A DNA stretch of 64,000 nt from Sphingomonadales bacterium (GTDB lineage: Bacteria > Pseudomonadota > Alphaproteobacteria > Sphingomonadales > Sphingomonadaceae), in contig JANNWX010000099.1 of NCBI GenBank assembly GCA_031409315.1, forward strand, positions 3,254 to 67,253. The letters are read 5' to 3'. The position numbers were made by a program, and so were the translations under genes. A model generated the notes under the pieces. The model saw nothing but the letters and a program-made list of their open reading frames with translations, did not search any database and was not told the origin of the DNA. Shown one piece after another: positions 1-64,000 of the stretch. How positions within the stretch are numbered: position 1 is the first letter of the stretch; each line of letters begins with the position of its first letter.

Positions 1-850
1 TGTTGAAGCCGTCCGCCCGCGAATAGTCATTGCAAGTCGTCTGAAGCGTGTTCGCAACCTGATCGCAGCGGACCGCGCCTGTCAGGTCGCTTGCGGTTCC
101 GCCATCGCTGCAATCCCCTTCAGGATCGCGTCCAAGTGATCCGGCAACGCCTTGCCCCGTCGTTCGGCACGGTTCAGCAAGCCCGCGCAGGCTTTCGGGG
201 TCGAATAATACCGGGACGGCACGCCCGTCATTTCCAGAATGTCCGACAAGGAAGCAACGTCGCCGCCGCTGGGGGACAGCCCGGCCGAACCCGTCCACTC
301 GCACAAATTGAGCGTCAATAGTCCGCCAGGCTCCACGATACCCGCATTCCCGAAAGAGATTGAGGAACTCGGCGAAGTCTGCTGTTTCGTCCCATTCGGC
401 AATCGCTGCATTGTCCGGTTCACCGGACCAGCTTGAATAAACGCCGGGGACATTCTCCCAGACCAGCCAGCGGGCGCCAATTCGTTTAGCCAGCGCCATG
501 AACTCAATTGCGAGGTTGCCGCGCGGATCGTCCAGTCCCAGACGCTTTCCCGCGATGCTGAAGGATTGGCAGGGGGTTCCGCCGACAAGAAGGTCAACTG
601 CTCCGACATGGTGAGCCTCTATCTTGGTAAAATCCCCGAACAGGGGTGTGATATTGGAACCGGCGGTGTGCCGGTGTTCGAAGTCAACCGCGACCGCGCC
701 GTGGCGCTGTTCCAGCACCGCACGGGGGAAGGGTTCGATTTCGGCAAAGCCAGCCGGGGTCCAGCCCAGCGGGTGCCAAGCGACGGTCGCGGCTTCAATT
801 CCGCTGCAAACCGAAAGGTATCTCAAAGAGGATGGATTTTTATGCTGCAT
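1..850 (-). CDS. Phage DNA (cytosine-5)-methyltransferase, 3' end cut by the window edge
   Basis: Own translation of the minus frame from ATG 850-848: MQHKNPSSLRYLSVCSGIEAATVAW (motif I), GGTPCQSFSIAGKR (motif IV, PCQ), WENVPG (motif VI), QRRRRCFLVG (motif VIII). The frame stays open to position 2, so it is absent from the Met-to-stop ORF track. Track ORF 82..609 is a different frame of the same DNA. Confidence 0.85.
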   Translation of the reverse strand, partial: MQHKNPSSLRYLSVCSGIEAATVAWHPLGWTPAGFAEIEPFPRAVLEQRHGAVAVDFEHRHTAGSNITPLFGDFTKIEAHHVGAVDLLVGGTPCQSFSIAGKRLGLDDPRGNLAIEFMALAKRIGARWLVWENVPGVYSSWSGEPDNAAIAEWDETADFAEFLNLFRECGYRGAWRTIDAQFVRVDGFGRAVPQRRRRCFLVGHSGNDGRAVPVLFDPESLRGLAEPCRTTGQGVAGSLGRDPEGDCSDGGTASDLTGAVRCDQVANTLQTTCNDYSRADGFN

Positions 851-866
851 GGGTTAGACTTTCCCG

Positions 867-1385
867 ATGGGACGCAGCATTGACATTCAAGGTCAGCGAT
901 TTGGGCGCGCGGTTGCCCTTGGGATCGATGGTCGAAACAAACACGGCGAATTTAGATGGCGGTGCCGCTGCGATTGCGGGCGAGAATTTGTCACGCTGGG
1001 CTATCGACTTAGGAACAGCCACACGAAGTCTTGCGGCTGTCTCAAGCGTAACGCCCTTGGGGATCGAACGCGGACACACGGACGGGCTGGATCGGGCGAA
1101 TACGCTATGTGGATTGATGCCCGGAAGCGTGCGCGCCTGGCAGGTCTTCCGTTCCTGATCACTGTGGATGACATTGTTATTCCGACGACGTGTCCAGTTT
1201 TGGGCATTGCGCTTAAAAACGGCCAAGGACTTGGTAGCCCTCACACTCCAACGTTGGATCGGAAGCGTAATGATATTGGCTACATTGTCGGCAATATCGA
1301 AGTTGTTAGTTGGCGAGCAAACAAACTGAAGTCCGACGCCACGGTGGATGAAATTATAGCACTCGCACGCTGGATACAAGGCTAA
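867..1385 (+). CDS. HNH homing-endonuclease-like protein
   Basis: 172 aa. The C-terminal part TLDRKRNDIGYIVGNIEVVSWRANKLKSD matches the phage HNH pattern (SLDRID..GY..GN..V.S..AN..KS). The N-terminus has a Cys-rich CRCDCG...SCGC cluster. It lies antisense inside the 5' region of the methylase gene. Confidence 0.7.
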   Translation: MGRSIDIQGQRFGRAVALGIDGRNKHGEFRWRCRCDCGREFVTLGYRLRNSHTKSCGCLKRNALGDRTRTHGRAGSGEYAMWIDARKRARLAGLPFLITVDDIVIPTTCPVLGIALKNGQGLGSPHTPTLDRKRNDIGYIVGNIEVVSWRANKLKSDATVDEIIALARWIQG

Positions 1386-1386
1386 G

Positions 1387-1418
1387 TCAATGCCGGAACA
1401 GACGGACAGATACCGCAT
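1387..1418 (-). pseudogene. Displaced ancestral 5' end of the methyltransferase gene (ATG plus codons for MRYLSVCSGI)
   Basis: It encodes the same peptide as codons 10-18 of the intact gene at 796-824, but with 10/29 synonymous nucleotide differences. Its ATG overlaps the stop of the upstream 49-aa ORF as an ATGA junction. Confidence 0.7.
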
Positions 1419-1567
1419 CACCCGCCCCGCTTTCCGCGACGTCGTAAAGGCAATGTCTGTTGTGCCGGATCGGCATCGTCCAAAAACTTTTCAAACGCCG
1501 CCCGTTTCTTGCGCGGCATCACATGCGCTTCGGACTTCAGCCAGCGGATCAGGTCGCGGCGGATCAT
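1418..1567 (-). CDS. Hypothetical phage protein (49 aa, basic)
   Basis: Own translation MIRRDLIRWLKSEAHVMPRKKRAAFEKFLDDADPAQQTLPLRRRGKRGG. It has ATGA overlaps with both the upstream and downstream starts. It is below the ORF-track length cutoff. Confidence 0.45.
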   Translation of the reverse strand: MIRRDLIRWLKSEAHVMPRKKRAAFEKFLDDADPAQQTLPLRRRGKRGG

Positions 1568-1749
1568 GCTGGAACGTCACAATCTGGGCAAAAATGAACC
1601 CACTCGTCGGCGATCCGCCGGACCTTCCAGCCGTCTTCTTTGATGATAGCCAAGGCTTCGGCAAATTCCCGCCTTCCGGTTTCGACGCCTTCAGGGCAAG
1701 TGTCACAATGAACATTGATCGGCCCGCCGTAAAAATTTCGTTCGATCAT
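1564..1749 (-). CDS. Small phage zinc-finger protein
   Basis: 61 aa with CDTC...CPDC cysteine pairs. Both junctions are 4-nt overlaps. Confidence 0.55.
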   Translation of the reverse strand: MIERNFYGGPINVHCDTCPEGVETGRREFAEALAIIKEDGWKVRRIADEWVHFCPDCDVPA

Positions 1750-2321
1750 GAAGCTTCCTTTCGCTTTGCCTGGTTCATTCGCTGGGACTGGGGAAGTTTG
1801 CCGGTCCTTATGAAACGGACGTGATCACGGGCCATCATGTCTTCCACCATGCGGCGCGCTTCAGGCGCGCGGACATGCTTCGTATGGATAAGGTTAAAAT
1901 AATCCGTCCTATATTCCAGCGGACACCAGCCCAGAACGGTTTCGGTCCGCTTGCGCCCGGCCGCAATCCGTTCCGGCGATCCGGGACCGTGGCGGTTGTG
2001 ACCAAGGTTCAACAGCCCGCATTTACGTCCAGACGCGCGCATGGCTTCCAGCCTAGCCGGGTCTTGAAGTGATCGCCGTATGCCCGCGCCTATCCGTTCA
2101 TTGTGAAGGCCATGAAAGGCGGCGTCTTCGAAGCGGCGCTTCATCGCAACCCGGCACTTTTCCCTTTTGTCCGGACTTTGTGCAACGACACGCGCGCCGC
2201 ACGGTTTGCAGCGCGTGCCCAGCCGCCGGGGGTTCGGCTTCAGCGGCGTCCCGCAATCGGAACAGTTAAGAACGACGGCACGTCTGGGGGACGTGTCCAA
2301 AGGACAACACGCGGGCGTCAT
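1746..2321 (-). CDS. Hypothetical phage protein with N-terminal zinc ribbon
   Basis: CSDCG...CKPCG motif. The start is trimmed to the ATG at 2321, which overlaps the RusA-like stop as ATGA. Confidence 0.5.
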   Translation of the reverse strand: MTPACCPLDTSPRRAVVLNCSDCGTPLKPNPRRLGTRCKPCGARVVAQSPDKREKCRVAMKRRFEDAAFHGLHNERIGAGIRRSLQDPARLEAMRASGRKCGLLNLGHNRHGPGSPERIAAGRKRTETVLGWCPLEYRTDYFNLIHTKHVRAPEARRMVEDMMARDHVRFIRTGKLPQSQRMNQAKRKEAS

Positions 2322-2842
2322 ACCAGTTCGCAGTCCGGGGCGATCAGCGTCACGACAACGCACGAACGCGGTTCGTCATGAAGGACGTTCGTCGTCTGGA
2401 ACCGGCCGTCATCGCACTTCATGGCGTCGGCAATCCCGTCGCGCCCGGCTTTGAAGCTGCCGTAAACATTGTCGTCGTCGCGGCTGGTCCGGTCGGGCGG
2501 GAAGAAGTCCAGCCGAACGGCGATCTTGCCGTCTGTCCCGGCATAGGCGGGAACCTTCAGTCTGGCCTTCAGCGCCATAACCATGCACCAATAACGATAG
2601 GGCTTCGCGGCCCGCGCTTTCTTCGACCAATGGCCGCGCGCGTTCGGGGACAGCGCGGCGGGGGGAAAGGGCACTATCACGCGACCCAATATGTCGGGAC
2701 CAGACGGAAGGGACGCAATGTCGTCAATGGGCAACGGATCGGGACGCGGCTTGGCGTTGCTCCCTGATCGCTTTGGGGTTGACTTGAGGGCCGCGCAGCT
2801 CTTTCCGGCGCGTCCCCAGCCATTGAATATCAGTTTAGTCAT
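2318..2842 (-). CDS. RusA-like Holliday junction resolvase
   Basis: PPAALSPNARGHWSKKARAAKPYR and PPDRTSRDDDNVYGSFKAGRDGIADAM resemble the RusA pattern PPS.N..H...K..Y and D.DN..K...DAL. A GGAAGG-type RBS lies upstream of ATG 2842. Confidence 0.6.
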   Translation of the reverse strand: MTKLIFNGWGRAGKSCAALKSTPKRSGSNAKPRPDPLPIDDIASLPSGPDILGRVIVPFPPAALSPNARGHWSKKARAAKPYRYWCMVMALKARLKVPAYAGTDGKIAVRLDFFPPDRTSRDDDNVYGSFKAGRDGIADAMKCDDGRFQTTNVLHDEPRSCVVVTLIAPDCELV

Positions 2843-2988
2843 GCCGCCTTCCCCTTCCAAACATTCAAGGGCGGCCCGGCAAACGCCACGTTCTTTTTTC
2901 CGACGCTGGGCGTAATATAATACGCATTTCCTATTGACATGCCGCTAATAATGCGCAATATAGTGCGTATTGAAACGGAGTGGATTTG

Positions 2989-3171
2989 ATGGGTAGCAGC
3001 CGGAACCTTATAAAAGACCTTGAAAAAGCTGGTTGGTCGCTCGACCGTGTGTCGGGAAGTCATCACATTTTTGTGAAGGCTGGCCGCCCATCGCTTTCTG
3101 TCCCCCATCCCCGCGCCGATCTTGGCAAGGGCATTGAACATAGCTTGAGGAAGGCGGCGGCGCTGAAATAG
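2989..3171 (+). CDS. hicA: HicA-family mRNA interferase toxin
   Basis: SSRNLIKDLEKAGWSLDRVSGSHHIFVKAGRPSLSVPHPRADLGKG fits the HicA consensus (GW...R..GSHH.F.......T.PHP..DL). A GGAG lies 8 nt upstream of ATG 2989. Confidence 0.8.
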   Translation: MGSSRNLIKDLEKAGWSLDRVSGSHHIFVKAGRPSLSVPHPRADLGKGIEHSLRKAAALK

Positions 3172-3195
3172 CCCCGTCATTATAGGAGAATGACT

Positions 3196-3600
3196 ATGAC
3201 GATTTATATTGCAGACACCCTTTGGGAAGCCGACGGCATCAGTTTTCTTGTCGACGAACTTCCCGGCTTTGCCGCCCATTATCATGGCGATGATCTTGCC
3301 GTCGCCATCAAGGAAGCTGAAGCGGTCCTTCGCGATTGGATCGCGTCCAATGTTGACCGAGGAATTGATATTCCAGAACCCCGTAGCGCCAAGAAAGTCT
3401 ATGACGCCGCCGCGCACAAGGCGCCGCGACCAAGAGGATTGACACAAACGTCCTTGCGCGCGCGGTTCCCCGCCGGGCGAATTATGAAGGTCAATTTGAG
3501 TATTGAGGAACGGGCGCTGGCGATGATCGACGAAAAGGCGCGGAGCCGGGGCATCACCCGTTCGGCTTTCATGGTTGAAGCGTCGATGACGTTTGATTGA
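3196..3600 (+). CDS. hicB: HicB-family antitoxin with C-terminal ribbon-helix-helix
   Basis: The N-terminus is HicB-like (ELPGFAAHYHGDDLAVAIKEAEAVLRDWI...GIDIPEP). The C-terminus is RHH-like (KVNLSIEERALAMIDEKARSRGITRSAFMVEA). ATG 3196 is preferred over 3190 on RBS spacing. Confidence 0.8.
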   Translation: MTIYIADTLWEADGISFLVDELPGFAAHYHGDDLAVAIKEAEAVLRDWIASNVDRGIDIPEPRSAKKVYDAAAHKAPRPRGLTQTSLRARFPAGRIMKVNLSIEERALAMIDEKARSRGITRSAFMVEASMTFD

Positions 3601-3608
3601 AACAGCCT

Positions 3609-3824
3609 TCATTCGGGTTGCTCCGAATTCGGCCCGAACGGGGACAGCCAAGGGCTGGGCGGAAGCCCTATTTCTTCACCCATTTTGCGCGACGTCGCCA
3701 ATATCTTGAGGCGTTCGGCGCTATACCGGACACGCACGAACCGGCCGCGCGTGTCGCGCGGTTGCGGGCGCTGCCCACCGGCTGAAAACAGCCCCAGTTC
3801 ATGCGTGCGCGGCTCGTATGTCAT
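3609..3824 (-). CDS. Hypothetical phage protein
   Basis: The ATG at 3824 forms an ATGA overlap with the stop of the upstream gene. No recognisable motif. Confidence 0.4.
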
Positions 3825-4474
3825 GCGGCGCGTTCCGGCGGCCAAGGCAGATCAGACAACAGCTTCAGGCATTGACGCGGTTCAGTCGGCGCGGGGGAAC
3901 CCTTTTTGGGCTTGGGCGCTGGCTTCAGGGCGTCGGGAATGTCCATCCCGTCCGATCCCAGCTCTTGCCACCATGCTTCGTCCCATGCGGCGCGGCGAAG
4001 GTCGCGGGCGGGGAACGGGTTCGACGTGACAGGCTTGCCGTCGCGCGCGGCGTTCATGCCAGCTTCGCGGGCGTCTTCGATTGTCGGTTCCGGTTCGGGC
4101 GGATCGGCGGGCGTGTCGTCGCCGTCCTGTTCAGGCGCTTCCGCTTCAGCGTCGCCGCCGTCGGGTGCGGGCTGTTCTTCCACGTCTTCCTTTTCCAGCC
4201 GTTCCAGCGCCCAGCGCCCCAAGGGCGTGCCGTCCAGCATCCCCAGCACGCCCTTGTAAAGATCAAGCATCGCTTCCAGTTCGCGGCGATCATCGGGCGT
4301 CAGTTTCCGAAGCGCGACGATCCGCTTCATGGTTTTCGTGCAAAAGCCCTTCGACTTATATTCGGAATAGACGTCCTTAATGTCGTCGCCGATTCCCTTC
4401 TTTTCTTCTTCCAGCCGTTCGATCCGTTCGATCCCCAGCCGCAAGTCTTCCGATGATATTGGCCCGTTCGCCAT
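3821..4474 (-). CDS. DUF2312/GapR-like DNA-binding domain protein with acidic linker and Rmf-like C-terminal motif
   Basis: [47 protein letters not shown] matches the DUF2312 (GapR) signature. AGGAGA RBS upstream. The C-terminus G.NAARDG....NPF.....RRAAWDEAW resembles the ribosome-modulation-factor-type motif. Confidence 0.7.
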
Positions 4475-4525
4475 TTCACTTTCTCCTGTTGGACCCGCCC
4501 CGCCGCACGGCATGAGCGGCTTTGA

Positions 4526-5059
4526 TCAGTTGGAATTTTTGAGCGGCATCGGGTCTTCACCGTTCAAAACGCGATGCAGGGCGGACCGCGCGTCATCATC
4601 GGAGAGGAAAAACAGCTTTGAATAGATCGGCCCCAGCAACACGTTTCCCGCGCACAATGTCGATCCCAGCTTCTTTTCCAGGGCGTAGCCGTCCGGTTTT
4701 AGATGGACCGCCCAGCCAGCAATGCAGTGCGACGTTCCGCAACCTTTGCTCTTATCGTGCCAGAAATTCATGTTCAGATTGCCCGGTTCCTTCAGCACCG
4801 CTTGCGCTATCGCGACCAGCCGCGCATTTGCGGTTTCGGGATCGGGAACCGGGGAACCCCCGATGCTGGTGAGCGCCGGAAGGTCGCACGTCGCGCCTGA
4901 TCTGACGTCGAGGAAACCCCCGATGCTGGTGAGCGCCGGAAGGTCGCACGTCGCGCCTTCGTTGACGTAGAGGGAACCCCCGATGCTGGTGACCGCCGTC
5001 GCATCGTCGCCCGTCACCAGAGTAAGATTACCAACTATCTTTCCTGTGTATGAATTCAC
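4526..5059 (-). CDS. Phage protein with LRR-like tandem repeats (GATCDLPALTSIGG)
   Basis: GTG start at 5059 preceded by GGGAGA. It contains 2.3 copies of a 20-aa repeat encoded by a 60-bp DNA tandem repeat. The C-terminal half has a Cys/His-containing domain of unknown function. Confidence 0.55.
   Translation of the reverse strand: MNSYTGKIVGNLTLVTGDDATAVTSIGGSLYVNEGATCDLPALTSIGGFLDVRSGATCDLPALTSIGGSPVPDPETANARLVAIAQAVLKEPGNLNMNFWHDKSKGCGTSHCIAGWAVHLKPDGYALEKKLGSTLCAGNVLLGPIYSKLFFLSDDDARSALHRVLNGEDPMPLKNSN
4853..4998. repeat. 60-bp tandem direct repeat, about 2.3 units, inside a CDS
   Basis: aacccccgatgctggtgagcgccggaaggtcgcacgtcgcgcc is identical in units 1 and 2, offset by exactly 60 bp. 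Unit 3 is partial. Confidence 0.9.
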
Positions 5060-5166
5060 TGATTGTCTCCCTATGGATCGCCCGCCAGCCGGACGCTGAA
5101 TTTGGGTCCATCGCGGGGAAATGACGCTGCCCAGCGCGCAAAGACGCAAAAGCGCCCGGTTGCTGT

Positions 5167-5607
5167 TCAGTGCGTCGAACCGTTCCCCGCGATGGATTGC
5201 AGAACTGGAAGAAGCGCGGCCGCCCGTTCGGAAAGTTTTGCTTTCTCGACGTGCGTCAGCTCGCCGTCTTCCAGAAATTCGTTGCCGTCGGCGACCAGCC
5301 GCGCGGATTGCGACAGCGCCCGGCGGACGGTCGCTTCGTCGTCCACGTCCAGCGGCGCGGTGCTAAAGCCCATGACACGCGCGCACCGGGCGAAGGCTTC
5401 AGGCGGAAGAACCGCGAAGACCCGCATGAAGACGTCCAGCGGCATTTCGGAACCGTCGGCTTCGACGTAGGACCGCAGCTTGCGTTCCTTGTCCCCGGTC
5501 GCGGCGGCAAGGTCCGCCCAGCTAATGCGACGCCCATGCCCGACGAACATGCGAAGCGTGTCCGCGATCAGCGTTTTGACAGCCGGGACGGAAAAAGCGG
5601 GCATCAT
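5167..5607 (-). CDS. Hypothetical phage early protein (possibly CII-like regulator)
   Basis: ATGA overlap with the upstream 58-aa ORF. It occupies the position downstream of cro. The functional guess is weak. Confidence 0.45.
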   Translation of the reverse strand: MMPAFSVPAVKTLIADTLRMFVGHGRRISWADLAAATGDKERKLRSYVEADGSEMPLDVFMRVFAVLPPEAFARCARVMGFSTAPLDVDDEATVRRALSQSARLVADGNEFLEDGELTHVEKAKLSERAAALLPVLQSIAGNGSTH

Positions 5608-5780
5608 TTCCATAGCGCGACCTTGGGCGTAAGCGCACGGTGCGAACATGAAACGGCCCAGAAAGACTTTGCGAACAGATCAAAGGCGCGGCGGGACTGG
5701 GGGACAATGCCCCGCCGCGCGTGCGACACGGAACGCGCTTGATCGGCGTTCGCAGGGAACGGAAGGACGACGCCCGTCAT
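5604..5780 (-). CDS. Hypothetical phage protein (58 aa)
   Basis: Both ends are ATGA overlaps: with the cro-like stop at 5777-5779 and with the next start at 5607. Confidence 0.4.
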   Translation of the reverse strand: MTGVVLPFPANADQARSVSHARRGIVPQSRRAFDLFAKSFWAVSCSHRALTPKVALWK

Positions 5781-6157
5781 GCCGCGATCCTTTGGGCATG
5801 GGGGCAATCGACGAAGGTGCAAGCGTTCGGGATTTCCCCGTCCACCCGCTGTTCGCAGACAGCGCAGACGATCACGCGATCCGGGGAATAGTCTTCCACC
5901 CGCATGTTCGGGCTGTTGGCGATTGCGGCGTCATCTTCCAGAGCGGACACGCAGGGCGGGTAAATATCTGGGCGCAACCTATGGCGCGAAACGCCCGTCG
6001 CGGCCGCGACCTTCAGCACATATTCGGCGGAGCAGCGTTTGGACTTGTTGATCCAGTGCCATACCGAAGGCTGCGACACACAGATTTCGCGGGCCAGGGC
6101 AGCTTGACCACCGGCCGCTGCCACCGCGTCATTCAAGGCTTGTTCCATGATGTCCAT
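5777..6157 (-). CDS. Cro/YdaS-like HTH regulator with C-terminal Cys-rich extension
   Basis: GGQAALAREICVSQPSVWHWINKSKRCSAEYVLKVAAATGVSRHRLRPDIY fits the YdaS/Cro-type HTH. It is divergent from the cI-like repressor. Confidence 0.7.
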   Translation of the reverse strand: MDIMEQALNDAVAAAGGQAALAREICVSQPSVWHWINKSKRCSAEYVLKVAAATGVSRHRLRPDIYPPCVSALEDDAAIANSPNMRVEDYSPDRVIVCAVCEQRVDGEIPNACTFVDCPHAQRIAA

Positions 6158-6167
6158 TATTGAGGAG

Positions 6168-6183
6168 TATAGACGTTTCTATA
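6168..6183. promoter_or_regulatory. Candidate repressor operator: perfect inverted repeat TATAGA-cgtt-TCTATA in the cI/cro intergenic region
   Basis: Seen directly in the sequence. Further ATAGA(C/G) half-sites lie at 6193-6198 and 6217-6222, and CTATAG hexamers at 7535-7540 and 7559-7564. Confidence 0.4.
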
Positions 6184-6233
6184 TTCCCGTCAATAGACAT
6201 TCCTTTGGAGACACCAATAGAGGTTTATATAAA

Positions 6234-6920
6234 ATGGGCATCATGAACATTGGTGAAAGAATTGCGGAACGATTAGAGGCGCTGGGCGGACGCCCGCAAG
6301 GCTTCAGCCAAGCATGGCTTGCGCGTGAAACCGGGCTTTCCCAACCGACGATCAATGGATTGATCAACCGGCCGACGCGCGGATCAAAGCATCTGCATTC
6401 CATTGCGCGCACACTTCAGACCACCGTTTCCTTCCTTGTCGGTGACACCGACGATCCTTTTGCCGACGTGGCCCCCGTGCCATCGCAGACCGATCTTGCC
6501 GATCAGTTGAACCTGGCACTGATACCCCATCTTGAACTTGGCTATTCGATGGGCGGCGGATCGGTCTTCGACGAGTATCACCATGTCGGGTTCCGCACCT
6601 TCGACCGCGAATGGCTGCGCTCGATCACGCGCGGCGCGTTCGAGACGCTTTTCGTGGCGCGGGGCGATGGCGACAGTATGCAACCTACGCTCATGGACGA
6701 AGACATGGTGCTAATCGACACGTCGCAAAAGGACATCCGCCAACAGGATCGCATCTGGGCGATCAGCTACGGCGATCTTGGAATGATCAAGCGCATTCGC
6801 CGCACCCCGAAGGGAACCTATTTGATTATGTCCGACAATCCGGTAGTCTTGCCGATTGAAGCGGTGGACGAAGAAATGCACGTCGTCGGGCGTGTGATAT
6901 GGATCGGTCGCAAGATTTAA
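6234..6920 (+). CDS. CI/LexA-like phage repressor (XRE HTH plus S24 peptidase domain)
   Basis: N-terminal HTH (FSQAWLARETGLSQPTINGLIN). C-terminal S24 autoprotease motifs (GDGDSMQPTL and GMIKRIRR). The start is trimmed to MGIMNIG. Confidence 0.85.
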   Translation: MGIMNIGERIAERLEALGGRPQGFSQAWLARETGLSQPTINGLINRPTRGSKHLHSIARTLQTTVSFLVGDTDDPFADVAPVPSQTDLADQLNLALIPHLELGYSMGGGSVFDEYHHVGFRTFDREWLRSITRGAFETLFVARGDGDSMQPTLMDEDMVLIDTSQKDIRQQDRIWAISYGDLGMIKRIRRTPKGTYLIMSDNPVVLPIEAVDEEMHVVGRVIWIGRKI

Positions 6921-6950
6921 CCTTGTGGGCGCCATACGGGGAATGTGAGC

Positions 6951-7529
6951 ATGAAAAACTGCTGGAAATGCGCCGAACAAATTCAAGAGGAGGCGGTCGC
7001 ATGCCGCTTCTGCCACGCCAATCAGTTGTCGCGAAGCGCGGGCGCGGCTGGGGCCGCGCACGGCACGCCTGAACGGGTTGAAGCGGCGCAACCCATCAAA
7101 ACAGGGTTTGCGCGGATGTTGGTCGCAGTCGCACTTTTATTGGCGGTTGGCTATGCGTGGCCGGGCGATAATAAGCCCGCCAGTCCCGAAAATTCCACAT
7201 GGCGGTCGGGCTTTGTGAGTGTCCCGGTAGCAGAGGTGATAGCAGCGTTTGATGACAACGAAGTTGCCGCAGAAAGCCGTTTTGGAGGCTCAACCCAGCA
7301 AGTAGCGGGCGTGGTGAGCGAAATTAACGCCGGGTTCGGCGACACATCAAATCTGGTTTTGACTGGTGACAGACGTAAGGATGGACGCTTGTTGATTGAT
7401 CTGATTGACGGTCAAAGAGACAGCGTCACCCGGATTAAAAAGGGCCAGACGATCATCGTTCAATGTAAAAAAATAACCGAATTTCTCGGACAACCGGTGG
7501 CAAGTGACTGCCTCGTTGCCGTGGAATAA
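6951..7529 (+). CDS. Zinc-ribbon / single-TM / OB-fold (tRNA_anti-like-type) membrane protein, lysogeny-module accessory gene
   Basis: N-terminal CWKC...CRFC, followed by the hydrophobic helix MLVAVALLLAVGYAW. The C-terminus resembles the tRNA_anti-like OB domain (AAFDDNEVAAESRFGG...VAGVVSEI...NLVLTG...IIVQCK). The 3' half is visibly AT-richer than its surroundings. Confidence 0.6.
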   Translation: MKNCWKCAEQIQEEAVACRFCHANQLSRSAGAAGAAHGTPERVEAAQPIKTGFARMLVAVALLLAVGYAWPGDNKPASPENSTWRSGFVSVPVAEVIAAFDDNEVAAESRFGGSTQQVAGVVSEINAGFGDTSNLVLTGDRRKDGRLLIDLIDGQRDSVTRIKKGQTIIVQCKKITEFLGQPVASDCLVAVE

Positions 7530-7616
7530 TCTAACTATAGTTTTATCTATTGACTTTCCTATAGTGTAGGCTATTCACTTCCCATCGCCGGACGATCCGG
7601 CTTTGGAGAACTTGCC

Positions 7617-7787
7617 ATGTCGGACCTTCTTCGTTTTGAAGAACTTACGCGCGCGCAACGCCGCATACTTGCCGCGAAACTGGACCGTCTGACGGCGCGC
7701 TTCGCCTATGCCGTGATCGCCGCAACCGTCCTGATCTTCGCGGGGCAGGGCGTGCGCTACCTGATCCTGTCGGGGGCGCTGTCATGA
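7617..7787 (+). CDS. Hypothetical small phage membrane protein (56 aa)
   Basis: GGAGAA RBS 7 nt upstream of the start. Hydrophobic C-terminus. Its stop overlaps the next ATG (ATGA). Below the ORF-track cutoff. Confidence 0.5.
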   Translation: MSDLLRFEELTRAQRRILAAKLDRLTARFAYAVIAATVLIFAGQGVRYLILSGALS

Positions 7788-7960
7788 AGCGCAAAGTCGT
7801 GAACATGCGGATCAGCGTCACGGTCCCCGCCGACATGTCCGCCGCCGCCGCGCGCCGGAAAGTGCGCTATTTGATCAAAGACGGATCGGGCTGGGAACGC
7901 CCTGAAGACGTGACGGTCCGGTCCGTTCGCCCAGCCGGGCGGGAAGGGGCGCTGTCATGA
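7784..7960 (+). CDS. Hypothetical phage protein (58 aa)
   Basis: ATGA overlaps at both ends. Confidence 0.45.
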   Translation: MKRKVVNMRISVTVPADMSAAAARRKVRYLIKDGSGWERPEDVTVRSVRPAGREGALS

Positions 7961-8082
7961 TCCAGATCGTCGAAGTCCGCGAAGCCTATGGTTCCGATTT
8001 CTATGTCTATCAGGGCGAACGCCTTGTCCGTGTCTGCCCTTCAATCTGCATGGCGCGCGAAGTCGCGGCGGGGCTGCTCTAA
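7957..8082 (+). CDS. Hypothetical phage protein (41 aa)
   Basis: ATGA overlap upstream and TAATG overlap downstream. Confidence 0.35.
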   Translation: MIQIVEVREAYGSDFYVYQGERLVRVCPSICMAREVAAGLL

Positions 8083-8354
8083 TGGGCGGCGTCCGCACAA
8101 TGGCGGCGTGCATGGAAGCCGCTGAACGCGCCGCGCGGTCAAGCGTCGTCGCCTTCCCGATCCCAGCCGCGCGGGTTCCTGTTTACGGGACAGCGCCCCG
8201 CCTGAACCCCGTCTTTATCGAAGGGCACGGCGACGCTTGCCCAAGCTGCAATATCCGCGCGTGGTATGTTGGACGCGTTACGGCCGAATGCGCCGCATGT
8301 GGCACTGTCCTTCCCGTTGTCCATGCCAATAAATTCAGGGACGCCGGGCTATGA
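8082..8354 (+). CDS. Hypothetical phage zinc-ribbon protein
   Basis: CPSC...CAAC motif, within the chain of coupled ORFs. Confidence 0.5.
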   Translation: MGGVRTMAACMEAAERAARSSVVAFPIPAARVPVYGTAPRLNPVFIEGHGDACPSCNIRAWYVGRVTAECAACGTVLPVVHANKFRDAGL

Positions 8355-8502
8355 ACGCCAGACTGGGCCGCGACCTGTTCCGCCTTTCGGTGTTGGCGGC
8401 ACCTTTCATATATGTGAGCAATATATCGAAAGCCGCCGACACTGGATCATCTGCGGGCGCTTGGCCAACCTATCCGGCGGCACACAATATCAGGACCAGA
8501 CC

Positions 8503-8760
8503 ATGACTGAACAGGAAAACCGCCTTTACGCGGTCAATCTAATGAACCGCGCGGACGTCGCCTTCGACGTGCGTGACATTGCCGTCGTCGGCAAGATCAT
8601 TCCGGTTCTGGAAGCGGACGTCGCCGACTGGCTGTCCAGCCAGCTTCGCGGAACCGTGTCGCGCGAACAGATTGTCGCCGCCGTCCGCGCGGGATCGCAC
8701 CGTCCCGAACTGCCCCCGGTCAAGCCGGCCGCCGCGTCGCTGGAAGGGAACCTGAAATGA
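8503..8760 (+). CDS. Hypothetical phage protein
   Basis: The internal Met MTEQENRLYAV was chosen as the start. Its stop overlaps the next start. Confidence 0.45.
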   Translation: MTEQENRLYAVNLMNRADVAFDVRDIAVVGKIIPVLEADVADWLSSQLRGTVSREQIVAAVRAGSHRPELPPVKPAAASLEGNLK

Positions 8761-8963
8761 CGGACCATATCCGCTTCACCGTTGCGGAAAGCAACGCGGG
8801 CTGGGCGATCTTTCACCAAGCGCCGCCGACCGAACATGGCGACGGCAAGCGTTCGCTTTCGCTGAAATTCCCGGCGCTGATCGCCAGCGAATATCTGAAC
8901 GAACCGGCTGAAATGCTTGCCGGGATTGCTCAAATTCTGAACCAGCACTGGAACGAAGAATGA
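8757..8963 (+). CDS. Hypothetical phage protein
   Basis: ORF with 4-nt overlaps at both ends. Confidence 0.45.
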   Translation: MTDHIRFTVAESNAGWAIFHQAPPTEHGDGKRSLSLKFPALIASEYLNEPAEMLAGIAQILNQHWNEE

Positions 8964-9511
8964 CGGACACGCGGATCATGCTGGCGTCGGGCTTTCAGGT
9001 GGAAGTCGATAGATGGATGGACGCATGTTTCGGTGCGGCAATCAAAGATGATCAGCTTGAACGCGGCGACCGCTTCATTGAAGAAGCCCTTGAACTGGTC
9101 CAGACAATGAGCGGCTTCAGCGCCGAACGCGCCCTTGCCCTAGTCGATTATGTCTTCAGTCGTCCCGTCGGCGAGCCATTCCAAGAAGTCGGCGGAGTCA
9201 TGGTGACGCTGGCTGCGCTATGCAACACCGCCAATCTTGACATTCACGTCGCCGCCGTGACTGAACTAGCGCGCGTCTGGACGAAGATCGAAACGATCCG
9301 GGCGAAGCAAGCCACAAAGCCGAAAGGCTCCGCCCTTCCGGTCGCTCCCAATAACGCCTTCCCGCCCGACGTTCAGCGCCTTGTGATCGCCGCGCGGATT
9401 GTCGCGTTCGAAGATCAATCGGCGGAAGCCCTTCGCGAATTGGATCAGGCAAGCGAAGCCTTTGCGGACCGCGTTCCTTGGGAAGACGAACCTGAAGGGG
9501 CGTCGTCGTGA
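8960..9511 (+). CDS. MazG-like nucleotide pyrophosphohydrolase domain protein
   Basis: W.DACFG....DQLERGDRFIEEALELVQ...ALVDYVFSRPVGEPFQEVGGVMVTLAALC fits the phage MazG-like helical pattern (ER..R..EE..EL.Q ... GE...E.G). Confidence 0.5.
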   Translation: MTDTRIMLASGFQVEVDRWMDACFGAAIKDDQLERGDRFIEEALELVQTMSGFSAERALALVDYVFSRPVGEPFQEVGGVMVTLAALCNTANLDIHVAAVTELARVWTKIETIRAKQATKPKGSALPVAPNNAFPPDVQRLVIAARIVAFEDQSAEALRELDQASEAFADRVPWEDEPEGASS

Positions 9512-10104
9512 TCCCGGCGCGGGAAGCCCTTGCCGTCATGCTGGACAGCGTGAAGATGGCAGACGTGAAGGTCTCCACGGGTGAAGGCGGACAGGACGTC
9601 GCCGGGCAACCGTGCCCGGACAGCGCCGGGGCTGTCTTCAGCCAGGACGAAGACTTCCGCTATTTGCTTTGGCGCATTTGGAACCCGAACCGCCCGTTCT
9701 GGTCCTTCGGAATGCTGAACCCTTCGACCGCCGATCACATGAAGCTGGACCCTACGGTCAAGCGGTGTTGCCTTCGCGCCCTGAACGGCGGCGCTGGCGG
9801 GCTGATCGTCTGGAACCTGTTCGCATGGCGCGCGACCGATCCGGCCGCAATGAAGCGCGTCGCCGATCCCGTCGGACCCTTCAATGACGAAGCGACCCGA
9901 CTGGCGGTCGCCGCGTCGGCGCTGAACATTGCCGCATGGGGATCGCACGGCGTCCACCGCGAACGCGAACATAGGGTCCGGGCGGCACTGGGGCGGGATC
10001 AGGTTCCGCTTCACGCGCTGGCGTTCACCGCGACCGGGCTTCCCCGGCATCCCCTCTATCTGTCCTTCGACCTTCAGCCCCAGCCGTGGAAGTTCTGGGA
10101 ATGA
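9508..10104 (+). CDS. DUF1643 domain protein
   Basis: FRYLLWRIW...FGMLNPSTAD...DPTVKRC...GLIVWNLFAWRATDP...AAWG...TGLPRHPLYL matches the DUF1643 signature. Confidence 0.7.
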   Translation: MIPAREALAVMLDSVKMADVKVSTGEGGQDVAGQPCPDSAGAVFSQDEDFRYLLWRIWNPNRPFWSFGMLNPSTADHMKLDPTVKRCCLRALNGGAGGLIVWNLFAWRATDPAAMKRVADPVGPFNDEATRLAVAASALNIAAWGSHGVHREREHRVRAALGRDQVPLHALAFTATGLPRHPLYLSFDLQPQPWKFWE

Positions 10105-10481
10105 TCGCCTTCGCTGAAGGTCTTCGCCGCTTGCTGGCGGGCACCGCGCCGGACGGAAGCCCGGTCGCAATGTATCGTGCGGACCTTCAGGGGCTGGGCG
10201 ACGCGACTGACAGCTTCTATTCCCCGTGTCGGACCGGCTTGCACCTATGCGGCGCGACTGACGACGGCGACCAGCCGACGACAATGGGGAACTGGGAACT
10301 GTCCCCAGCCGACGCCAGACTGGCGTTCAAATGGATCACGGATCGGCTTGACGAAGTGCCGGTCGAACAAGCCGACTTCATTCTGGACCTTCAGGTGAAC
10401 GACGATTGCGCCGACGGGCTGGCGTGCAATCGCCAGCAACTGGTCGCCCTGCTATCCCGCTGTGAGGCGGAAGGCGTGTAA
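10101..10481 (+). CDS. Hypothetical phage protein
   Basis: The ATG at 10101 overlaps the previous stop (ATGA). Confidence 0.45.
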   Translation: MIAFAEGLRRLLAGTAPDGSPVAMYRADLQGLGDATDSFYSPCRTGLHLCGATDDGDQPTTMGNWELSPADARLAFKWITDRLDEVPVEQADFILDLQVNDDCADGLACNRQQLVALLSRCEAEGV

Positions 10482-10633
10482 TGGACGCGAAGCGCCCCGT
10501 GGACCCTTCAGTCGCCGACTTTGTGAAGGCGCTTGCGCGGGCGAACGCGGCGCGCGATATTGCGCGTTTGAAAGAAAAGGATGGAAGACCGCATGAAGTC
10601 GCTGGAAGATCGTGCATGGCTGGAACTGGCTGA
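10481..10633 (+). CDS. Hypothetical 50-aa ORF (uncertain)
   Basis: TAATG overlap with the upstream stop. It overlaps the next ORF by 53 nt in another frame. Confidence 0.25.
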   Translation: MDAKRPVDPSVADFVKALARANAARDIARLKEKDGRPHEVAGRSCMAGTG

Positions 10634-10789
10634 AGAACTTTCTTTGCCAGCCGCCGCGCGTCCGCGACTGGAAGGAACGGGTCTATTCCAGCGGCGTGTT
10701 GCCAATATCGCCTTGCGTGATTTCTTCGCAGCATTGCGCGCCGCGCCGCCTTTCACTTGGATCGACCGGCTTTTGACGCGGTGCGATCC

Positions 10790-10793
<4 letters not shown>
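10581..10793 (+). CDS. Hypothetical protein immediately upstream of the integrase (candidate directionality factor)
   Basis: 70 aa. Its stop overlaps the recombinase ATG (ATGA). The function is only a positional guess. Confidence 0.4.
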
Positions 10794-12495
<1,702 letters not shown>

Positions 12496-12518
12496 TCTGG
12501 CGTCTAGCGCGGGACGGA

Positions 12519-13988
12519 TCACCGCGCGGGAAGCGGGCGCTTAGCAACGGTCGCGCGGCTTGGCAAGCCTTGTGGCGCATAGAGCGACCAGCTTTGCCCC
12601 GATGGGCCAATCGCGTCAGCATGGGCGATCAAGCGCCAGCCGTCGCCGCAGCGTGTGGCATATGCCAGCGCGGGTGCGCCGCGTTCGCGTTCGACAAACC
12701 AATAGTCCGCTTCAGCGCAGCTTACTGCCACCACCTTCAGCTGGCGTGATTGTTGGGCCGCCGCCACCTCAAGCACGGCCCGTGCGCGCGCATTGTCAAT
12801 CGCCACCCGACTGATTGCTGGGGGCTGTGAGGCCATATGCGCAACCGCCTGCTCACTATGGCCGCGCTGGTTTACGATAAGCTGTCTGATCTGCAGAAGC
12901 GAACCGCCGATCCAGATGATGATCAGCGCCCAACCTAACCAGCGTCGCCAAGTGGCAGCCGCGATCAAAGCCCCAATCCGGTCGCCTGCAAAAAGCAGGA
13001 TACCCAGCGAAACCAGTAAATAATATCTGGAAAACTGGCTGTTTCCGGGCTGCATGACAAGGACGATCAGCGGCATCGCAAATATCAGCAAGGCATAGAG
13101 CCAAAGCCTTTGCCCCACTGGCGTGCGCTGCACCATCATCAGCCCGAACAACATGGCAGCCAAAACCAGCGTCAGAACGGATGCAGCACCAAACGCGCCG
13201 ATACCCGTTGTCATTCCGGTGAGTTCGGTGATGGCGCCGAAGAACAAGGTGGGCGTGAATGGGGTGTGGCTACCGACGGTCAGTCCGCCTGCAACGGAAT
13301 AGGCGCTGCCCAGAATTACGGCGATGATAGTGCCGCTGACAATCGCTGCGGGCGCAAGGACACGGAAAACGTCACGAGTTGCCCGTTTGAAGCCCTTATC
13401 GCGCAAAATTGCTAGCCAGGACCACATGGCCAGGAGCGCCAATGCCGGAGCCATCATCAGATGCGATACTGTTCCAAGGCCCGCGATAAGCGCCAAACTG
13501 TCCCCCGGAGGCGGCCTTGACATATCATCGAGCCAATCATCCAGAACAACAATCGAACACATCACGGCAAGCACCATCGGCGCATAACCACGTGCTTCCG
13601 AACCATAGAGGACCATGATCGGAGCAAAGGCAAACAGGCTTGCAGTCGTCAGTGCAGCCGGGACGCTGCGTTTCAGGCCAAACCAAGCCGAAACGATGAT
13701 CGTCGCCGTTCCCGTGGCGATTGCAAGCGCACGCATGACCAGCGGCGGCGCTGTTTCGCAGACCAATTGCAACCATAAGGTCGTCAGATGGTGATTATTA
13801 TCATGGTGTATACTGGAAAAAACCCCCAGGAATGGGGATGCGTCTTTGGCAAATTTGGCCGACCACGCCTCGTCCATCCACATGCCCCCGGTCGCCGCCA
13901 GGATACGCGCCGTCAATCCGGCAACGACAATGGTTCCCAGTATTGCCCAAACACGGGGCGAAAGACGGTGAATGGCAAGGCGCGTCAT
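12519..13988 (-). CDS. Polytopic membrane glycosyltransferase, GT39/ArnT-like (GT-C fold)
   Basis: About 11 hydrophobic segments. N-terminal loop motif WMDEAWS. C-terminal soluble domain. Confidence 0.5.
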   Translation of the reverse strand: MTRLAIHRLSPRVWAILGTIVVAGLTARILAATGGMWMDEAWSAKFAKDASPFLGVFSSIHHDNNHHLTTLWLQLVCETAPPLVMRALAIATGTATIIVSAWFGLKRSVPAALTTASLFAFAPIMVLYGSEARGYAPMVLAVMCSIVVLDDWLDDMSRPPPGDSLALIAGLGTVSHLMMAPALALLAMWSWLAILRDKGFKRATRDVFRVLAPAAIVSGTIIAVILGSAYSVAGGLTVGSHTPFTPTLFFGAITELTGMTTGIGAFGAASVLTLVLAAMLFGLMMVQRTPVGQRLWLYALLIFAMPLIVLVMQPGNSQFSRYYLLVSLGILLFAGDRIGALIAAATWRRWLGWALIIIWIGGSLLQIRQLIVNQRGHSEQAVAHMASQPPAISRVAIDNARARAVLEVAAAQQSRQLKVVAVSCAEADYWFVERERGAPALAYATRCGDGWRLIAHADAIGPSGQSWSLYAPQGLPSRATVAKRPLPAR

Positions 13989-14103
13989 GCCGTTTGCCTA
14001 GCGTTTCTTGGTTAATCTCGGTTTAAGACATGGTATATAAAGTCAGGACTTGCCACCGTCGCCGTCTAATCCCACATAGGCTTTGCAATCAAGGGAGGTA
14101 GTT

Positions 14104-15015
14104 TTGGCAAGTCTGGGGATGAGCGCGGCAGAAAAAGAGGCGGTCGACGCTTTCAAGCGGGACGTGATCGAACCGTCAATGACCAAGCTTGTTATCCTGG
14201 ACTTCTGGGCCGAATGGTGTGGACCGTGCAAGGCCTTGTCACCCGTCCTTGAAAAAGTCGCGGCCGATTACAGTGACAAGGGAGTCATGCTCGCCAAGGT
14301 GAATGTCGATGAAAATAAGCTCATCGCCTCACAATTCCGGGTCCAGTCGATCCCCACAGTCTATGCCATTTTTCAAGGGCAGCTTGTTGCGGACCTAACG
14401 CCAGCGCGCACGGAGGCTCAATTGGTCAAGATGATCGACCAGATCTTGAAGCAAGTGCCTGTGCAAGGCGAGGCTCAAGCGCTTGAGCAAGAAATTGAAC
14501 CGCTGATCCAGATGGGCGAAGACGTGCTTGCGGCGGGCGATACCGAACGGGCAGTGGCCATATTTTCGCAGATTGTTGAGATGGCGCCTGAAAACATGAC
14601 AGCTTTGGCGGGACTGGCGCGGGCCCTGATTGCTGCGGGGCGGATCGACGAAGCGGCGACAACCTTAAGCGCACTCAATGCCGATCAGGCAAAGGACGCG
14701 GCAATCGTGCGGGCACAGTCAGCATTGGCGTTAGCAAACGAGGCTTTGCCCGCCGATGACCTGCGCGGATTGATCGCCACGGTCGCTGCCAATCCTAATG
14801 ATTTTGAGGCACGGCTGGCGCTTGCTGGCGGACTGATGGCTGCGGGTGACCGCGACAGTGCGGCTGATCATCTGCTTGCCATCATTGCGGCAGATCGTGA
14901 CTGGAATGACGGCGCTGCCCGCACACAATTGCTCCGGATGTTTGATGCGGTTGGGGTCGAAGATCCCTGGGTCAGTGCGCAACGCCGTCGCTTATCGGCG
15001 GTGTTGTTCACATGA
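14104..15015 (+). CDS. Thioredoxin-domain/TPR co-chaperone (YbbN-like)
   Basis: FWAEWCGPCK thioredoxin motif plus a TPR-like C-terminal half. TTG start at 14104, 5 nt after GGGAGG; ATG 14119 is the alternative. Confidence 0.8.
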   Translation: MASLGMSAAEKEAVDAFKRDVIEPSMTKLVILDFWAEWCGPCKALSPVLEKVAADYSDKGVMLAKVNVDENKLIASQFRVQSIPTVYAIFQGQLVADLTPARTEAQLVKMIDQILKQVPVQGEAQALEQEIEPLIQMGEDVLAAGDTERAVAIFSQIVEMAPENMTALAGLARALIAAGRIDEAATTLSALNADQAKDAAIVRAQSALALANEALPADDLRGLIATVAANPNDFEARLALAGGLMAAGDRDSAADHLLAIIAADRDWNDGAARTQLLRMFDAVGVEDPWVSAQRRRLSAVLFT

Positions 15016-15650
15016 GCGTCAAAGTGGGAACCCGACTGTCAATTTTTCCGCTGTCGGGCGCGTTGCTGTTCCCGCGGATGCACCTGCCCTTGCATGTTTT
15101 TGAGCCGCGTTATCGCGCACTGGTCAGCGACGCGATTGCGCGGGATCGCCGGATTGGGTTGATCCAGCCGCGCACCAACACTGGGGGACATAAGGGCCAA
15201 AAGCAGGCTTTATTCTCGGTTGGTTGCATCGGCAAAATTGCTCAGGTCGAAACGGTCGATGATGGCCGGTTCAACATTGTCCTTGAGGGGCTGTCGCTGT
15301 TCCGGACCATCAGCGAGCTTGAAGTGACAACCCCGTTTCGCCAGTTGGAAGTCGTGCCGATAGAGAATGAAGCCGAGGATCAGCTGCTCGCTATTGCCGA
15401 ACGTGCAGCGCTAGAACAGGAATCGCGCCGCTTTGCCGATGCGCAGGGTTACGCGGTCGATTGGGAGTCAGTGACCCGGCTTGACGATGAGGCTCTGGTC
15501 AACGGCATTGCACAGATTGCGCCGTTTGATGCCGCTGCGAAACAAGCCCTGCTGGAAGCGCCCAACATTTCGGCGCGCTCAGAATTGATTATCCAGTTGA
15601 TGCAGTTTTTTGGCCGCCACGACGGCGACGATCGGGTAACTCTTCAATAG
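15012..15650 (+). CDS. LON substrate-binding (N-terminal) domain protein
   Basis: IFPLSGALLFPRMHLPLHVFEPRYRALV signature. This is the usual partner of ybbN in alphaproteobacteria. Confidence 0.8.
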   Translation: MSVKVGTRLSIFPLSGALLFPRMHLPLHVFEPRYRALVSDAIARDRRIGLIQPRTNTGGHKGQKQALFSVGCIGKIAQVETVDDGRFNIVLEGLSLFRTISELEVTTPFRQLEVVPIENEAEDQLLAIAERAALEQESRRFADAQGYAVDWESVTRLDDEALVNGIAQIAPFDAAAKQALLEAPNISARSELIIQLMQFFGRHDGDDRVTLQ

Positions 15651-16973
15651 CTAATCTTTCGATAGCCGGGCGAGTGCGCGGTCGCGGCCGATGAGGGGGA
15701 GCATCGCCTTCATATCTGGGCCGTGGTCAAGGCCGGTCAGGGCGCGGCGTAGCGGCAGAAACAATGCCTTGCCGGCCCGGCCAGTTTGGGCCTTCAATGC
15801 GTTGGTCAGCGCGTGCCACGGATCATCGCTCCAATCCATCGTCGCTACAAGGTGCGCCGCCAGCTCCATAAATTCGCGGTCAGCGGCGTCGGTTTCCGCG
15901 TCGATAGGCCCCTGCACGACTTGCCACCACTCAGCAGCTTCGCTGACTTTGGTCAGGTTCGGGCGGATGGCTTCCCAGGCGGCAGCATCCACTCCTGTTG
16001 GAATCCGACCCTGCACAGCGGTGAAATCGAGGTGATGAACGATTTTTGCGTTAAGTTGGCTCAGTTCTCCGTCATCAAACCGGGCGGGCGCGCGCCCGAA
16101 CCGCGCAAAATCAATTGACGCGATCAGAGGTGCCGGATCGCCGTGGGGTTCCACCGGATCGCTGGTCCCCAATCGCGCCAGCAAACTGACCAGCGCCATC
16201 GGTTCGGTCCCTTGTTCGCGGAAAGCATCCATGCCGAGCGATCCGAGCCGTTTTGATAATTTGCCCTCGGTGCCGACAAGTAAAGCCTCATGCGCGAATG
16301 TCGGCGGCGCGGCCCCGAGTGCTGCAAACATCTGGATTTGCGTCGCGGTGTTGGTGACATGATCCTCGCCGCGCACAACGTGGGTGACGTCCATGTCGAC
16401 ATCGTCAATCGCCGACGGCAGCATGTAAAGCCACGACCCATCGGCGCGGCGGATGACCGGATCAGACAGTAGTTTCGGGTCAAAATGTTGCGGCCCGCGC
16501 ACAAGATCGGCCCATTCAATCGCCGTTTCATGGTCTAGCCGGAAACGCCAATGAGGCGCGCGTTGTTCGGGAACAGGGCCGTCTGTCGGCAGCCGTTCGT
16601 ATACCGGCGGCAACCCCCGCCCAAGCAGAATTTTCCGGCGCAAGTCTAATTCTTCGGGCGTTTCATAGCAGGCATAAACGCGCCCAGACGCCAGCAACGC
16701 TGCGAAATGCGCTTCATACAAAGCAAAGCGCGCCGATTGCCGTTCTTCACCGTCCCAATCTAGTCCGAGCCAAGCAAGATCAGCCCTTATGCCGGTGACA
16801 AATTCCTCCTTAGACCGTTCGAGATCAGTATCGTCGATCCGCAGCAGAAAGCGCCCGCCATGTTTCTTCGCCCACATCCAGTTGTGGAGCGCTGTGCGGA
16901 TGTTTCCGACATGGAGATTGCCCGTCGGCGACGGTGCAAATCTTGTTACGACAGGGCGAATGGTGATGGTCAT
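15651..16973 (-). CDS. gltX: Glutamate--tRNA ligase (short form)
   Basis: VVTRFAPSPTGNLHVGNIRTAL (HIGH region) and KLSKR (KMSKS equivalent). Confidence 0.9.
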   Translation of the reverse strand: MTITIRPVVTRFAPSPTGNLHVGNIRTALHNWMWAKKHGGRFLLRIDDTDLERSKEEFVTGIRADLAWLGLDWDGEERQSARFALYEAHFAALLASGRVYACYETPEELDLRRKILLGRGLPPVYERLPTDGPVPEQRAPHWRFRLDHETAIEWADLVRGPQHFDPKLLSDPVIRRADGSWLYMLPSAIDDVDMDVTHVVRGEDHVTNTATQIQMFAALGAAPPTFAHEALLVGTEGKLSKRLGSLGMDAFREQGTEPMALVSLLARLGTSDPVEPHGDPAPLIASIDFARFGRAPARFDDGELSQLNAKIVHHLDFTAVQGRIPTGVDAAAWEAIRPNLTKVSEAAEWWQVVQGPIDAETDAADREFMELAAHLVATMDWSDDPWHALTNALKAQTGRAGKALFLPLRRALTGLDHGPDMKAMLPLIGRDRALARLSKD

Positions 16974-18625
16974 GCTGTCCTGAATGCATTTGTAATGGGA
17001 TAGCGGCGGTCACGGCCGAAATTGCGTTTGCCGAGCTTGACGCCTGGCGGGGCCTGCCGTCTTTTATATTCCGCCGTATATAACAGCCGTTCGATCCGGG
17101 CGACGGTTTCGCGGTCAAATCCGCGCGCTGCCAAGGCGTCGACGGACAATTCTTCTTCAACCAGCCCCATCAGGATCGGGTCTAGGACTGGATAATCTGG
17201 TAGACTGTCAGAATCTTTCTGATCGGGCCGCAGTTCCGCGCTGGGCGGCTTGGTGATGATCGTTTCGGGCATGACGGGGCCATCGGGACCAAGGCCAAGG
17301 CGCGGTTTGTTGTCGTTACGCCAACGGGCGAGCGCGAACACCGTCATTTTATAGGCATCCTTGATCGGATTATAGCCGCCCGCCATATCGCCATAGATTG
17401 TGGCATAGCCGACGCTCATTTCGCTTTTGTTGCCGGTCGTCACCAGCATCGGGCCGAATTTGTTGGAGAGCGCCATCAATGTAACGCCCCTGATCCGAGA
17501 CTGGATATTTTCTTCGGTCAAATCCACATCTTTGTCGGCAAAAGAGCCTGACAGCATGACGTCAAATGCATCAACAGCAGGCGCAATCGGGATCGTATCG
17601 AGGCGGCACCCTATCATTCGCGCACAGGCCGCCGCATCATCGAGCGAAGCCTTTGACGTATAGCGCGACGGCAACATGACACTCCAAACCCGGTCCGGCC
17701 CCAGCGCATCCGCCGCAATCGCCGCGCAAATCGCCGAATCGATCCCGCCTGACAAGCCGAGGATGACGCCGGAAAAACGGTTGCTATTCACATAATCGCG
17801 TAAACCAATCATCATCGCATGATAGACATCAGCCGGATGGGGATCGAGCGTGGCAACCGGCCCGCGCGCGCACGTCCAGCCTGTCGGCCCCTGTGACCAA
17901 TGGGTGATCGCCACCGCCTCTTCCCAATCGGGCATCTGGTGCGCGACCGATCCGTCGCCGTTGAGAACGAAACTCGCCCCGTCAAAGACCAATTCATCCT
18001 GCCCGCCAACCCGGTTGAGATAGGCGAGCGCCAGCCCGGTTTCGGCAACCCGCGCGCCGCCCACCTTGGCAGAGCGGAATTCATCCTTGTCTATTTCATA
18101 GGGGCTGCCGTTCAAGGCGAGGATGAAGGCCGCCCCTTGTGCCTTCAAATGGGCGCAGACAGATGGAAACCAGATGTCTTCACAAATGGGCACGCCGATC
18201 TTCAACCCGCGAAAATCAATCGGCGCGGGCAAAGGCCCGGCATCAAAATAACGCTTTTCATCGAATGTGCCGTAATTAGGCAGTTCATGTTTGTAGCGCA
18301 TCGCCAAGACTGTGCCGCCATCGAGCAACGCAACTGCATTATACAGCCTGTCGCCGTCGCGGTGGAGCGTCCCAACCAGCATGGCGGGGCCGCCGTCCGC
18401 CGTAGCCGCAGCCATGCGAGCAAGCTCTGTCGCTGCCCGCGCCGCCAGCGCTGGTTTTTCGATCATGTCTTCCGCAGGGTAGCCGATCAGCTGCATTTCG
18501 GGGAAGATGATCAGATCAACACCGCCCGCCCCGGCCCGCGTGGCCAGCATCGTGTCGGCATTACCCGCAAGATCGCCGACGCGCTGCGACATTTGGGCAA
18601 GGGCAATGGTCAGGCAATCCGTCAT
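16970..18625 (-). CDS. nadE: Glutamine-dependent NAD+ synthetase
   Basis: N-terminal nitrilase-like domain (LTIALAQM...FPEMQLIGYP) plus the synthetase domain SGGIDS P-loop. The start is trimmed to MTDCLT. Confidence 0.9.
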   Translation of the reverse strand: MTDCLTIALAQMSQRVGDLAGNADTMLATRAGAGGVDLIIFPEMQLIGYPAEDMIEKPALAARAATELARMAAATADGGPAMLVGTLHRDGDRLYNAVALLDGGTVLAMRYKHELPNYGTFDEKRYFDAGPLPAPIDFRGLKIGVPICEDIWFPSVCAHLKAQGAAFILALNGSPYEIDKDEFRSAKVGGARVAETGLALAYLNRVGGQDELVFDGASFVLNGDGSVAHQMPDWEEAVAITHWSQGPTGWTCARGPVATLDPHPADVYHAMMIGLRDYVNSNRFSGVILGLSGGIDSAICAAIAADALGPDRVWSVMLPSRYTSKASLDDAAACARMIGCRLDTIPIAPAVDAFDVMLSGSFADKDVDLTEENIQSRIRGVTLMALSNKFGPMLVTTGNKSEMSVGYATIYGDMAGGYNPIKDAYKMTVFALARWRNDNKPRLGLGPDGPVMPETIITKPPSAELRPDQKDSDSLPDYPVLDPILMGLVEEELSVDALAARGFDRETVARIERLLYTAEYKRRQAPPGVKLGKRNFGRDRRYPITNAFRTA

Positions 18626-18740
18626 GCCACCGCCCATAAGCATCGGCGGCGATTGCAGCAACCAGTGCGTGTGCGCGCCATACAATTGGGGTTGCTTCGA
18701 CACGCCATGTCAATAAAGTGTCACATTCGGGGAGAGTCTG

Positions 18741-19808
18741 TTGGGCGCGAAGACCAAATATGCGCTGGGCGCACAGGATCCCGATGGTGCTGATCGCCAT
18801 TTTTCTATCCGTGTGTTCCTCTTTTTTTGTGCCGTTTTGATTGTTATCGCGGTAGCCGCCTCTTGGCTGTCTGCGGTTGATATCGGCGGGTTTTTGCCGG
18901 TTTTTGCCGGGTACATGATGCTGGCGCTATGGGCAGGCTTGATCATCAGCGCGATTGCCCAGTTGGTGGCGTTGATGACGCCGGGGAAATGGCGGCCAGA
19001 TGTGCGTGCGCCCTGGCTGCTGATGGCGATCCTGATGGCGGGTACAACATTGCCGACGTTTGAATTATTCAAACAGACCATCCTGCCCTTTCGAGGATTT
19101 CCCCTAGATCCGCCGCTTGCCGCCATCGATAGGCTGCTGTTTTTCGGCAATGATGCATGGCGGGTGTCCCACGTTCTGTTTGGGTCAGTGGACGCGACGC
19201 TGATGTTTGACAAAGTTTATGCGATCTGGCTGCCGCTGATGTTTCTGTTTCCAGCATTTGCCGTAATGGCGACGCCCGATATCCGGGTGCGAACGCGGCT
19301 GCTTGGCTGCTGGCTTGGGTCTTGGATCATCATTGGCAGCTTTGGGGCGTGGCTATTCGGGTCTGCCGGACCTTGTTATTATGAAGCATTGGTCGGGCCA
19401 AATCCCGGCTTTGCCGAAATGAACCGGCAATTGGCTGCACTTGCCAGCACTGCGCAAGGCCGCGGTCAAAGCATTGCCGCCATCGGGTTCCAATCGATGT
19501 TGCTGGCCGGCCATCATAAGGGCGAATTTGTGTCCGCCGGGGGTATTTCTGCGATGCCGTCTATGCATGTCGCTATGGCGCTTTTATTTGCAATTTCTGG
19601 GTTTTGCATCTCGCGTCCGATTGGGTGGATCATGGCCCTCTATGCCGTGCTTATCTGGATCGCGTCGATCCATTTGGGCTGGCATTATGCCATTGACGGG
19701 ATCGCCGGGGCTGCGATGATGTGGGGCCTGTGGCAGATATCGGGCAAGATTGTCGTGGCCAGCCCGCCACCCTCAATTCCCCTTCCCCCCGGCGGCGAGG
19801 TTCGCTAA
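18741..19808 (+). CDS. Polytopic PAP2_C-type membrane protein (sphingolipid phosphotransferase/IPC-synthase-like motifs)
   Basis: Multiple TM helices. AMPSMHVA and LGWHYAIDG resemble the S-x-H and H-Y-x-x-D motifs of the lipid phosphate phosphatase/sphingomyelin-synthase superfamily. Confidence 0.55.
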
Positions 19809-19843
19809 CAGGGCCGCGAAACTGGGCTGGGGACCGCGCGATT

Positions 19844-20779
19844 ATGAAACTTCTCACCGGCAATTCTAATCCGGCGCTGGCCAAGGCGATTGCCGATTAT
19901 CTTGACCTGCCCTTGACCCAAGCCAGTGTGCGCCGTTTTGCCGACGAAGAAGTCTTTGTCGAGATTAACGAAAATGTGCGCGGTGAGGATGTTTTCGTGA
20001 TCCAGTCAACCGGTTTTCCGGCCAACGACAATCTCATGGAATTGCTGATCATGATTGATGCGCTGCGGCGATCATCGGCAAAGCGCATCACCGCCGTCAT
20101 CCCCTATTTCGGCTATGCCCGGCAAGATCGCAAACCCGGCCCGCGCACCCCGATTTCAGCCAAGCTGGTCGCCAATATCATCACCACGGCGGGGGCCAAC
20201 CGGGTGCTCTCCATCGATTTGCACGCCGGACAGATTCAAGGCTTTTTCGATATTCCAACCGACAATCTTTACGGTGCGCCGGTCATGTCCGCCGATATTC
20301 AGGCGCGGTTCGGGGCGAAGAATATCACCGTTGTCTCCCCCGATGTTGGCGGCGTGGTGCGCGCAAGGGCGCTCGCCAAACGGCTCGATAATGCGCCGCT
20401 CGCCATCGTCGACAAACGGCGTGAACGGGCGGGCGAAAGCGAGGTGATGAACATTATCGGCGATGTCGAGGGGCGCTTCTGCATCCTGATCGACGATATT
20501 GTCGATTCTGCGGGAACACTGTGCAACGCCGCCGCCGCCTTGAAAGCCGGCGGAGCCGAAGAAGTCGTCGCTTATTGCACCCACGGCGTATTGTCCGGCG
20601 GGGCCGTCGCCCGGGTTGAAGGATCCGAACTCAAAGAATTGGTCATCACCGATTCGATCGGCCCGCCAGATTCGGTTGCCGACGCCAAGAAAATTCGTTT
20701 GTTGACGATAGCGCCGTTGCTGGGTGAGGCGATCAAGCGGATCGCGGACGAAAGCTCGGTTTCGTCATTGTTTGATTGA
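19844..20779 (+). CDS. prs: Ribose-phosphate pyrophosphokinase
   Basis: [20 protein letters not shown]...[10 protein letters not shown]...[11 protein letters not shown]...DDIVDSAGT. Confidence 0.95.
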
Positions 20780-21172
20780 TCAGTCGTATCCTCCATCAAC
20801 AAGTCGCTGCGAGATCCACCAGATGTTGCCCCACGCGTCACTCACCCCGCCTTGGCGGTCGCCGTAGAGCATGTCTTGCACTGCCATAATTTCAGTAGCG
20901 CCAGCGGCGATTGCCCGCGCCATGCTGACGTCGGCATTTTCCACATAGAGATAATATGATGCTGGCATGGCGGGATAGCCGCGACCGGATTCGCTGACCA
21001 TCACAATCGCCGTGCCGATGCGGATTTGGGCATTGGCGATTTTGCCGTCGTCGCGCAAATCGCGACTAATTTCCGTGCCGCCAAGGCCGTTGACCTGGAA
21101 AGCGCAGAAGGCGTCTGCCCGGTCCATAAAAAAATAAGGGGTGACGGTGGCAAAGCCGGGGGGTGTCGTCAT
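20780..21172 (-). CDS. VOC (glyoxalase/bleomycin-resistance) family protein, PhnB-like
   Basis: TVTPYFFMDRADAF...MVSE...YLYVENADV...MLYGDRQGGVSDAWGNIWWIS pattern. Confidence 0.7.
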   Translation of the reverse strand: MTTPPGFATVTPYFFMDRADAFCAFQVNGLGGTEISRDLRDDGKIANAQIRIGTAIVMVSESGRGYPAMPASYYLYVENADVSMARAIAAGATEIMAVQDMLYGDRQGGVSDAWGNIWWISQRLVDGGYD

Positions 21173-21228
21173 GCAAATGCTCCTAATCAGCCCTTGCAGT
21201 ATCCCCCAAATATCCGCAGGACGCCAGT

Positions 21229-22014
21229 ATGATTTCGGACGCCGACATTGCGCTTGCGCACCGCCTTGCCGACGCCGCGGGTGCCGCAATTCGCCCCTAT
21301 TTTCGCGGGAATTTCGGGCTGGAGAGCAAGGAAGATGCGTCCCCTGTTACGCTTGCTGATCGCGCCGCAGAGACGGTGATCCGCCAGATATTGGAGGTTG
21401 AGCGACGTCATGACGGCATTATCGGCGAGGAATATGGCAGTGTGCGCGAAAATGCGTCCAGACAATGGGTGATCGATCCTATCGACGGCACCACCAGCTT
21501 TGTTGCCGGGCGGCCGATCTTTGGCACCCTCATCGCGCTGATGCAGGACGGCTGGCCGGTGCTGGGCGTGATTGACCAGCCGATCCTGAAAGAACGTTGG
21601 GTGGGCAGAACGGGGCAGGCCACCACCTTGAACGGAAAACCGATTAAGGCCCGTGCCTGCGCACGCCTTTCTGACGCAATCTTGGCGACAACCAGTCCGC
21701 ACTGCTTTTCCGACCATGAGGCGGGGCATTTCATGGCGCTCGCCGCAAAAACCGCGCACCGGCGGCTGATCTGGGGTGGCGACTGCTATAATTATGCGCT
21801 GCTGGCGAGCGGGCATATCGACATCGTGGTCGAGGCTGGGTTGAAACTCCACGATCTGGCGGCACTGGTTCCCGTCGTTGAAGGCGCTGGTGGGACGATG
21901 TGTGACTGGTCGGGCGAACCGCTCTGCGCTGATAGCAAGGGGGATGTGATTGCGCTTGGTGATCCGGCGCGACTTGACGATGTGCTGGAAGGACTCGCCT
22001 GCGCTCATGGCTGA
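21229..22014 (+). CDS. Inositol monophosphatase family protein (possible histidinol-phosphatase HisN)
   Basis: SPVTLADRAAE...GEEYG...WVIDPIDGTTSF...WGGDCY motifs. Confidence 0.8.
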   Translation: MISDADIALAHRLADAAGAAIRPYFRGNFGLESKEDASPVTLADRAAETVIRQILEVERRHDGIIGEEYGSVRENASRQWVIDPIDGTTSFVAGRPIFGTLIALMQDGWPVLGVIDQPILKERWVGRTGQATTLNGKPIKARACARLSDAILATTSPHCFSDHEAGHFMALAAKTAHRRLIWGGDCYNYALLASGHIDIVVEAGLKLHDLAALVPVVEGAGGTMCDWSGEPLCADSKGDVIALGDPARLDDVLEGLACAHG

Positions 22015-22888
22015 GGTTTCTATTCGTTTCGCCATGCCTGACGAACGCCTGCGGCCTTATCTTTCCACTTATTGGGAGATGGAAGTCAGCGGCGAGGGTG
22101 TGGTTGAAGATATGCTGCACCCGGAATGGGCCAATATCCGGATGACTTTGGATACACCTTGGGGATTTGCATCTTCCTTTGACCAGCTTGGTCAGCTTGA
22201 CGGCCACGCGATCATCCACGGCCCTACCAGCAAGCCAACATTCGTGCGGGGCTATGCCGGGCGAGCCTTTGGTGTCGGGATATTACCGCCGGGTTGGAAC
22301 CGGTTCTGGAAGGCAGATGCCAGCACATTTGCCGATCGGTTTCCGCCGCTTTCGGAATTGATGGGCGATGAAGCTGCAGAATTTGAAAGCCTGTTACTGT
22401 CAGCGCCAGATTTCGAAGCGCGCGCGGAGCGGACCAATGCCTTCATGCTGACGCTGCTTGGCAGATCCCGTAAATCGCGCTTCGATGATCAAGTGACAGC
22501 TTTTTTCCAAGTATTGACTGATCCGGCCAGTGCAACGGTAGAACAGATTACATCAACGCTTGGGCTGCCCCAATCCCGCCTCGCTCGACTCTCAAAGCGC
22601 GGCTTTGGATTCCCACCCAAAACACTGCTTAGTCGCCAGAGGTTCTTGCGCATGCTCGGCACGCTGCATGCCAGGCCCTACGGCGAATGGGCCGATTTCC
22701 TTGACCCGCAATATGTCGATCAAAGCCATATGATTCGTGATTTTCAAAGATTTTTGGGCATGGCGCCAAGCCATTATTTTGCGTTAAATCGCCCAGTCCT
22801 GATGGCGGCAACCAAAGGGCGGGCGGCGGTTTTCGGCCAGCCGCTCCAGGGGCTGCACCTGCCCCAATCAACCCAATCGAAAGCCTGA
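22007..22888 (+). CDS. AraC-family transcriptional regulator (paralogue 1)
   Basis: C-terminal HTH FLDPQYVDQSHMIRDFQRFLGMAPSHYF. The N-terminal domain is shared with the neighbouring gene. Confidence 0.75.
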   Translation: MAEVSIRFAMPDERLRPYLSTYWEMEVSGEGVVEDMLHPEWANIRMTLDTPWGFASSFDQLGQLDGHAIIHGPTSKPTFVRGYAGRAFGVGILPPGWNRFWKADASTFADRFPPLSELMGDEAAEFESLLLSAPDFEARAERTNAFMLTLLGRSRKSRFDDQVTAFFQVLTDPASATVEQITSTLGLPQSRLARLSKRGFGFPPKTLLSRQRFLRMLGTLHARPYGEWADFLDPQYVDQSHMIRDFQRFLGMAPSHYFALNRPVLMAATKGRAAVFGQPLQGLHLPQSTQSKA

Positions 22889-22891
22889 GCC

Positions 22892-23743
22892 TTGACCGAA
22901 ATCCGTGTCCAATATGCATTTCCGACACCCGCCCTGTTCGATCATGTTGCGGTTTACATCGAACTGACTGTTATCGGCGGGATGGCCCAAGATATGTTGC
23001 CGCCGGACATGGCATCGCTGCAGTTTTCCTTGTCGGGCAAATGGTCAACTGGCGTTGATTCCAATGCGCTTACCGAATCGTCCGATCGCGCCACGCTCTA
23101 CGGCACGACGAGTCAGGGGCACTGGATTCGCGGGCAGGATGGCATTGGCTTTTGTGTCGGTCTGCACCCGCTGGCCTGGCCCACGATCCTCAACCGGAAA
23201 GCCGATCTGCACGTCGATAGGGCCTGTGACTTGCAAGATATTTGGGGAAAGGATGCGGATTTGTTTCTTTCGGGCCTTCAGCACTGCGCAGATTTTAAGT
23301 CGCGGGTGATTTTGGCGAATGATTTTTTTGTCGGTCGCCTCGGCAATTCCAAACGATCCCCCGCCGCGTCAGACATCATAGCGATCCGTCAGACACTTGC
23401 CGATCCAACATGCGCTGATGTTTCGTCAATGGCTAGGCGAATCGGCATGCCGCAGGTCAGGTTGGGTCGGTTGGCCAAAGCCCATTTCGGTTTTTCACCA
23501 AAAATGCTGATCCGGCGCGCTCGGTTTCGCCGGATGCTGCACCGGATTGACGCACATAGTTACACCAATTGGCCCAACTTTCTCGACCCGCAATATGTCG
23601 ACCAAAGCCACATGATCCGCGATTTTCAGGATTTTATGGGCATGGCACCAAGCCAATATATGGGGCTGGAACGACCCTTTGTTGCGGCAGCCTTTGCTGA
23701 ATTTCGGGCCATGATGGGGGGGCCGCCTTCCGACGGGTCTTGA
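22892..23743 (+). CDS. AraC-family transcriptional regulator (paralogue 2)
   Basis: The C-terminus is nearly identical to paralogue 1: FLDPQYVDQSHMIRDFQDFMGMAPSQY. Non-ATG start as given in the ORF track. Confidence 0.7.
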   Translation: MTEIRVQYAFPTPALFDHVAVYIELTVIGGMAQDMLPPDMASLQFSLSGKWSTGVDSNALTESSDRATLYGTTSQGHWIRGQDGIGFCVGLHPLAWPTILNRKADLHVDRACDLQDIWGKDADLFLSGLQHCADFKSRVILANDFFVGRLGNSKRSPAASDIIAIRQTLADPTCADVSSMARRIGMPQVRLGRLAKAHFGFSPKMLIRRARFRRMLHRIDAHSYTNWPNFLDPQYVDQSHMIRDFQDFMGMAPSQYMGLERPFVAAAFAEFRAMMGGPPSDGS

Positions 23744-23896
23744 CCCTAAGGCCTGATCAAATTTATCGCCCAAACGCTTGCAATTCGGCGAATCTCTGTC
23801 TAAGGGCCGCTGCTTCCGTACGATTGAAATACGACCGGTCTGGCTGAAAGGGCTGCCACGACAGGTTTGAAATCGTCGCTTTTGAAAGGTGATAAA

Positions 23897-24100
23897 ATGC
23901 CCAAACTGAAGACCAAGAGCGGTGTGAAGAAACGCTTCACGCTGACCGCTACCGGCAAGCTGAAACACGGCGTTGCTGGCAAGCGTCACCGGCTGATGAG
24001 CCACAATGCCAAGTATATCCGCCAAAATCGCGGCACCTCTGTCCTTTCTGACGCTGACACAGCGACGGTGAAGGCATGGGCGCCCTACGGCCTGAAATAG
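23897..24100 (+). CDS. rpmI: 50S ribosomal protein L35
   Basis: MPKLKTKSGVKKRFTLTATGKLKHGVAGKRH. Confidence 0.95.
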   Translation: MPKLKTKSGVKKRFTLTATGKLKHGVAGKRHRLMSHNAKYIRQNRGTSVLSDADTATVKAWAPYGLK

Positions 24101-24112
24101 GAGAGCGGGACT

Positions 24113-24502
24113 ATGGCACGCGTCAAACGGGGTGTTACCACCCACGCCAAACACAAAAATATCCTCGATCTTGCCAAGGGCTATCGCGGTCGTCGTAAAA
24201 ACACGATTCGCGTTGCACGTCAGGCGGTCGAAAAAGCCGGGCAATATGCTTACCGCGACCGCAAGGTGAAGAAACGGACCTTCCGGGGCCTGTGGATTCA
24301 GCGCATCAACGCTGCCGTGCGGATTGAAGGACTAACCTATGCATCGTTCATGCACGGGCTGAAATTGGCCGGTGTCGAACTCGACCGGAAGGTTCTGGCT
24401 GATATGGCGATGCACGAAGGCGAAACCTTTAGCACCATCATCGCGCAAGCTAAGCATGCCCTGAGCGGGGTCGAAGGGGCTGCCTTGCCCTCAGCGGCAT
24501 AG
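24113..24502 (+). CDS. rplT: 50S ribosomal protein L20
   Basis: [30 protein letters not shown]. Confidence 0.95.
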
Positions 24503-24526
24503 GCTCCCTTTCTCAAAATGCGCTAA

Positions 24527-24564
24527 GGGGCGTGGGCGGCACACTTGCCGTTCGCGCCCTTTTG
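24527..24564 (+). terminator. Rho-independent terminator after rplT
   Basis: GC-rich hairpin ggggcgtgggcggca-cac-ttgccgttcgcgccc followed by TTTT. Confidence 0.6.
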
Positions 24565-24571
24565 CATTCCC

Positions 24572-24595
24572 GTCATTCCTGCGAAGGCGGGAATC
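24572..24595 (+). repeat. Palindromic hairpin repeat, family C (gtcattcctgcgaaggcgggaatc)
   Basis: Self-complementary ttcc(t/c)gc-gaag-gcgggaa core. One of four copies in the window. Confidence 0.85.
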
Positions 24596-24624
24596 TAGGA
24601 ACACCCAAAATGGCTGAAGGATGA

Positions 24625-24981
24625 GTGAGTTTGAAGCAGCCGTGCGTCTATATGTTAGCGAGTCGAAAGCACGGGACACTTTATGCTGGTGTCACGTCGA
24701 ATTTGATCCAAAGACTGCATCAGCATCGGGAAAAGACAGTTTCTGGTTTCACTAATGATCATGATGTGACACGACTGGTTTGGTTCGAAATGCACGAAAC
24801 GATGGAAGCAGCAATCCAGCGCGAGAAGCGCATCAAAAAATGGAATAGGGATTGGAAAATTCGACTCATTGAGGAAGAAAACCCTGAATGGCTTGATTTG
24901 GGAACCAGCATCGGGTTTGAACCTTTGCCAGCGCCGGACAAAAAACCATTCCGTCATTCCCGCGAAGGCGGGAATCCATGA
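24625..24981 (+). CDS. GIY-YIG nuclease family protein (URI-domain, COG2827-type)
   Basis: VYMLASRKHGTLYAGVTSNLIQRLHQHRE...EAAIQREKRIKKWNR matches the small GIY-YIG family. The C-terminal [11 protein letters not shown] is encoded by hairpin repeat copy 2. GTG start. Confidence 0.8.
   Translation: MSLKQPCVYMLASRKHGTLYAGVTSNLIQRLHQHREKTVSGFTNDHDVTRLVWFEMHETMEAAIQREKRIKKWNRDWKIRLIEEENPEWLDLGTSIGFEPLPAPDKKPFRHSREGGNP
24953..24976 (+). repeat. Palindromic hairpin repeat, family C
   Basis: gtcattcccgcgaaggcgggaatc. It forms the 3' end of the GIY-YIG ORF. Confidence 0.85.
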
Positions 24982-25031
24982 ACTCCATGGTGGATAGTTT
25001 GATACTATGCTTGGCAAAGAACGTGTTCTTG

Positions 25032-25055
25032 GATTCCCGCCTTCGCGGGAATGAC
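25032..25055 (-). repeat. Palindromic hairpin repeat, family C (inverted copy)
   Basis: gattcccgccttcgcgggaatgac, the exact reverse complement of copy 2. It lies 11 nt upstream of the pheS ATG. Confidence 0.85.
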
Positions 25056-25066
25056 GGGGTAGGGAA

Positions 25067-26167
25067 ATGAGCGACAAAGACTGGCAAGATAATCTCACAG
25101 ACTACAAGACAAAATATCTTCCAAAAATCATCAACGCCCCGGATTTGGCCACGTTGGAGGCACTCCGGGTTGAGCTGCTTGGAAAAGGCGGCTGGATAAC
25201 GCTTATCCTCAAGACCTTGGGCAATATGTCGCAGGGGGATCGCCAATTCAAAGGCCCCTTGATCAACGGCCTGCGCGAAGATGTGTCGCAGGCACTCACC
25301 GCCCGGAAGGCTGTACTTGAAACCGCAGGGCTCAACGCCCGCCTCGCCACAGAGCGGCTGGACATGACCCTGCCTGCACCCGAATCGCCCTGCGGATCGG
25401 TCCACCCGGTCAGCCAGGTGATGGATGAACTGGCCGAAATCTTCGCTGACATGGGCTTTGCCGTCGCCGAAGGGCCGGAAATAGAGGATGATTGGCACAA
25501 TTTCTCTGCGCTCAACATTCCCGAAACGCATCCGGCGCGCGCGATGCATGATACATTCTACTTTCCGGATCAGATGGCTGTGGGCGGCAAGAAAATGCTG
25601 CTCCGCACCCACACGTCGCCCGTGCAGATCCGGACGATGATGACCGGGCAGCCGCCGATCCGCATCATCGCGCCGGGGCGGGTCTACCGTTCGGATAGCG
25701 ACGCGACCCACACGCCGATGTTTCACCAGATTGAGGGTCTGGTGATCGACAAGGGCATTCATCTGGGTCATCTGAAATGGACTTTGGAGACATTTCTGAA
25801 GGCTTTTTTCGAACGCGATGACGTGAACATCCGCATGCGGCCTAGCTATTTCCCCTTCACCGAGCCGAGTGCAGAGATCGACATCGGTTTTTCGGTCGTG
25901 AACGGCAAACGCGTCATTGGCGGAAACGATGGCTGGATGGAAGTGTTGGGCAGCGGTATGGTTCACCCCAAAGTCATCGCCAACTGCGGGCTGGACCCGA
26001 ATGAATATCAGGGCTTTGCTTTCGGCACCGGCGTCGATCGGCTCGCCATGCTTAAATACGGGATGGATGATTTGCGTGCCTTTTTCGACGGCGATCTGCG
26101 CTGGTTGAAACATTACGGCTTCGGTGCCCTCGACGTGCCCACGCTGAGCGGGGGGGTGTCGCCGTGA
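25067..26167 (+). CDS. pheS: Phenylalanine--tRNA ligase alpha subunit
   Basis: [11 protein letters not shown]...[12 protein letters not shown]...FTEPSAE class II aaRS motifs. Confidence 0.95.
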
Positions 26168-28563
26168 AATTCACGCTGAGCTGGCTCAAAGAGCATCTCG
26201 ATACCAGCGCGACCATTCAGGATGTGGCCGACGCGTGCAACCGTATCGGGCTAGAAGTCGAATCCATTGAAAACCCGGCGGAGCGGTTCACTGGCTTCAC
26301 CGTCGCCAAGGTGCTGACCGCCAGCCCGCATCCGCAGGCCGATAAATTGCAGGTTCTGACCATCGATGTCGGCAATGGCCCGCTACAGGTCGTGTGCGGC
26401 GCGCCCAACGCCCGCGTGGGCCTTATCGGTGTCTTCGGGGCCGAAGGCGCGGTTGTGCCCGCCAATGGCATGATGCTCAAGAAGACCGCCATTCGCGGCG
26501 TCGAATCGAACGGCATGATGTGTTCTAGCCGCGAACTGGAACTGGGGGATGATCATGACGGGATCATCGAACTTCCCGCCGACGCGCCGCTCGGCACCGC
26601 ATTCAGCGACTATGCCGATTTCAACGATCCGGTGATTGACGTTGCCATCACCCCCAACCGGCAGGACTGTATGGGCGTGCGTGGCATCGCCCGCGACCTC
26701 GCAGCAGCAGGGCTTGGCGCACTGAGGCCGCTTGCCGAGGTCTACCGGATGACCGCGCTCGCGCCTGTCCAAGGCAGTAATCCTGCACCCGACGTGCGGA
26801 CCGATGATTCAGAGGGCTGCCCTGCCTTCTACGCGCAAGCGGTTTCGAGCGTCACGAATGGCCCTTCACCCAAATGGATGACCGATAAGTTGCGTGCCGT
26901 CGGCCAGAAACCGATTTCGGTATTGGTTGATATTACCAACTTCATCTCGATTGACCTTGGCCGTCCATTGCACGTTTATGACCGCGCCAAGATTTCCGGT
27001 GCGCTGATTGCGCGGAAAGCCAAAGACGGCGAACAGGTCCTCACCCTCAACGGCAAAACCTACACGCTTGATGCCAACATGACAGTCATTGCCGACGACA
27101 TGGTCGTGCATGACATTGGCGGGATCATGGGCGGCGAAGATTCGGGCGTGTCCGATGCGACCAAAGACGTGCTGATCGAATGCGCCTATTTCAAGCCCGA
27201 ACAGATCGCGCGCACCGGGCAAAAGCTGATGCTGACCAGCGATGCACGCCAACGGTTCGAACGCGGCGTCGATCCCGCCTTTCTTGACGACGGTCTGGCG
27301 ATCGCGACCAAGCTGGTGCTTGATCATTGCGGCGGCACGGCAAGTGCTGTCACGCGCGCAGGCACACCGCCTGTCGCGCCGCGCAATATCGCCTATGACA
27401 CCGGTCACTGCGCGAGGCTTGGTGGCATTGACGTAGCAGCGGATCAACAGAAGCAAATTCTTGAATCTCTGGGGTTTTCAGTCTCAGCTGATTGGAACGT
27501 TACCGTCCCGACGTGGCGTCGTGACGTCGATGGGCCCGCCGATCTGGTCGAGGAAGTTGTTCGCATGATCGGGCTGGACAAGGTGCCGTCCACCCCGCTG
27601 CCTCGCGCCGATGGTGTGGCAAAGCCGACAGCGACACCCGCCCAAACCATCGAGCGCAAGGTCCGCCGTGCCGCCGCCGCACGCGGCCTCAACGAAGCGA
27701 TCAATTGGTCTTTCCTGCCCGAGAAGGAGGCCGCTGCCTTTGGCGGTGGCATCTGGAGCCTCGCCAACCCGATAAGCGAAGATATGAAAGTCATGCGATC
27801 GTCGATGCTGCCCGGCTTGCTCTCTGCTGCCCGGCGCAATGTGGATCGCGGGGCCGACAGCGTCCGCTTGTTCGAAGTGGGCCGTCGCTATCTGGCGGAC
27901 GGTGAGCGCGCGACACTGGGGATCGTGCTGGTCGGTGACAAAACACAACGTGGTTGGGACGGCAGGCTTTGTGAGGGCAAGGCAGTCGCTTTTGACGCCT
28001 ATGATGCCAAGGCCGAAGTGATTGCGATGCTAGCAGCGGCTGGCGCACCGGTTGATAATCTACAAATCATGGGCGATGCGGGCGATCATTATCACCCCGG
28101 CCAATCCGCCACGCTGCGGCTGGGCCCCAAAACTATCCTCGCCAGCTTTGGCACTCTCCACCCGTCGATTGCCAAGGCCTTTGATCTTGACGGCTCCGTC
28201 ATTGCGGCTGAGATCTTTCTGGATGCCCTTCCGGCTAAGCGCGGCGCCCGGTCCTTCATGCGCCCGGATTATGTGCCGCCAGCCCTACAATCGGTAACCC
28301 GCGACTTTGCTTTTCTGGTGCCTGCCGATTTACCCGCTGGTGATCTGGTCCGCGCGGTCAAGGGATCGGACAAAGACACTATCGTCGCAGCCCGCCTGTT
28401 TGATCGGTTTTCCGGGCAAGGGGTGCCCGATGGCCAAAAATCGTTGGCGATTGAAGTCACCCTGCAACCCGGCGCGAAAAGTTTTGCCGAGGACGAGCTG
28501 AAAGCGATTGCCACGCGTGTCGTTGCCGCCGCATCAAAACTTGGCGCGGTATTGCGCGGGTAG
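26164..28563 (+). CDS. pheT: Phenylalanine--tRNA ligase beta subunit
   Basis: [15 protein letters not shown]-terminus, tRNA-binding OB domain, B3/4 and B5 domains. 799 aa. 4-nt overlap with pheS. Confidence 0.95.
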
Positions 28564-28623
28564 GCCCTTTGCTTTTTCTGTCATAATCGGAGATGGTCGC
28601 CCGATAGGCTTTGTTAAGCTGGG

Positions 28624-30066
28624 ATGCTGAGTATGAGAGTGACGCGTTTTCGGAATTTCGTGCTGGTCTTGGCGGCTCTGACATCGGCATGCGGCGGTAG
28701 CGGAACTTCGGGCGGCGGAACAACGCCCCCCGTTGTCACGCCTCCAGCCGGAACAACCTGTTCGCTGCGGGACCGTCAGGATTGGGCCTTTTCGGTGTTA
28801 AACGAATGGTATCTGTTCCCCGAAACTCTTCCCGCCAGCCTTGATCCCGCGCCATTTTCGACAGTGGGTGCCTATGTTGACGCGCTTACGGCGACCGCGC
28901 GTTCGCAACGGCGTGACCGGTTCTTTTCCTTTGTAACGTCGATTGCCGAAGAAAACGCCTTTTTCTCGTCTGGGGCGACGGCCGGGTTCGGCGTGCGCCT
29001 TGCCTCGGATTCGGTTGCACGGCGGATATTTATTGCCGAAGCGTTTGAAGGCGCGCCCGCGCTGGCGGCTGGCGTCGACCGGAGCACGGAAATCCTGGCC
29101 ATTGGCGACACGCCGTCGGTTCTGCGCACGGTGAGTGACATCATTGCCGCCGAAGGCACGGCTGGCGTCACGGCGGCACTTGGGCCTAGCACTGTTGGCA
29201 CAACCCGGACCTTGCGCGTCACCGATGCTGGCGGCACGCGTAATGTGACCATCGCCAAGGCTGAATTCGCGCTGACGCCGGTGTCGGCGCGCTACGGCGC
29301 TAAAATCATCGATGATGGCGGCCGCAAAATTGCCTATCTTAACCTGCGGACCTTTATCTCGACTGCCGACGCGCAGTTGCGAACCGCCTTTGATCAGTTC
29401 AAGGCGCAGGGCGTTACCGATTATATTGTCGATTTCCGCTATAATGGCGGTGGCTTGGTTTCGACCGCCGAACTGATGGGGGATTTGCTCGGCGGCGCGC
29501 GAACTGCGTCTGATACTTATTCTCTCACCACGTTTCGTGCTTCAAAGGCCAGCAACAACAGCACTCGCCGGTTTTCTCCGCAGCCTGGGTCGGTTATGCC
29601 GACGCGAATCGCCTTCATCACGACGGGCGCAACGGCATCAGCCAGCGAATTGGTGATCAACAGTTTCATTCCCTATTTGGGCACCAACCTTGCGCTGGTG
29701 GGCAGCAATACATTTGGAAAACCCGTTGGCCAGATCGCTATCGACCGGGCGGCTTGTGATGACCGGTTCCGCGTTGTCGCCTTTTCCACCCAGAATTCGG
29801 CCAATGCCGGATTTTACTTTGACGGTTTGGCGTCAACCGTTCGCGCCTCGTGTCAGGCCGGGGATGATCTGACCCGCCCGCTTGGCGATGCCCGGGAAGC
29901 ATCGGTTCGCAGCGCACTCGATTTTCTGGCGGGACGGGTTTGCACACCGATTACGGCATCTGCTGGCCAAGTAAGTCAATCTGTTCGGACGGGCGCAGCG
30001 GCCCCACAAATGATGACGCCCGACAATCCTTCCGTCCCTCAACGCGAAGTGCCCGGGCTTTTTTAG
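28624..30066 (+). CDS. S41-family peptidase-like lipoprotein
   Basis: Lipobox LAALTSAC. YLNLRTF...IVDFRYNGGGLVS...TGATASASE matches the S41 core. Confidence 0.7.
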   Translation: MLSMRVTRFRNFVLVLAALTSACGGSGTSGGGTTPPVVTPPAGTTCSLRDRQDWAFSVLNEWYLFPETLPASLDPAPFSTVGAYVDALTATARSQRRDRFFSFVTSIAEENAFFSSGATAGFGVRLASDSVARRIFIAEAFEGAPALAAGVDRSTEILAIGDTPSVLRTVSDIIAAEGTAGVTAALGPSTVGTTRTLRVTDAGGTRNVTIAKAEFALTPVSARYGAKIIDDGGRKIAYLNLRTFISTADAQLRTAFDQFKAQGVTDYIVDFRYNGGGLVSTAELMGDLLGGARTASDTYSLTTFRASKASNNSTRRFSPQPGSVMPTRIAFITTGATASASELVINSFIPYLGTNLALVGSNTFGKPVGQIAIDRAACDDRFRVVAFSTQNSANAGFYFDGLASTVRASCQAGDDLTRPLGDAREASVRSALDFLAGRVCTPITASAGQVSQSVRTGAAAPQMMTPDNPSVPQREVPGLF

Positions 30067-30650
30067 CGCGAGAGCAAAAACACCGCATGTTCAGCGCGAA
30101 AGTTGGCGGCAGACTCGCTCGTCAACTTGTCGCCGCTTAGGAACCAAGCGCCCTCGACACTGATCCCACATTCTTCAACAAGCGCCCGGAAGTCGTCGAT
30201 TGTCACATGATGAATGTTGGGCGTGGCATACCAAGCAACTGGCAACAGCCGCGTTACCGGCATCCGCCCACCCCAGAGCAGAGACAGTCGCACACGCCAA
30301 TGCGCGAAATTCGGGAATGAGACGAAGGCCTTGCGCCCGATCCGGAGTAATTGTTCAAGCACAAGATCGGGTCGCATGGTGGTTTGCAGCGTCTGGCTGA
30401 GGATTGCATAGTCGAAAGCGGCATCTGGATAGTCGGCAAGGTCAGTATCGGCATCGCCCTGAATGACCGACAACCCGCGCGCAACGCATTCGGCAACATT
30501 GGCCCGGTCCAGTTCCATCCCGCGCGCATCGACGTGCTTTTCATCACGCAACGCAGCCATCAAAGCGCCGTCGCCGCAGCCGACATCAAGAATGCGCGTA
30601 GCCGCAGCGACGCTATTGGCGATGATTTGAAGGTCAGGCCGAAGTGTCAT
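30063..30650 (-). CDS. metW: Methionine biosynthesis protein MetW
   Basis: [16 protein letters not shown]-MTase-like fold. Overlaps the metX stop by 4 nt. Confidence 0.9.
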
Positions 30651-31828
30651 TGTCCACCCGCTTCCAGAAATCCGCTGACCACCCTGTCAAAATCCGGTAC
30701 CTCTAGGAAAAAGGCGTCATGGCCAAACGGGCTTACCAGTTCGACGAAGCTGACCGGCGCACCCGCCGCATTAAGGGCGTGGGCGATGGCCCGTGACTCG
30801 GTCGTGGGGTATAGCCAATCGGTATCAAAACTGATCAAGCAGAAGCGGGTTTTGGTCCCCTTGAAGGCGTTAGCGAGGTGCCCGCCAAATTCTTCCGCCA
30901 GATCAAAATAATCAATCGCGCGGGTGATATACAGATAGCTATTGGCGTCAAACCGGTCGGTAAAGCTAAGGCCTTGGTGGCGCAAATAACTTTCCACCTG
31001 AAAGTCAGCATCAAAACCGAAGCTTTTTTCGCCCAGGGGATTATCTGGTCGCCCCTGCAGGCGCCGACCGAATTTTTCGGTCAGCCCCTGTTCGGACAGA
31101 TAGGTGATATGCGCCGCCATCCGCGCGACGGCGAGGCCCGCGTCCGGCGATTCTCCGTCATCATAATAGTCGCCGTCACGCCAGTTGGGATCGGCCATGA
31201 TCGCTTGGCGCCCAACCTCGTGAAAAGCGATATTCTGTGCACTATGCTTGGCTGTCGAGGCTATGATGAGGGCGGCGGCCACCCGTTCGGGAAAATGCGC
31301 GGCCCAGCTAAGCGCCTGCATCCCGCCCATAGATCCGCCAACCACGGCGTGCAGACGATTTATGCCCAGATGATCCATCAACAACACCTGCGACCGCACC
31401 ATATCGCTGATTGTGATGACCGGAAACCGCATGGCATAGGGTTTGCCGTCGTCGGCATGGGTTTCGGGACCGGACGATCCCATACACCCGCCAATGGCAT
31501 TGGCGGCGATTACGCAAAAATGGTCGGTATCAATCGGCTTGCCCGGCCCGACCATCCGTGCCCACCAGCCCGGCTTGCCGGTGATCGAATGATTGGAGGC
31601 CACATGCTGATCCCCGGTCAGCGCATGGCAGATCAGGATAGCATTGGTCGCGCCTGCACTTAGCGTGCCGTATGTTTCATAGGCGATTTCAACGGGCGCA
31701 AGGCTGGCCCCGCCGTCCAGCACGAGCGGGCCGGGCAACGTCACACGGCGGTCAAGGCCAAAGCGGGGATCATCCATCATTGCCGGGCTGGCTAGGGCGC
31801 GAAGGCCCGCCTTGTCAACGAAAGCCAT
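30647..31828 (-). CDS. metX: Homoserine O-acetyltransferase
   Basis: [14 protein letters not shown]...[10 protein letters not shown]...SFDTDWLYP motifs. The start is uncertain (31828 or 31780). Confidence 0.9.
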
Positions 31829-31848
31829 GCACCTTACAGGCCAGCGCC

Positions 31849-32949
31849 ATGGATAGACCCCAACCAAAGTCCTGGATCATGGATATCGCGCCCTATATTC
31901 CGGGTCGCTCAACCACTGATGATGGCCGTAAAGTCGCCAAATTATCATCAAATGAAAATCCTCTGGGCACAAGCGAAAAGGCGCGCGCCGCCTTTGCCGC
32001 CCATGCTGGCAATCTGGAACGCTATCCCGATGCCAGCGCGCACGATCTGCGCGAAGCATTGGCCGCCGCCCACGGGCTTGACCCTGCCCGGATCATTTAC
32101 GGCAACGGGTCGGACGAAATTCTTCATCTGGCCGCAGGTGCCTTTGCCGGACCGGGGGATGAGATCATCTTCGTCAAATACGGCTTTGCGGTTTATGAAA
32201 TCGCAACCCGTCGGGTGGGCGCGACGCCGGTCATTGCGCCCGACAAGGATTATGCGACCGATATCGACGCGGTCCTTGCCTGCGTGACCGCACGGACGCA
32301 GATCATCTATATCGCAAACCCGAACAACCCGACCAGCACCTTTGCCAGCCGTGAAGAGATTGCGCGGTTGCACCGGTCAATACCCCCCCATGTCCTGCTG
32401 GTCCTTGATCATGCCTATGCCGAATATCTGGAGGAAGGCGAGGATGATGGCGGCATTGAGCTTGCCCAAACTACCGCCAATGTTCTGGTGACCCGCACAT
32501 TTTCAAAAATTTACGGGCTTGCCGCCGAACGGATTGGCTGGGGCTACGGGGCCAGCCCGATTATCGAGGCGATGCACCGTATCCGCCTGCCATTCAGCAT
32601 CACAATTGCCGGGCAAAATGCGGCGATTGCGGCGCTTGGGGATACAGATTTTGTGGCAAAGAGCCGCGCCCATAATGCGCTATGGCGCGGCTGGTTGGCA
32701 GGGGAGATCGCTAAGCTTGGGAATGCCGGTCTGCGCACAGTCAACAGCAAGGCCAATTTCCTGCTTGTCTTGTTTGAAGGGTGCGTGAGCGCAGAGGCCG
32801 CCTATAAGGCGCTGATGGATCATGGCTACATCGTTCGCTGGTTGCCGGGGCAGGGGCTGGGCAACGGGCTGCGGATCACCATCGGGACCGAGGCCGAGAC
32901 ACGCGGTCTGGCGGCGGCGCTCCGCACGATTGTGGCCGGGGCGGCCTGA
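31849..32949 (+). CDS. hisC: Histidinol-phosphate aminotransferase
   Basis: IAPYIPGRS...[10 protein letters not shown]...[17 protein letters not shown] (PLP lysine motif). Confidence 0.9.
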
Positions 32950-33863
32950 TGCTGCCATTCGCGCGGGTCACTATCATCGGTCTGGGTCTGATCGGCTCAT
33001 CGATTGCGCGCGCGATACGGGTGCATATGCCCACGGTTGCTTTGGCCGGGCATGATGCCGATCCACAGGTCAGGGAAGCCGCAAAAGCACTGAACCTTGT
33101 CGACGATGTTGCCGACACGGCGGGGGCCGCCGTCACCGACGCTGATTTCGTCATTCTCTGTGTTCCAGTCGGGGCAATGGGCATTGTCGCGGCTGAAATC
33201 CGGGATGACCTGCCGTTGGAAACGATAATCAGCGACGTTGGCTCCTCAAAAGCTGGCGTCATGTCGGCATTGCAGTCAGCATTGCCTGATCATGTGATCA
33301 TCCCCGCGCATCCGGTTGCTGGCACCGAACGCAGCGGCCCTGAGGCCGGTTTTGCCAGTCTGTTTCACAACCGCTGGTGCATAGTGACGCCGCCCGAAAC
33401 TGCTGATCCAGCCAAAGTCGCGCAGGTGCAGGCTTTTTGGGAGGCCTTGGGGGCCAATGTCGAAATCATGGATGCCGCGCACCATGATCTCATTCTCGCC
33501 ATCACCAGCCATTTGCCACATTTGATCGCCTATACGATTGTCGGCACCGCCTCTGATCTGGAAGCCGTGACCCGTTCAGAAGTGATCAAATATTCCGCGG
33601 GCGGATTTCGTGATTTCACCCGCATCGCGGCGTCGGACCCGACGATGTGGCGTGACGTGTTTTTGACCAACAAAGACGCCGTGCTGGAAATGCTCCAACG
33701 CTTTTCCGAAGACTTGAGCGCCCTGCAACGGGCGATCCGCTGGGGCGATGGCGATGCTTTGTTCGATCTGTTCACCCGCACCCGCGCCGTGCGTCGCTCA
33801 ATCATCGAACAGGGGCAGGATGATGACCGGCCCGATTTCGGACGTTCGGATCACGGTTCCTAG
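32949..33863 (+). CDS. Prephenate/arogenate dehydrogenase family protein
   Basis: VTIIGLGLIGSSIA Rossmann motif, HPVAGTE, and SHLPHLIAY. Confidence 0.85.
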   Translation: MLPFARVTIIGLGLIGSSIARAIRVHMPTVALAGHDADPQVREAAKALNLVDDVADTAGAAVTDADFVILCVPVGAMGIVAAEIRDDLPLETIISDVGSSKAGVMSALQSALPDHVIIPAHPVAGTERSGPEAGFASLFHNRWCIVTPPETADPAKVAQVQAFWEALGANVEIMDAAHHDLILAITSHLPHLIAYTIVGTASDLEAVTRSEVIKYSAGGFRDFTRIAASDPTMWRDVFLTNKDAVLEMLQRFSEDLSALQRAIRWGDGDALFDLFTRTRAVRRSIIEQGQDDDRPDFGRSDHGS

Positions 33864-33963
33864 AGTGTTTTTGAGTGAGGTGGAAACAGCGAACGGCCCG
33901 GAAAACACGGAAAACCAAGAAATTCTAGACTCTGTTTGATTCAATCTGAAACAAACAGAGTCT
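33862..33963 (+). repeat. About 100-bp double-hairpin intergenic repeat, family B, copy 1
   Basis: agagtgtttttgag...cccggaaaacac (hairpin 1) plus agactctgtttg-13nt-caaacagagtct (12-bp perfect stem). An inverted copy lies at 55810-55911. Confidence 0.85.
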
Positions 33964-34657
33964 CATTGAGGGCGTTGATGGCCTTGTGAACGCGCGGCTC
34001 CACCTCATCACGCGGCAAGCCTGGGGGGATCGGTGCGCCTACCTGCATCGTGACGATGCCCGATCGCTTGATAAAGGCACGCGGCCAGATTTTGCCCGAA
34101 TCGACTGCGACCGGAATCACCGTCAGCCCAAGAATTTTATAAAGCCCGGCAAAACCGGCGCGCAATTCGGGCTGTTCGCCGTGCGGCACCCGTGTGCCTT
34201 CCGGAAACAAGACAATCGGGCGGCCCGAATCCTTGGCAATTTTTGCCGCAGCGATCATCCGGCGCATAGCCGCGCCGCCGGCATCGCGGTCAACCGGGAT
34301 AACGCCTTGCGCCCGCGCCACATATCCCCAGCCAAACATGTCGACCAGTTCCCGCTTCATCACCACAACCGGCCGATCAAACAGCACCAAAGTTTCGATC
34401 GTTTCAAACATCGATTCATGCTTGAAAACATAAAGCGCCTGATCTTGGCTGATCTCGCCAATCACATTGACGCGGATACCCAGCAGGTGGCGTGCACACC
34501 ATCGGTGCCACAAGGCCCAATTCCGCGCACCGGCGATGACCGCATTCTGCCCAAATGGCACCGCGAGAATAGCGGCAGAAACCGTGATGACACTCCCGGG
34601 GTAGAAGATCATGTTGAACAGCAAGGATCGGACGAAGGCGGTCACTTCACAACCCAA
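33941..34657 (-). CDS. plsC: 1-acyl-sn-glycerol-3-phosphate acyltransferase family protein
   Basis: FKHESMFET (H-x4-E/D box) and FPEGTR motifs. The last 7 codons lie within repeat B1. Confidence 0.8.
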   Translation of the reverse strand: MGCEVTAFVRSLLFNMIFYPGSVITVSAAILAVPFGQNAVIAGARNWALWHRWCARHLLGIRVNVIGEISQDQALYVFKHESMFETIETLVLFDRPVVVMKRELVDMFGWGYVARAQGVIPVDRDAGGAAMRRMIAAAKIAKDSGRPIVLFPEGTRVPHGEQPELRAGFAGLYKILGLTVIPVAVDSGKIWPRAFIKRSGIVTMQVGAPIPPGLPRDEVEPRVHKAINALNETLFVSD

Positions 34658-35177
34658 ACAACACAGAAATGTGCCGCGCGATCAATTTGTTATATTCCTT
34701 GACCAGCATCGACATGCCCGGTTCGCTTTTAACCGCGTCCCCCACGACACTTGCGTCACCGTCAAGTGTGCGTTCCAGTTCAAACCGCGCGCGGCGCATA
34801 TGCCAGTCGGTCGTGACCAGCCGGACCGTGCGGAATTTGTGTTTTCGGGTCCATGCCGCAGCTTCGCGTGCGTTAGTCACTGTATCAACTGCATCCTTAC
34901 CCAAATCGATGCAGCATGCAGACAGAGAGGCCGGAACATTCTGGGCCAGATCAAACTCACTACGTTTCACAGAACGGTCTACCCCGGAAACCAAAAGCCG
35001 GTCCGCCTGGTTGGTTTCTAGCAAATGAAGCCCGTGGCTCAATCTACCGGGCGCGCCGGTTAACACAATGACTGCGTCGGTGCGCACCGGATCAGCCGGT
35101 CCGGGCAAAAAAACGGCGAACCATGCCAACCCCAAAAGCCACAAAAGGACCAGCATCGACAGTGAACGGCGAATCAT
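34647..35177 (-). CDS. DUF218 (YdcF/ElyC-like) domain protein
   Basis: DAVIVLTGAPGRLSHGLHLL...LLVSG...TVRLVTTDWHMRRA. Confidence 0.75.
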   Translation of the reverse strand: MIRRSLSMLVLLWLLGLAWFAVFLPGPADPVRTDAVIVLTGAPGRLSHGLHLLETNQADRLLVSGVDRSVKRSEFDLAQNVPASLSACCIDLGKDAVDTVTNAREAAAWTRKHKFRTVRLVTTDWHMRRARFELERTLDGDASVVGDAVKSEPGMSMLVKEYNKLIARHISVLFGL

Positions 35178-36070
35178 AATATCTGCCTTAATGCACCCAA
35201 GACCGTCGTCCGGGCGACCCCCATGGCAAGCGCGGTTCCAAGTGCTGGCAACAGCAAAATGATCAGCCAGCCTGAAATGCCCATAGCCATTGAGCCGAGC
35301 ATATCAGAACCAATCGCCGACATTCTGCTGCCCAAAACCAGCATGGTCAAACAGGCAAGCGTCAATCCGATTGTCCCGCCAAACAGAGCATCGAGTGCGA
35401 TTCGCCGCTGAAACAACCGGGCAATCTGAACATCGCTCGCCCCCAGCAAATGCATGACTTCAATCGTCGGACGGTGCGAATTGAGGGCGGCACGTGACGT
35501 CAAGACAACCACCGCCGCCGTCGCGCCCGCCATCAGTCCGACCAGCATGATGGCCAGCAGTTTGAGTGATGAAAGCAGGTTTGCCAAGGGTTCGAGCCAC
35601 TGTGCATGTTGATCGACGCGTGCGGACGGCGCAACCGAACGGATCGTCTCTGTGATCATTTCGATATCCCCGGGGGCCACGCGCTTCATGGAAATATCAA
35701 TCAGGGCCGGCACCGGCAGATCATCATCCAACCCGTCTTCGCCAAGCCAGGGGTCAAGCAGAGCGCGCACATCCTTGGCCGGAACCTCCCGCACAGTATC
35801 GACCGCCGCCAGACGAGCCAGTGAAGCGCGAACCGCGGTGACCTGCGCTGCACGGCGCGCGGCGTCGGCTTCGACAATCTGGACTGTCAACCGGCCCGAC
35901 AGATCGGCGTCAAGCGACCGGGCGGCCGCAGATAGCGACAATCCGGCAGCGGCGGCCAGAACCGTCAGAAACATCATGATCGCAATCACCCACGGCATCG
36001 GCCCGGCCAAACGGCCCTCGGGCAGCAGCCGTGCGTCAGCGGGCGGCGGTTTGAGGCTGAGGTCCATCAC
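35174..36070 (-). CDS. ftsX: Cell division permease-like protein FtsX
   Basis: Four-TM FtsX-type topology. IEVMHLLGASD motif. Overlaps ftsE. Confidence 0.8.
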   Translation of the reverse strand: MMDLSLKPPPADARLLPEGRLAGPMPWVIAIMMFLTVLAAAAGLSLSAAARSLDADLSGRLTVQIVEADAARRAAQVTAVRASLARLAAVDTVREVPAKDVRALLDPWLGEDGLDDDLPVPALIDISMKRVAPGDIEMITETIRSVAPSARVDQHAQWLEPLANLLSSLKLLAIMLVGLMAGATAAVVVLTSRAALNSHRPTIEVMHLLGASDVQIARLFQRRIALDALFGGTIGLTLACLTMLVLGSRMSAIGSDMLGSMAMGISGWLIILLLPALGTALAMGVARTTVLGALRQIL

Positions 36071-36780
36071 TGCGCTGCCGTGGTTCGCATCGGCGGGTGA
36101 CGCAGTGATCCTGTCGGATCAGAAATCCGGCCAGCCTCCAGACGCATGATCTGGGCACCCGAAATCCGGCTGAGTAAGTGTAGGTCGTGCGTTGCCACGA
36201 CAATTGTCGTTCCCAATTGATTAAGCGCGTCAAACAAACGGAGCAGGCGCGCGGCCATTTCCGGATCGACATTGCCGGTCGGTTCATCGGCAACCAGAAT
36301 ATCGGGGCGCGAAATGACGGCTCTGGCAATGGCAACGCGTTGCTGTTCCCCGCCAGATAGGGTTGCGGGCCGCGCCGACGCACGGTCACCCAGACCAACC
36401 CAGGCCAGCATTTCATTCACTGGATGATCAACCGCCTTGTCATCGGCCCCCGCCAACCGCAGCGGCAGCGCAACATTATCAAATGCCGACAGGTGAGGAA
36501 CCAGACGGAAGTCCTGAAAAACGACGCCAATCCGCCGCCGATACCGCGGCAGCCGATCCCGCCGCATCGTTACCATATCCTCTCCGAACAGCCTGATCAG
36601 GCCGCGGCTGGGCCGCTGTGACAAATAAAGCAGCTTCAAGAGTGAGGTTTTGCCAGCGCCAGACGGACCCGTCAGAAAGTAAAAACCGCCCGCAGCCAGC
36701 GAAAAGCTAAGGTCGGATAGCGTTTCTGCGCCCGTGCCATAGCGCAACCCTACATTTTCAAACTGGACGATATGCGTCAT
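36067..36780 (-). CDS. ftsE: Cell division ATP-binding protein FtsE
   Basis: [11 protein letters not shown] Walker [15 protein letters not shown] signature, ILVADEPTG Walker B. The start is trimmed to MTHIVQF. Confidence 0.9.
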
Positions 36781-36953
36781 TGGGGTCTCGCCATACTTTG
36801 TCGGCCGAAAACATGCGCGCGCCGACCATAGGCAAGCGCATAAATCACCCGTCGTCTGCAATCCAGCCCTGTTTGACGAATGGCGGGGTTGCAACGGACG
36901 GGCGATCAGTGCTTATGCGAACTCGTCCCGTTCGGAAAACCTGCGCCGCCCCT

Positions 36954-37694
36954 ATGATCCTGACTTGTCCCGCCTGTTCTACCCGTTACCTGGTTCCCGA
37001 TACTGCTGTCGGCCCGTCTGGCCGTCAGGTCCGCTGCGCAAAATGCCGGCATAGCTGGTTCATGCCGCAACCAACTGCGGCCACTCCGCCCATAGCGGTT
37101 GAATTGCCGCTTGAGCCGCCAAGCCCACCGCTCCGGGAATCCGCCGCGTTTCCATCGCCGCCGCCGGTTGCAGCAATGGCGCCGACACCAATGCCCGCCA
37201 CCGATGACGACCCGCATTCACAGGGCAGGGTCGTTGATGCCTTCGCCCATGAACCGCCGTTTCGCGCGCGACGCAACCCATCGCGGCGCTGGACAGCGGC
37301 GGCGGCGGCAGCGGCTGTGGTCATGCTCGGCTCGATTGGGGCAATAGAATATTTCGGGACGCCGTCCTTTCTTGCCAAATATGGCTTTCCGGTTGGTGCT
37401 GAGGAAACGCCTTTGCTGTTGGAAATTCCGCTCAAACCGTATCGCGGCACACTGAACAACGGCAACGAAGTGTTTTCGATCACCGGAAAAATCGTCAATC
37501 CGACAAGCGACAATCAGCGGGTTCCCGATATTTTAGCCGAATTGCGCGATGCGCAGGGCCGGATCGTCTACAGTTGGACCATCACGCCGCCAAAGCGGAC
37601 CGTGGCACCCAAGGATTCGATGGAATTTAACAGCGCAGAGGTGAATGTTCCCAAGGGCGCGCGCGCGCTAAACCTCAGCTTTTCGGGAGAGTGA
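36954..37694 (+). CDS. MJ0042-type zinc-finger / TM / DUF3426 protein (ZitP-like architecture)
   Basis: [16 protein letters not shown]...RCAKCRHSW, a Pro-rich linker, a TM helix, and a C-terminal DUF3426-like beta domain. Confidence 0.7.
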
Positions 37695-37717
37695 GGCCGC
37701 TGGCGGCCGGGGCTTGT

Positions 37718-37957
37718 CTATTGAAATTCGATCAGGCGACGCCCGTCGGCGGTTGCTGTCGATGCCCGAACAATCGGTGCCTTTGAAAAATCGATCCGCG
37801 CCGCTGTGACAATCGTCGCGGATGCGGTGGCGCGCGCCAGTGCCGGACGCTGGGCGACGCTGGGCGGATCAGGGACCGGAATTGTCGCAACTGCTGCGGC
37901 GAGGAAGAGGCTTGCTATCATCGCCAAGGTTAAGACTTTGTTTACTTTTGCGCACAA
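37718..37957 (-). CDS. Small putative secreted protein
   Basis: An N-terminal hydrophobic signal-like segment is the only support. Confidence 0.3.
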   Translation of the reverse strand: MCAKVNKVLTLAMIASLFLAAAVATIPVPDPPSVAQRPALARATASATIVTAARIDFSKAPIVRASTATADGRRLIEFQ

Positions 37958-38110
37958 GGTAAATTCAAAGTTAACGGTTCAGCGCACCCCAAAATTGATC
38001 GTTAACGGCGGCGGTTCGGGCATTGCGGGCACGGATATGCTCTGCTAGAGGCTCGCGCCTACCAGCCACCGGATCGCTTGGCGCGAATTTCGGAGGTGAT
38101 GAATTCGTGT

Positions 38111-38197
38111 GCGGCCGTGGCGGAACTGGTAGACGCGCAACGTTGAGGTCGTTGTGGGCGAAAGCCCGTGGAAGTTCGAGTCTTCTCGGCCGCACCA
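38111..38197 (+). tRNA. tRNA-Leu (anticodon GAG), CCA encoded
   Basis: GCGGCCGTGGCGGAACTGGTAGACGCG...CAACGTTGAGGTCGTTG...long variable arm...CGGCCGCACCA. The 7-bp acceptor stem was checked. Confidence 0.95.
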
Positions 38198-38243
38198 AAT
38201 TTCAAATTGTCGATCATATCCCGCCCATGCGGGGCTTTCGGCT

Positions 38244-38344
38244 AGAGTGATTTCGAGTTAAATGGAACATTTAACGGCTCGGAAATCACAGTAAAACAAT
38301 AGCTTAGGCCCTCATTTTGATTCGATAAAAATGGAACAGGGTCT
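38244..38344 (+). repeat. About 100-bp double-hairpin intergenic repeat, family A, copy 1
   Basis: Near-identical to 50615-50715. gtgatttcgag-TTAAATG-gaa-CATTTAA-cgg-ctcggaaatcac hairpin plus a cattttgattcgataaaaatg hairpin. Confidence 0.9.
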
Positions 38345-46216: not shown

Positions 46217-48226
46217 ATGAAACGCCCCATGGCCCGTTCGCGTTCCCGATCCACTGTCTCGCCACTGCGCGCCCGCATCGCCCGTGCATGGCGATATTGC
46301 CTCTATGCCGGAATGGGCGGTCTGGTTGCGCTGATGATCGCAGTCGGCTTTGCCTGGGCTTCTTTGCCCGACATTACCGAGTTGCGGACACGCGAATCGC
46401 TGGGTCAGGTGATCCGCGTGCGCGCCAATAATGGGGCGATCATCGCTGCTTTGGGGCCGATTTACGGCGAATGGATTGCCTATAAAGATATTCCGCCGGT
46501 CATGGTTGACGCGATGGTAGCGGTCGAGGACCGGCGGTTCCGCTCCCACCCCGGTGTTGACCCCATCGGCCTTGCGCGGGCGGCCTATGTCCGAGCGCAA
46601 AAGGGCCGCTGGGTCCAAGGCGGATCGACAATCACCCAGCAATTGGCGCGCAACATCTTTTTGACAAACACCCGGACCTTTGGCCGCAAGTTTCGGGAAA
46701 TGATCCTCGCGCTGGCGATGGAGGGTAAATATTCGAAGGATGAAATCCTCGAGCTCTACCTCAACCGCGTTTATTTTGGCGGCGGCGCGTATGGGATTGA
46801 TGCGGCATCACGGCGGTTTTTTGATCACCCGGCCAAGCAATTGAACCTGCCGGAATCGGCGATCATCGCCGGGCTGGTGAAGGCCCCGTCAAACTACTCG
46901 CCGACCGCTGACGCCAAAGCGGCGCTTGGCCGCGCGCGGGTTGTGTTGGGGATCATGGCCGATGCCGGAAAAATCTCGCCCGCTGCCGCTGCGGCGGCAC
47001 GACCAGATCAGGTGAAGCTGGCGGCCGGGCCGCAACAAAATAGCGTGCGTTATTTTACCGACTGGGTCTTGCCGCAACTTGACACGATGATTGATGAAAC
47101 AAGCGCAGCCATCGACGTCTGGACAACACTTGACAGCAATATGCAGCGCGCCGCCGATGCCGCCATCGTCACCAACACCCCGCGCGGGGTGCAAGGTGCG
47201 CTGGTTGCACTCGACCGCGACGGCGCTGTACGCGCGATGGTTGGTGGCACCGATTATGTGACGTCAATTTATAACCGGTCAACGCAAGCGGTGCGGCAGC
47301 CGGGGTCCGCGTTCAAACTATTCGTCTATCTCGCCGCACTTGAGGCCGGGATGAATGCTGAAACCCTGATCACCGATGAACCTATCGACATTGGCGGCTG
47401 GAAACCGCGCAATTCATCTGGCCGCTTTTCGGGCGAAATCAATCTGCGCACCGCCTTTACCTATTCAATCAACAGTGTCGCTGCCAAAATCGGTGCCGAG
47501 GTTGGCACATCGGCGATTGCCGGCATGGCCCGCCGGTTCGGCATCACCACGCCTGTGAACACCCACCCGTCGATGGTGCTTGGCACGTCTGATGTGCGGT
47601 TGATTGATATGACCCGTGCTTATGCCGGTGTTGCTGCCAAAGGGGTGGCGATCACCCCTTACGGGATTACCAAAGTGACAACCGACAAGGGCGATCTGCT
47701 TTACAAACATCCAACGCAAGACCTTGTTCAACAGGTAGACCCCTGGGTGGCCGCCGCGATGACAGATTTGCTGCAAACCGCCGTGGCAACCGGAACCGGC
47801 CGCGCCGCTCAAATCGGGCGGCCAGTCGCGGGCAAAACCGGCACCACATCGTCCAACAAGGACGGTTGGTTTCTGGGATTTTCAAGCGGGCTGACAACCG
47901 GCGTATGGATGGGCCGCGACGACGCGAAGACCGTCAGGGACTTGCAGGGCGGCACTGCCCCCGCGCGGGCCTTTGCCGCCTTCATGCGCGTTGCCACCGC
48001 CAAACGACCGGTCGAACAGTTTGAAACCAATGTGACGCTGCCCGAATGGCAATTGGACACCGAAGAACAAAGCTATTTTGGCGACCCCGATAATGGCCTG
48101 TTTGTCGACGAAAACGGTGTTCCGCTCGAAGCCCCGGCAAATCCAACTGATGAAGCCGCAGTGGAAGAAGATACGACTCTCGACCAGAAATGGCTCGATG
48201 AGGTGACAGGTAAGACGCCGCGTTAG
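46217..48226 (+). CDS. Bifunctional class A penicillin-binding protein (transglycosylase/transpeptidase)
   Basis: VAVEDRRFRSHPGVD, GGSTITQQLARN and RKFREM (GT51 motifs); SAFKLFVY (SxxK), SINS and KTGTT (transpeptidase motifs). Confidence 0.9.
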   Translation: MKRPMARSRSRSTVSPLRARIARAWRYCLYAGMGGLVALMIAVGFAWASLPDITELRTRESLGQVIRVRANNGAIIAALGPIYGEWIAYKDIPPVMVDAMVAVEDRRFRSHPGVDPIGLARAAYVRAQKGRWVQGGSTITQQLARNIFLTNTRTFGRKFREMILALAMEGKYSKDEILELYLNRVYFGGGAYGIDAASRRFFDHPAKQLNLPESAIIAGLVKAPSNYSPTADAKAALGRARVVLGIMADAGKISPAAAAAARPDQVKLAAGPQQNSVRYFTDWVLPQLDTMIDETSAAIDVWTTLDSNMQRAADAAIVTNTPRGVQGALVALDRDGAVRAMVGGTDYVTSIYNRSTQAVRQPGSAFKLFVYLAALEAGMNAETLITDEPIDIGGWKPRNSSGRFSGEINLRTAFTYSINSVAAKIGAEVGTSAIAGMARRFGITTPVNTHPSMVLGTSDVRLIDMTRAYAGVAAKGVAITPYGITKVTTDKGDLLYKHPTQDLVQQVDPWVAAAMTDLLQTAVATGTGRAAQIGRPVAGKTGTTSSNKDGWFLGFSSGLTTGVWMGRDDAKTVRDLQGGTAPARAFAAFMRVATAKRPVEQFETNVTLPEWQLDTEEQSYFGDPDNGLFVDENGVPLEAPANPTDEAAVEEDTTLDQKWLDEVTGKTPR

Positions 48227-48243
48227 GCTCAGGACCCCTGCGC

Positions 48244-48927
48244 TTACCCTTGGCGGCCAAACCAGTGTAATCGCGCTCCGTTCGTGCGCAGCCATGTGCG
48301 GGCTTTGCCGGGATCACCGTCGTAAATTTCGGTCACTTTGGCGTGAAAATTTGCGCTATGATCCATGTGGACACGGTGGGCCACCTCGTGCGCGACCGTC
48401 GCGCGACGGACGAATTCGGGCGCGAGGATCAGCCGCCAGCTATAGCGAATATCGCCATTATGCGCGCAACTGCCCCAGCGCGTTCCGGGGTCGCCAATGC
48501 CGATCTTGCCAATAGAAACCGATGCGAGCGCCGCAAATTCCATCGTTTCGCGGCCTAGCAAGGTCAGCGCCTCTCGCTTCAACCAGCGCACAAGGCGCGC
48601 GGGCATCATGTCGGGTGGTCCGCCAATCTCAATTCTGTCTTCGTATTGAACGGGGGCACGCCGGAAATTTTCTGACCAGTCGAGCCGTAAATTTTGCCCC
48701 GCCACCGGCACAAACATGCCGGAATGGATTGGCCAAGGTTCGGGCAGTTTTTCCAACTGGCGATCAATCCAACCCTGTTGACCTCTGGCCCAATCCAGCG
48801 CCGAACCAAGGGCCGCGCGTTTTGGCAAGACCAGCCTGACCTTGCCGGTGCGCGGATCAACCGACAATTTCATCCGGCGCGCGGTGGGCCGTCGGATGAT
48901 TTCCATGCCCGGCAACGCGTCAATCAT
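48244..48927 (-). CDS. YgjP-like M48/DUF45 metallohydrolase
   Basis: ATVAHEVAHRVHMDHS (HExxH) and an N-terminal IRRPTARRMKLSV pattern. The start is uncertain (48963, 48927 or 48906). Confidence 0.7.
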   Translation of the reverse strand: MIDALPGMEIIRRPTARRMKLSVDPRTGKVRLVLPKRAALGSALDWARGQQGWIDRQLEKLPEPWPIHSGMFVPVAGQNLRLDWSENFRRAPVQYEDRIEIGGPPDMMPARLVRWLKREALTLLGRETMEFAALASVSIGKIGIGDPGTRWGSCAHNGDIRYSWRLILAPEFVRRATVAHEVAHRVHMDHSANFHAKVTEIYDGDPGKARTWLRTNGARLHWFGRQG

Positions 48928-49354
48928 CACGGTCAACCAGATGGTTTTCAAGATCGCCTGCATCGACCTCTGATATCGTCCAGCCGCGCACTGATGCGCC
49001 CGCTAGATGGATCGATTCGCGGTCGCCGGTGATCAGATAGTGCCACGCTGGCAACGGATCGCCCGCCGCCCGCAAAACATAAGCGCACGTGCGCGGCAAC
49101 CAATCAATCTCGCGCAGCTTGGCCGGTGTCAGCCGAATACAATCGGGGACAAAGCTGTGCCGGTGTTTATAATCACTACAGCGGCCAATGCGGCGGTCGA
49201 GTAAGCGGCAAGCAACGTTGGTCGGGTGGAGTTCGCCTGTGTCTTCATCTTCCAATTTGTGCAGGCAGCATTTCCCGCAACCATCGCACAGCGCCTCCCA
49301 TTGCGCCCGGTCCAGACGGTCGAGCGGCACATCTTCCCAGAACCGCTCGCTCAT
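48920..49354 (-). CDS. YcgN/UPF0260 cysteine-cluster protein
   Basis: FWEDVPLDRLDRAQWEALCDGCGKCCLHKLEDEDTGE...CRLLD...CSDY. Confidence 0.8.
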   Translation of the reverse strand: MSERFWEDVPLDRLDRAQWEALCDGCGKCCLHKLEDEDTGELHPTNVACRLLDRRIGRCSDYKHRHSFVPDCIRLTPAKLREIDWLPRTCAYVLRAAGDPLPAWHYLITGDRESIHLAGASVRGWTISEVDAGDLENHLVDRDD

Positions 49355-49941
49355 TTGACCCAGCGGGCGAGTTCAGCCGCAACCCCGTCAGGCCCTTCGT
49401 CTTGTGGCACGAGCGCAATCGGCTGGCCGTCCGGCCCGTAGAGCACCGACGTGCGCGAATGATCAACCAGATATGCCCCCTGATCATTGGGCTTGCCCCG
49501 TTCAAACACCACGGCATAGCTCTGCGCCGCCGCCGCAATCTGCACCTCTGTTCCCGTCAGACCAACCATCCGGGGGTGAAAATTGGCAACAAAGGATTTG
49601 AGAATGGGTGGCGTATCCCGAACCGGATCGACCGTAATGAAAATGGGCTGGACCTTCGCGCCGCGTGCTGGATCTGATTTTTCAAATTGCGAAAGCCCCT
49701 TTCCCAATGCCGCCGTATCCACCGGGCAGACATCAGGGCAATACGTATAGCCAAAATAGATCAGGCGATATTTGCCGGTATAGCTTTGATCGGTGACCGG
49801 CCTGCCATCCTGATCAACCAATGAAAATGCGCCGCCCATCTTCGCCCCGGCAAGCGGCGGGGTTTCATCCTTCTGCATCATTTGGCAGGCGGAAAGGATG
49901 AAGAGAACGGATAATAGAAATGTGGTCGCAATTTTGTTCAT
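49351..49941 (-). CDS. SCO1/SenC copper chaperone family protein
   Basis: Lipobox-like LSAC. IYFGYTYCPDVCP and LVDHS motifs. Confidence 0.85.
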   Translation of the reverse strand: MNKIATTFLLSVLFILSACQMMQKDETPPLAGAKMGGAFSLVDQDGRPVTDQSYTGKYRLIYFGYTYCPDVCPVDTAALGKGLSQFEKSDPARGAKVQPIFITVDPVRDTPPILKSFVANFHPRMVGLTGTEVQIAAAAQSYAVVFERGKPNDQGAYLVDHSRTSVLYGPDGQPIALVPQDEGPDGVAAELARWVK

Positions 49942-50013
49942 GGCCCGGCCAGCCTAGCTTTGCTACAGCCCCACGTGCAAGTATTGAGTCTGTCTGGCGG
50001 GGTTGAATGGACA

Positions 50014-50616
50014 ATGACAATGAAATCAAAGACGAAGGCGGCGATTGCCGGGCTGGTTTTTGCAGCGCTGGTTCCCGGTGCTGCGGTGGGCCAGTTTTCC
50101 GAAAGCTATAATTTCCTGAAGGCTGTGCGCGACCGTGACGGCACCAAAGCGACTGAGATTATCACTAAGCCCGGATCGATCATCATCGACACCCGCGAAC
50201 AAGGAAGCGGTGAAGCCGCCATCCATATCGTCACCAAGCGGCGCGACATTGCGTGGATGGGCTTTTTGCTGTCACGCGGCGCACGCCCCGATGTGCGCGA
50301 CGGGACAGGCAATACGGCCCTCAACCTCGCGGCGCAAATCGGGTTTACCGAAGGCGCAACGCAATTATTGAAATTCCGTGCGTCGGTTGATCTGGCGAAT
50401 AACAGCGGCGAAACCCCGTTGATCCGGGCGGTGCAGGCCCGCGACATTGCAATGGCCAGATTGTTGCTTGCGGCCGGGGCCAATCCGGCAAAGACCGACA
50501 GGATCGCGGGGATGTCAGCCCGTGACTATGCCGTCCGCGATGCCCGGGCAAAAGCAATTCTGCTGCTGATCAACGAAGTGAAGCCGGTCAAAGCCGTCGC
50601 CGGCCCCAAGCCATAG
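50014..50616 (+). CDS. Ankyrin-repeat protein with signal peptide
   Basis: Repeats such as GEAAIHIVTKRRDIAWMGFLLSRGARPDVRD, GNTALNLAAQIG and GETPLIRAVQARD. N-terminal signal AALVPGAAVG. Confidence 0.75.
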   Translation: MTMKSKTKAAIAGLVFAALVPGAAVGQFSESYNFLKAVRDRDGTKATEIITKPGSIIIDTREQGSGEAAIHIVTKRRDIAWMGFLLSRGARPDVRDGTGNTALNLAAQIGFTEGATQLLKFRASVDLANNSGETPLIRAVQARDIAMARLLLAAGANPAKTDRIAGMSARDYAVRDARAKAILLLINEVKPVKAVAGPKP

Positions 50617-50715
50617 AGTGATTTCGAGTTAAATGGGACATTTAACGGCTCGGAAATCACAGTAAAACAAGAGTTTAGACACCCATTTTGATTCAATCAA
50701 AATGGACCAGGGTCT
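50615..50715 (+). repeat. About 100-bp double-hairpin intergenic repeat, family A, copy 2
   Basis: Near-identical to 38244-38344. Contains the perfect palindrome ccattttgattcaatcaaaatgg. Confidence 0.9.
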
Positions 50716-50742
50716 CGCCCTGATGACCGATCAGATTATAGG

Positions 50743-51384
50743 TCACGCGCCGGGATAGCGAAGCCGCCCCAGAAACCGTGCGACGCTGAAATGCCGGTCG
50801 CCAGCGCTCATTGCGCGGGCCTTCACCTTTTCAAATCGCATGATCCCTTCAATCCGCCGCGCCAGAAAGGCCCGGGTATCAACATAGCCTTCGCTTTCGT
50901 CATTGACGAAGGTCAACAGCGTCGCGGCGTAGACAGTGCCAAGAATGGCCCGCTTGGTATAATGATTATAGTCGGTGGCGGTGTCGCCCGCCGCGCGCCA
51001 CATCGCATCGGCGGCGCGCCAGCCAAGTTGCACTGTTCGCGGGCCGTGCAGCGGACCCACCATGATACTTTGCGCCCGGCGCAGTGCCTCACGGTGCGGG
51101 GCCAGCAACGCCAGCCGCGCCTCGACCAACGCGGTGATCCGTTCGCGTATCTTCATTGCAGAAAGTTTGGACGGGGTCAGGGCCGCGCTCATCCCGGTAT
51201 CAACCTGCGCGAACCAGCCGTCGATCATGTCGATTGCGCCGCCGGGAAAAACAAGGGCGGCGATATCGGGGTTGACGCCGATCCGGGCGGCGGTCGCGGC
51301 AACGGCCTTGTCCGTCCACCCGTCAAAAGCCGCGTCTTTTGGCAATTCGGCAGCAAGCAAGGGGCGCAATTCGTCGAGCGTCAT
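50743..51384 (-). CDS. COQ9-family protein
   Basis: TLDELRPLL....AFDGWTDKAV..AA..IGV....AALVFPGGAIDMIDGW matches the alphaproteobacterial COQ9-like proteins. The start is trimmed to MTLDEL. Confidence 0.7.
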   Translation of the reverse strand: MTLDELRPLLAAELPKDAAFDGWTDKAVAATAARIGVNPDIAALVFPGGAIDMIDGWFAQVDTGMSAALTPSKLSAMKIRERITALVEARLALLAPHREALRRAQSIMVGPLHGPRTVQLGWRAADAMWRAAGDTATDYNHYTKRAILGTVYAATLLTFVNDESEGYVDTRAFLARRIEGIMRFEKVKARAMSAGDRHFSVARFLGRLRYPGA

Positions 51385-51510
51385 ATCCTCAACATCAGGG
51401 GTCTTGGTCTTCGCCACGAATCCACACTCCAAAAACGGTGACACGCCCCCCTTGGGATGATAGGCTCGCGGCGTCAATCAAATCACAGCCAGCCTTGTAG
51501 GGGAGAAACC

Positions 51511-52074
51511 ATGGCAAAATTCTTTGGAAATTTGAATGCGGTCGTTGCGGCGGGCTTTGTCCTGATGATCGTCATTCTGCTAGGCGTTCAAGGCCAAGTT
51601 GAAAGCAACTTCCTGTGGCGGTTTGCCCACGTTCTTTGTTCCATCATGTGGATCGGCCATCTTTACTATTTCAACTTCACCCAGATGCCGACCATGCCCA
51701 AGATTCCCGCTGAACTCAAACCCGCGGTTTCAAAACATATCGCGCCCGCCGCTTTGTTCTGGTTCCGCTGGGGCGCGGCGGCAACCGTAGCAACCGGCCT
51801 CGTCGTCGCGGTGCAGGCCGGATATGCGCATCAGGCATTCACCCTGCAATCACCCTATCGCACCATCGGCATCGGTATGTGGCTAGCGGTTATCATGGCG
51901 ATCAACGTCTGGTTTGTGATCTGGCCAAACCAGCAAAAAGCATTGGGCCTTGTTGAGGCCGACGACGCGACCAAGGCAAAATCAGCCGCCACCGCGATGA
52001 TGTTTTCGCGGACCAACACCTTGTTGTCCGTGGCCATGCTTTATTGCATGATTTCGGCTGAATCTGGCTATTGA
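51511..52074 (+). CDS. Integral membrane protein, PuuD N-terminal (urate hydroxylase-like) type
   Basis: Four hydrophobic helices. RFAHVLCSIMWIGHLYYFNF resembles the His-containing helix of this family. The functional assignment is weak. Confidence 0.45.
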   Translation: MAKFFGNLNAVVAAGFVLMIVILLGVQGQVESNFLWRFAHVLCSIMWIGHLYYFNFTQMPTMPKIPAELKPAVSKHIAPAALFWFRWGAAATVATGLVVAVQAGYAHQAFTLQSPYRTIGIGMWLAVIMAINVWFVIWPNQQKALGLVEADDATKAKSAATAMMFSRTNTLLSVAMLYCMISAESGY

Positions 52075-52961
52075 TCCGGTTTCCGGTCGGGCTGGCGCAC
52101 AAGAACAAGCGCCAGCCCGATCAGCACCGCACCGATCCAGTCTGGCAAAGCGAGAGTCTCACCGTAGACGATCCAGCCGATTGCAGCCGACACAATCGGT
52201 TGGGTCAAAAGCGCCAGCCCAATCAACAGCGGGCTAACCCGGCCAAGCACATAGACCATCAGCCCCTGCCCCACCAATTGGCTGAGCACAGCTAGTGCAA
52301 CCAGCGGGGTCCAGTCTGTCGGCCAGATCGTTTCGCCAAGCATCAGGGCGATCAATAGCAGTGGCGGCACTGTTGCCAGCGTCGACCAGCTGAGCAGGGT
52401 CCATGACGGCAAATGGGCGCGGGCGCGGACCACGATGATCAGGTAGACAGTATAGAAAAGCCCGGCGGCAAGGCAGAGCAGGTCACCGAGCAAATAGCTG
52501 CTCGACAGTTCATAGGACCGGCCAAGCAGCAACAGGCACCCTACGGCGGCCAGGCCAAAGGCAAACCCTTCGCGCCCCGAAGGCAAGGAACGCGCAACGA
52601 CAAACCCCCAAATCGGAAAGAACAGGCTTGCCGCATTGGCAAAAAGTGTCGCGTTGCCAAGCTTGGTCTGGAGAATGCCGATATGCCATGCGGCAAGGTC
52701 AGCGGCAAAGAACAGGCCAGACAAGGCCATTATCCAGTAAAGCGCGCGGCTTGGCAGGATGAGTGGCTGTTTGACCCGTGCCGTGATGAGGAACAGGATC
52801 GGCACCGCCAGTGCCATCCGCCACATCGCCGAAGCACTAGGCCCAACGTCGGCCAGACGCACGAGCCAGGGCCCGAAGGCAAGGGCAAAATTGCCAAGCA
52901 ACAGCATGACGATCAACGCCGCCGTCGGGCGTTCCCATTCCTGATCTTGCGTCTGCTTCAT
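52068..52961 (-). CDS. DMT-superfamily (EamA) transporter
   Basis: Ten predicted TM helices in two EamA-like halves. The start is trimmed to MKQTQDQ. Confidence 0.75.
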   Translation of the reverse strand: MKQTQDQEWERPTAALIVMLLLGNFALAFGPWLVRLADVGPSASAMWRMALAVPILFLITARVKQPLILPSRALYWIMALSGLFFAADLAAWHIGILQTKLGNATLFANAASLFFPIWGFVVARSLPSGREGFAFGLAAVGCLLLLGRSYELSSSYLLGDLLCLAAGLFYTVYLIIVVRARAHLPSWTLLSWSTLATVPPLLLIALMLGETIWPTDWTPLVALAVLSQLVGQGLMVYVLGRVSPLLIGLALLTQPIVSAAIGWIVYGETLALPDWIGAVLIGLALVLVRQPDRKPDQ

Positions 52962-53007
52962 TGCCCCCCTATCCGGCGTGCGAACATAAGTTGCAATGAG
53001 GAACCTG

Positions 53008-54087
53008 ATGCCCTGTCTTTTTGATCCCATCACGCTAGGAGCGATCGAAGCGCCCAACCGTATTTTTATGTCACCCCTGACCCGTGGGCGCAGTGTGGGA
53101 GCCAATGTTCCCGTCACCGCGCTTAAGGCGGATTATTATGCCCAGCGCGCGAGCGCGGGCCTGATCATAGCCGAGGCCACCGGGATCACGCCTGAGGGTT
53201 CGGGCTGGCCGTCAGCACCCGGTATCTGGTCTGCCGAGCAGGTTGAGGCATGGAAGCCCGTGACCGGGGCGGTGCATAAGGCCGGTGGGCGCATCATCCT
53301 GCAACTCTGGCATATGGGCCGGTTGGTCCATTCGGATTTTCTGGGTGGGGCACAGCCAGTGTCGGCGTCGGCCACCACTGCGCCGGGCTTTGCCCATACT
53401 GCCGAGGGCAAGAAAGCTTATGTCGAGGCCCGCCCATTGCGGCTCCATGAAATACCGCGCTTGATCGGCGATTATGTTCACGCTGCAAAAAATGCGATGG
53501 CCGCCGGATTTGACGGGGTTCAGGTGCACGGTGCCAATGGCTATCTGATCGACCAGTTCCTGCGCGATAACAGCAATTTCCGCGATGATGCATACGGCGG
53601 GCCGATTGAAAACCGCATCCGGTTGATGACAGAAGTTGTGCAGGCGGTTGCCGATGCGGTTGGTGCGGACCGGACCAGCATTCGCCTGTCCCCCAACGGC
53701 GAAACTCAAGGTGCGGACGATTCGAAACCGGTCGCCTTGTTCTCAGCAGCAGCAGCAGCGCTCGACAAGATTGGCATCGGCTTTCTGGAATTGCGCGAAC
53801 AAAAGACGTTTGGCAGTTTTGGAACCAGCGAAGTGCCCCGTGTATCGCCCGACATCCGCAAACTATTTAATGGCCCGCTGGTGCTCAATCAGGAATATAC
53901 TGCGCAAACCGCCGCTGACGACCTCGCAAGCGGGCTTGCCGACGCGATCAGTTTCGGGCGCCCGTTTATCTCCAATCCCGATCTGCCGCGCCGTTTGCGT
54001 GACGGGATTGCCTTGACGCCGGACAATTATAAAACGTGGTATTCGCCGGGGCCGGAGGGATATACGGATTATCCCGTTGCGGATTGA
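53008..54087 (+). CDS. Old Yellow Enzyme family NADH:flavin oxidoreductase (NemA-like)
   Basis: PNRIFMSPLTRGR, LIIAEAT, QLWHMGR, HGANGYLIDQFL, FGRPFISNPDLP. Confidence 0.9.
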   Translation: MPCLFDPITLGAIEAPNRIFMSPLTRGRSVGANVPVTALKADYYAQRASAGLIIAEATGITPEGSGWPSAPGIWSAEQVEAWKPVTGAVHKAGGRIILQLWHMGRLVHSDFLGGAQPVSASATTAPGFAHTAEGKKAYVEARPLRLHEIPRLIGDYVHAAKNAMAAGFDGVQVHGANGYLIDQFLRDNSNFRDDAYGGPIENRIRLMTEVVQAVADAVGADRTSIRLSPNGETQGADDSKPVALFSAAAAALDKIGIGFLELREQKTFGSFGTSEVPRVSPDIRKLFNGPLVLNQEYTAQTAADDLASGLADAISFGRPFISNPDLPRRLRDGIALTPDNYKTWYSPGPEGYTDYPVAD

Positions 54088-54095
54088 ACGACGAC

Positions 54096-54128
54096 GAATC
54101 ATCCCGGCGAAGGTCGGGATGACGATTC
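54096..54128. repeat. Solitary palindromic hairpin related to family C
   Basis: gaatcatcccggcgaaggtcgggatgacgattc has the same catYcccgNc-gaag-gNcgggRatg architecture as the repeats around the GIY-YIG gene. It lies between convergent genes. Confidence 0.6.
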
Positions 54129-54157
54129 ATACCAACCTGCGCTGATCCTGTTCCGCT

Positions 54158-54637
54158 TTAATTCGGATTATCGGCCGTTCCGGCACCTTCGCCTGTCGCG
54201 CCAACAGTGCCGATATTGCCGAACAGATCTTCAAAGAAGCTGCGTTTGCGGCCCAAAGTCGGTGTTTTGTCGCCGTCAGGGTTGATTTTTACCACTTTTT
54301 CAAGCCCGGCCTTATCAACCGCGGCGACATTGCCCGCCGGATCGAACCGGACACGCAACACCAATTGGGCAGTTGGGGTTGGCGTGGCAAAAGCCAGTTG
54401 CTTGGTCTGCCGCGAAACATAATACCAGTCCTGCTGTCCAAACTGGCTCGCAAAACTGGGGCGGCCCAGCGTTTTTTCAACCGAGGTGCGATTGTCAATG
54501 CCGGGCTGGATCGCGTCGACCAAAGTCGGATCGGCGATAAACCCTTGGTGCCCCGGAACCCGGGTGCACGCCGCGCCAACCAGCGCAATTGTGATAAGCA
54601 TCGCCGTGGTTCCAGTCTTTTTCATCACGCGCGCCAT
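54158..54637 (-). CDS. bamE: Outer membrane protein assembly factor BamE (SmpA/OmlA)
   Basis: Lipobox LVGAAC. G.DNRTSVEKTLGRPS...DWYYV pattern. AGGAGA RBS. Confidence 0.8.
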   Translation of the reverse strand: MARVMKKTGTTAMLITIALVGAACTRVPGHQGFIADPTLVDAIQPGIDNRTSVEKTLGRPSFASQFGQQDWYYVSRQTKQLAFATPTPTAQLVLRVRFDPAGNVAAVDKAGLEKVVKINPDGDKTPTLGRKRSFFEDLFGNIGTVGATGEGAGTADNPN

Positions 54638-54753
54638 TTTTGTCTCCTGATTCGGTGGCCGTCGGCAACTGGTGTTGCAAGACGCCTTCAAAACCCCAAT
54701 ATGCCGGGATCGCCCTGCGGGCAAGCTTCATGGACGGAAACGGGCAATTCAAT

Positions 54754-55278
54754 ATGGTTTTTGCGGGGCTGAAACGGTTTATTGGCTTATCGCAGGCGCG
54801 CGACCGGCTCGACCCGCTCTACAGGTCGATCACCGTAATCGCGCGCCAACCGCACTGGTACCAAGAATGTGCGGTGCCCGATAGTGTTGAGGGGCGGTTT
54901 GAAATGGTTGCGCTTATCCTGTCGCTGTTGCTGCTCCGGCTTGAGAGTGAAGACGGCAACGGCGCGACCCAGGCGTCCCTGCTGACCGAAGTGTTTATCG
55001 CCGATATGGACGGGCAGATGCGCGAAGATGGAATTGGCGATGCAGGCGTCGGCATGCGAATGGGCAAGATGATGAGTGCGCTTGGCGGGCGGATATCGGT
55101 CTATCGCACCGGTATTGAACAGGGCGACCTGCAAGCGGCACTCACCAGAAACCTTTATCGCGGCGCACCGCCCGAAGAAAACGTGTTGGACGGCGTGGAA
55201 GGGGAAGTCATGCAATTGATCAGGGATTTGGCAGCTTTGCCACTCGATATGATCCTCGTCGGGCGGCTGAGCGCGTGA
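54754..55278 (+). CDS. Ubiquinol-cytochrome c chaperone (CBP3-like) family protein
   Basis: LYRSITVIARQPHWY...RFEMVALILSLLLLRL...VFIADMDGQMRE. Confidence 0.75.
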   Translation: MVFAGLKRFIGLSQARDRLDPLYRSITVIARQPHWYQECAVPDSVEGRFEMVALILSLLLLRLESEDGNGATQASLLTEVFIADMDGQMREDGIGDAGVGMRMGKMMSALGGRISVYRTGIEQGDLQAALTRNLYRGAPPEENVLDGVEGEVMQLIRDLAALPLDMILVGRLSA

Positions 55279-55811
55279 TACACGAACCAGCGGCAGAATT
55301 TTCCCGGCCAATCCGGCTCGACGCAATTGGCACAGAGGCTGCGGCGCATATTATTGCCGCCAACCCAGGCGAGTGTGCGGCGCTGGCGGCGCGGTTCGGG
55401 CTGGAAAATATCGGCAAACTTGAGGCCGAACTGCGGCTTGTCCACACGGCGCCCGATCATATCGCGCAGGGCCATTTGGCCGCGCGCGTGACACAGGTTT
55501 GCGTCGCGACCGGTGATCTGTTGCCCGTCACCCTCAACGTGCCATTCCGTATTCGCTTCACGCCGCCAGACGCATCTGCGGGTGACGAGGAGGCGGAGCT
55601 AAGCGCCGAGGATGGCGACGTGATGGATCATGACGGGCAACAGATCGACATTGGCGAGGCAGTTGCCCAGACCCTGTTGCTCGCGCTGGATCCGTTTCCG
55701 CGCAGCCCAAATGCCGACACCCGTCTAAAGGCGGCCGGGGTGGTAAGCGAAGCCGATGTGCGGTCGTTTTCGGCACTCCAGACGCTTAAGGAGCGGCTGA
55801 CAAGGCCCTAG
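55275..55811 (+). CDS. YceD/DUF177 family protein
   Basis: Typical position and an acidic C-terminal half (DIGEAVAQTLLLALDPFPR). Confidence 0.7.
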   Translation: MIHEPAAEFSRPIRLDAIGTEAAAHIIAANPGECAALAARFGLENIGKLEAELRLVHTAPDHIAQGHLAARVTQVCVATGDLLPVTLNVPFRIRFTPPDASAGDEEAELSAEDGDVMDHDGQQIDIGEAVAQTLLLALDPFPRSPNADTRLKAAGVVSEADVRSFSALQTLKERLTRP

Positions 55812-55911
55812 ACTCTGTTTGTTTCTGATTGTTTCAGACAGAGTCTAGAATTTCTAGGTTTTCCGCGTTTTCCGAGCCATTCGGTGTATCCACCTCACTC
55901 GAAAACACTCT
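55810..55911 (-). repeat. About 100-bp double-hairpin intergenic repeat, family B, copy 2 (inverted relative to copy 1)
   Basis: agactctgt...acagagtct hairpin and gttttccgagcc...ctcgaaaacac hairpin. Bounded by TA on both sides. Confidence 0.85.
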
Positions 55912-56395
55912 AAAAGGGAACGTCGTCGTCGAGATCGCTATCAAATGGGCCTGACCCAGCAGATTTGCCACCACCAAAATTGCTGGCCCCGGCATCTCCG
56001 CCCCAGTCGCGCGATGCAGCGCCGCCGCCTGAACCGCCGCCATCACGGCTGCCCAGCAGAACCAGTTCGCCGCGGAACCGTTGCAACACGATTTCGGTCG
56101 TATAGCGATCAGCGCCGCCCTGATCGGTCCATTTGCGGGTCTGCACCTGTCCTTCGAGATAAACGCTGGAGCCTTTGCGCAGATATTGTTTGGCAACCCG
56201 CCCAAGATTTTCGTTGAAAATCACGACATTGTGCCACTCGGTCTTTTCCTTGCGGTCACCCGACGCCTTGTCGGTCCAGTTTTCCGATGTCGCCACCGAA
56301 AAACTGACGACTTCGCCGCCATTGTTCATGCTTCTCGCTTCGGGATCTTTGCCCAAATTTCCGACCAGAATGACCTTGTTGACGCTCCCCGCCAT
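55910..56395 (-). CDS. ssb: Single-stranded DNA-binding protein
   Basis: [19 protein letters not shown]...TEWHNVVIF...Gly-rich tail...DDDVPF. Confidence 0.95.
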
Positions 56396-56404
56396 AAACC
56401 CCCC

Positions 56405-58264
56405 TTACAAACCGAAATAGATTGATAGCCAATATGTAACGCCTGCCGCCACATAAGCCAGCACGAACAGGTATATGACCATGAATATAGGCCATTTCCA
56501 GCCATTGGTTTCACGTTTGACCACGGCGATTGTCGATATGCACTGCGGGGCAAAGACAAACCAGGCAAGGAAAGCCAGCGCCGTGGGCAATGACCAGCCG
56601 ACCCGCAGCCGTTCGACCAGTGTCTGGTCTCTGGCACTGTCATCGCCATTGGACTGTATGGCATAAGTTGTGGCAAGGGCCGACACCGCAACTTCTCGCG
56701 CGGCCATCGCGGGGATAAGCGCAAAGGCAATGTCGCGGTTGAACCCGATCGGGGCAAGAACCGGTTCAAGTCCGTTGGCAATATGCCCGGCAATCGACAC
56801 ATCAATCTGGCTTTTGCCGCTGTTTGGCGCGGCCTGTGGAAAGCTGAGCAGCGCCCAAAGGATGATCGTCGTGACAGCGATGATCGTCCCCGCCCGTTTG
56901 AGAAATATCGCGGCGCGCTGCCACAGCCCAAGGAAAAGATCATGCAGTCCGGGCAGTTGGTATCGCGGCATTTCCATCATGAAACCAAGCCCCCGGCCCT
57001 TCGTGACGCTGCGCCTCAAAACAAGGGCGACAATCATCGCGCCTGCAATCCCGGCCAGATAGAGGCAGAACAGCACCAGCCCTTGCAAGCCGATGCCCGG
57101 ACCAACGCGCACCGGCGGGATGAAGGCAGCAATAATAACGGCATAAACGGGCAGCCGGGCAGAACAGGTCATCAGTGGCGCAATCAGGATCGTCGTCAGC
57201 CGATCCTTGGGGTCTTCAATCGTCCGGGTTGCCATGATGCCGGGAATGGCACAGGCAAAAGACGACAATAGCGGAATGAACGCGCGGCCAGACAGGCCGA
57301 CACGGGCCATCATCCTGTCCATCAGGAATGCCGCACGCACCATATATCCGGTCATTTCGAGGATCAAAATGAAGGCAAACAAGATCAGGATTTGTGGCAG
57401 GAACACCACGACAGCGCCAACGCCTGCAATGACCCCGTCGTTGATCAACGACCGAAGCCAGCCGTCAGGAATAGTCTGTGTGGCGAAATCCTGAAGGGCT
57501 GCAATGCCGACCTCGATGATGGCGACCGGCGCTTGGGCCCAGGCAAAAACCGCTTGAAACATCACGAACAGCAAGGCCGCAAGAATGAACGGCCCGGCAA
57601 CCGGGTTCAAAACGACATCGTCAATACGTCTGGTCCACAGGCTGGCTGGGCGTTCGGAAATTATGACCGCATCGGCAATTTCTCTTGCGCGGGCGCGGCG
57701 TTCGGATGCATCACCGACAGGAACAGTGTCTACGCTGTGCGGCTGGGTGGTTGCAACAAGGCTGGTCAGGGCCGTTTTCAATAGGTCGATACCGCGTTTG
57801 CGCACCGCAACGGTTGGTACCACCGGTACCCCCAATGCGCGCGACAGAATTTCCGGATCGAGCGTCAACCCGTCACGCTGCGCCAGATCAACCATGTTGA
57901 GCGCAACCACCGTCGGCAGACCAAGGGCAATCAATTCGAGGGCAAAGCGCAGATGATTATCGAGATTGGCGGCATCGACGACGACGATGATCGCCGAAAT
58001 GACGCGCTCCCCAGTTTGGTGGCCGGTCACGACATCGCGGGTTACCTCTTCATCCGGGCTTGATGGATCTAGGCTATAGGTGCCAGGCAGATCAACCAGT
58101 TCGACCGGGCGACCATCGTCCAGCGCGAGTCGCCCAGCGTGCCTTTCAACAGTGACCCCTGGATAATTACCGGTTTTTTGCCGTGACCCGGTGAGCGCAT
58201 TGAAAAGGGCGCTTTTCCCGGCATTGGGATTGCCAACCAGAGCAACAAGCGGGAGTGTCGTCAC
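56405..58264 (-). CDS. feoB: Ferrous iron transporter FeoB
   Basis: VALVGNPNAGKSALFNALTG G-domain plus a polytopic C-terminal domain. Confidence 0.95.
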   Translation of the reverse strand: MTTLPLVALVGNPNAGKSALFNALTGSRQKTGNYPGVTVERHAGRLALDDGRPVELVDLPGTYSLDPSSPDEEVTRDVVTGHQTGERVISAIIVVVDAANLDNHLRFALELIALGLPTVVALNMVDLAQRDGLTLDPEILSRALGVPVVPTVAVRKRGIDLLKTALTSLVATTQPHSVDTVPVGDASERRARAREIADAVIISERPASLWTRRIDDVVLNPVAGPFILAALLFVMFQAVFAWAQAPVAIIEVGIAALQDFATQTIPDGWLRSLINDGVIAGVGAVVVFLPQILILFAFILILEMTGYMVRAAFLMDRMMARVGLSGRAFIPLLSSFACAIPGIMATRTIEDPKDRLTTILIAPLMTCSARLPVYAVIIAAFIPPVRVGPGIGLQGLVLFCLYLAGIAGAMIVALVLRRSVTKGRGLGFMMEMPRYQLPGLHDLFLGLWQRAAIFLKRAGTIIAVTTIILWALLSFPQAAPNSGKSQIDVSIAGHIANGLEPVLAPIGFNRDIAFALIPAMAAREVAVSALATTYAIQSNGDDSARDQTLVERLRVGWSLPTALAFLAWFVFAPQCISTIAVVKRETNGWKWPIFMVIYLFVLAYVAAGVTYWLSIYFGL

Positions 58265-58512
58265 GGGGCAATCTGCATCGCGGAGGCGTGCTGACGACGG
58301 ATGGCCACCGTCATCCGACCTATTTTGACCGCAATCGGATCATGGACAACCAAACCTGCCTTATGCAGAATCACGACATGAGCACCCTCGTCAAAGCCAA
58401 GTTCTCGCAGGCGGCGCGATTCCCGCGCATCGAGCGCCGCCCAGTCGATCCGGCCAAGGGTCGCGGGGTGATCGGTAGGTAATTGATCAAGCGTCACGCA
58501 GCGGGCGACCAT
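58261..58512 (-). CDS. feoA: FeoA family protein
   Basis: 83 aa, SH3-like FeoA pattern (LDQLP.....L..ID.......RLRELGF.EG..V), with a 4-nt overlap with feoB. Confidence 0.85.
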   Translation of the reverse strand: MVARCVTLDQLPTDHPATLGRIDWAALDARESRRLRELGFDEGAHVVILHKAGLVVHDPIAVKIGRMTVAIRRQHASAMQIAP

Positions 58513-58529
58513 TCAGCAGCAAGTTCATT

Positions 58530-58548
58530 GCGACTGATTATCAATAAC
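58530..58548 (-). promoter_or_regulatory. Candidate Fur box upstream of feoA
   Basis: Minus strand gttATTGATAATCAGTcgc matches about 14/19 of GATAATGATAATCATTATC (11/13 in the core). It lies 18-36 nt upstream of the feoA ATG. Confidence 0.5.
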
Positions 58549-58558
58549 ATGCGTGGAA

Positions 58559-58619
58559 TGCTAGGCCCTGAATGCTGGACCCTGCCCCATTTTGAGTGAA
58601 TCAAAATGAAACAGGGTTC
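58559..58619 (+). repeat. Partial copy of family A repeat (second-hairpin module only)
   Basis: taggccct...ccccattttgagtgaatcaaaatgaaacagggt aligns with the 3' halves of 38244-38344 and 50615-50715. Confidence 0.7.
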
Positions 58620-58639
58620 AAAACACTGGCAGAAAAACT

Positions 58640-59278
58640 CTAGCGATAAAAGACGTGATTGCCGACCGAGGCAACCCGGCGCATTTTCCAGCGCGGGGAC
58701 ACATGCCGCGCATGAAAGAAAAGCGCGTTGGACACGCTGGAATCCCAAAGTTCCTGTTGCGCAATATGGCCAATGGCGACAGCCGTTTTCCACATCGCAC
58801 TAGCGCGCGGAACGGCGGGAAGTGTGCCGCCGCGGACAAAAGAAAATTGTCCGCGCTGCATGACCACAGAACAGACTGACGATGGAAACCGCCCTGATTC
58901 TGTGCGGTTCAAAACAGTCCGTGCGACGGCGAGTTGCCCGTCAAGCGGCTCACCCTTCGATTCAAAATAGACAGCAACGGCAAGACATTCGGCCTCGCGG
59001 TTCGCGGTTTGCGATGATCGGTGGCGCGCCACCAGATCAGACAGCGAGCGTGCCTGATCTTCAACTTGTGTGTCCTGATCGTCGATCGGCTGGATCGCCA
59101 TATCCGATTCGCTTTGTGCGGCCTCGATAACGTCGCTCGGGACGAGATCGGCATCAGCGGATGTTTCGGAGGGAGCATCGCTGGCCCAAACGGCGGCAGC
59201 GGGTCCATAAGCCCCAAAAAGGGCCAAAGTGCAAAACGACAACGCGGTTGTTGTCGCGGTTAAAAATTTACGGCTCAT
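58640..59278 (-). CDS. SleB-like cell wall hydrolase
   Basis: Signal peptide. ECLAVAVYFESKGEPLDGQLAVARTVLNR...SVCSVVMQRGQFSF. Confidence 0.8.
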   Translation of the reverse strand: MSRKFLTATTTALSFCTLALFGAYGPAAAVWASDAPSETSADADLVPSDVIEAAQSESDMAIQPIDDQDTQVEDQARSLSDLVARHRSSQTANREAECLAVAVYFESKGEPLDGQLAVARTVLNRTESGRFPSSVCSVVMQRGQFSFVRGGTLPAVPRASAMWKTAVAIGHIAQQELWDSSVSNALFFHARHVSPRWKMRRVASVGNHVFYR

Positions 59279-59440
59279 TCTATCTTCAAAATATGCAGAA
59301 ACGCGATCCTGACATCACCCATATACCGGGGTGATGCGATCCCGCCTCCGTCTGCGTTCGTATCCAGAGCCCAAAACGCGGGTGGCGATACGGCGACGCC
59401 TTTTCAATGCGCCGACTATTCATTGTGCAGCGCAGCAAAG

Positions 59441-59758
59441 TCAACCCACGGCATTCATTTCAGCGATGAACCGTGCCGCGTCCGGGATATCCAGTTCAAT
59501 GATCCACAAATCAGGGTCGCGTTGTCGCTTGCGGAAGAGAAAGTTTTCAAATTTCTCTTTATCTTCAATGAGTTGTATCGCTGTTGCCGTCCAAACATAG
59601 CTGTCTGATGGGCCCAGAATCCGTTCAAAAACGCCGGTAATCCGTCCTTTTTCCATCGCAATAACCAGGATTGATCCAGCCGAAGCGTCTCCCTTGGCAA
59701 GCACCATCGCCGCACCGCCGACGAGATTGGCCTGCCGGATCAGCGCGCTTGTCACCAA
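59441..59758 (-). CDS. DUF1491 family protein
   Basis: LVTSALIRQANLVGGAAMVLAKGD...RDPDLWIIELD. Confidence 0.7.
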   Translation of the reverse strand: MVTSALIRQANLVGGAAMVLAKGDASAGSILVIAMEKGRITGVFERILGPSDSYVWTATAIQLIEDKEKFENFLFRKRQRDPDLWIIELDIPDAARFIAEMNAVG

Positions 59759-59785
59759 GGCGCTGGTTAGGCGCAGGATGCGGCC

Positions 59786-60253
59786 TTACGCGGCGTCACG
59801 CGCATCAACAGACGCAAAGAGCGCGAAAATGGCGTCCGCTGATCCCGCGCCGCGCAATTTGGCAACAAACGCGCGATCGCGCAGCCAACGACTGGCCTGA
59901 GCAAGGGCTTTTAGATGTTCGGACCCGGCATCAGGCGGCGACAACAGGCAGAAAACCAGATCAACCGGGAGATCATCGACCGATTTGAAGTCGACAGGTT
60001 CTGACAAGTGGGCAAACAAGCCGACGACATGGCCAAGGCCCTCAACCTTGCCGTGCGGAATGGCAACACCGCCGCCAAAACCGGTTGAACCCAGCCGTTC
60101 TCGTTCGGTCAGCCGTTCCACCACCATTGCGGCTGATAAGCCATATTCGCGCTCAGCAACATGACCGAAATGTGCAAACAACGCCTTGGTCGACGAAATT
60201 TGCAACCCCGCCGACACGGCACCCGCCCCCAGTAACTCCCGTATTGACGTCAT
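59786..60253 (-). CDS. ptsN: PTS IIA-like nitrogen regulatory protein PtsN
   Basis: ERERLGSTGFGGGVAIPHGK with the phosphorylatable His context. Confidence 0.85.
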   Translation of the reverse strand: MTSIRELLGAGAVSAGLQISSTKALFAHFGHVAEREYGLSAAMVVERLTERERLGSTGFGGGVAIPHGKVEGLGHVVGLFAHLSEPVDFKSVDDLPVDLVFCLLSPPDAGSEHLKALAQASRWLRDRAFVAKLRGAGSADAIFALFASVDARDAA

Positions 60254-60335
60254 CTTGCATTCCCAATCATTTGGCCAAACCCTCCGGCCCGTTCCTCTGA
60301 CGATGTGCGCACATCGCCCCGTTCATTTGGGCCAA

Positions 60336-60908
60336 TCACGCCTGCGGTTCGACCCAGCCGATCGTCCCGTCGCCGCGACGATAGACCATATTGTGGGCAC
60401 CGCTCGCCAGATTTCGGAACAACAACGCATTGGTGTTGCGCAAATCAAGCATCATCACGGCATCTGAAACCGTGGCATCGGGCACATCGACCTTCGTTTC
60501 GGCTATGACCGGCGGGTTATCTGCCGCTTCTTCTTCGGTGTCGCCTGCGTCAAAAACAACATATTTGGCGTCAGGATCAAAATCCGCAGCCCCACCGCCG
60601 CCGTGATGATCCTTGATCCGACGTTTGTATCGGCGCAGTTGCTTTTCGATCTTGTCGGAAGCTTCATCAAAGGCCAGGTGCGCATCCATTGCCCGCCCGC
60701 TGCCTTTTAGGACAACGCCTTGCATGACGTGGGCAATGATGTCGCACGCAAAACCGTGGTCATGGGGGCCTTTGCCAAATGTGACATGAGCAGAATGGGC
60801 GCGCGAAAAATATTTGTCGGCAATCCCCTGCAACCGTTTGGTCACATGTTGTTTCAGTGCGTCACCGGTGTCGACTTGATGCCCCGAAACACGAATTTCC
60901 ATAATCAT
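60336..60908 (-). CDS. hpf: Ribosome hibernation promoting factor (long HPF)
   Basis: MEIRVSGHQVDTGDALKQHV...KIEKQLRRYKRR...MMLDLRNTNALLFRN. Confidence 0.9.
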   Translation of the reverse strand: MIMEIRVSGHQVDTGDALKQHVTKRLQGIADKYFSRAHSAHVTFGKGPHDHGFACDIIAHVMQGVVLKGSGRAMDAHLAFDEASDKIEKQLRRYKRRIKDHHGGGGAADFDPDAKYVVFDAGDTEEEAADNPPVIAETKVDVPDATVSDAVMMLDLRNTNALLFRNLASGAHNMVYRRGDGTIGWVEPQA

Positions 60909-60932
60909 CCTCCAAACAAAGCGGACGCGCCC

Positions 60933-61682
60933 TTAGGCTTGAGGCGGATGCGCGTCAATCACCACCACTTCAGCCAATGTTGCACAATCCGCCCAAAGCG
61001 GATCAATCAGGCCGTCCACAAAGGCGCGGTGACGCGCCAATTCTGCCTCGGTGGCAGCGTGCGGCCTAAAATAGCGAGGGGTTTTTCCAAGCGCGCCACC
61101 ACGCGGCGCGAAAATCGCCGCCGAGGTTAGCGCCGGACCGTCCTGATCCCCGGTCAGTTCAAGGCCGATTTGCCGACCGCCGGTTAATTCGACGTAGAGT
61201 TGCGCCAGCAATTGCGCGTCAAGCAAAGCGCCGTGTTTCACCCGGTGGCTGCGGTCAATACCGTACCGCGTGCACAGCGCATCAAGACTGTGCTTGGCAC
61301 CCGGGTGCCGGACCCGCGCCATCGCCAATGTATCAATCATCCGGGATGTCGGAATGTTGAGGCGACCGCAGGCCCCCAATTCATGATTGAGGAAGGAAAA
61401 ATCGAAACTGGCTTTGTGCGCGACCAAGGGGCTGTCGCCCAAAAAGTCGAGCAGTTCTTCAACTTTATCCGCAAACAAGGGTTTGTCGGATAGAAAAGTG
61501 TCGGACAGGCCGTGAATCGATTGGGCCACAGGATCCATCGGCCGTTCAGGATTAAAATAACAATGATAGACGCACCCGGTTTCGGTGCGGTTGACCAGTT
61601 CGATACACCCGATTTCAACCAGCCGGTCCCCGCCTGCGGCACTGAGGCCGGTTGTTTCGGTATCAAAAACGACTTCACGCAT
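60933..61682 (-). CDS. dnaQ: DNA polymerase III subunit epsilon
   Basis: REVVFDTETTGL (ExoI), VAHKASFDFSFLNHEL (ExoII), HGALLDAQLLAQLY (ExoIII). Confidence 0.95.
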   Translation of the reverse strand: MREVVFDTETTGLSAAGGDRLVEIGCIELVNRTETGCVYHCYFNPERPMDPVAQSIHGLSDTFLSDKPLFADKVEELLDFLGDSPLVAHKASFDFSFLNHELGACGRLNIPTSRMIDTLAMARVRHPGAKHSLDALCTRYGIDRSHRVKHGALLDAQLLAQLYVELTGGRQIGLELTGDQDGPALTSAAIFAPRGGALGKTPRYFRPHAATEAELARHRAFVDGLIDPLWADCATLAEVVVIDAHPPQA

Positions 61683-61692
61683 GTTGGAAGCC

Positions 61693-62286
61693 TTATCCGC
61701 TCTTTCTCGCCCTGAGGCAAGCGATCAGGTGACGCACCGCTGCGCGCGTTTCATGGCGCAAGCAGCCGGTTTCAATCACATGGTCGGCACGCCTGCGTTT
61801 TTCGTGATCGGGCATTTGCAGCGCCTTGATCCGCTTGAACTTGCCGCCTGACATGCCGGGGCGCGCAAGCACCCGTTTACGCTGAACCCAGACCGGTGCC
61901 GATACCACGACCACCAGATCGGCTTGCCTGACACCATTCTTTTCAAACAGCAGCGGAATATCGAGGACAACCATCTTGTGCGCACGGTTTTTGCGCAGGA
62001 ATTTCTGGCGGGCCAAGTAAACCGCAGGGTGCACAATATGCTCTAGCGCGCGTAGTGCGTCGGGCTTACCAAAAACGGCCGCACCCAGCGTCTGTCGGTC
62101 AACACCATTTGGCCCGGTCGTTCCGGGAAAGCGCGCCTCGATGGCTGGCACCAAGGAACCGTCCGGCCCTTGCAGGCGGTGCACCTCGGCATCGGCATCA
62201 AAAACCGGCACGCCCTGCTGGGCAAACATGGCCGCCACGGCGGATTTGCCCATACCGATTGACCCGGTAAGGCCAATCCGGATCAT
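61693..62286 (-). CDS. coaE: Dephospho-CoA kinase
   Basis: IGLTGSIGMGKS P-loop. Confidence 0.9.
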   Translation of the reverse strand: MIRIGLTGSIGMGKSAVAAMFAQQGVPVFDADAEVHRLQGPDGSLVPAIEARFPGTTGPNGVDRQTLGAAVFGKPDALRALEHIVHPAVYLARQKFLRKNRAHKMVVLDIPLLFEKNGVRQADLVVVVSAPVWVQRKRVLARPGMSGGKFKRIKALQMPDHEKRRRADHVIETGCLRHETRAAVRHLIACLRARKSG

Positions 62287-63095
62287 CGGGTCAAAAGCGC
62301 GCGTAGCGCACCGTCCTCGCCGTCTGGCGGCGGCGCACCGAAGAAAAGTTCAAACGCTATTGCCGCCTGACCGATCAGCATGTGAAGGCCGTCAACCGTT
62401 GCAAGCCCACGGCGGGCGGCGGCCGCAAGCAATGGCGTTTCAAGCGGCGCATAAACAATATCATAAACCAGTGCGTCGGCGGGCAGCGGGGCAAGGTCGA
62501 TGCTGAGCGGCGGTTGCCCAATCATTCCGAGTGGACTGGCGTTGACGACAAGGAGAGCGGGGGGAAGGGGCGCATCCAGCGGTTTTGCCTCCCCCTTCAA
62601 CCCGAACCGCGCCAGCAAGACAGCTGCCTTCAACGCATTGCGGGCCAGGATCGTAACTGGCCCACAGCCAATCTTTGATAATGCGAACAAAATGGCATGC
62701 GCGGCCCCACCTGATCCGATGACAACGACTGGTGCCGTGCCGAGCGGCAAATCAAGGATCGGGGCCATGAACCCGCCTGCGTCGGTATTGGTGCCAATCA
62801 ATCCGCCGGCTTCGCTGCGTAAAATGGTGTTCATCGCCCCAATTGACGCGCGCACATCACCGGGATCGTCAACATGATCCATGACCGCCAATTTGTGGGG
62901 GATGGTGACATTGCATCCGCGCCAATTGGCGTCGGTGCGCCGGTCCGCAATATAATCGGCCAGACCCTCTGCGCGCACATGACAGGCACGGTATTGGGCA
63001 TCAATACCCAGCTTTTCCAACCAGAAATTGTGGATCAACGGTGATTTTGACTGGCTAATCGGATCGCCAATCACCTCTGCATAGGGCCGCGTCAT
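62283..63095 (-). CDS. aroE: Shikimate dehydrogenase
   Basis: VIGDPISQSKSPLIHN, NVTIPHK, GSGGAA. The ATG at 63095 overlaps the maf stop (ATGA). Confidence 0.9.
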   Translation of the reverse strand: MTRPYAEVIGDPISQSKSPLIHNFWLEKLGIDAQYRACHVRAEGLADYIADRRTDANWRGCNVTIPHKLAVMDHVDDPGDVRASIGAMNTILRSEAGGLIGTNTDAGGFMAPILDLPLGTAPVVVIGSGGAAHAILFALSKIGCGPVTILARNALKAAVLLARFGLKGEAKPLDAPLPPALLVVNASPLGMIGQPPLSIDLAPLPADALVYDIVYAPLETPLLAAAARRGLATVDGLHMLIGQAAIAFELFFGAPPPDGEDGALRALLTR

Positions 63096-63682
63096 GAAAC
63101 GAACCCGTGCGAAAGACCGCGCAGTGCTGACACTATCTTTAACAAAGGCATCCCCAAAATCGTGAAATGATCGCCCGCGACAGTTTCGAACAAATGCACG
63201 CCGCGCCCCTCTATCCGAAAACAGCCAACACAACCCGAAATGGCGGGCCATTCAAGGTCCAGATAGGCCGCGACAAATGCATCCGACAAGGGCCGGACGA
63301 CAAGCCGGGCCTCGTCAACGATCTCGCTTTCGACAACCCCCGCCCGAACCAGCGCAGCGGCGCTGACCAAGACCATCTTCTGCCCCGAAAAAGCGCGCAG
63401 ATGGGCTTCTGCCTCGGCGCGCGAGCGCGGTTTATCAAACATGCGCCCGTTCACGCTGACGACCGAATCGCACCCCAACACCAAAGCGTCCGGCTTGACG
63501 CGCGAGACGTTGAGCGCCTTTTTCAGGGCAAGTGCAGCCGCCATATCGCTTGGCGAAGCACCAGAAAGATCACGTTTGAGTGCCTGTTCATCCACGTTCG
63601 CGGGTAAAGACTCAAACGCGATTCCGGCTGCTTCCAGCATTGCCATGCGCGATGCGCTTTTTGAGGCGAGGATCAGCGTCAC
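63092..63682 (-). CDS. maf: Maf-like nucleoside triphosphate pyrophosphatase
   Basis: LILASKSASRMAMLEAAGI...GCDSVV...GCVGCFRIEG. Confidence 0.9.
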   Translation of the reverse strand: MTLILASKSASRMAMLEAAGIAFESLPANVDEQALKRDLSGASPSDMAAALALKKALNVSRVKPDALVLGCDSVVSVNGRMFDKPRSRAEAEAHLRAFSGQKMVLVSAAALVRAGVVESEIVDEARLVVRPLSDAFVAAYLDLEWPAISGCVGCFRIEGRGVHLFETVAGDHFTILGMPLLKIVSALRGLSHGFVS

Positions 63683-64000
63683 GTGGCGGCAGCCGCACGT
63701 TCATTATGCAGGTTGATAATCGCCGCTGATGCTTCTTCAATGGACCGGCGGGTCATATCGATGACCGGCCAATCATTGTCGGCAAACATCCGCCGCGCAT
63801 AGGCGAGTTCACGCGTGACCGCCTCCTGATCAACATAATCGGTGTCCGGGGCCTGATTAAGCGACAGCAAACGGTTACGCCGAATCTGCACCAGCCGGTC
63901 TGCATTGGTCACCAATCCCACAACCAATGGTTTTTTGAGGGTGAACAGGCTTGGCGGCGGCGGCGATTCAACAACAATGGGGATGTTCGCAGTTTTATAG
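63679..64000 (-). CDS. Pyruvate,phosphate dikinase/PEP synthase regulatory protein (PpsR/DUF299), 5' end beyond the window
   Basis: Own translation upstream of the track ORF gives KTANIPIVVESPPPPSLFTLKKPLVVGLVTNADRLVQIRRNRL, typical of this kinase/pyrophosphorylase family. The frame is open to the window edge. Confidence 0.8.
   Translation of the reverse strand, partial: YKTANIPIVVESPPPPSLFTLKKPLVVGLVTNADRLVQIRRNRLLSLNQAPDTDYVDQEAVTRELAYARRMFADNDWPVIDMTRRSIEEASAAIINLHNERAAAAT

Follow-up and report, generated by a model that had tools for sequence, protein, structure and literature searches.

The stretch of DNA analysed here, referred to as the window, spans 64 kb in total and carries, between rplT and pheS, a small gene for a GIY-YIG nuclease accompanied by hairpin-forming repeats. 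The rplT stop codon lies at 24500-24502 and is followed by a strong stem at about 24525-24561 with a UUUUGCAUU tail, after which the first repeat begins at 24569; the last repeat arm ends at 25058, leaving 8 nt before the pheS ATG at 25067, just as the initial annotation of this DNA had placed it. A 118-aa open reading frame (24625-24981) is surrounded by three copies of CGTCATTCC(C/T)GCGAAGGCGGGAAT, two on the plus strand and one on the minus strand, and the features of the locus, with gene and repeats under their published names, are as follows:

24525 to 24568, plus strand: intrinsic terminator or attenuator hairpin of rplT with its U-tract, marking the left boundary of the insertion
24571 to 24598 (extended repeat 24569 to 24604), plus strand: NTS/SRM copy 1, upstream of ssn, one mismatch to the NTS consensus, ssDNA fold of -7.8 kcal/mol
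24625 to 24981, plus strand: ssn, 118 aa from GTG 24625, homologue of single-domain GIY-YIG site-specific ssDNA endonucleases
24952 to 24979, plus strand: NTS/SRM copy 2, assigned by the NTS consensus, overlapping the 3' end of ssn and serving as left arm in the REPIN-like pair below
25029 to 25056 (extended arm 25023 to 25058), minus strand: NTS/SRM copy 3, inverted, its arm ending 8 nt before the pheS ATG (25067)
24951 to 25057, no strand assigned: REPIN-like head-to-head pair (copy 2, a 41-nt spacer and copy 3), supported by its 33-nt arms, its fold and its alignment with the relative L087

An RNA fold of 24503-24605, which takes in the rplT terminator, gives -50 kcal/mol (z -5.1), and this terminator element is conserved in all relatives compared, including one with an empty site (L089). 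Rfam returned nothing above noise for the region or for the whole window, and a promoter/terminator consensus scan found no match in the cassette, though it also missed the obvious rplT terminator. The GC fraction is 0.43-0.46 inside the cassette against 0.56-0.60 in its flanks (0.476 for the ORF and 0.588 for the whole window), in agreement with the AT-richer interior remarked on earlier.

Each repeat unit is the palindrome it had been taken for, with an 8-bp stem (ATTCCCGC/GCGGGAAT) and a 4-nt GAAG loop, and single units folded as ssDNA reach -7.8 to -8.9 kcal/mol (z -2.5 to -3.3). Copies 2 and 3 read CGTC-ATTCCCGC-GAAG-GCGGGAAT-CCA, and copy 1 has the stem ATTCCTGC and the tail CTA. The 24-mer CGTCATTCCCGCGAAGGCGGGAAT occurs at 24571-24594 (plus strand, one mismatch), 24952-24975 (plus strand, no mismatch) and 25033-25056 (minus strand, no mismatch); apart from these three cassette copies there is none in the 64-kb window, nor did any appear in 100 dinucleotide-preserving shuffles of it. 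The inverted repeat first reported at 24569-24595 and 25032-25058 with one mismatch has exactly these coordinates, the mismatch being a T/C difference, and its similarity extends to outer arms of 36 nt (24569-24604 and 25023-25058, 92%). Copies 2 and 3, with 41 nt between them, make up an inverted pair of 33-nt arms, 97% complementary, which folds into one long ssDNA hairpin (-45.8 kcal/mol, z -10.5). As the initial annotation had also recognised, the second, direct copy at 24952-24979 encodes the C-terminal residues of the ORF (..RHSREGGNP, about 9 codons), and its tail provides the TGA stop at 24979-24981.

A further hairpin, at 54096-54128, had been listed as a related orphan copy, but it is a different palindrome on the minus strand, CGTC-ATCCCGAC-CTTC-GCCGGGAT-G, which lacks the C just after the stem. 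Its fold is unexceptional (z -1.4, with 23 of 200 shuffles as good), and we rejected it as a dispersed copy; the window consequently yields no evidence of dispersal in the source genome.

The ORF product matches Pfam PF01541 (GIY-YIG) with an E-value of 1.9e-16 over residues 6-79 of 118, which upholds its original assignment. This was the sole domain found; the protein had no match in NCBIfam or PHROGs, and a single marginal PADLOC match (35 residues, E about 1e-3) was disregarded. A TTG in the same frame at 24631, preceded by GAAGGA at a distance of 9 nt, is as likely a start as GTG 24625. The database gene call (P0001, 109 aa) begins at ATG 24652 and is probably mis-started, since it would delete the first catalytic Tyr.

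As a reference for SsnA we used the 94-aa orthologue of N. gonorrhoeae (L055:4998-5279), standing in for NMV_0044 of N. meningitidis, whose published length and Y6/Y17/E64 positions it matches; the gonococcal orthologue sits inside a cluster of 12 NTS copies. The window protein aligns to it by BLASTP with 60% identity over 92 aa, without gaps and with an E-value of 8e-43, the threshold for homology within the Ssn family being E < 1e-10. Its Y9, Y20 and E67 fall opposite Y6, Y17 and E64, mutation of which abolishes cleavage in N. meningitidis SsnA, and these catalytic residues are invariant in our alignment (A1; core positions Y5, Y16 and E63). An AlphaFold model of the 95-aa core has a pLDDT of 94.6, and its best fold matches in the PDB are all GIY-YIG proteins (UPF0213, Slx1, HIGLE, UvrC-N and, distantly at E 3, I-TevI). 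The protein is a small, single-domain GIY-YIG nuclease homologue with no extra DNA-binding domain, and its C-terminal tail of about 17 aa is partly encoded by the repeat. With dN/dS values of 0.06-0.46 among syntenic orthologues, ssn evolves under purifying selection.

The Ssn family of site-specific ssDNA nucleases (CDD model cd10448, GIY-YIG_unchar_3) was first described in 2025 (Chenal et al., Nat Commun 16:2388, PMC11893778). SsnA binds the NTS hairpin as ssDNA only and cuts just upstream of it, a few nt 5', and the characterised Ssn enzymes are strand- and orientation-dependent, being inactive on dsDNA, RNA and the reverse strand (PMC11893778). Activity was shown for four homologues (from N. 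meningitidis, N. elongata, N. wadsworthii and Wolbachia pipientis), homologues bind the hairpin directly with nanomolar affinity, and natural NTS copies differ in cleavage efficiency (PMC11893778). The same study reports that ssn genes across phyla are flanked by NTS/SRM-type repeats, that Ssn restricts transformation by NTS-bearing DNA in Neisseria, and that Sphingomonas is among the SRM-rich genera (PMC11893778).

Each of the three cassette copies matches the NTS consensus, CGTCATTCCCGCGMAVGCGGGAATCYRG, with one mismatch, which is within the search criterion of Chenal et al. (at most one mismatch; PMC11893778), and no match is expected by chance. Copy 1 carries a C to T substitution in the stem that still allows a G-T pair, and the G at the end of the consensus is T or A in copies 2 and 3. 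Of the three copies, only the middle one fits the SRM regular expression of the same authors, as transcribed here; as this expression is strict at stem and tail positions, the NTS consensus (at most one mismatch) and the structural definition were used instead.

The units equally resemble the CGTC-1 REPs, including dRS3 of Neisseria, described by Di Nocera, De Gregorio and Rocco (BMC Genomics 2013, PMC3733652): they have an unpaired CGTC tag, an 8-bp stem starting with AT, a 4-nt loop and a CCA-type tail of about 3 nt, they form head-to-head dimers, and they lie in a sphingomonad, a group included in the Alphaproteobacteria where this class predominates. CGTC REPs occur in tens to thousands of dispersed copies per genome (PMC3733652); in the 64-kb window there are three, all at ssn. 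Judged by its sequence and predicted fold, the cassette repeat is both the CGTC-1 REP of Di Nocera 2013 and the NTS of Chenal et al. 2025. The two literatures thus deal with the same DNA element without cross-reference, and the link between them is implicit. The 2013 study found no dedicated transposase for CGTC REPs, having examined annotated transposases alone, and its intragenic survey excluded repeats inside hypothetical ORFs under 120 aa (PMC3733652); the 2025 study supplies a protein that binds and cuts the element, without citing the earlier work (PMC11893778). A literature search for GIY-YIG linked with REP, REPIN, RAYT or MITE found nothing relevant, and the papers checked that cite Di Nocera 2013 do not mention GIY-YIG. 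Ssn answers the question left open in 2013 about a dedicated protein.

We conclude that the cassette is very probably an Ssn/SRM unit, comprising a gene for a single-domain GIY-YIG nuclease of about 95 residues, ssn, and three cognate hairpins (NTS, or CGTC-1 REPs). The initial annotation had proposed that nuclease and hairpins form one self-contained unit, comparable to a RAYT/REP pair though with a GIY-YIG enzyme at its core, and this is supported, the pairing having been shown for the family (PMC11893778) and the testable family traits being present here. Its statement that no mechanism was defined is out of date, given the ssDNA hairpin binding and the cleavage a few nt 5' reported since (PMC11893778). 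As this nuclease-hairpin pairing is already known and published, the main value of the present result lies in annotating the locus correctly: ssn is the appropriate name for the ORF, whose start should be set at 24625 or 24631 in place of the 109-aa call, and the three repeats should be entered as NTS/SRM copies (CGTC-1 REPs).

With the published family (PMC11893778) the unit shares protein type and size, the Tyr/Tyr/Glu residues, the identity to the Neisseria orthologue, repeats within one mismatch of NTS, and the NTS-ssn-NTS layout, in which the copy before the gene is forward and the one after it inverted. It differs in having no NTS outside the cassette in 64 kb, where pathogenic Neisseria have hundreds of copies (PMC11893778), and in the fusion of one NTS to the 3' end of the ORF, which creates a clade-specific protein tail. 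The fixed place in the rpmI-rplT-pheST operon and the allelic series set out below are not described in that paper.

By analogy with its homologues, the window protein would have the same activity on the cassette repeats. Homology to the Neisseria and Wolbachia enzymes predicts that it binds the folded hairpin only in single-stranded DNA, which arises at replication forks, in repair gaps and as an intermediate of transformation or conjugation, and that recognition would depend on three features: the sequence of the stem, the CGTC tag on its 5' side and the C immediately 3' of it. The same strand would then be hydrolysed a few nt 5' of the tag, with Mg2+ and a Tyr/Tyr/Glu active site. The numbering used in the published work (20-nt product, tag G26, post-stem C49) suggests a distance of about 4 nt. 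Three cuts are predicted: on the plus strand left of 24571, on the plus strand left of 24952, which falls within the 3' end of ssn itself, and on the minus strand right of 25056; the two outermost would thus mark the outer limits of the cassette, one on each strand. We infer these cut positions, as well as the cellular role in a sphingomonad, from the characterised enzymes. Because the insertion lies within the rpmI-rplT-pheST operon, past the rplT terminator, expression of ssn probably depends on read-through. Since the cassette accounts for every NTS in the 64-kb window, the genome may be repeat-poor, and restriction of NTS-bearing incoming DNA as in Neisseria may not apply. The organism is not known to be naturally competent.

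At rplT-pheS we compared 12 PheS-bearing contigs. Relatives whose PheS is 81-85% identical either have an empty spacer of 76 bp or carry a repeat pair but no ssn, and the cassette is therefore a real insertion at this site, as had been proposed. Four states of the site were observed: it is empty in L089, holds a solo pair of the same class in L087 and one of another class in L086 and L088 (stem ATGCTGAA, 5-nt loop), and carries pair and ssn together in the window, L002, L003 and L005. What L087 carries is the downstream pair unit (as at 24951-25057) alone; in some Sphingomonas (L006, L012 and L042) the pair lies upstream of ssn and not downstream. While synonymous sites are saturated among the syntenic ssn orthologues, the 28-mers on either side of the gene show little or no difference, which indicates constraint on the repeats. 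Ssn identity correlates weakly with PheS/PheT identity (Pearson 0.42, Spearman 0.27, the pairs not being independent), and the protein clusters weakly by repeat class, a pattern that is confounded with taxonomy.

Co-localisation of hairpin and GIY-YIG gene, put forward in the initial annotation as a check, was assessed over 83 ssn homologue loci from many phyla by searching for GTC-tagged hairpins. A forward hairpin lies within 250 bp upstream in 80% of these loci, an inverted one within 300 bp downstream in 83%, and both in 67%. In agreement with the published association, tagged hairpins are 24-fold denser near ssn than further away (4.25 against 0.177 per kb), and the stems on both sides of the gene match in 45 of 56 loci, though the stem differs between loci. 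The flanking hairpins are retained in the 73 of 83 loci that lie outside rplT-pheS. In 82 of 83 loci the gene has a higher AT content than its flanks, and its GC follows that of the host (r = 0.85), so that low GC is a trait of the whole ssn family; we rejected it as a sign of recent import.

In layout the unit also recalls the RAYT/REP/REPIN systems (Nunvar 2010; Bertels & Rainey 2011; Ton-Hoang 2012), in which a small gene is flanked by inverted hairpins that its product recognises: the two have in common an unpaired tetranucleotide tag 5' of the stem, ssDNA recognition and cleavage, inverted pairs and long-term residence in the chromosome. The tag is CGTC in the Ssn system and GTAG in RAYT/REP, and Ssn is a hydrolytic GIY-YIG enzyme, not an HUH Y1 transposase of IS200/IS605 type, with neither covalent intermediate nor strand transfer; the cassette therefore resembles a REPtron without being one. 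The "peel-and-paste" TnpA of IS200/IS605 likewise recognises subterminal hairpins as ssDNA and cleaves a few nt from them, but its catalytic fold differs and both of its ends lie on the same strand, whereas the inverted hairpins of the cassette would place the cuts on opposite strands.

These likenesses bear on a reading that would add to the Ssn/SRM explanation, namely that Ssn is a functional counterpart of the RAYTs, responsible for spreading CGTC-tagged REPs and REPIN-like pairs, and that NTS-ssn-NTS is, or descends from, an autonomous IS-like element moving via ssDNA hairpin intermediates. We regard this as possible but on balance doubtful. It would account for the inverted cognate hairpins on both sides of ssn with predicted cuts at the outer edges, for the four states of one chromosomal site and for the pair upstream of ssn in L006, L012 and L042. 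In the distal flanks of ssn loci, moreover, tagged hairpins still number about 0.18 per kb, compared with about 0.03 per kb for non-NTS matches in the window, and family members from Proteobacteria, Chloroflexota, Planctomycetota, Myxococcota and candidate phyla are 58-72% identical, a level that implies horizontal spread. An IS-like architecture and its domestication were raised as a hypothesis by Chenal et al. (PMC11893778), and the restriction of the 2013 survey to annotated transposases, with hypothetical ORFs under 120 aa skipped (PMC3733652), also speaks for it. On the other side, GIY-YIG nucleases hydrolyse DNA with no covalent intermediate and so cannot rejoin strands as HUH Y1 transposases do, which leaves a ligation or copy-choice step missing, and the flanking sites lie on opposite strands, unlike those of IS200/IS605. 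Alignment with relatives reveals neither a target-site duplication nor a clean excision junction, the solo pair of L087 is equally explained by deletion between the direct NTS copies, 381 bp apart, and no dispersed copies occur within the 64-kb window. Synteny of ssn at rplT-pheS across several genera, with dS saturated, points to long residence rather than recent movement. We offer, as a tentative suggestion, that the enzyme so far missing for mobilisation of the CGTC-tagged REP superfamily is Ssn, which would act as a hydrolytic GIY-YIG equivalent of the RAYTs and spread single hairpins and inverted pairs by way of ssDNA, aided by host repair or replication. Neither Di Nocera 2013 nor Chenal 2025 addressed whether Ssn spreads repeats, and the allelic series at rplT-pheS in Sphingomonadaceae bears on whether it creates, moves or deletes them; were it a mobilising enzyme, this spacer would be a natural record of events (empty, solo class A, solo class B, and pair with ssn).

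Far less probable is that the protein is a dsDNA homing nuclease of the I-TevI kind, with the rplT-pheS spacer as its target and the ability to copy itself into alleles that lack it, and that the hairpins are incidental. GIY-YIG is a classic homing-endonuclease fold, and the same spacer is occupied in several sphingomonad genera and empty in close relatives. The protein, however, has no second, DNA-binding domain beyond its catalytic core of about 95 aa, and characterised members of the family leave dsDNA uncut (PMC11893778). Most homologues (the 73 of 83 loci mentioned above) sit at unrelated sites and keep their hairpins, which co-vary with the gene and not with the site, and the dS saturation among syntenic copies argues against recent homing. 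Stand-alone and modular GIY-YIG proteins in general (the UPF0213/YhbQ-like BH0048 and EF2693, Slx1, the UvrC N-domain and I-TevI) share fold and catalytic core with Ssn and include its best fold and sequence matches in the PDB, but they act on dsDNA, branched or damaged DNA, mostly with the help of extra domains or partners, and none is tied to a flanking hairpin repeat.

Least probable of all, and refuted as a sole explanation by the association statistics, is that ordinary REP-type RNA elements (terminators, mRNA stabilisers or a pheS 5'-UTR structure) lie beside an unrelated repair-type nuclease: REPs are often found just downstream of ORFs and are thought to be RNA elements (Di Nocera 2013, PMC3733652), and the downstream pair would give a highly stable stem whose end lies 8 nt ahead of the pheS start, with GACGGGG where a ribosome-binding site is expected, but the 24-fold enrichment of hairpins at ssn across phyla with matching paired stems, the location of all three NTS copies of the window at ssn and the direct, nanomolar binding of the hairpin by homologues (PMC11893778) stand against it. 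A secondary, RNA-level effect on pheS could coexist with the Ssn/SRM unit; the GACGGGG junction, followed after 3-9 nt by the pheS start, is conserved in L002, L005, L020, L025, L086 and L087.

The cassette lies between rplT and pheS, and its surroundings are organised as follows (window coordinates).

23867-24100: rpmI, upstream of rplT
24113-24502: rplT, upstream of the cassette
~24525-24568: strong terminator-like stem and U-tract, directly after rplT
24569-25058: cassette, its right end 8 nt before the pheS ATG
24571 (+): 24-mer CGTCATTCCCGCGAAGGCGGGAAT, copy 1, one mismatch
24625-24981: ssn, the 118-aa ORF, single GIY-YIG domain (Pfam E 1.9e-16)
24952 (+): 24-mer, copy 2 (middle)
25033-25056 (-): 24-mer, copy 3
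25067: pheS ATG
from 26164: pheT

The initial annotation had described three repeats, inverted arms, a GIY-YIG ORF, a drop in GC and this very position, all of which were borne out. Beyond these three, no copy of CGTCATTCCCGCGAAGGCGGGAAT was found in the 64 kb, with none expected by chance, and the outer inverted arms proved longer (36 nt) than the similarity first noted. Downstream, two of the copies pair over 33 nt (97% complementary, 41-nt spacer) and fold as ssDNA into one long hairpin (-45.8 kcal/mol, z -10.5), and the middle copy supplies the final nine codons and the stop of ssn. GC inside the cassette falls to 0.43-0.46, and the RNA fold of 24503-24605 reaches -50 kcal/mol (z -5.1).

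A literature search on the CDD label of the family led to Chenal et al. (Nat Commun 2025, PMC11893778), who described the Ssn site-specific ssDNA nucleases. SsnA of N. meningitidis, a 94-aa protein with one GIY-YIG domain assigned to cd10448, binds the hairpin repeat NTS (CGTCATTCCCGCGMAVGCGGGAATCYRG) as ssDNA only (Kd ~4.5 nM) and cuts the same strand a few nucleotides upstream of it, leaving dsDNA, RNA and the reverse strand uncut; cleavage is lost in Y6A, Y17A and E64A (PMC11893778). An ungapped alignment of the window protein with the N. gonorrhoeae orthologue (94 aa) gave 60% identity over 92 residues (E 8e-43); that orthologue has Y6, Y17 and E64 and is surrounded by 12 NTS copies, and the window residues at the aligned catalytic positions are Y9, Y20 and E67. 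The AlphaFold model of the core was confident (pLDDT 94.6), and its best PDB matches were GIY-YIG domains (UPF0213, Slx1, HIGLE, UvrC-N and I-TevI); a search of the PDB for an Ssn structure found none. The database call for the ORF (public protein cluster P0001, 109 aa) starts at ATG 24652, which cuts off the first catalytic Tyr. ATG 24621 is out of frame, and the true start is likely one of the in-frame codons, GTG 24625 or TTG 24631, the latter with GAAGGA 9 nt upstream.

Each of the three window repeats differs from the NTS consensus at one position, which is as much as Chenal et al. tolerated, and no NTS was found outside the cassette within the 64-kb window. The repeat unit combines a CGTC tag and a CCA tail with an 8-bp stem (first bases AT) and a loop of 4 nt, the sequence features that define the CGTC-1 REP family, to which the Neisseria dRS3 repeat also belongs (Di Nocera et al. 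2013, PMC3733652). The transposase check in that study covered annotated transposase genes only, and its intragenic-repeat survey excluded repeats inside hypothetical ORFs <120 aa (PMC3733652); Chenal et al. neither cite Di Nocera 2013 nor mention rplT or pheS (PMC11893778). The initial reading of this feature was correct and the feature is real; the literature already describes it. One of the two things still useful is the link between the CGTC-REP and Ssn literatures, the other the allelic series at rplT-pheS described below.

The hairpin at 54096-54128, initially taken as a related hairpin suggesting dispersal, differs in stem and loop orientation and lacks the C that follows the stem, the base that matters most for binding (PMC11893778), and its fold is no better than shuffles (z -1.4); not an NTS copy and unremarkably folded, it is not evidence of dispersal. 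The hairpin is imperfect and CGTC-tagged (CGTC-ATCCCGAC-CTTC-GCCGGGAT-G on the minus strand) and begins 8 nt past a TGA stop (54086-54088), a REP-like position.

A homology search with the window protein returned 3,680 relatives, many of which bear repeat-derived peptides at one end (e.g. VIPAKAGIH, or GC-richer variants such as RHPRAGGDP), indicating that the gene-repeat association is general. When one genome per species was scanned with a core alignment, at least 590 loci emerged; the 80 kept (58-72% identity) came from Alpha-, Beta-, Gamma-, Delta- and Zetaproteobacteria, Chloroflexota, Planctomycetota, Myxococcota and candidate phyla. Defining hairpins by structure alone (GTC tag, perfect stem of ≥7 bp, loop of 4-5 nt) and counting over 83 distinct loci, we found a forward hairpin within 250 bp upstream of ssn in 66, an inverted one within 300 bp downstream in 69 and hairpins on both sides in 56, with a density of 4.25 per kb near the gene versus 0.177 per kb further away. 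Stems vary among loci (e.g. ATTCCCGC, ATTCCGGC, ATTCCAGC, ATTCCTGC and GTTCCCGC, or ATGCTGAA and ACCCTGAA with a 5-nt loop), and upstream and downstream stems of the same locus agree in 45/56. Chenal et al. reported at least one SRM, the degenerate form of the repeat, at 71% of homologue loci and on both sides at 42%, found Ssn encoded by 81% of genomes with >200 SRMs, and listed Sphingomonas among SRM-rich genera (PMC11893778). Tandem ssn copies, or a copy and a fragment, each with their own hairpins, occur within ~900 bp in some genomes (L031 1116-2243, L074 5001-5879 and L013 5001-5591).

The low GC of ssn is a family property and uninformative on recent acquisition: ssn is AT-richer than its flanks in 82/83 loci (mean -9 points), and across loci its GC tracks host GC (r = 0.85).

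PheS places the window in Sphingomonadaceae, with Chakrabartia as the nearest named genus (81-85% identity). The order rplT-ssn-pheS is shared by the closest Ssn relatives (contigs L002, 79%, and L003 and L005, ~71%) and by Sphingomonas sp. Leaf32, S. citri, S. aurea and two Sphingobium. Some equally close relatives have no ssn there, their spacers being as follows.

L089, 2425-2500: 76 bp, terminator only (empty)
L087, 2385-2500: terminator, then a solo inverted NTS pair, no ssn
L086 and L088 (Chakrabartia godavariana), 2380-2500: inverted pair from another CGTC-REP class (5-nt loop, ATGCTGAA stem)

The gene is thus absent from some relatives and an empty site exists, contrary to the outcome that would have refuted the initial reading; the site is polymorphic. 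The L087 structure is what would be expected from deletion between the window's two direct NTS copies (381 bp apart), though independent insertion of a pair would look identical. An inverted pair lies upstream of ssn in L003, L006, L012 and L042, and in every occupied allele the right end reads GACGGG(G), with 2-9 nt left before the pheS start codon. Between syntenic orthologues synonymous sites are saturated and dN/dS is 0.06-0.46 where estimable: ssn is an old gene subject to purifying selection. The flanking 28-mers stay essentially identical among these loci, which indicates constraint on the repeats. Divergence of Ssn and of PheS/PheT showed weak congruence (r = 0.42).

Ssn would most likely recognise the flanking hairpins once these are extruded in ssDNA, and would then nick that strand slightly to the 5' side of the CGTC tag, at a distance of a few nucleotides. 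The numbering in PMC11893778 (20-nt product, tag G26, post-stem C49) suggests an offset of ~4 nt; the predicted cuts are then near 24566/24567 and 24947/24948 on the plus strand and immediately right of 25056 on the minus strand. SsnA reduces the transformation of Neisseria by DNA that carries NTS, and the NTS-ssnA-NTS layout was called IS-like and compared with IS200/IS605 and REP-associated transposases, with domestication proposed (PMC11893778). Candidate roles in a sphingomonad are those considered in Neisseria: restraining the recombination of incoming ssDNA that bears NTS, and a part in generating or maintaining the repeats. Mobilisation of the repeats by Ssn in the manner of a REP-associated tyrosine transposase (RAYT) is made attractive by the allelic series at rplT-pheS, but it would have to proceed without rejoining chemistry, the flanking sites occupy opposite strands and there is no visible junction signature, so we regard it as rather unlikely. 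The series itself offers a test bed for the question of repeat mobility.

The window also holds other repeats. Just upstream of rpmI, a 116-nt direct repeat (22679-22794 and 23561-23676, 76% identity) spans a 283-aa ORF (22892-23743), copy one lying upstream of the ORF and copy two inside its 3' part; among relatives, the gene upstream of rpmI encodes a TonB-dependent receptor, MFS transporter, inositol monophosphatase or GGDEF protein. At 4852-4998, a 60-nt unit (GGGAACCCCCGATGCTGGTGAGCGCCGGAAGGTCGCACGTCGCGCC...) is present in ~2.5 tandem copies (90-96% identity). A second, unrelated dispersed repeat of ~105 nt (consensus TAGAGTGnTTTCGAGTGA..AACGGCTCGGAAA.CAC..CAAGA..) has five copies.

33861-33964 (+)
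38243-38345 (+), begins 46 nt past tRNA-Leu (38111-38197)
50614-50716 (+)
55808-55912 (-)
58559-58619 (-), partial

The stem of its terminal hairpin depends on the copy (GACTCTGTTTG/CAAACAGAGTC versus CCCATTTTGA/TCAAAATGG). It had no match in Rfam and may represent either a MITE-like or a small-RNA repeat.
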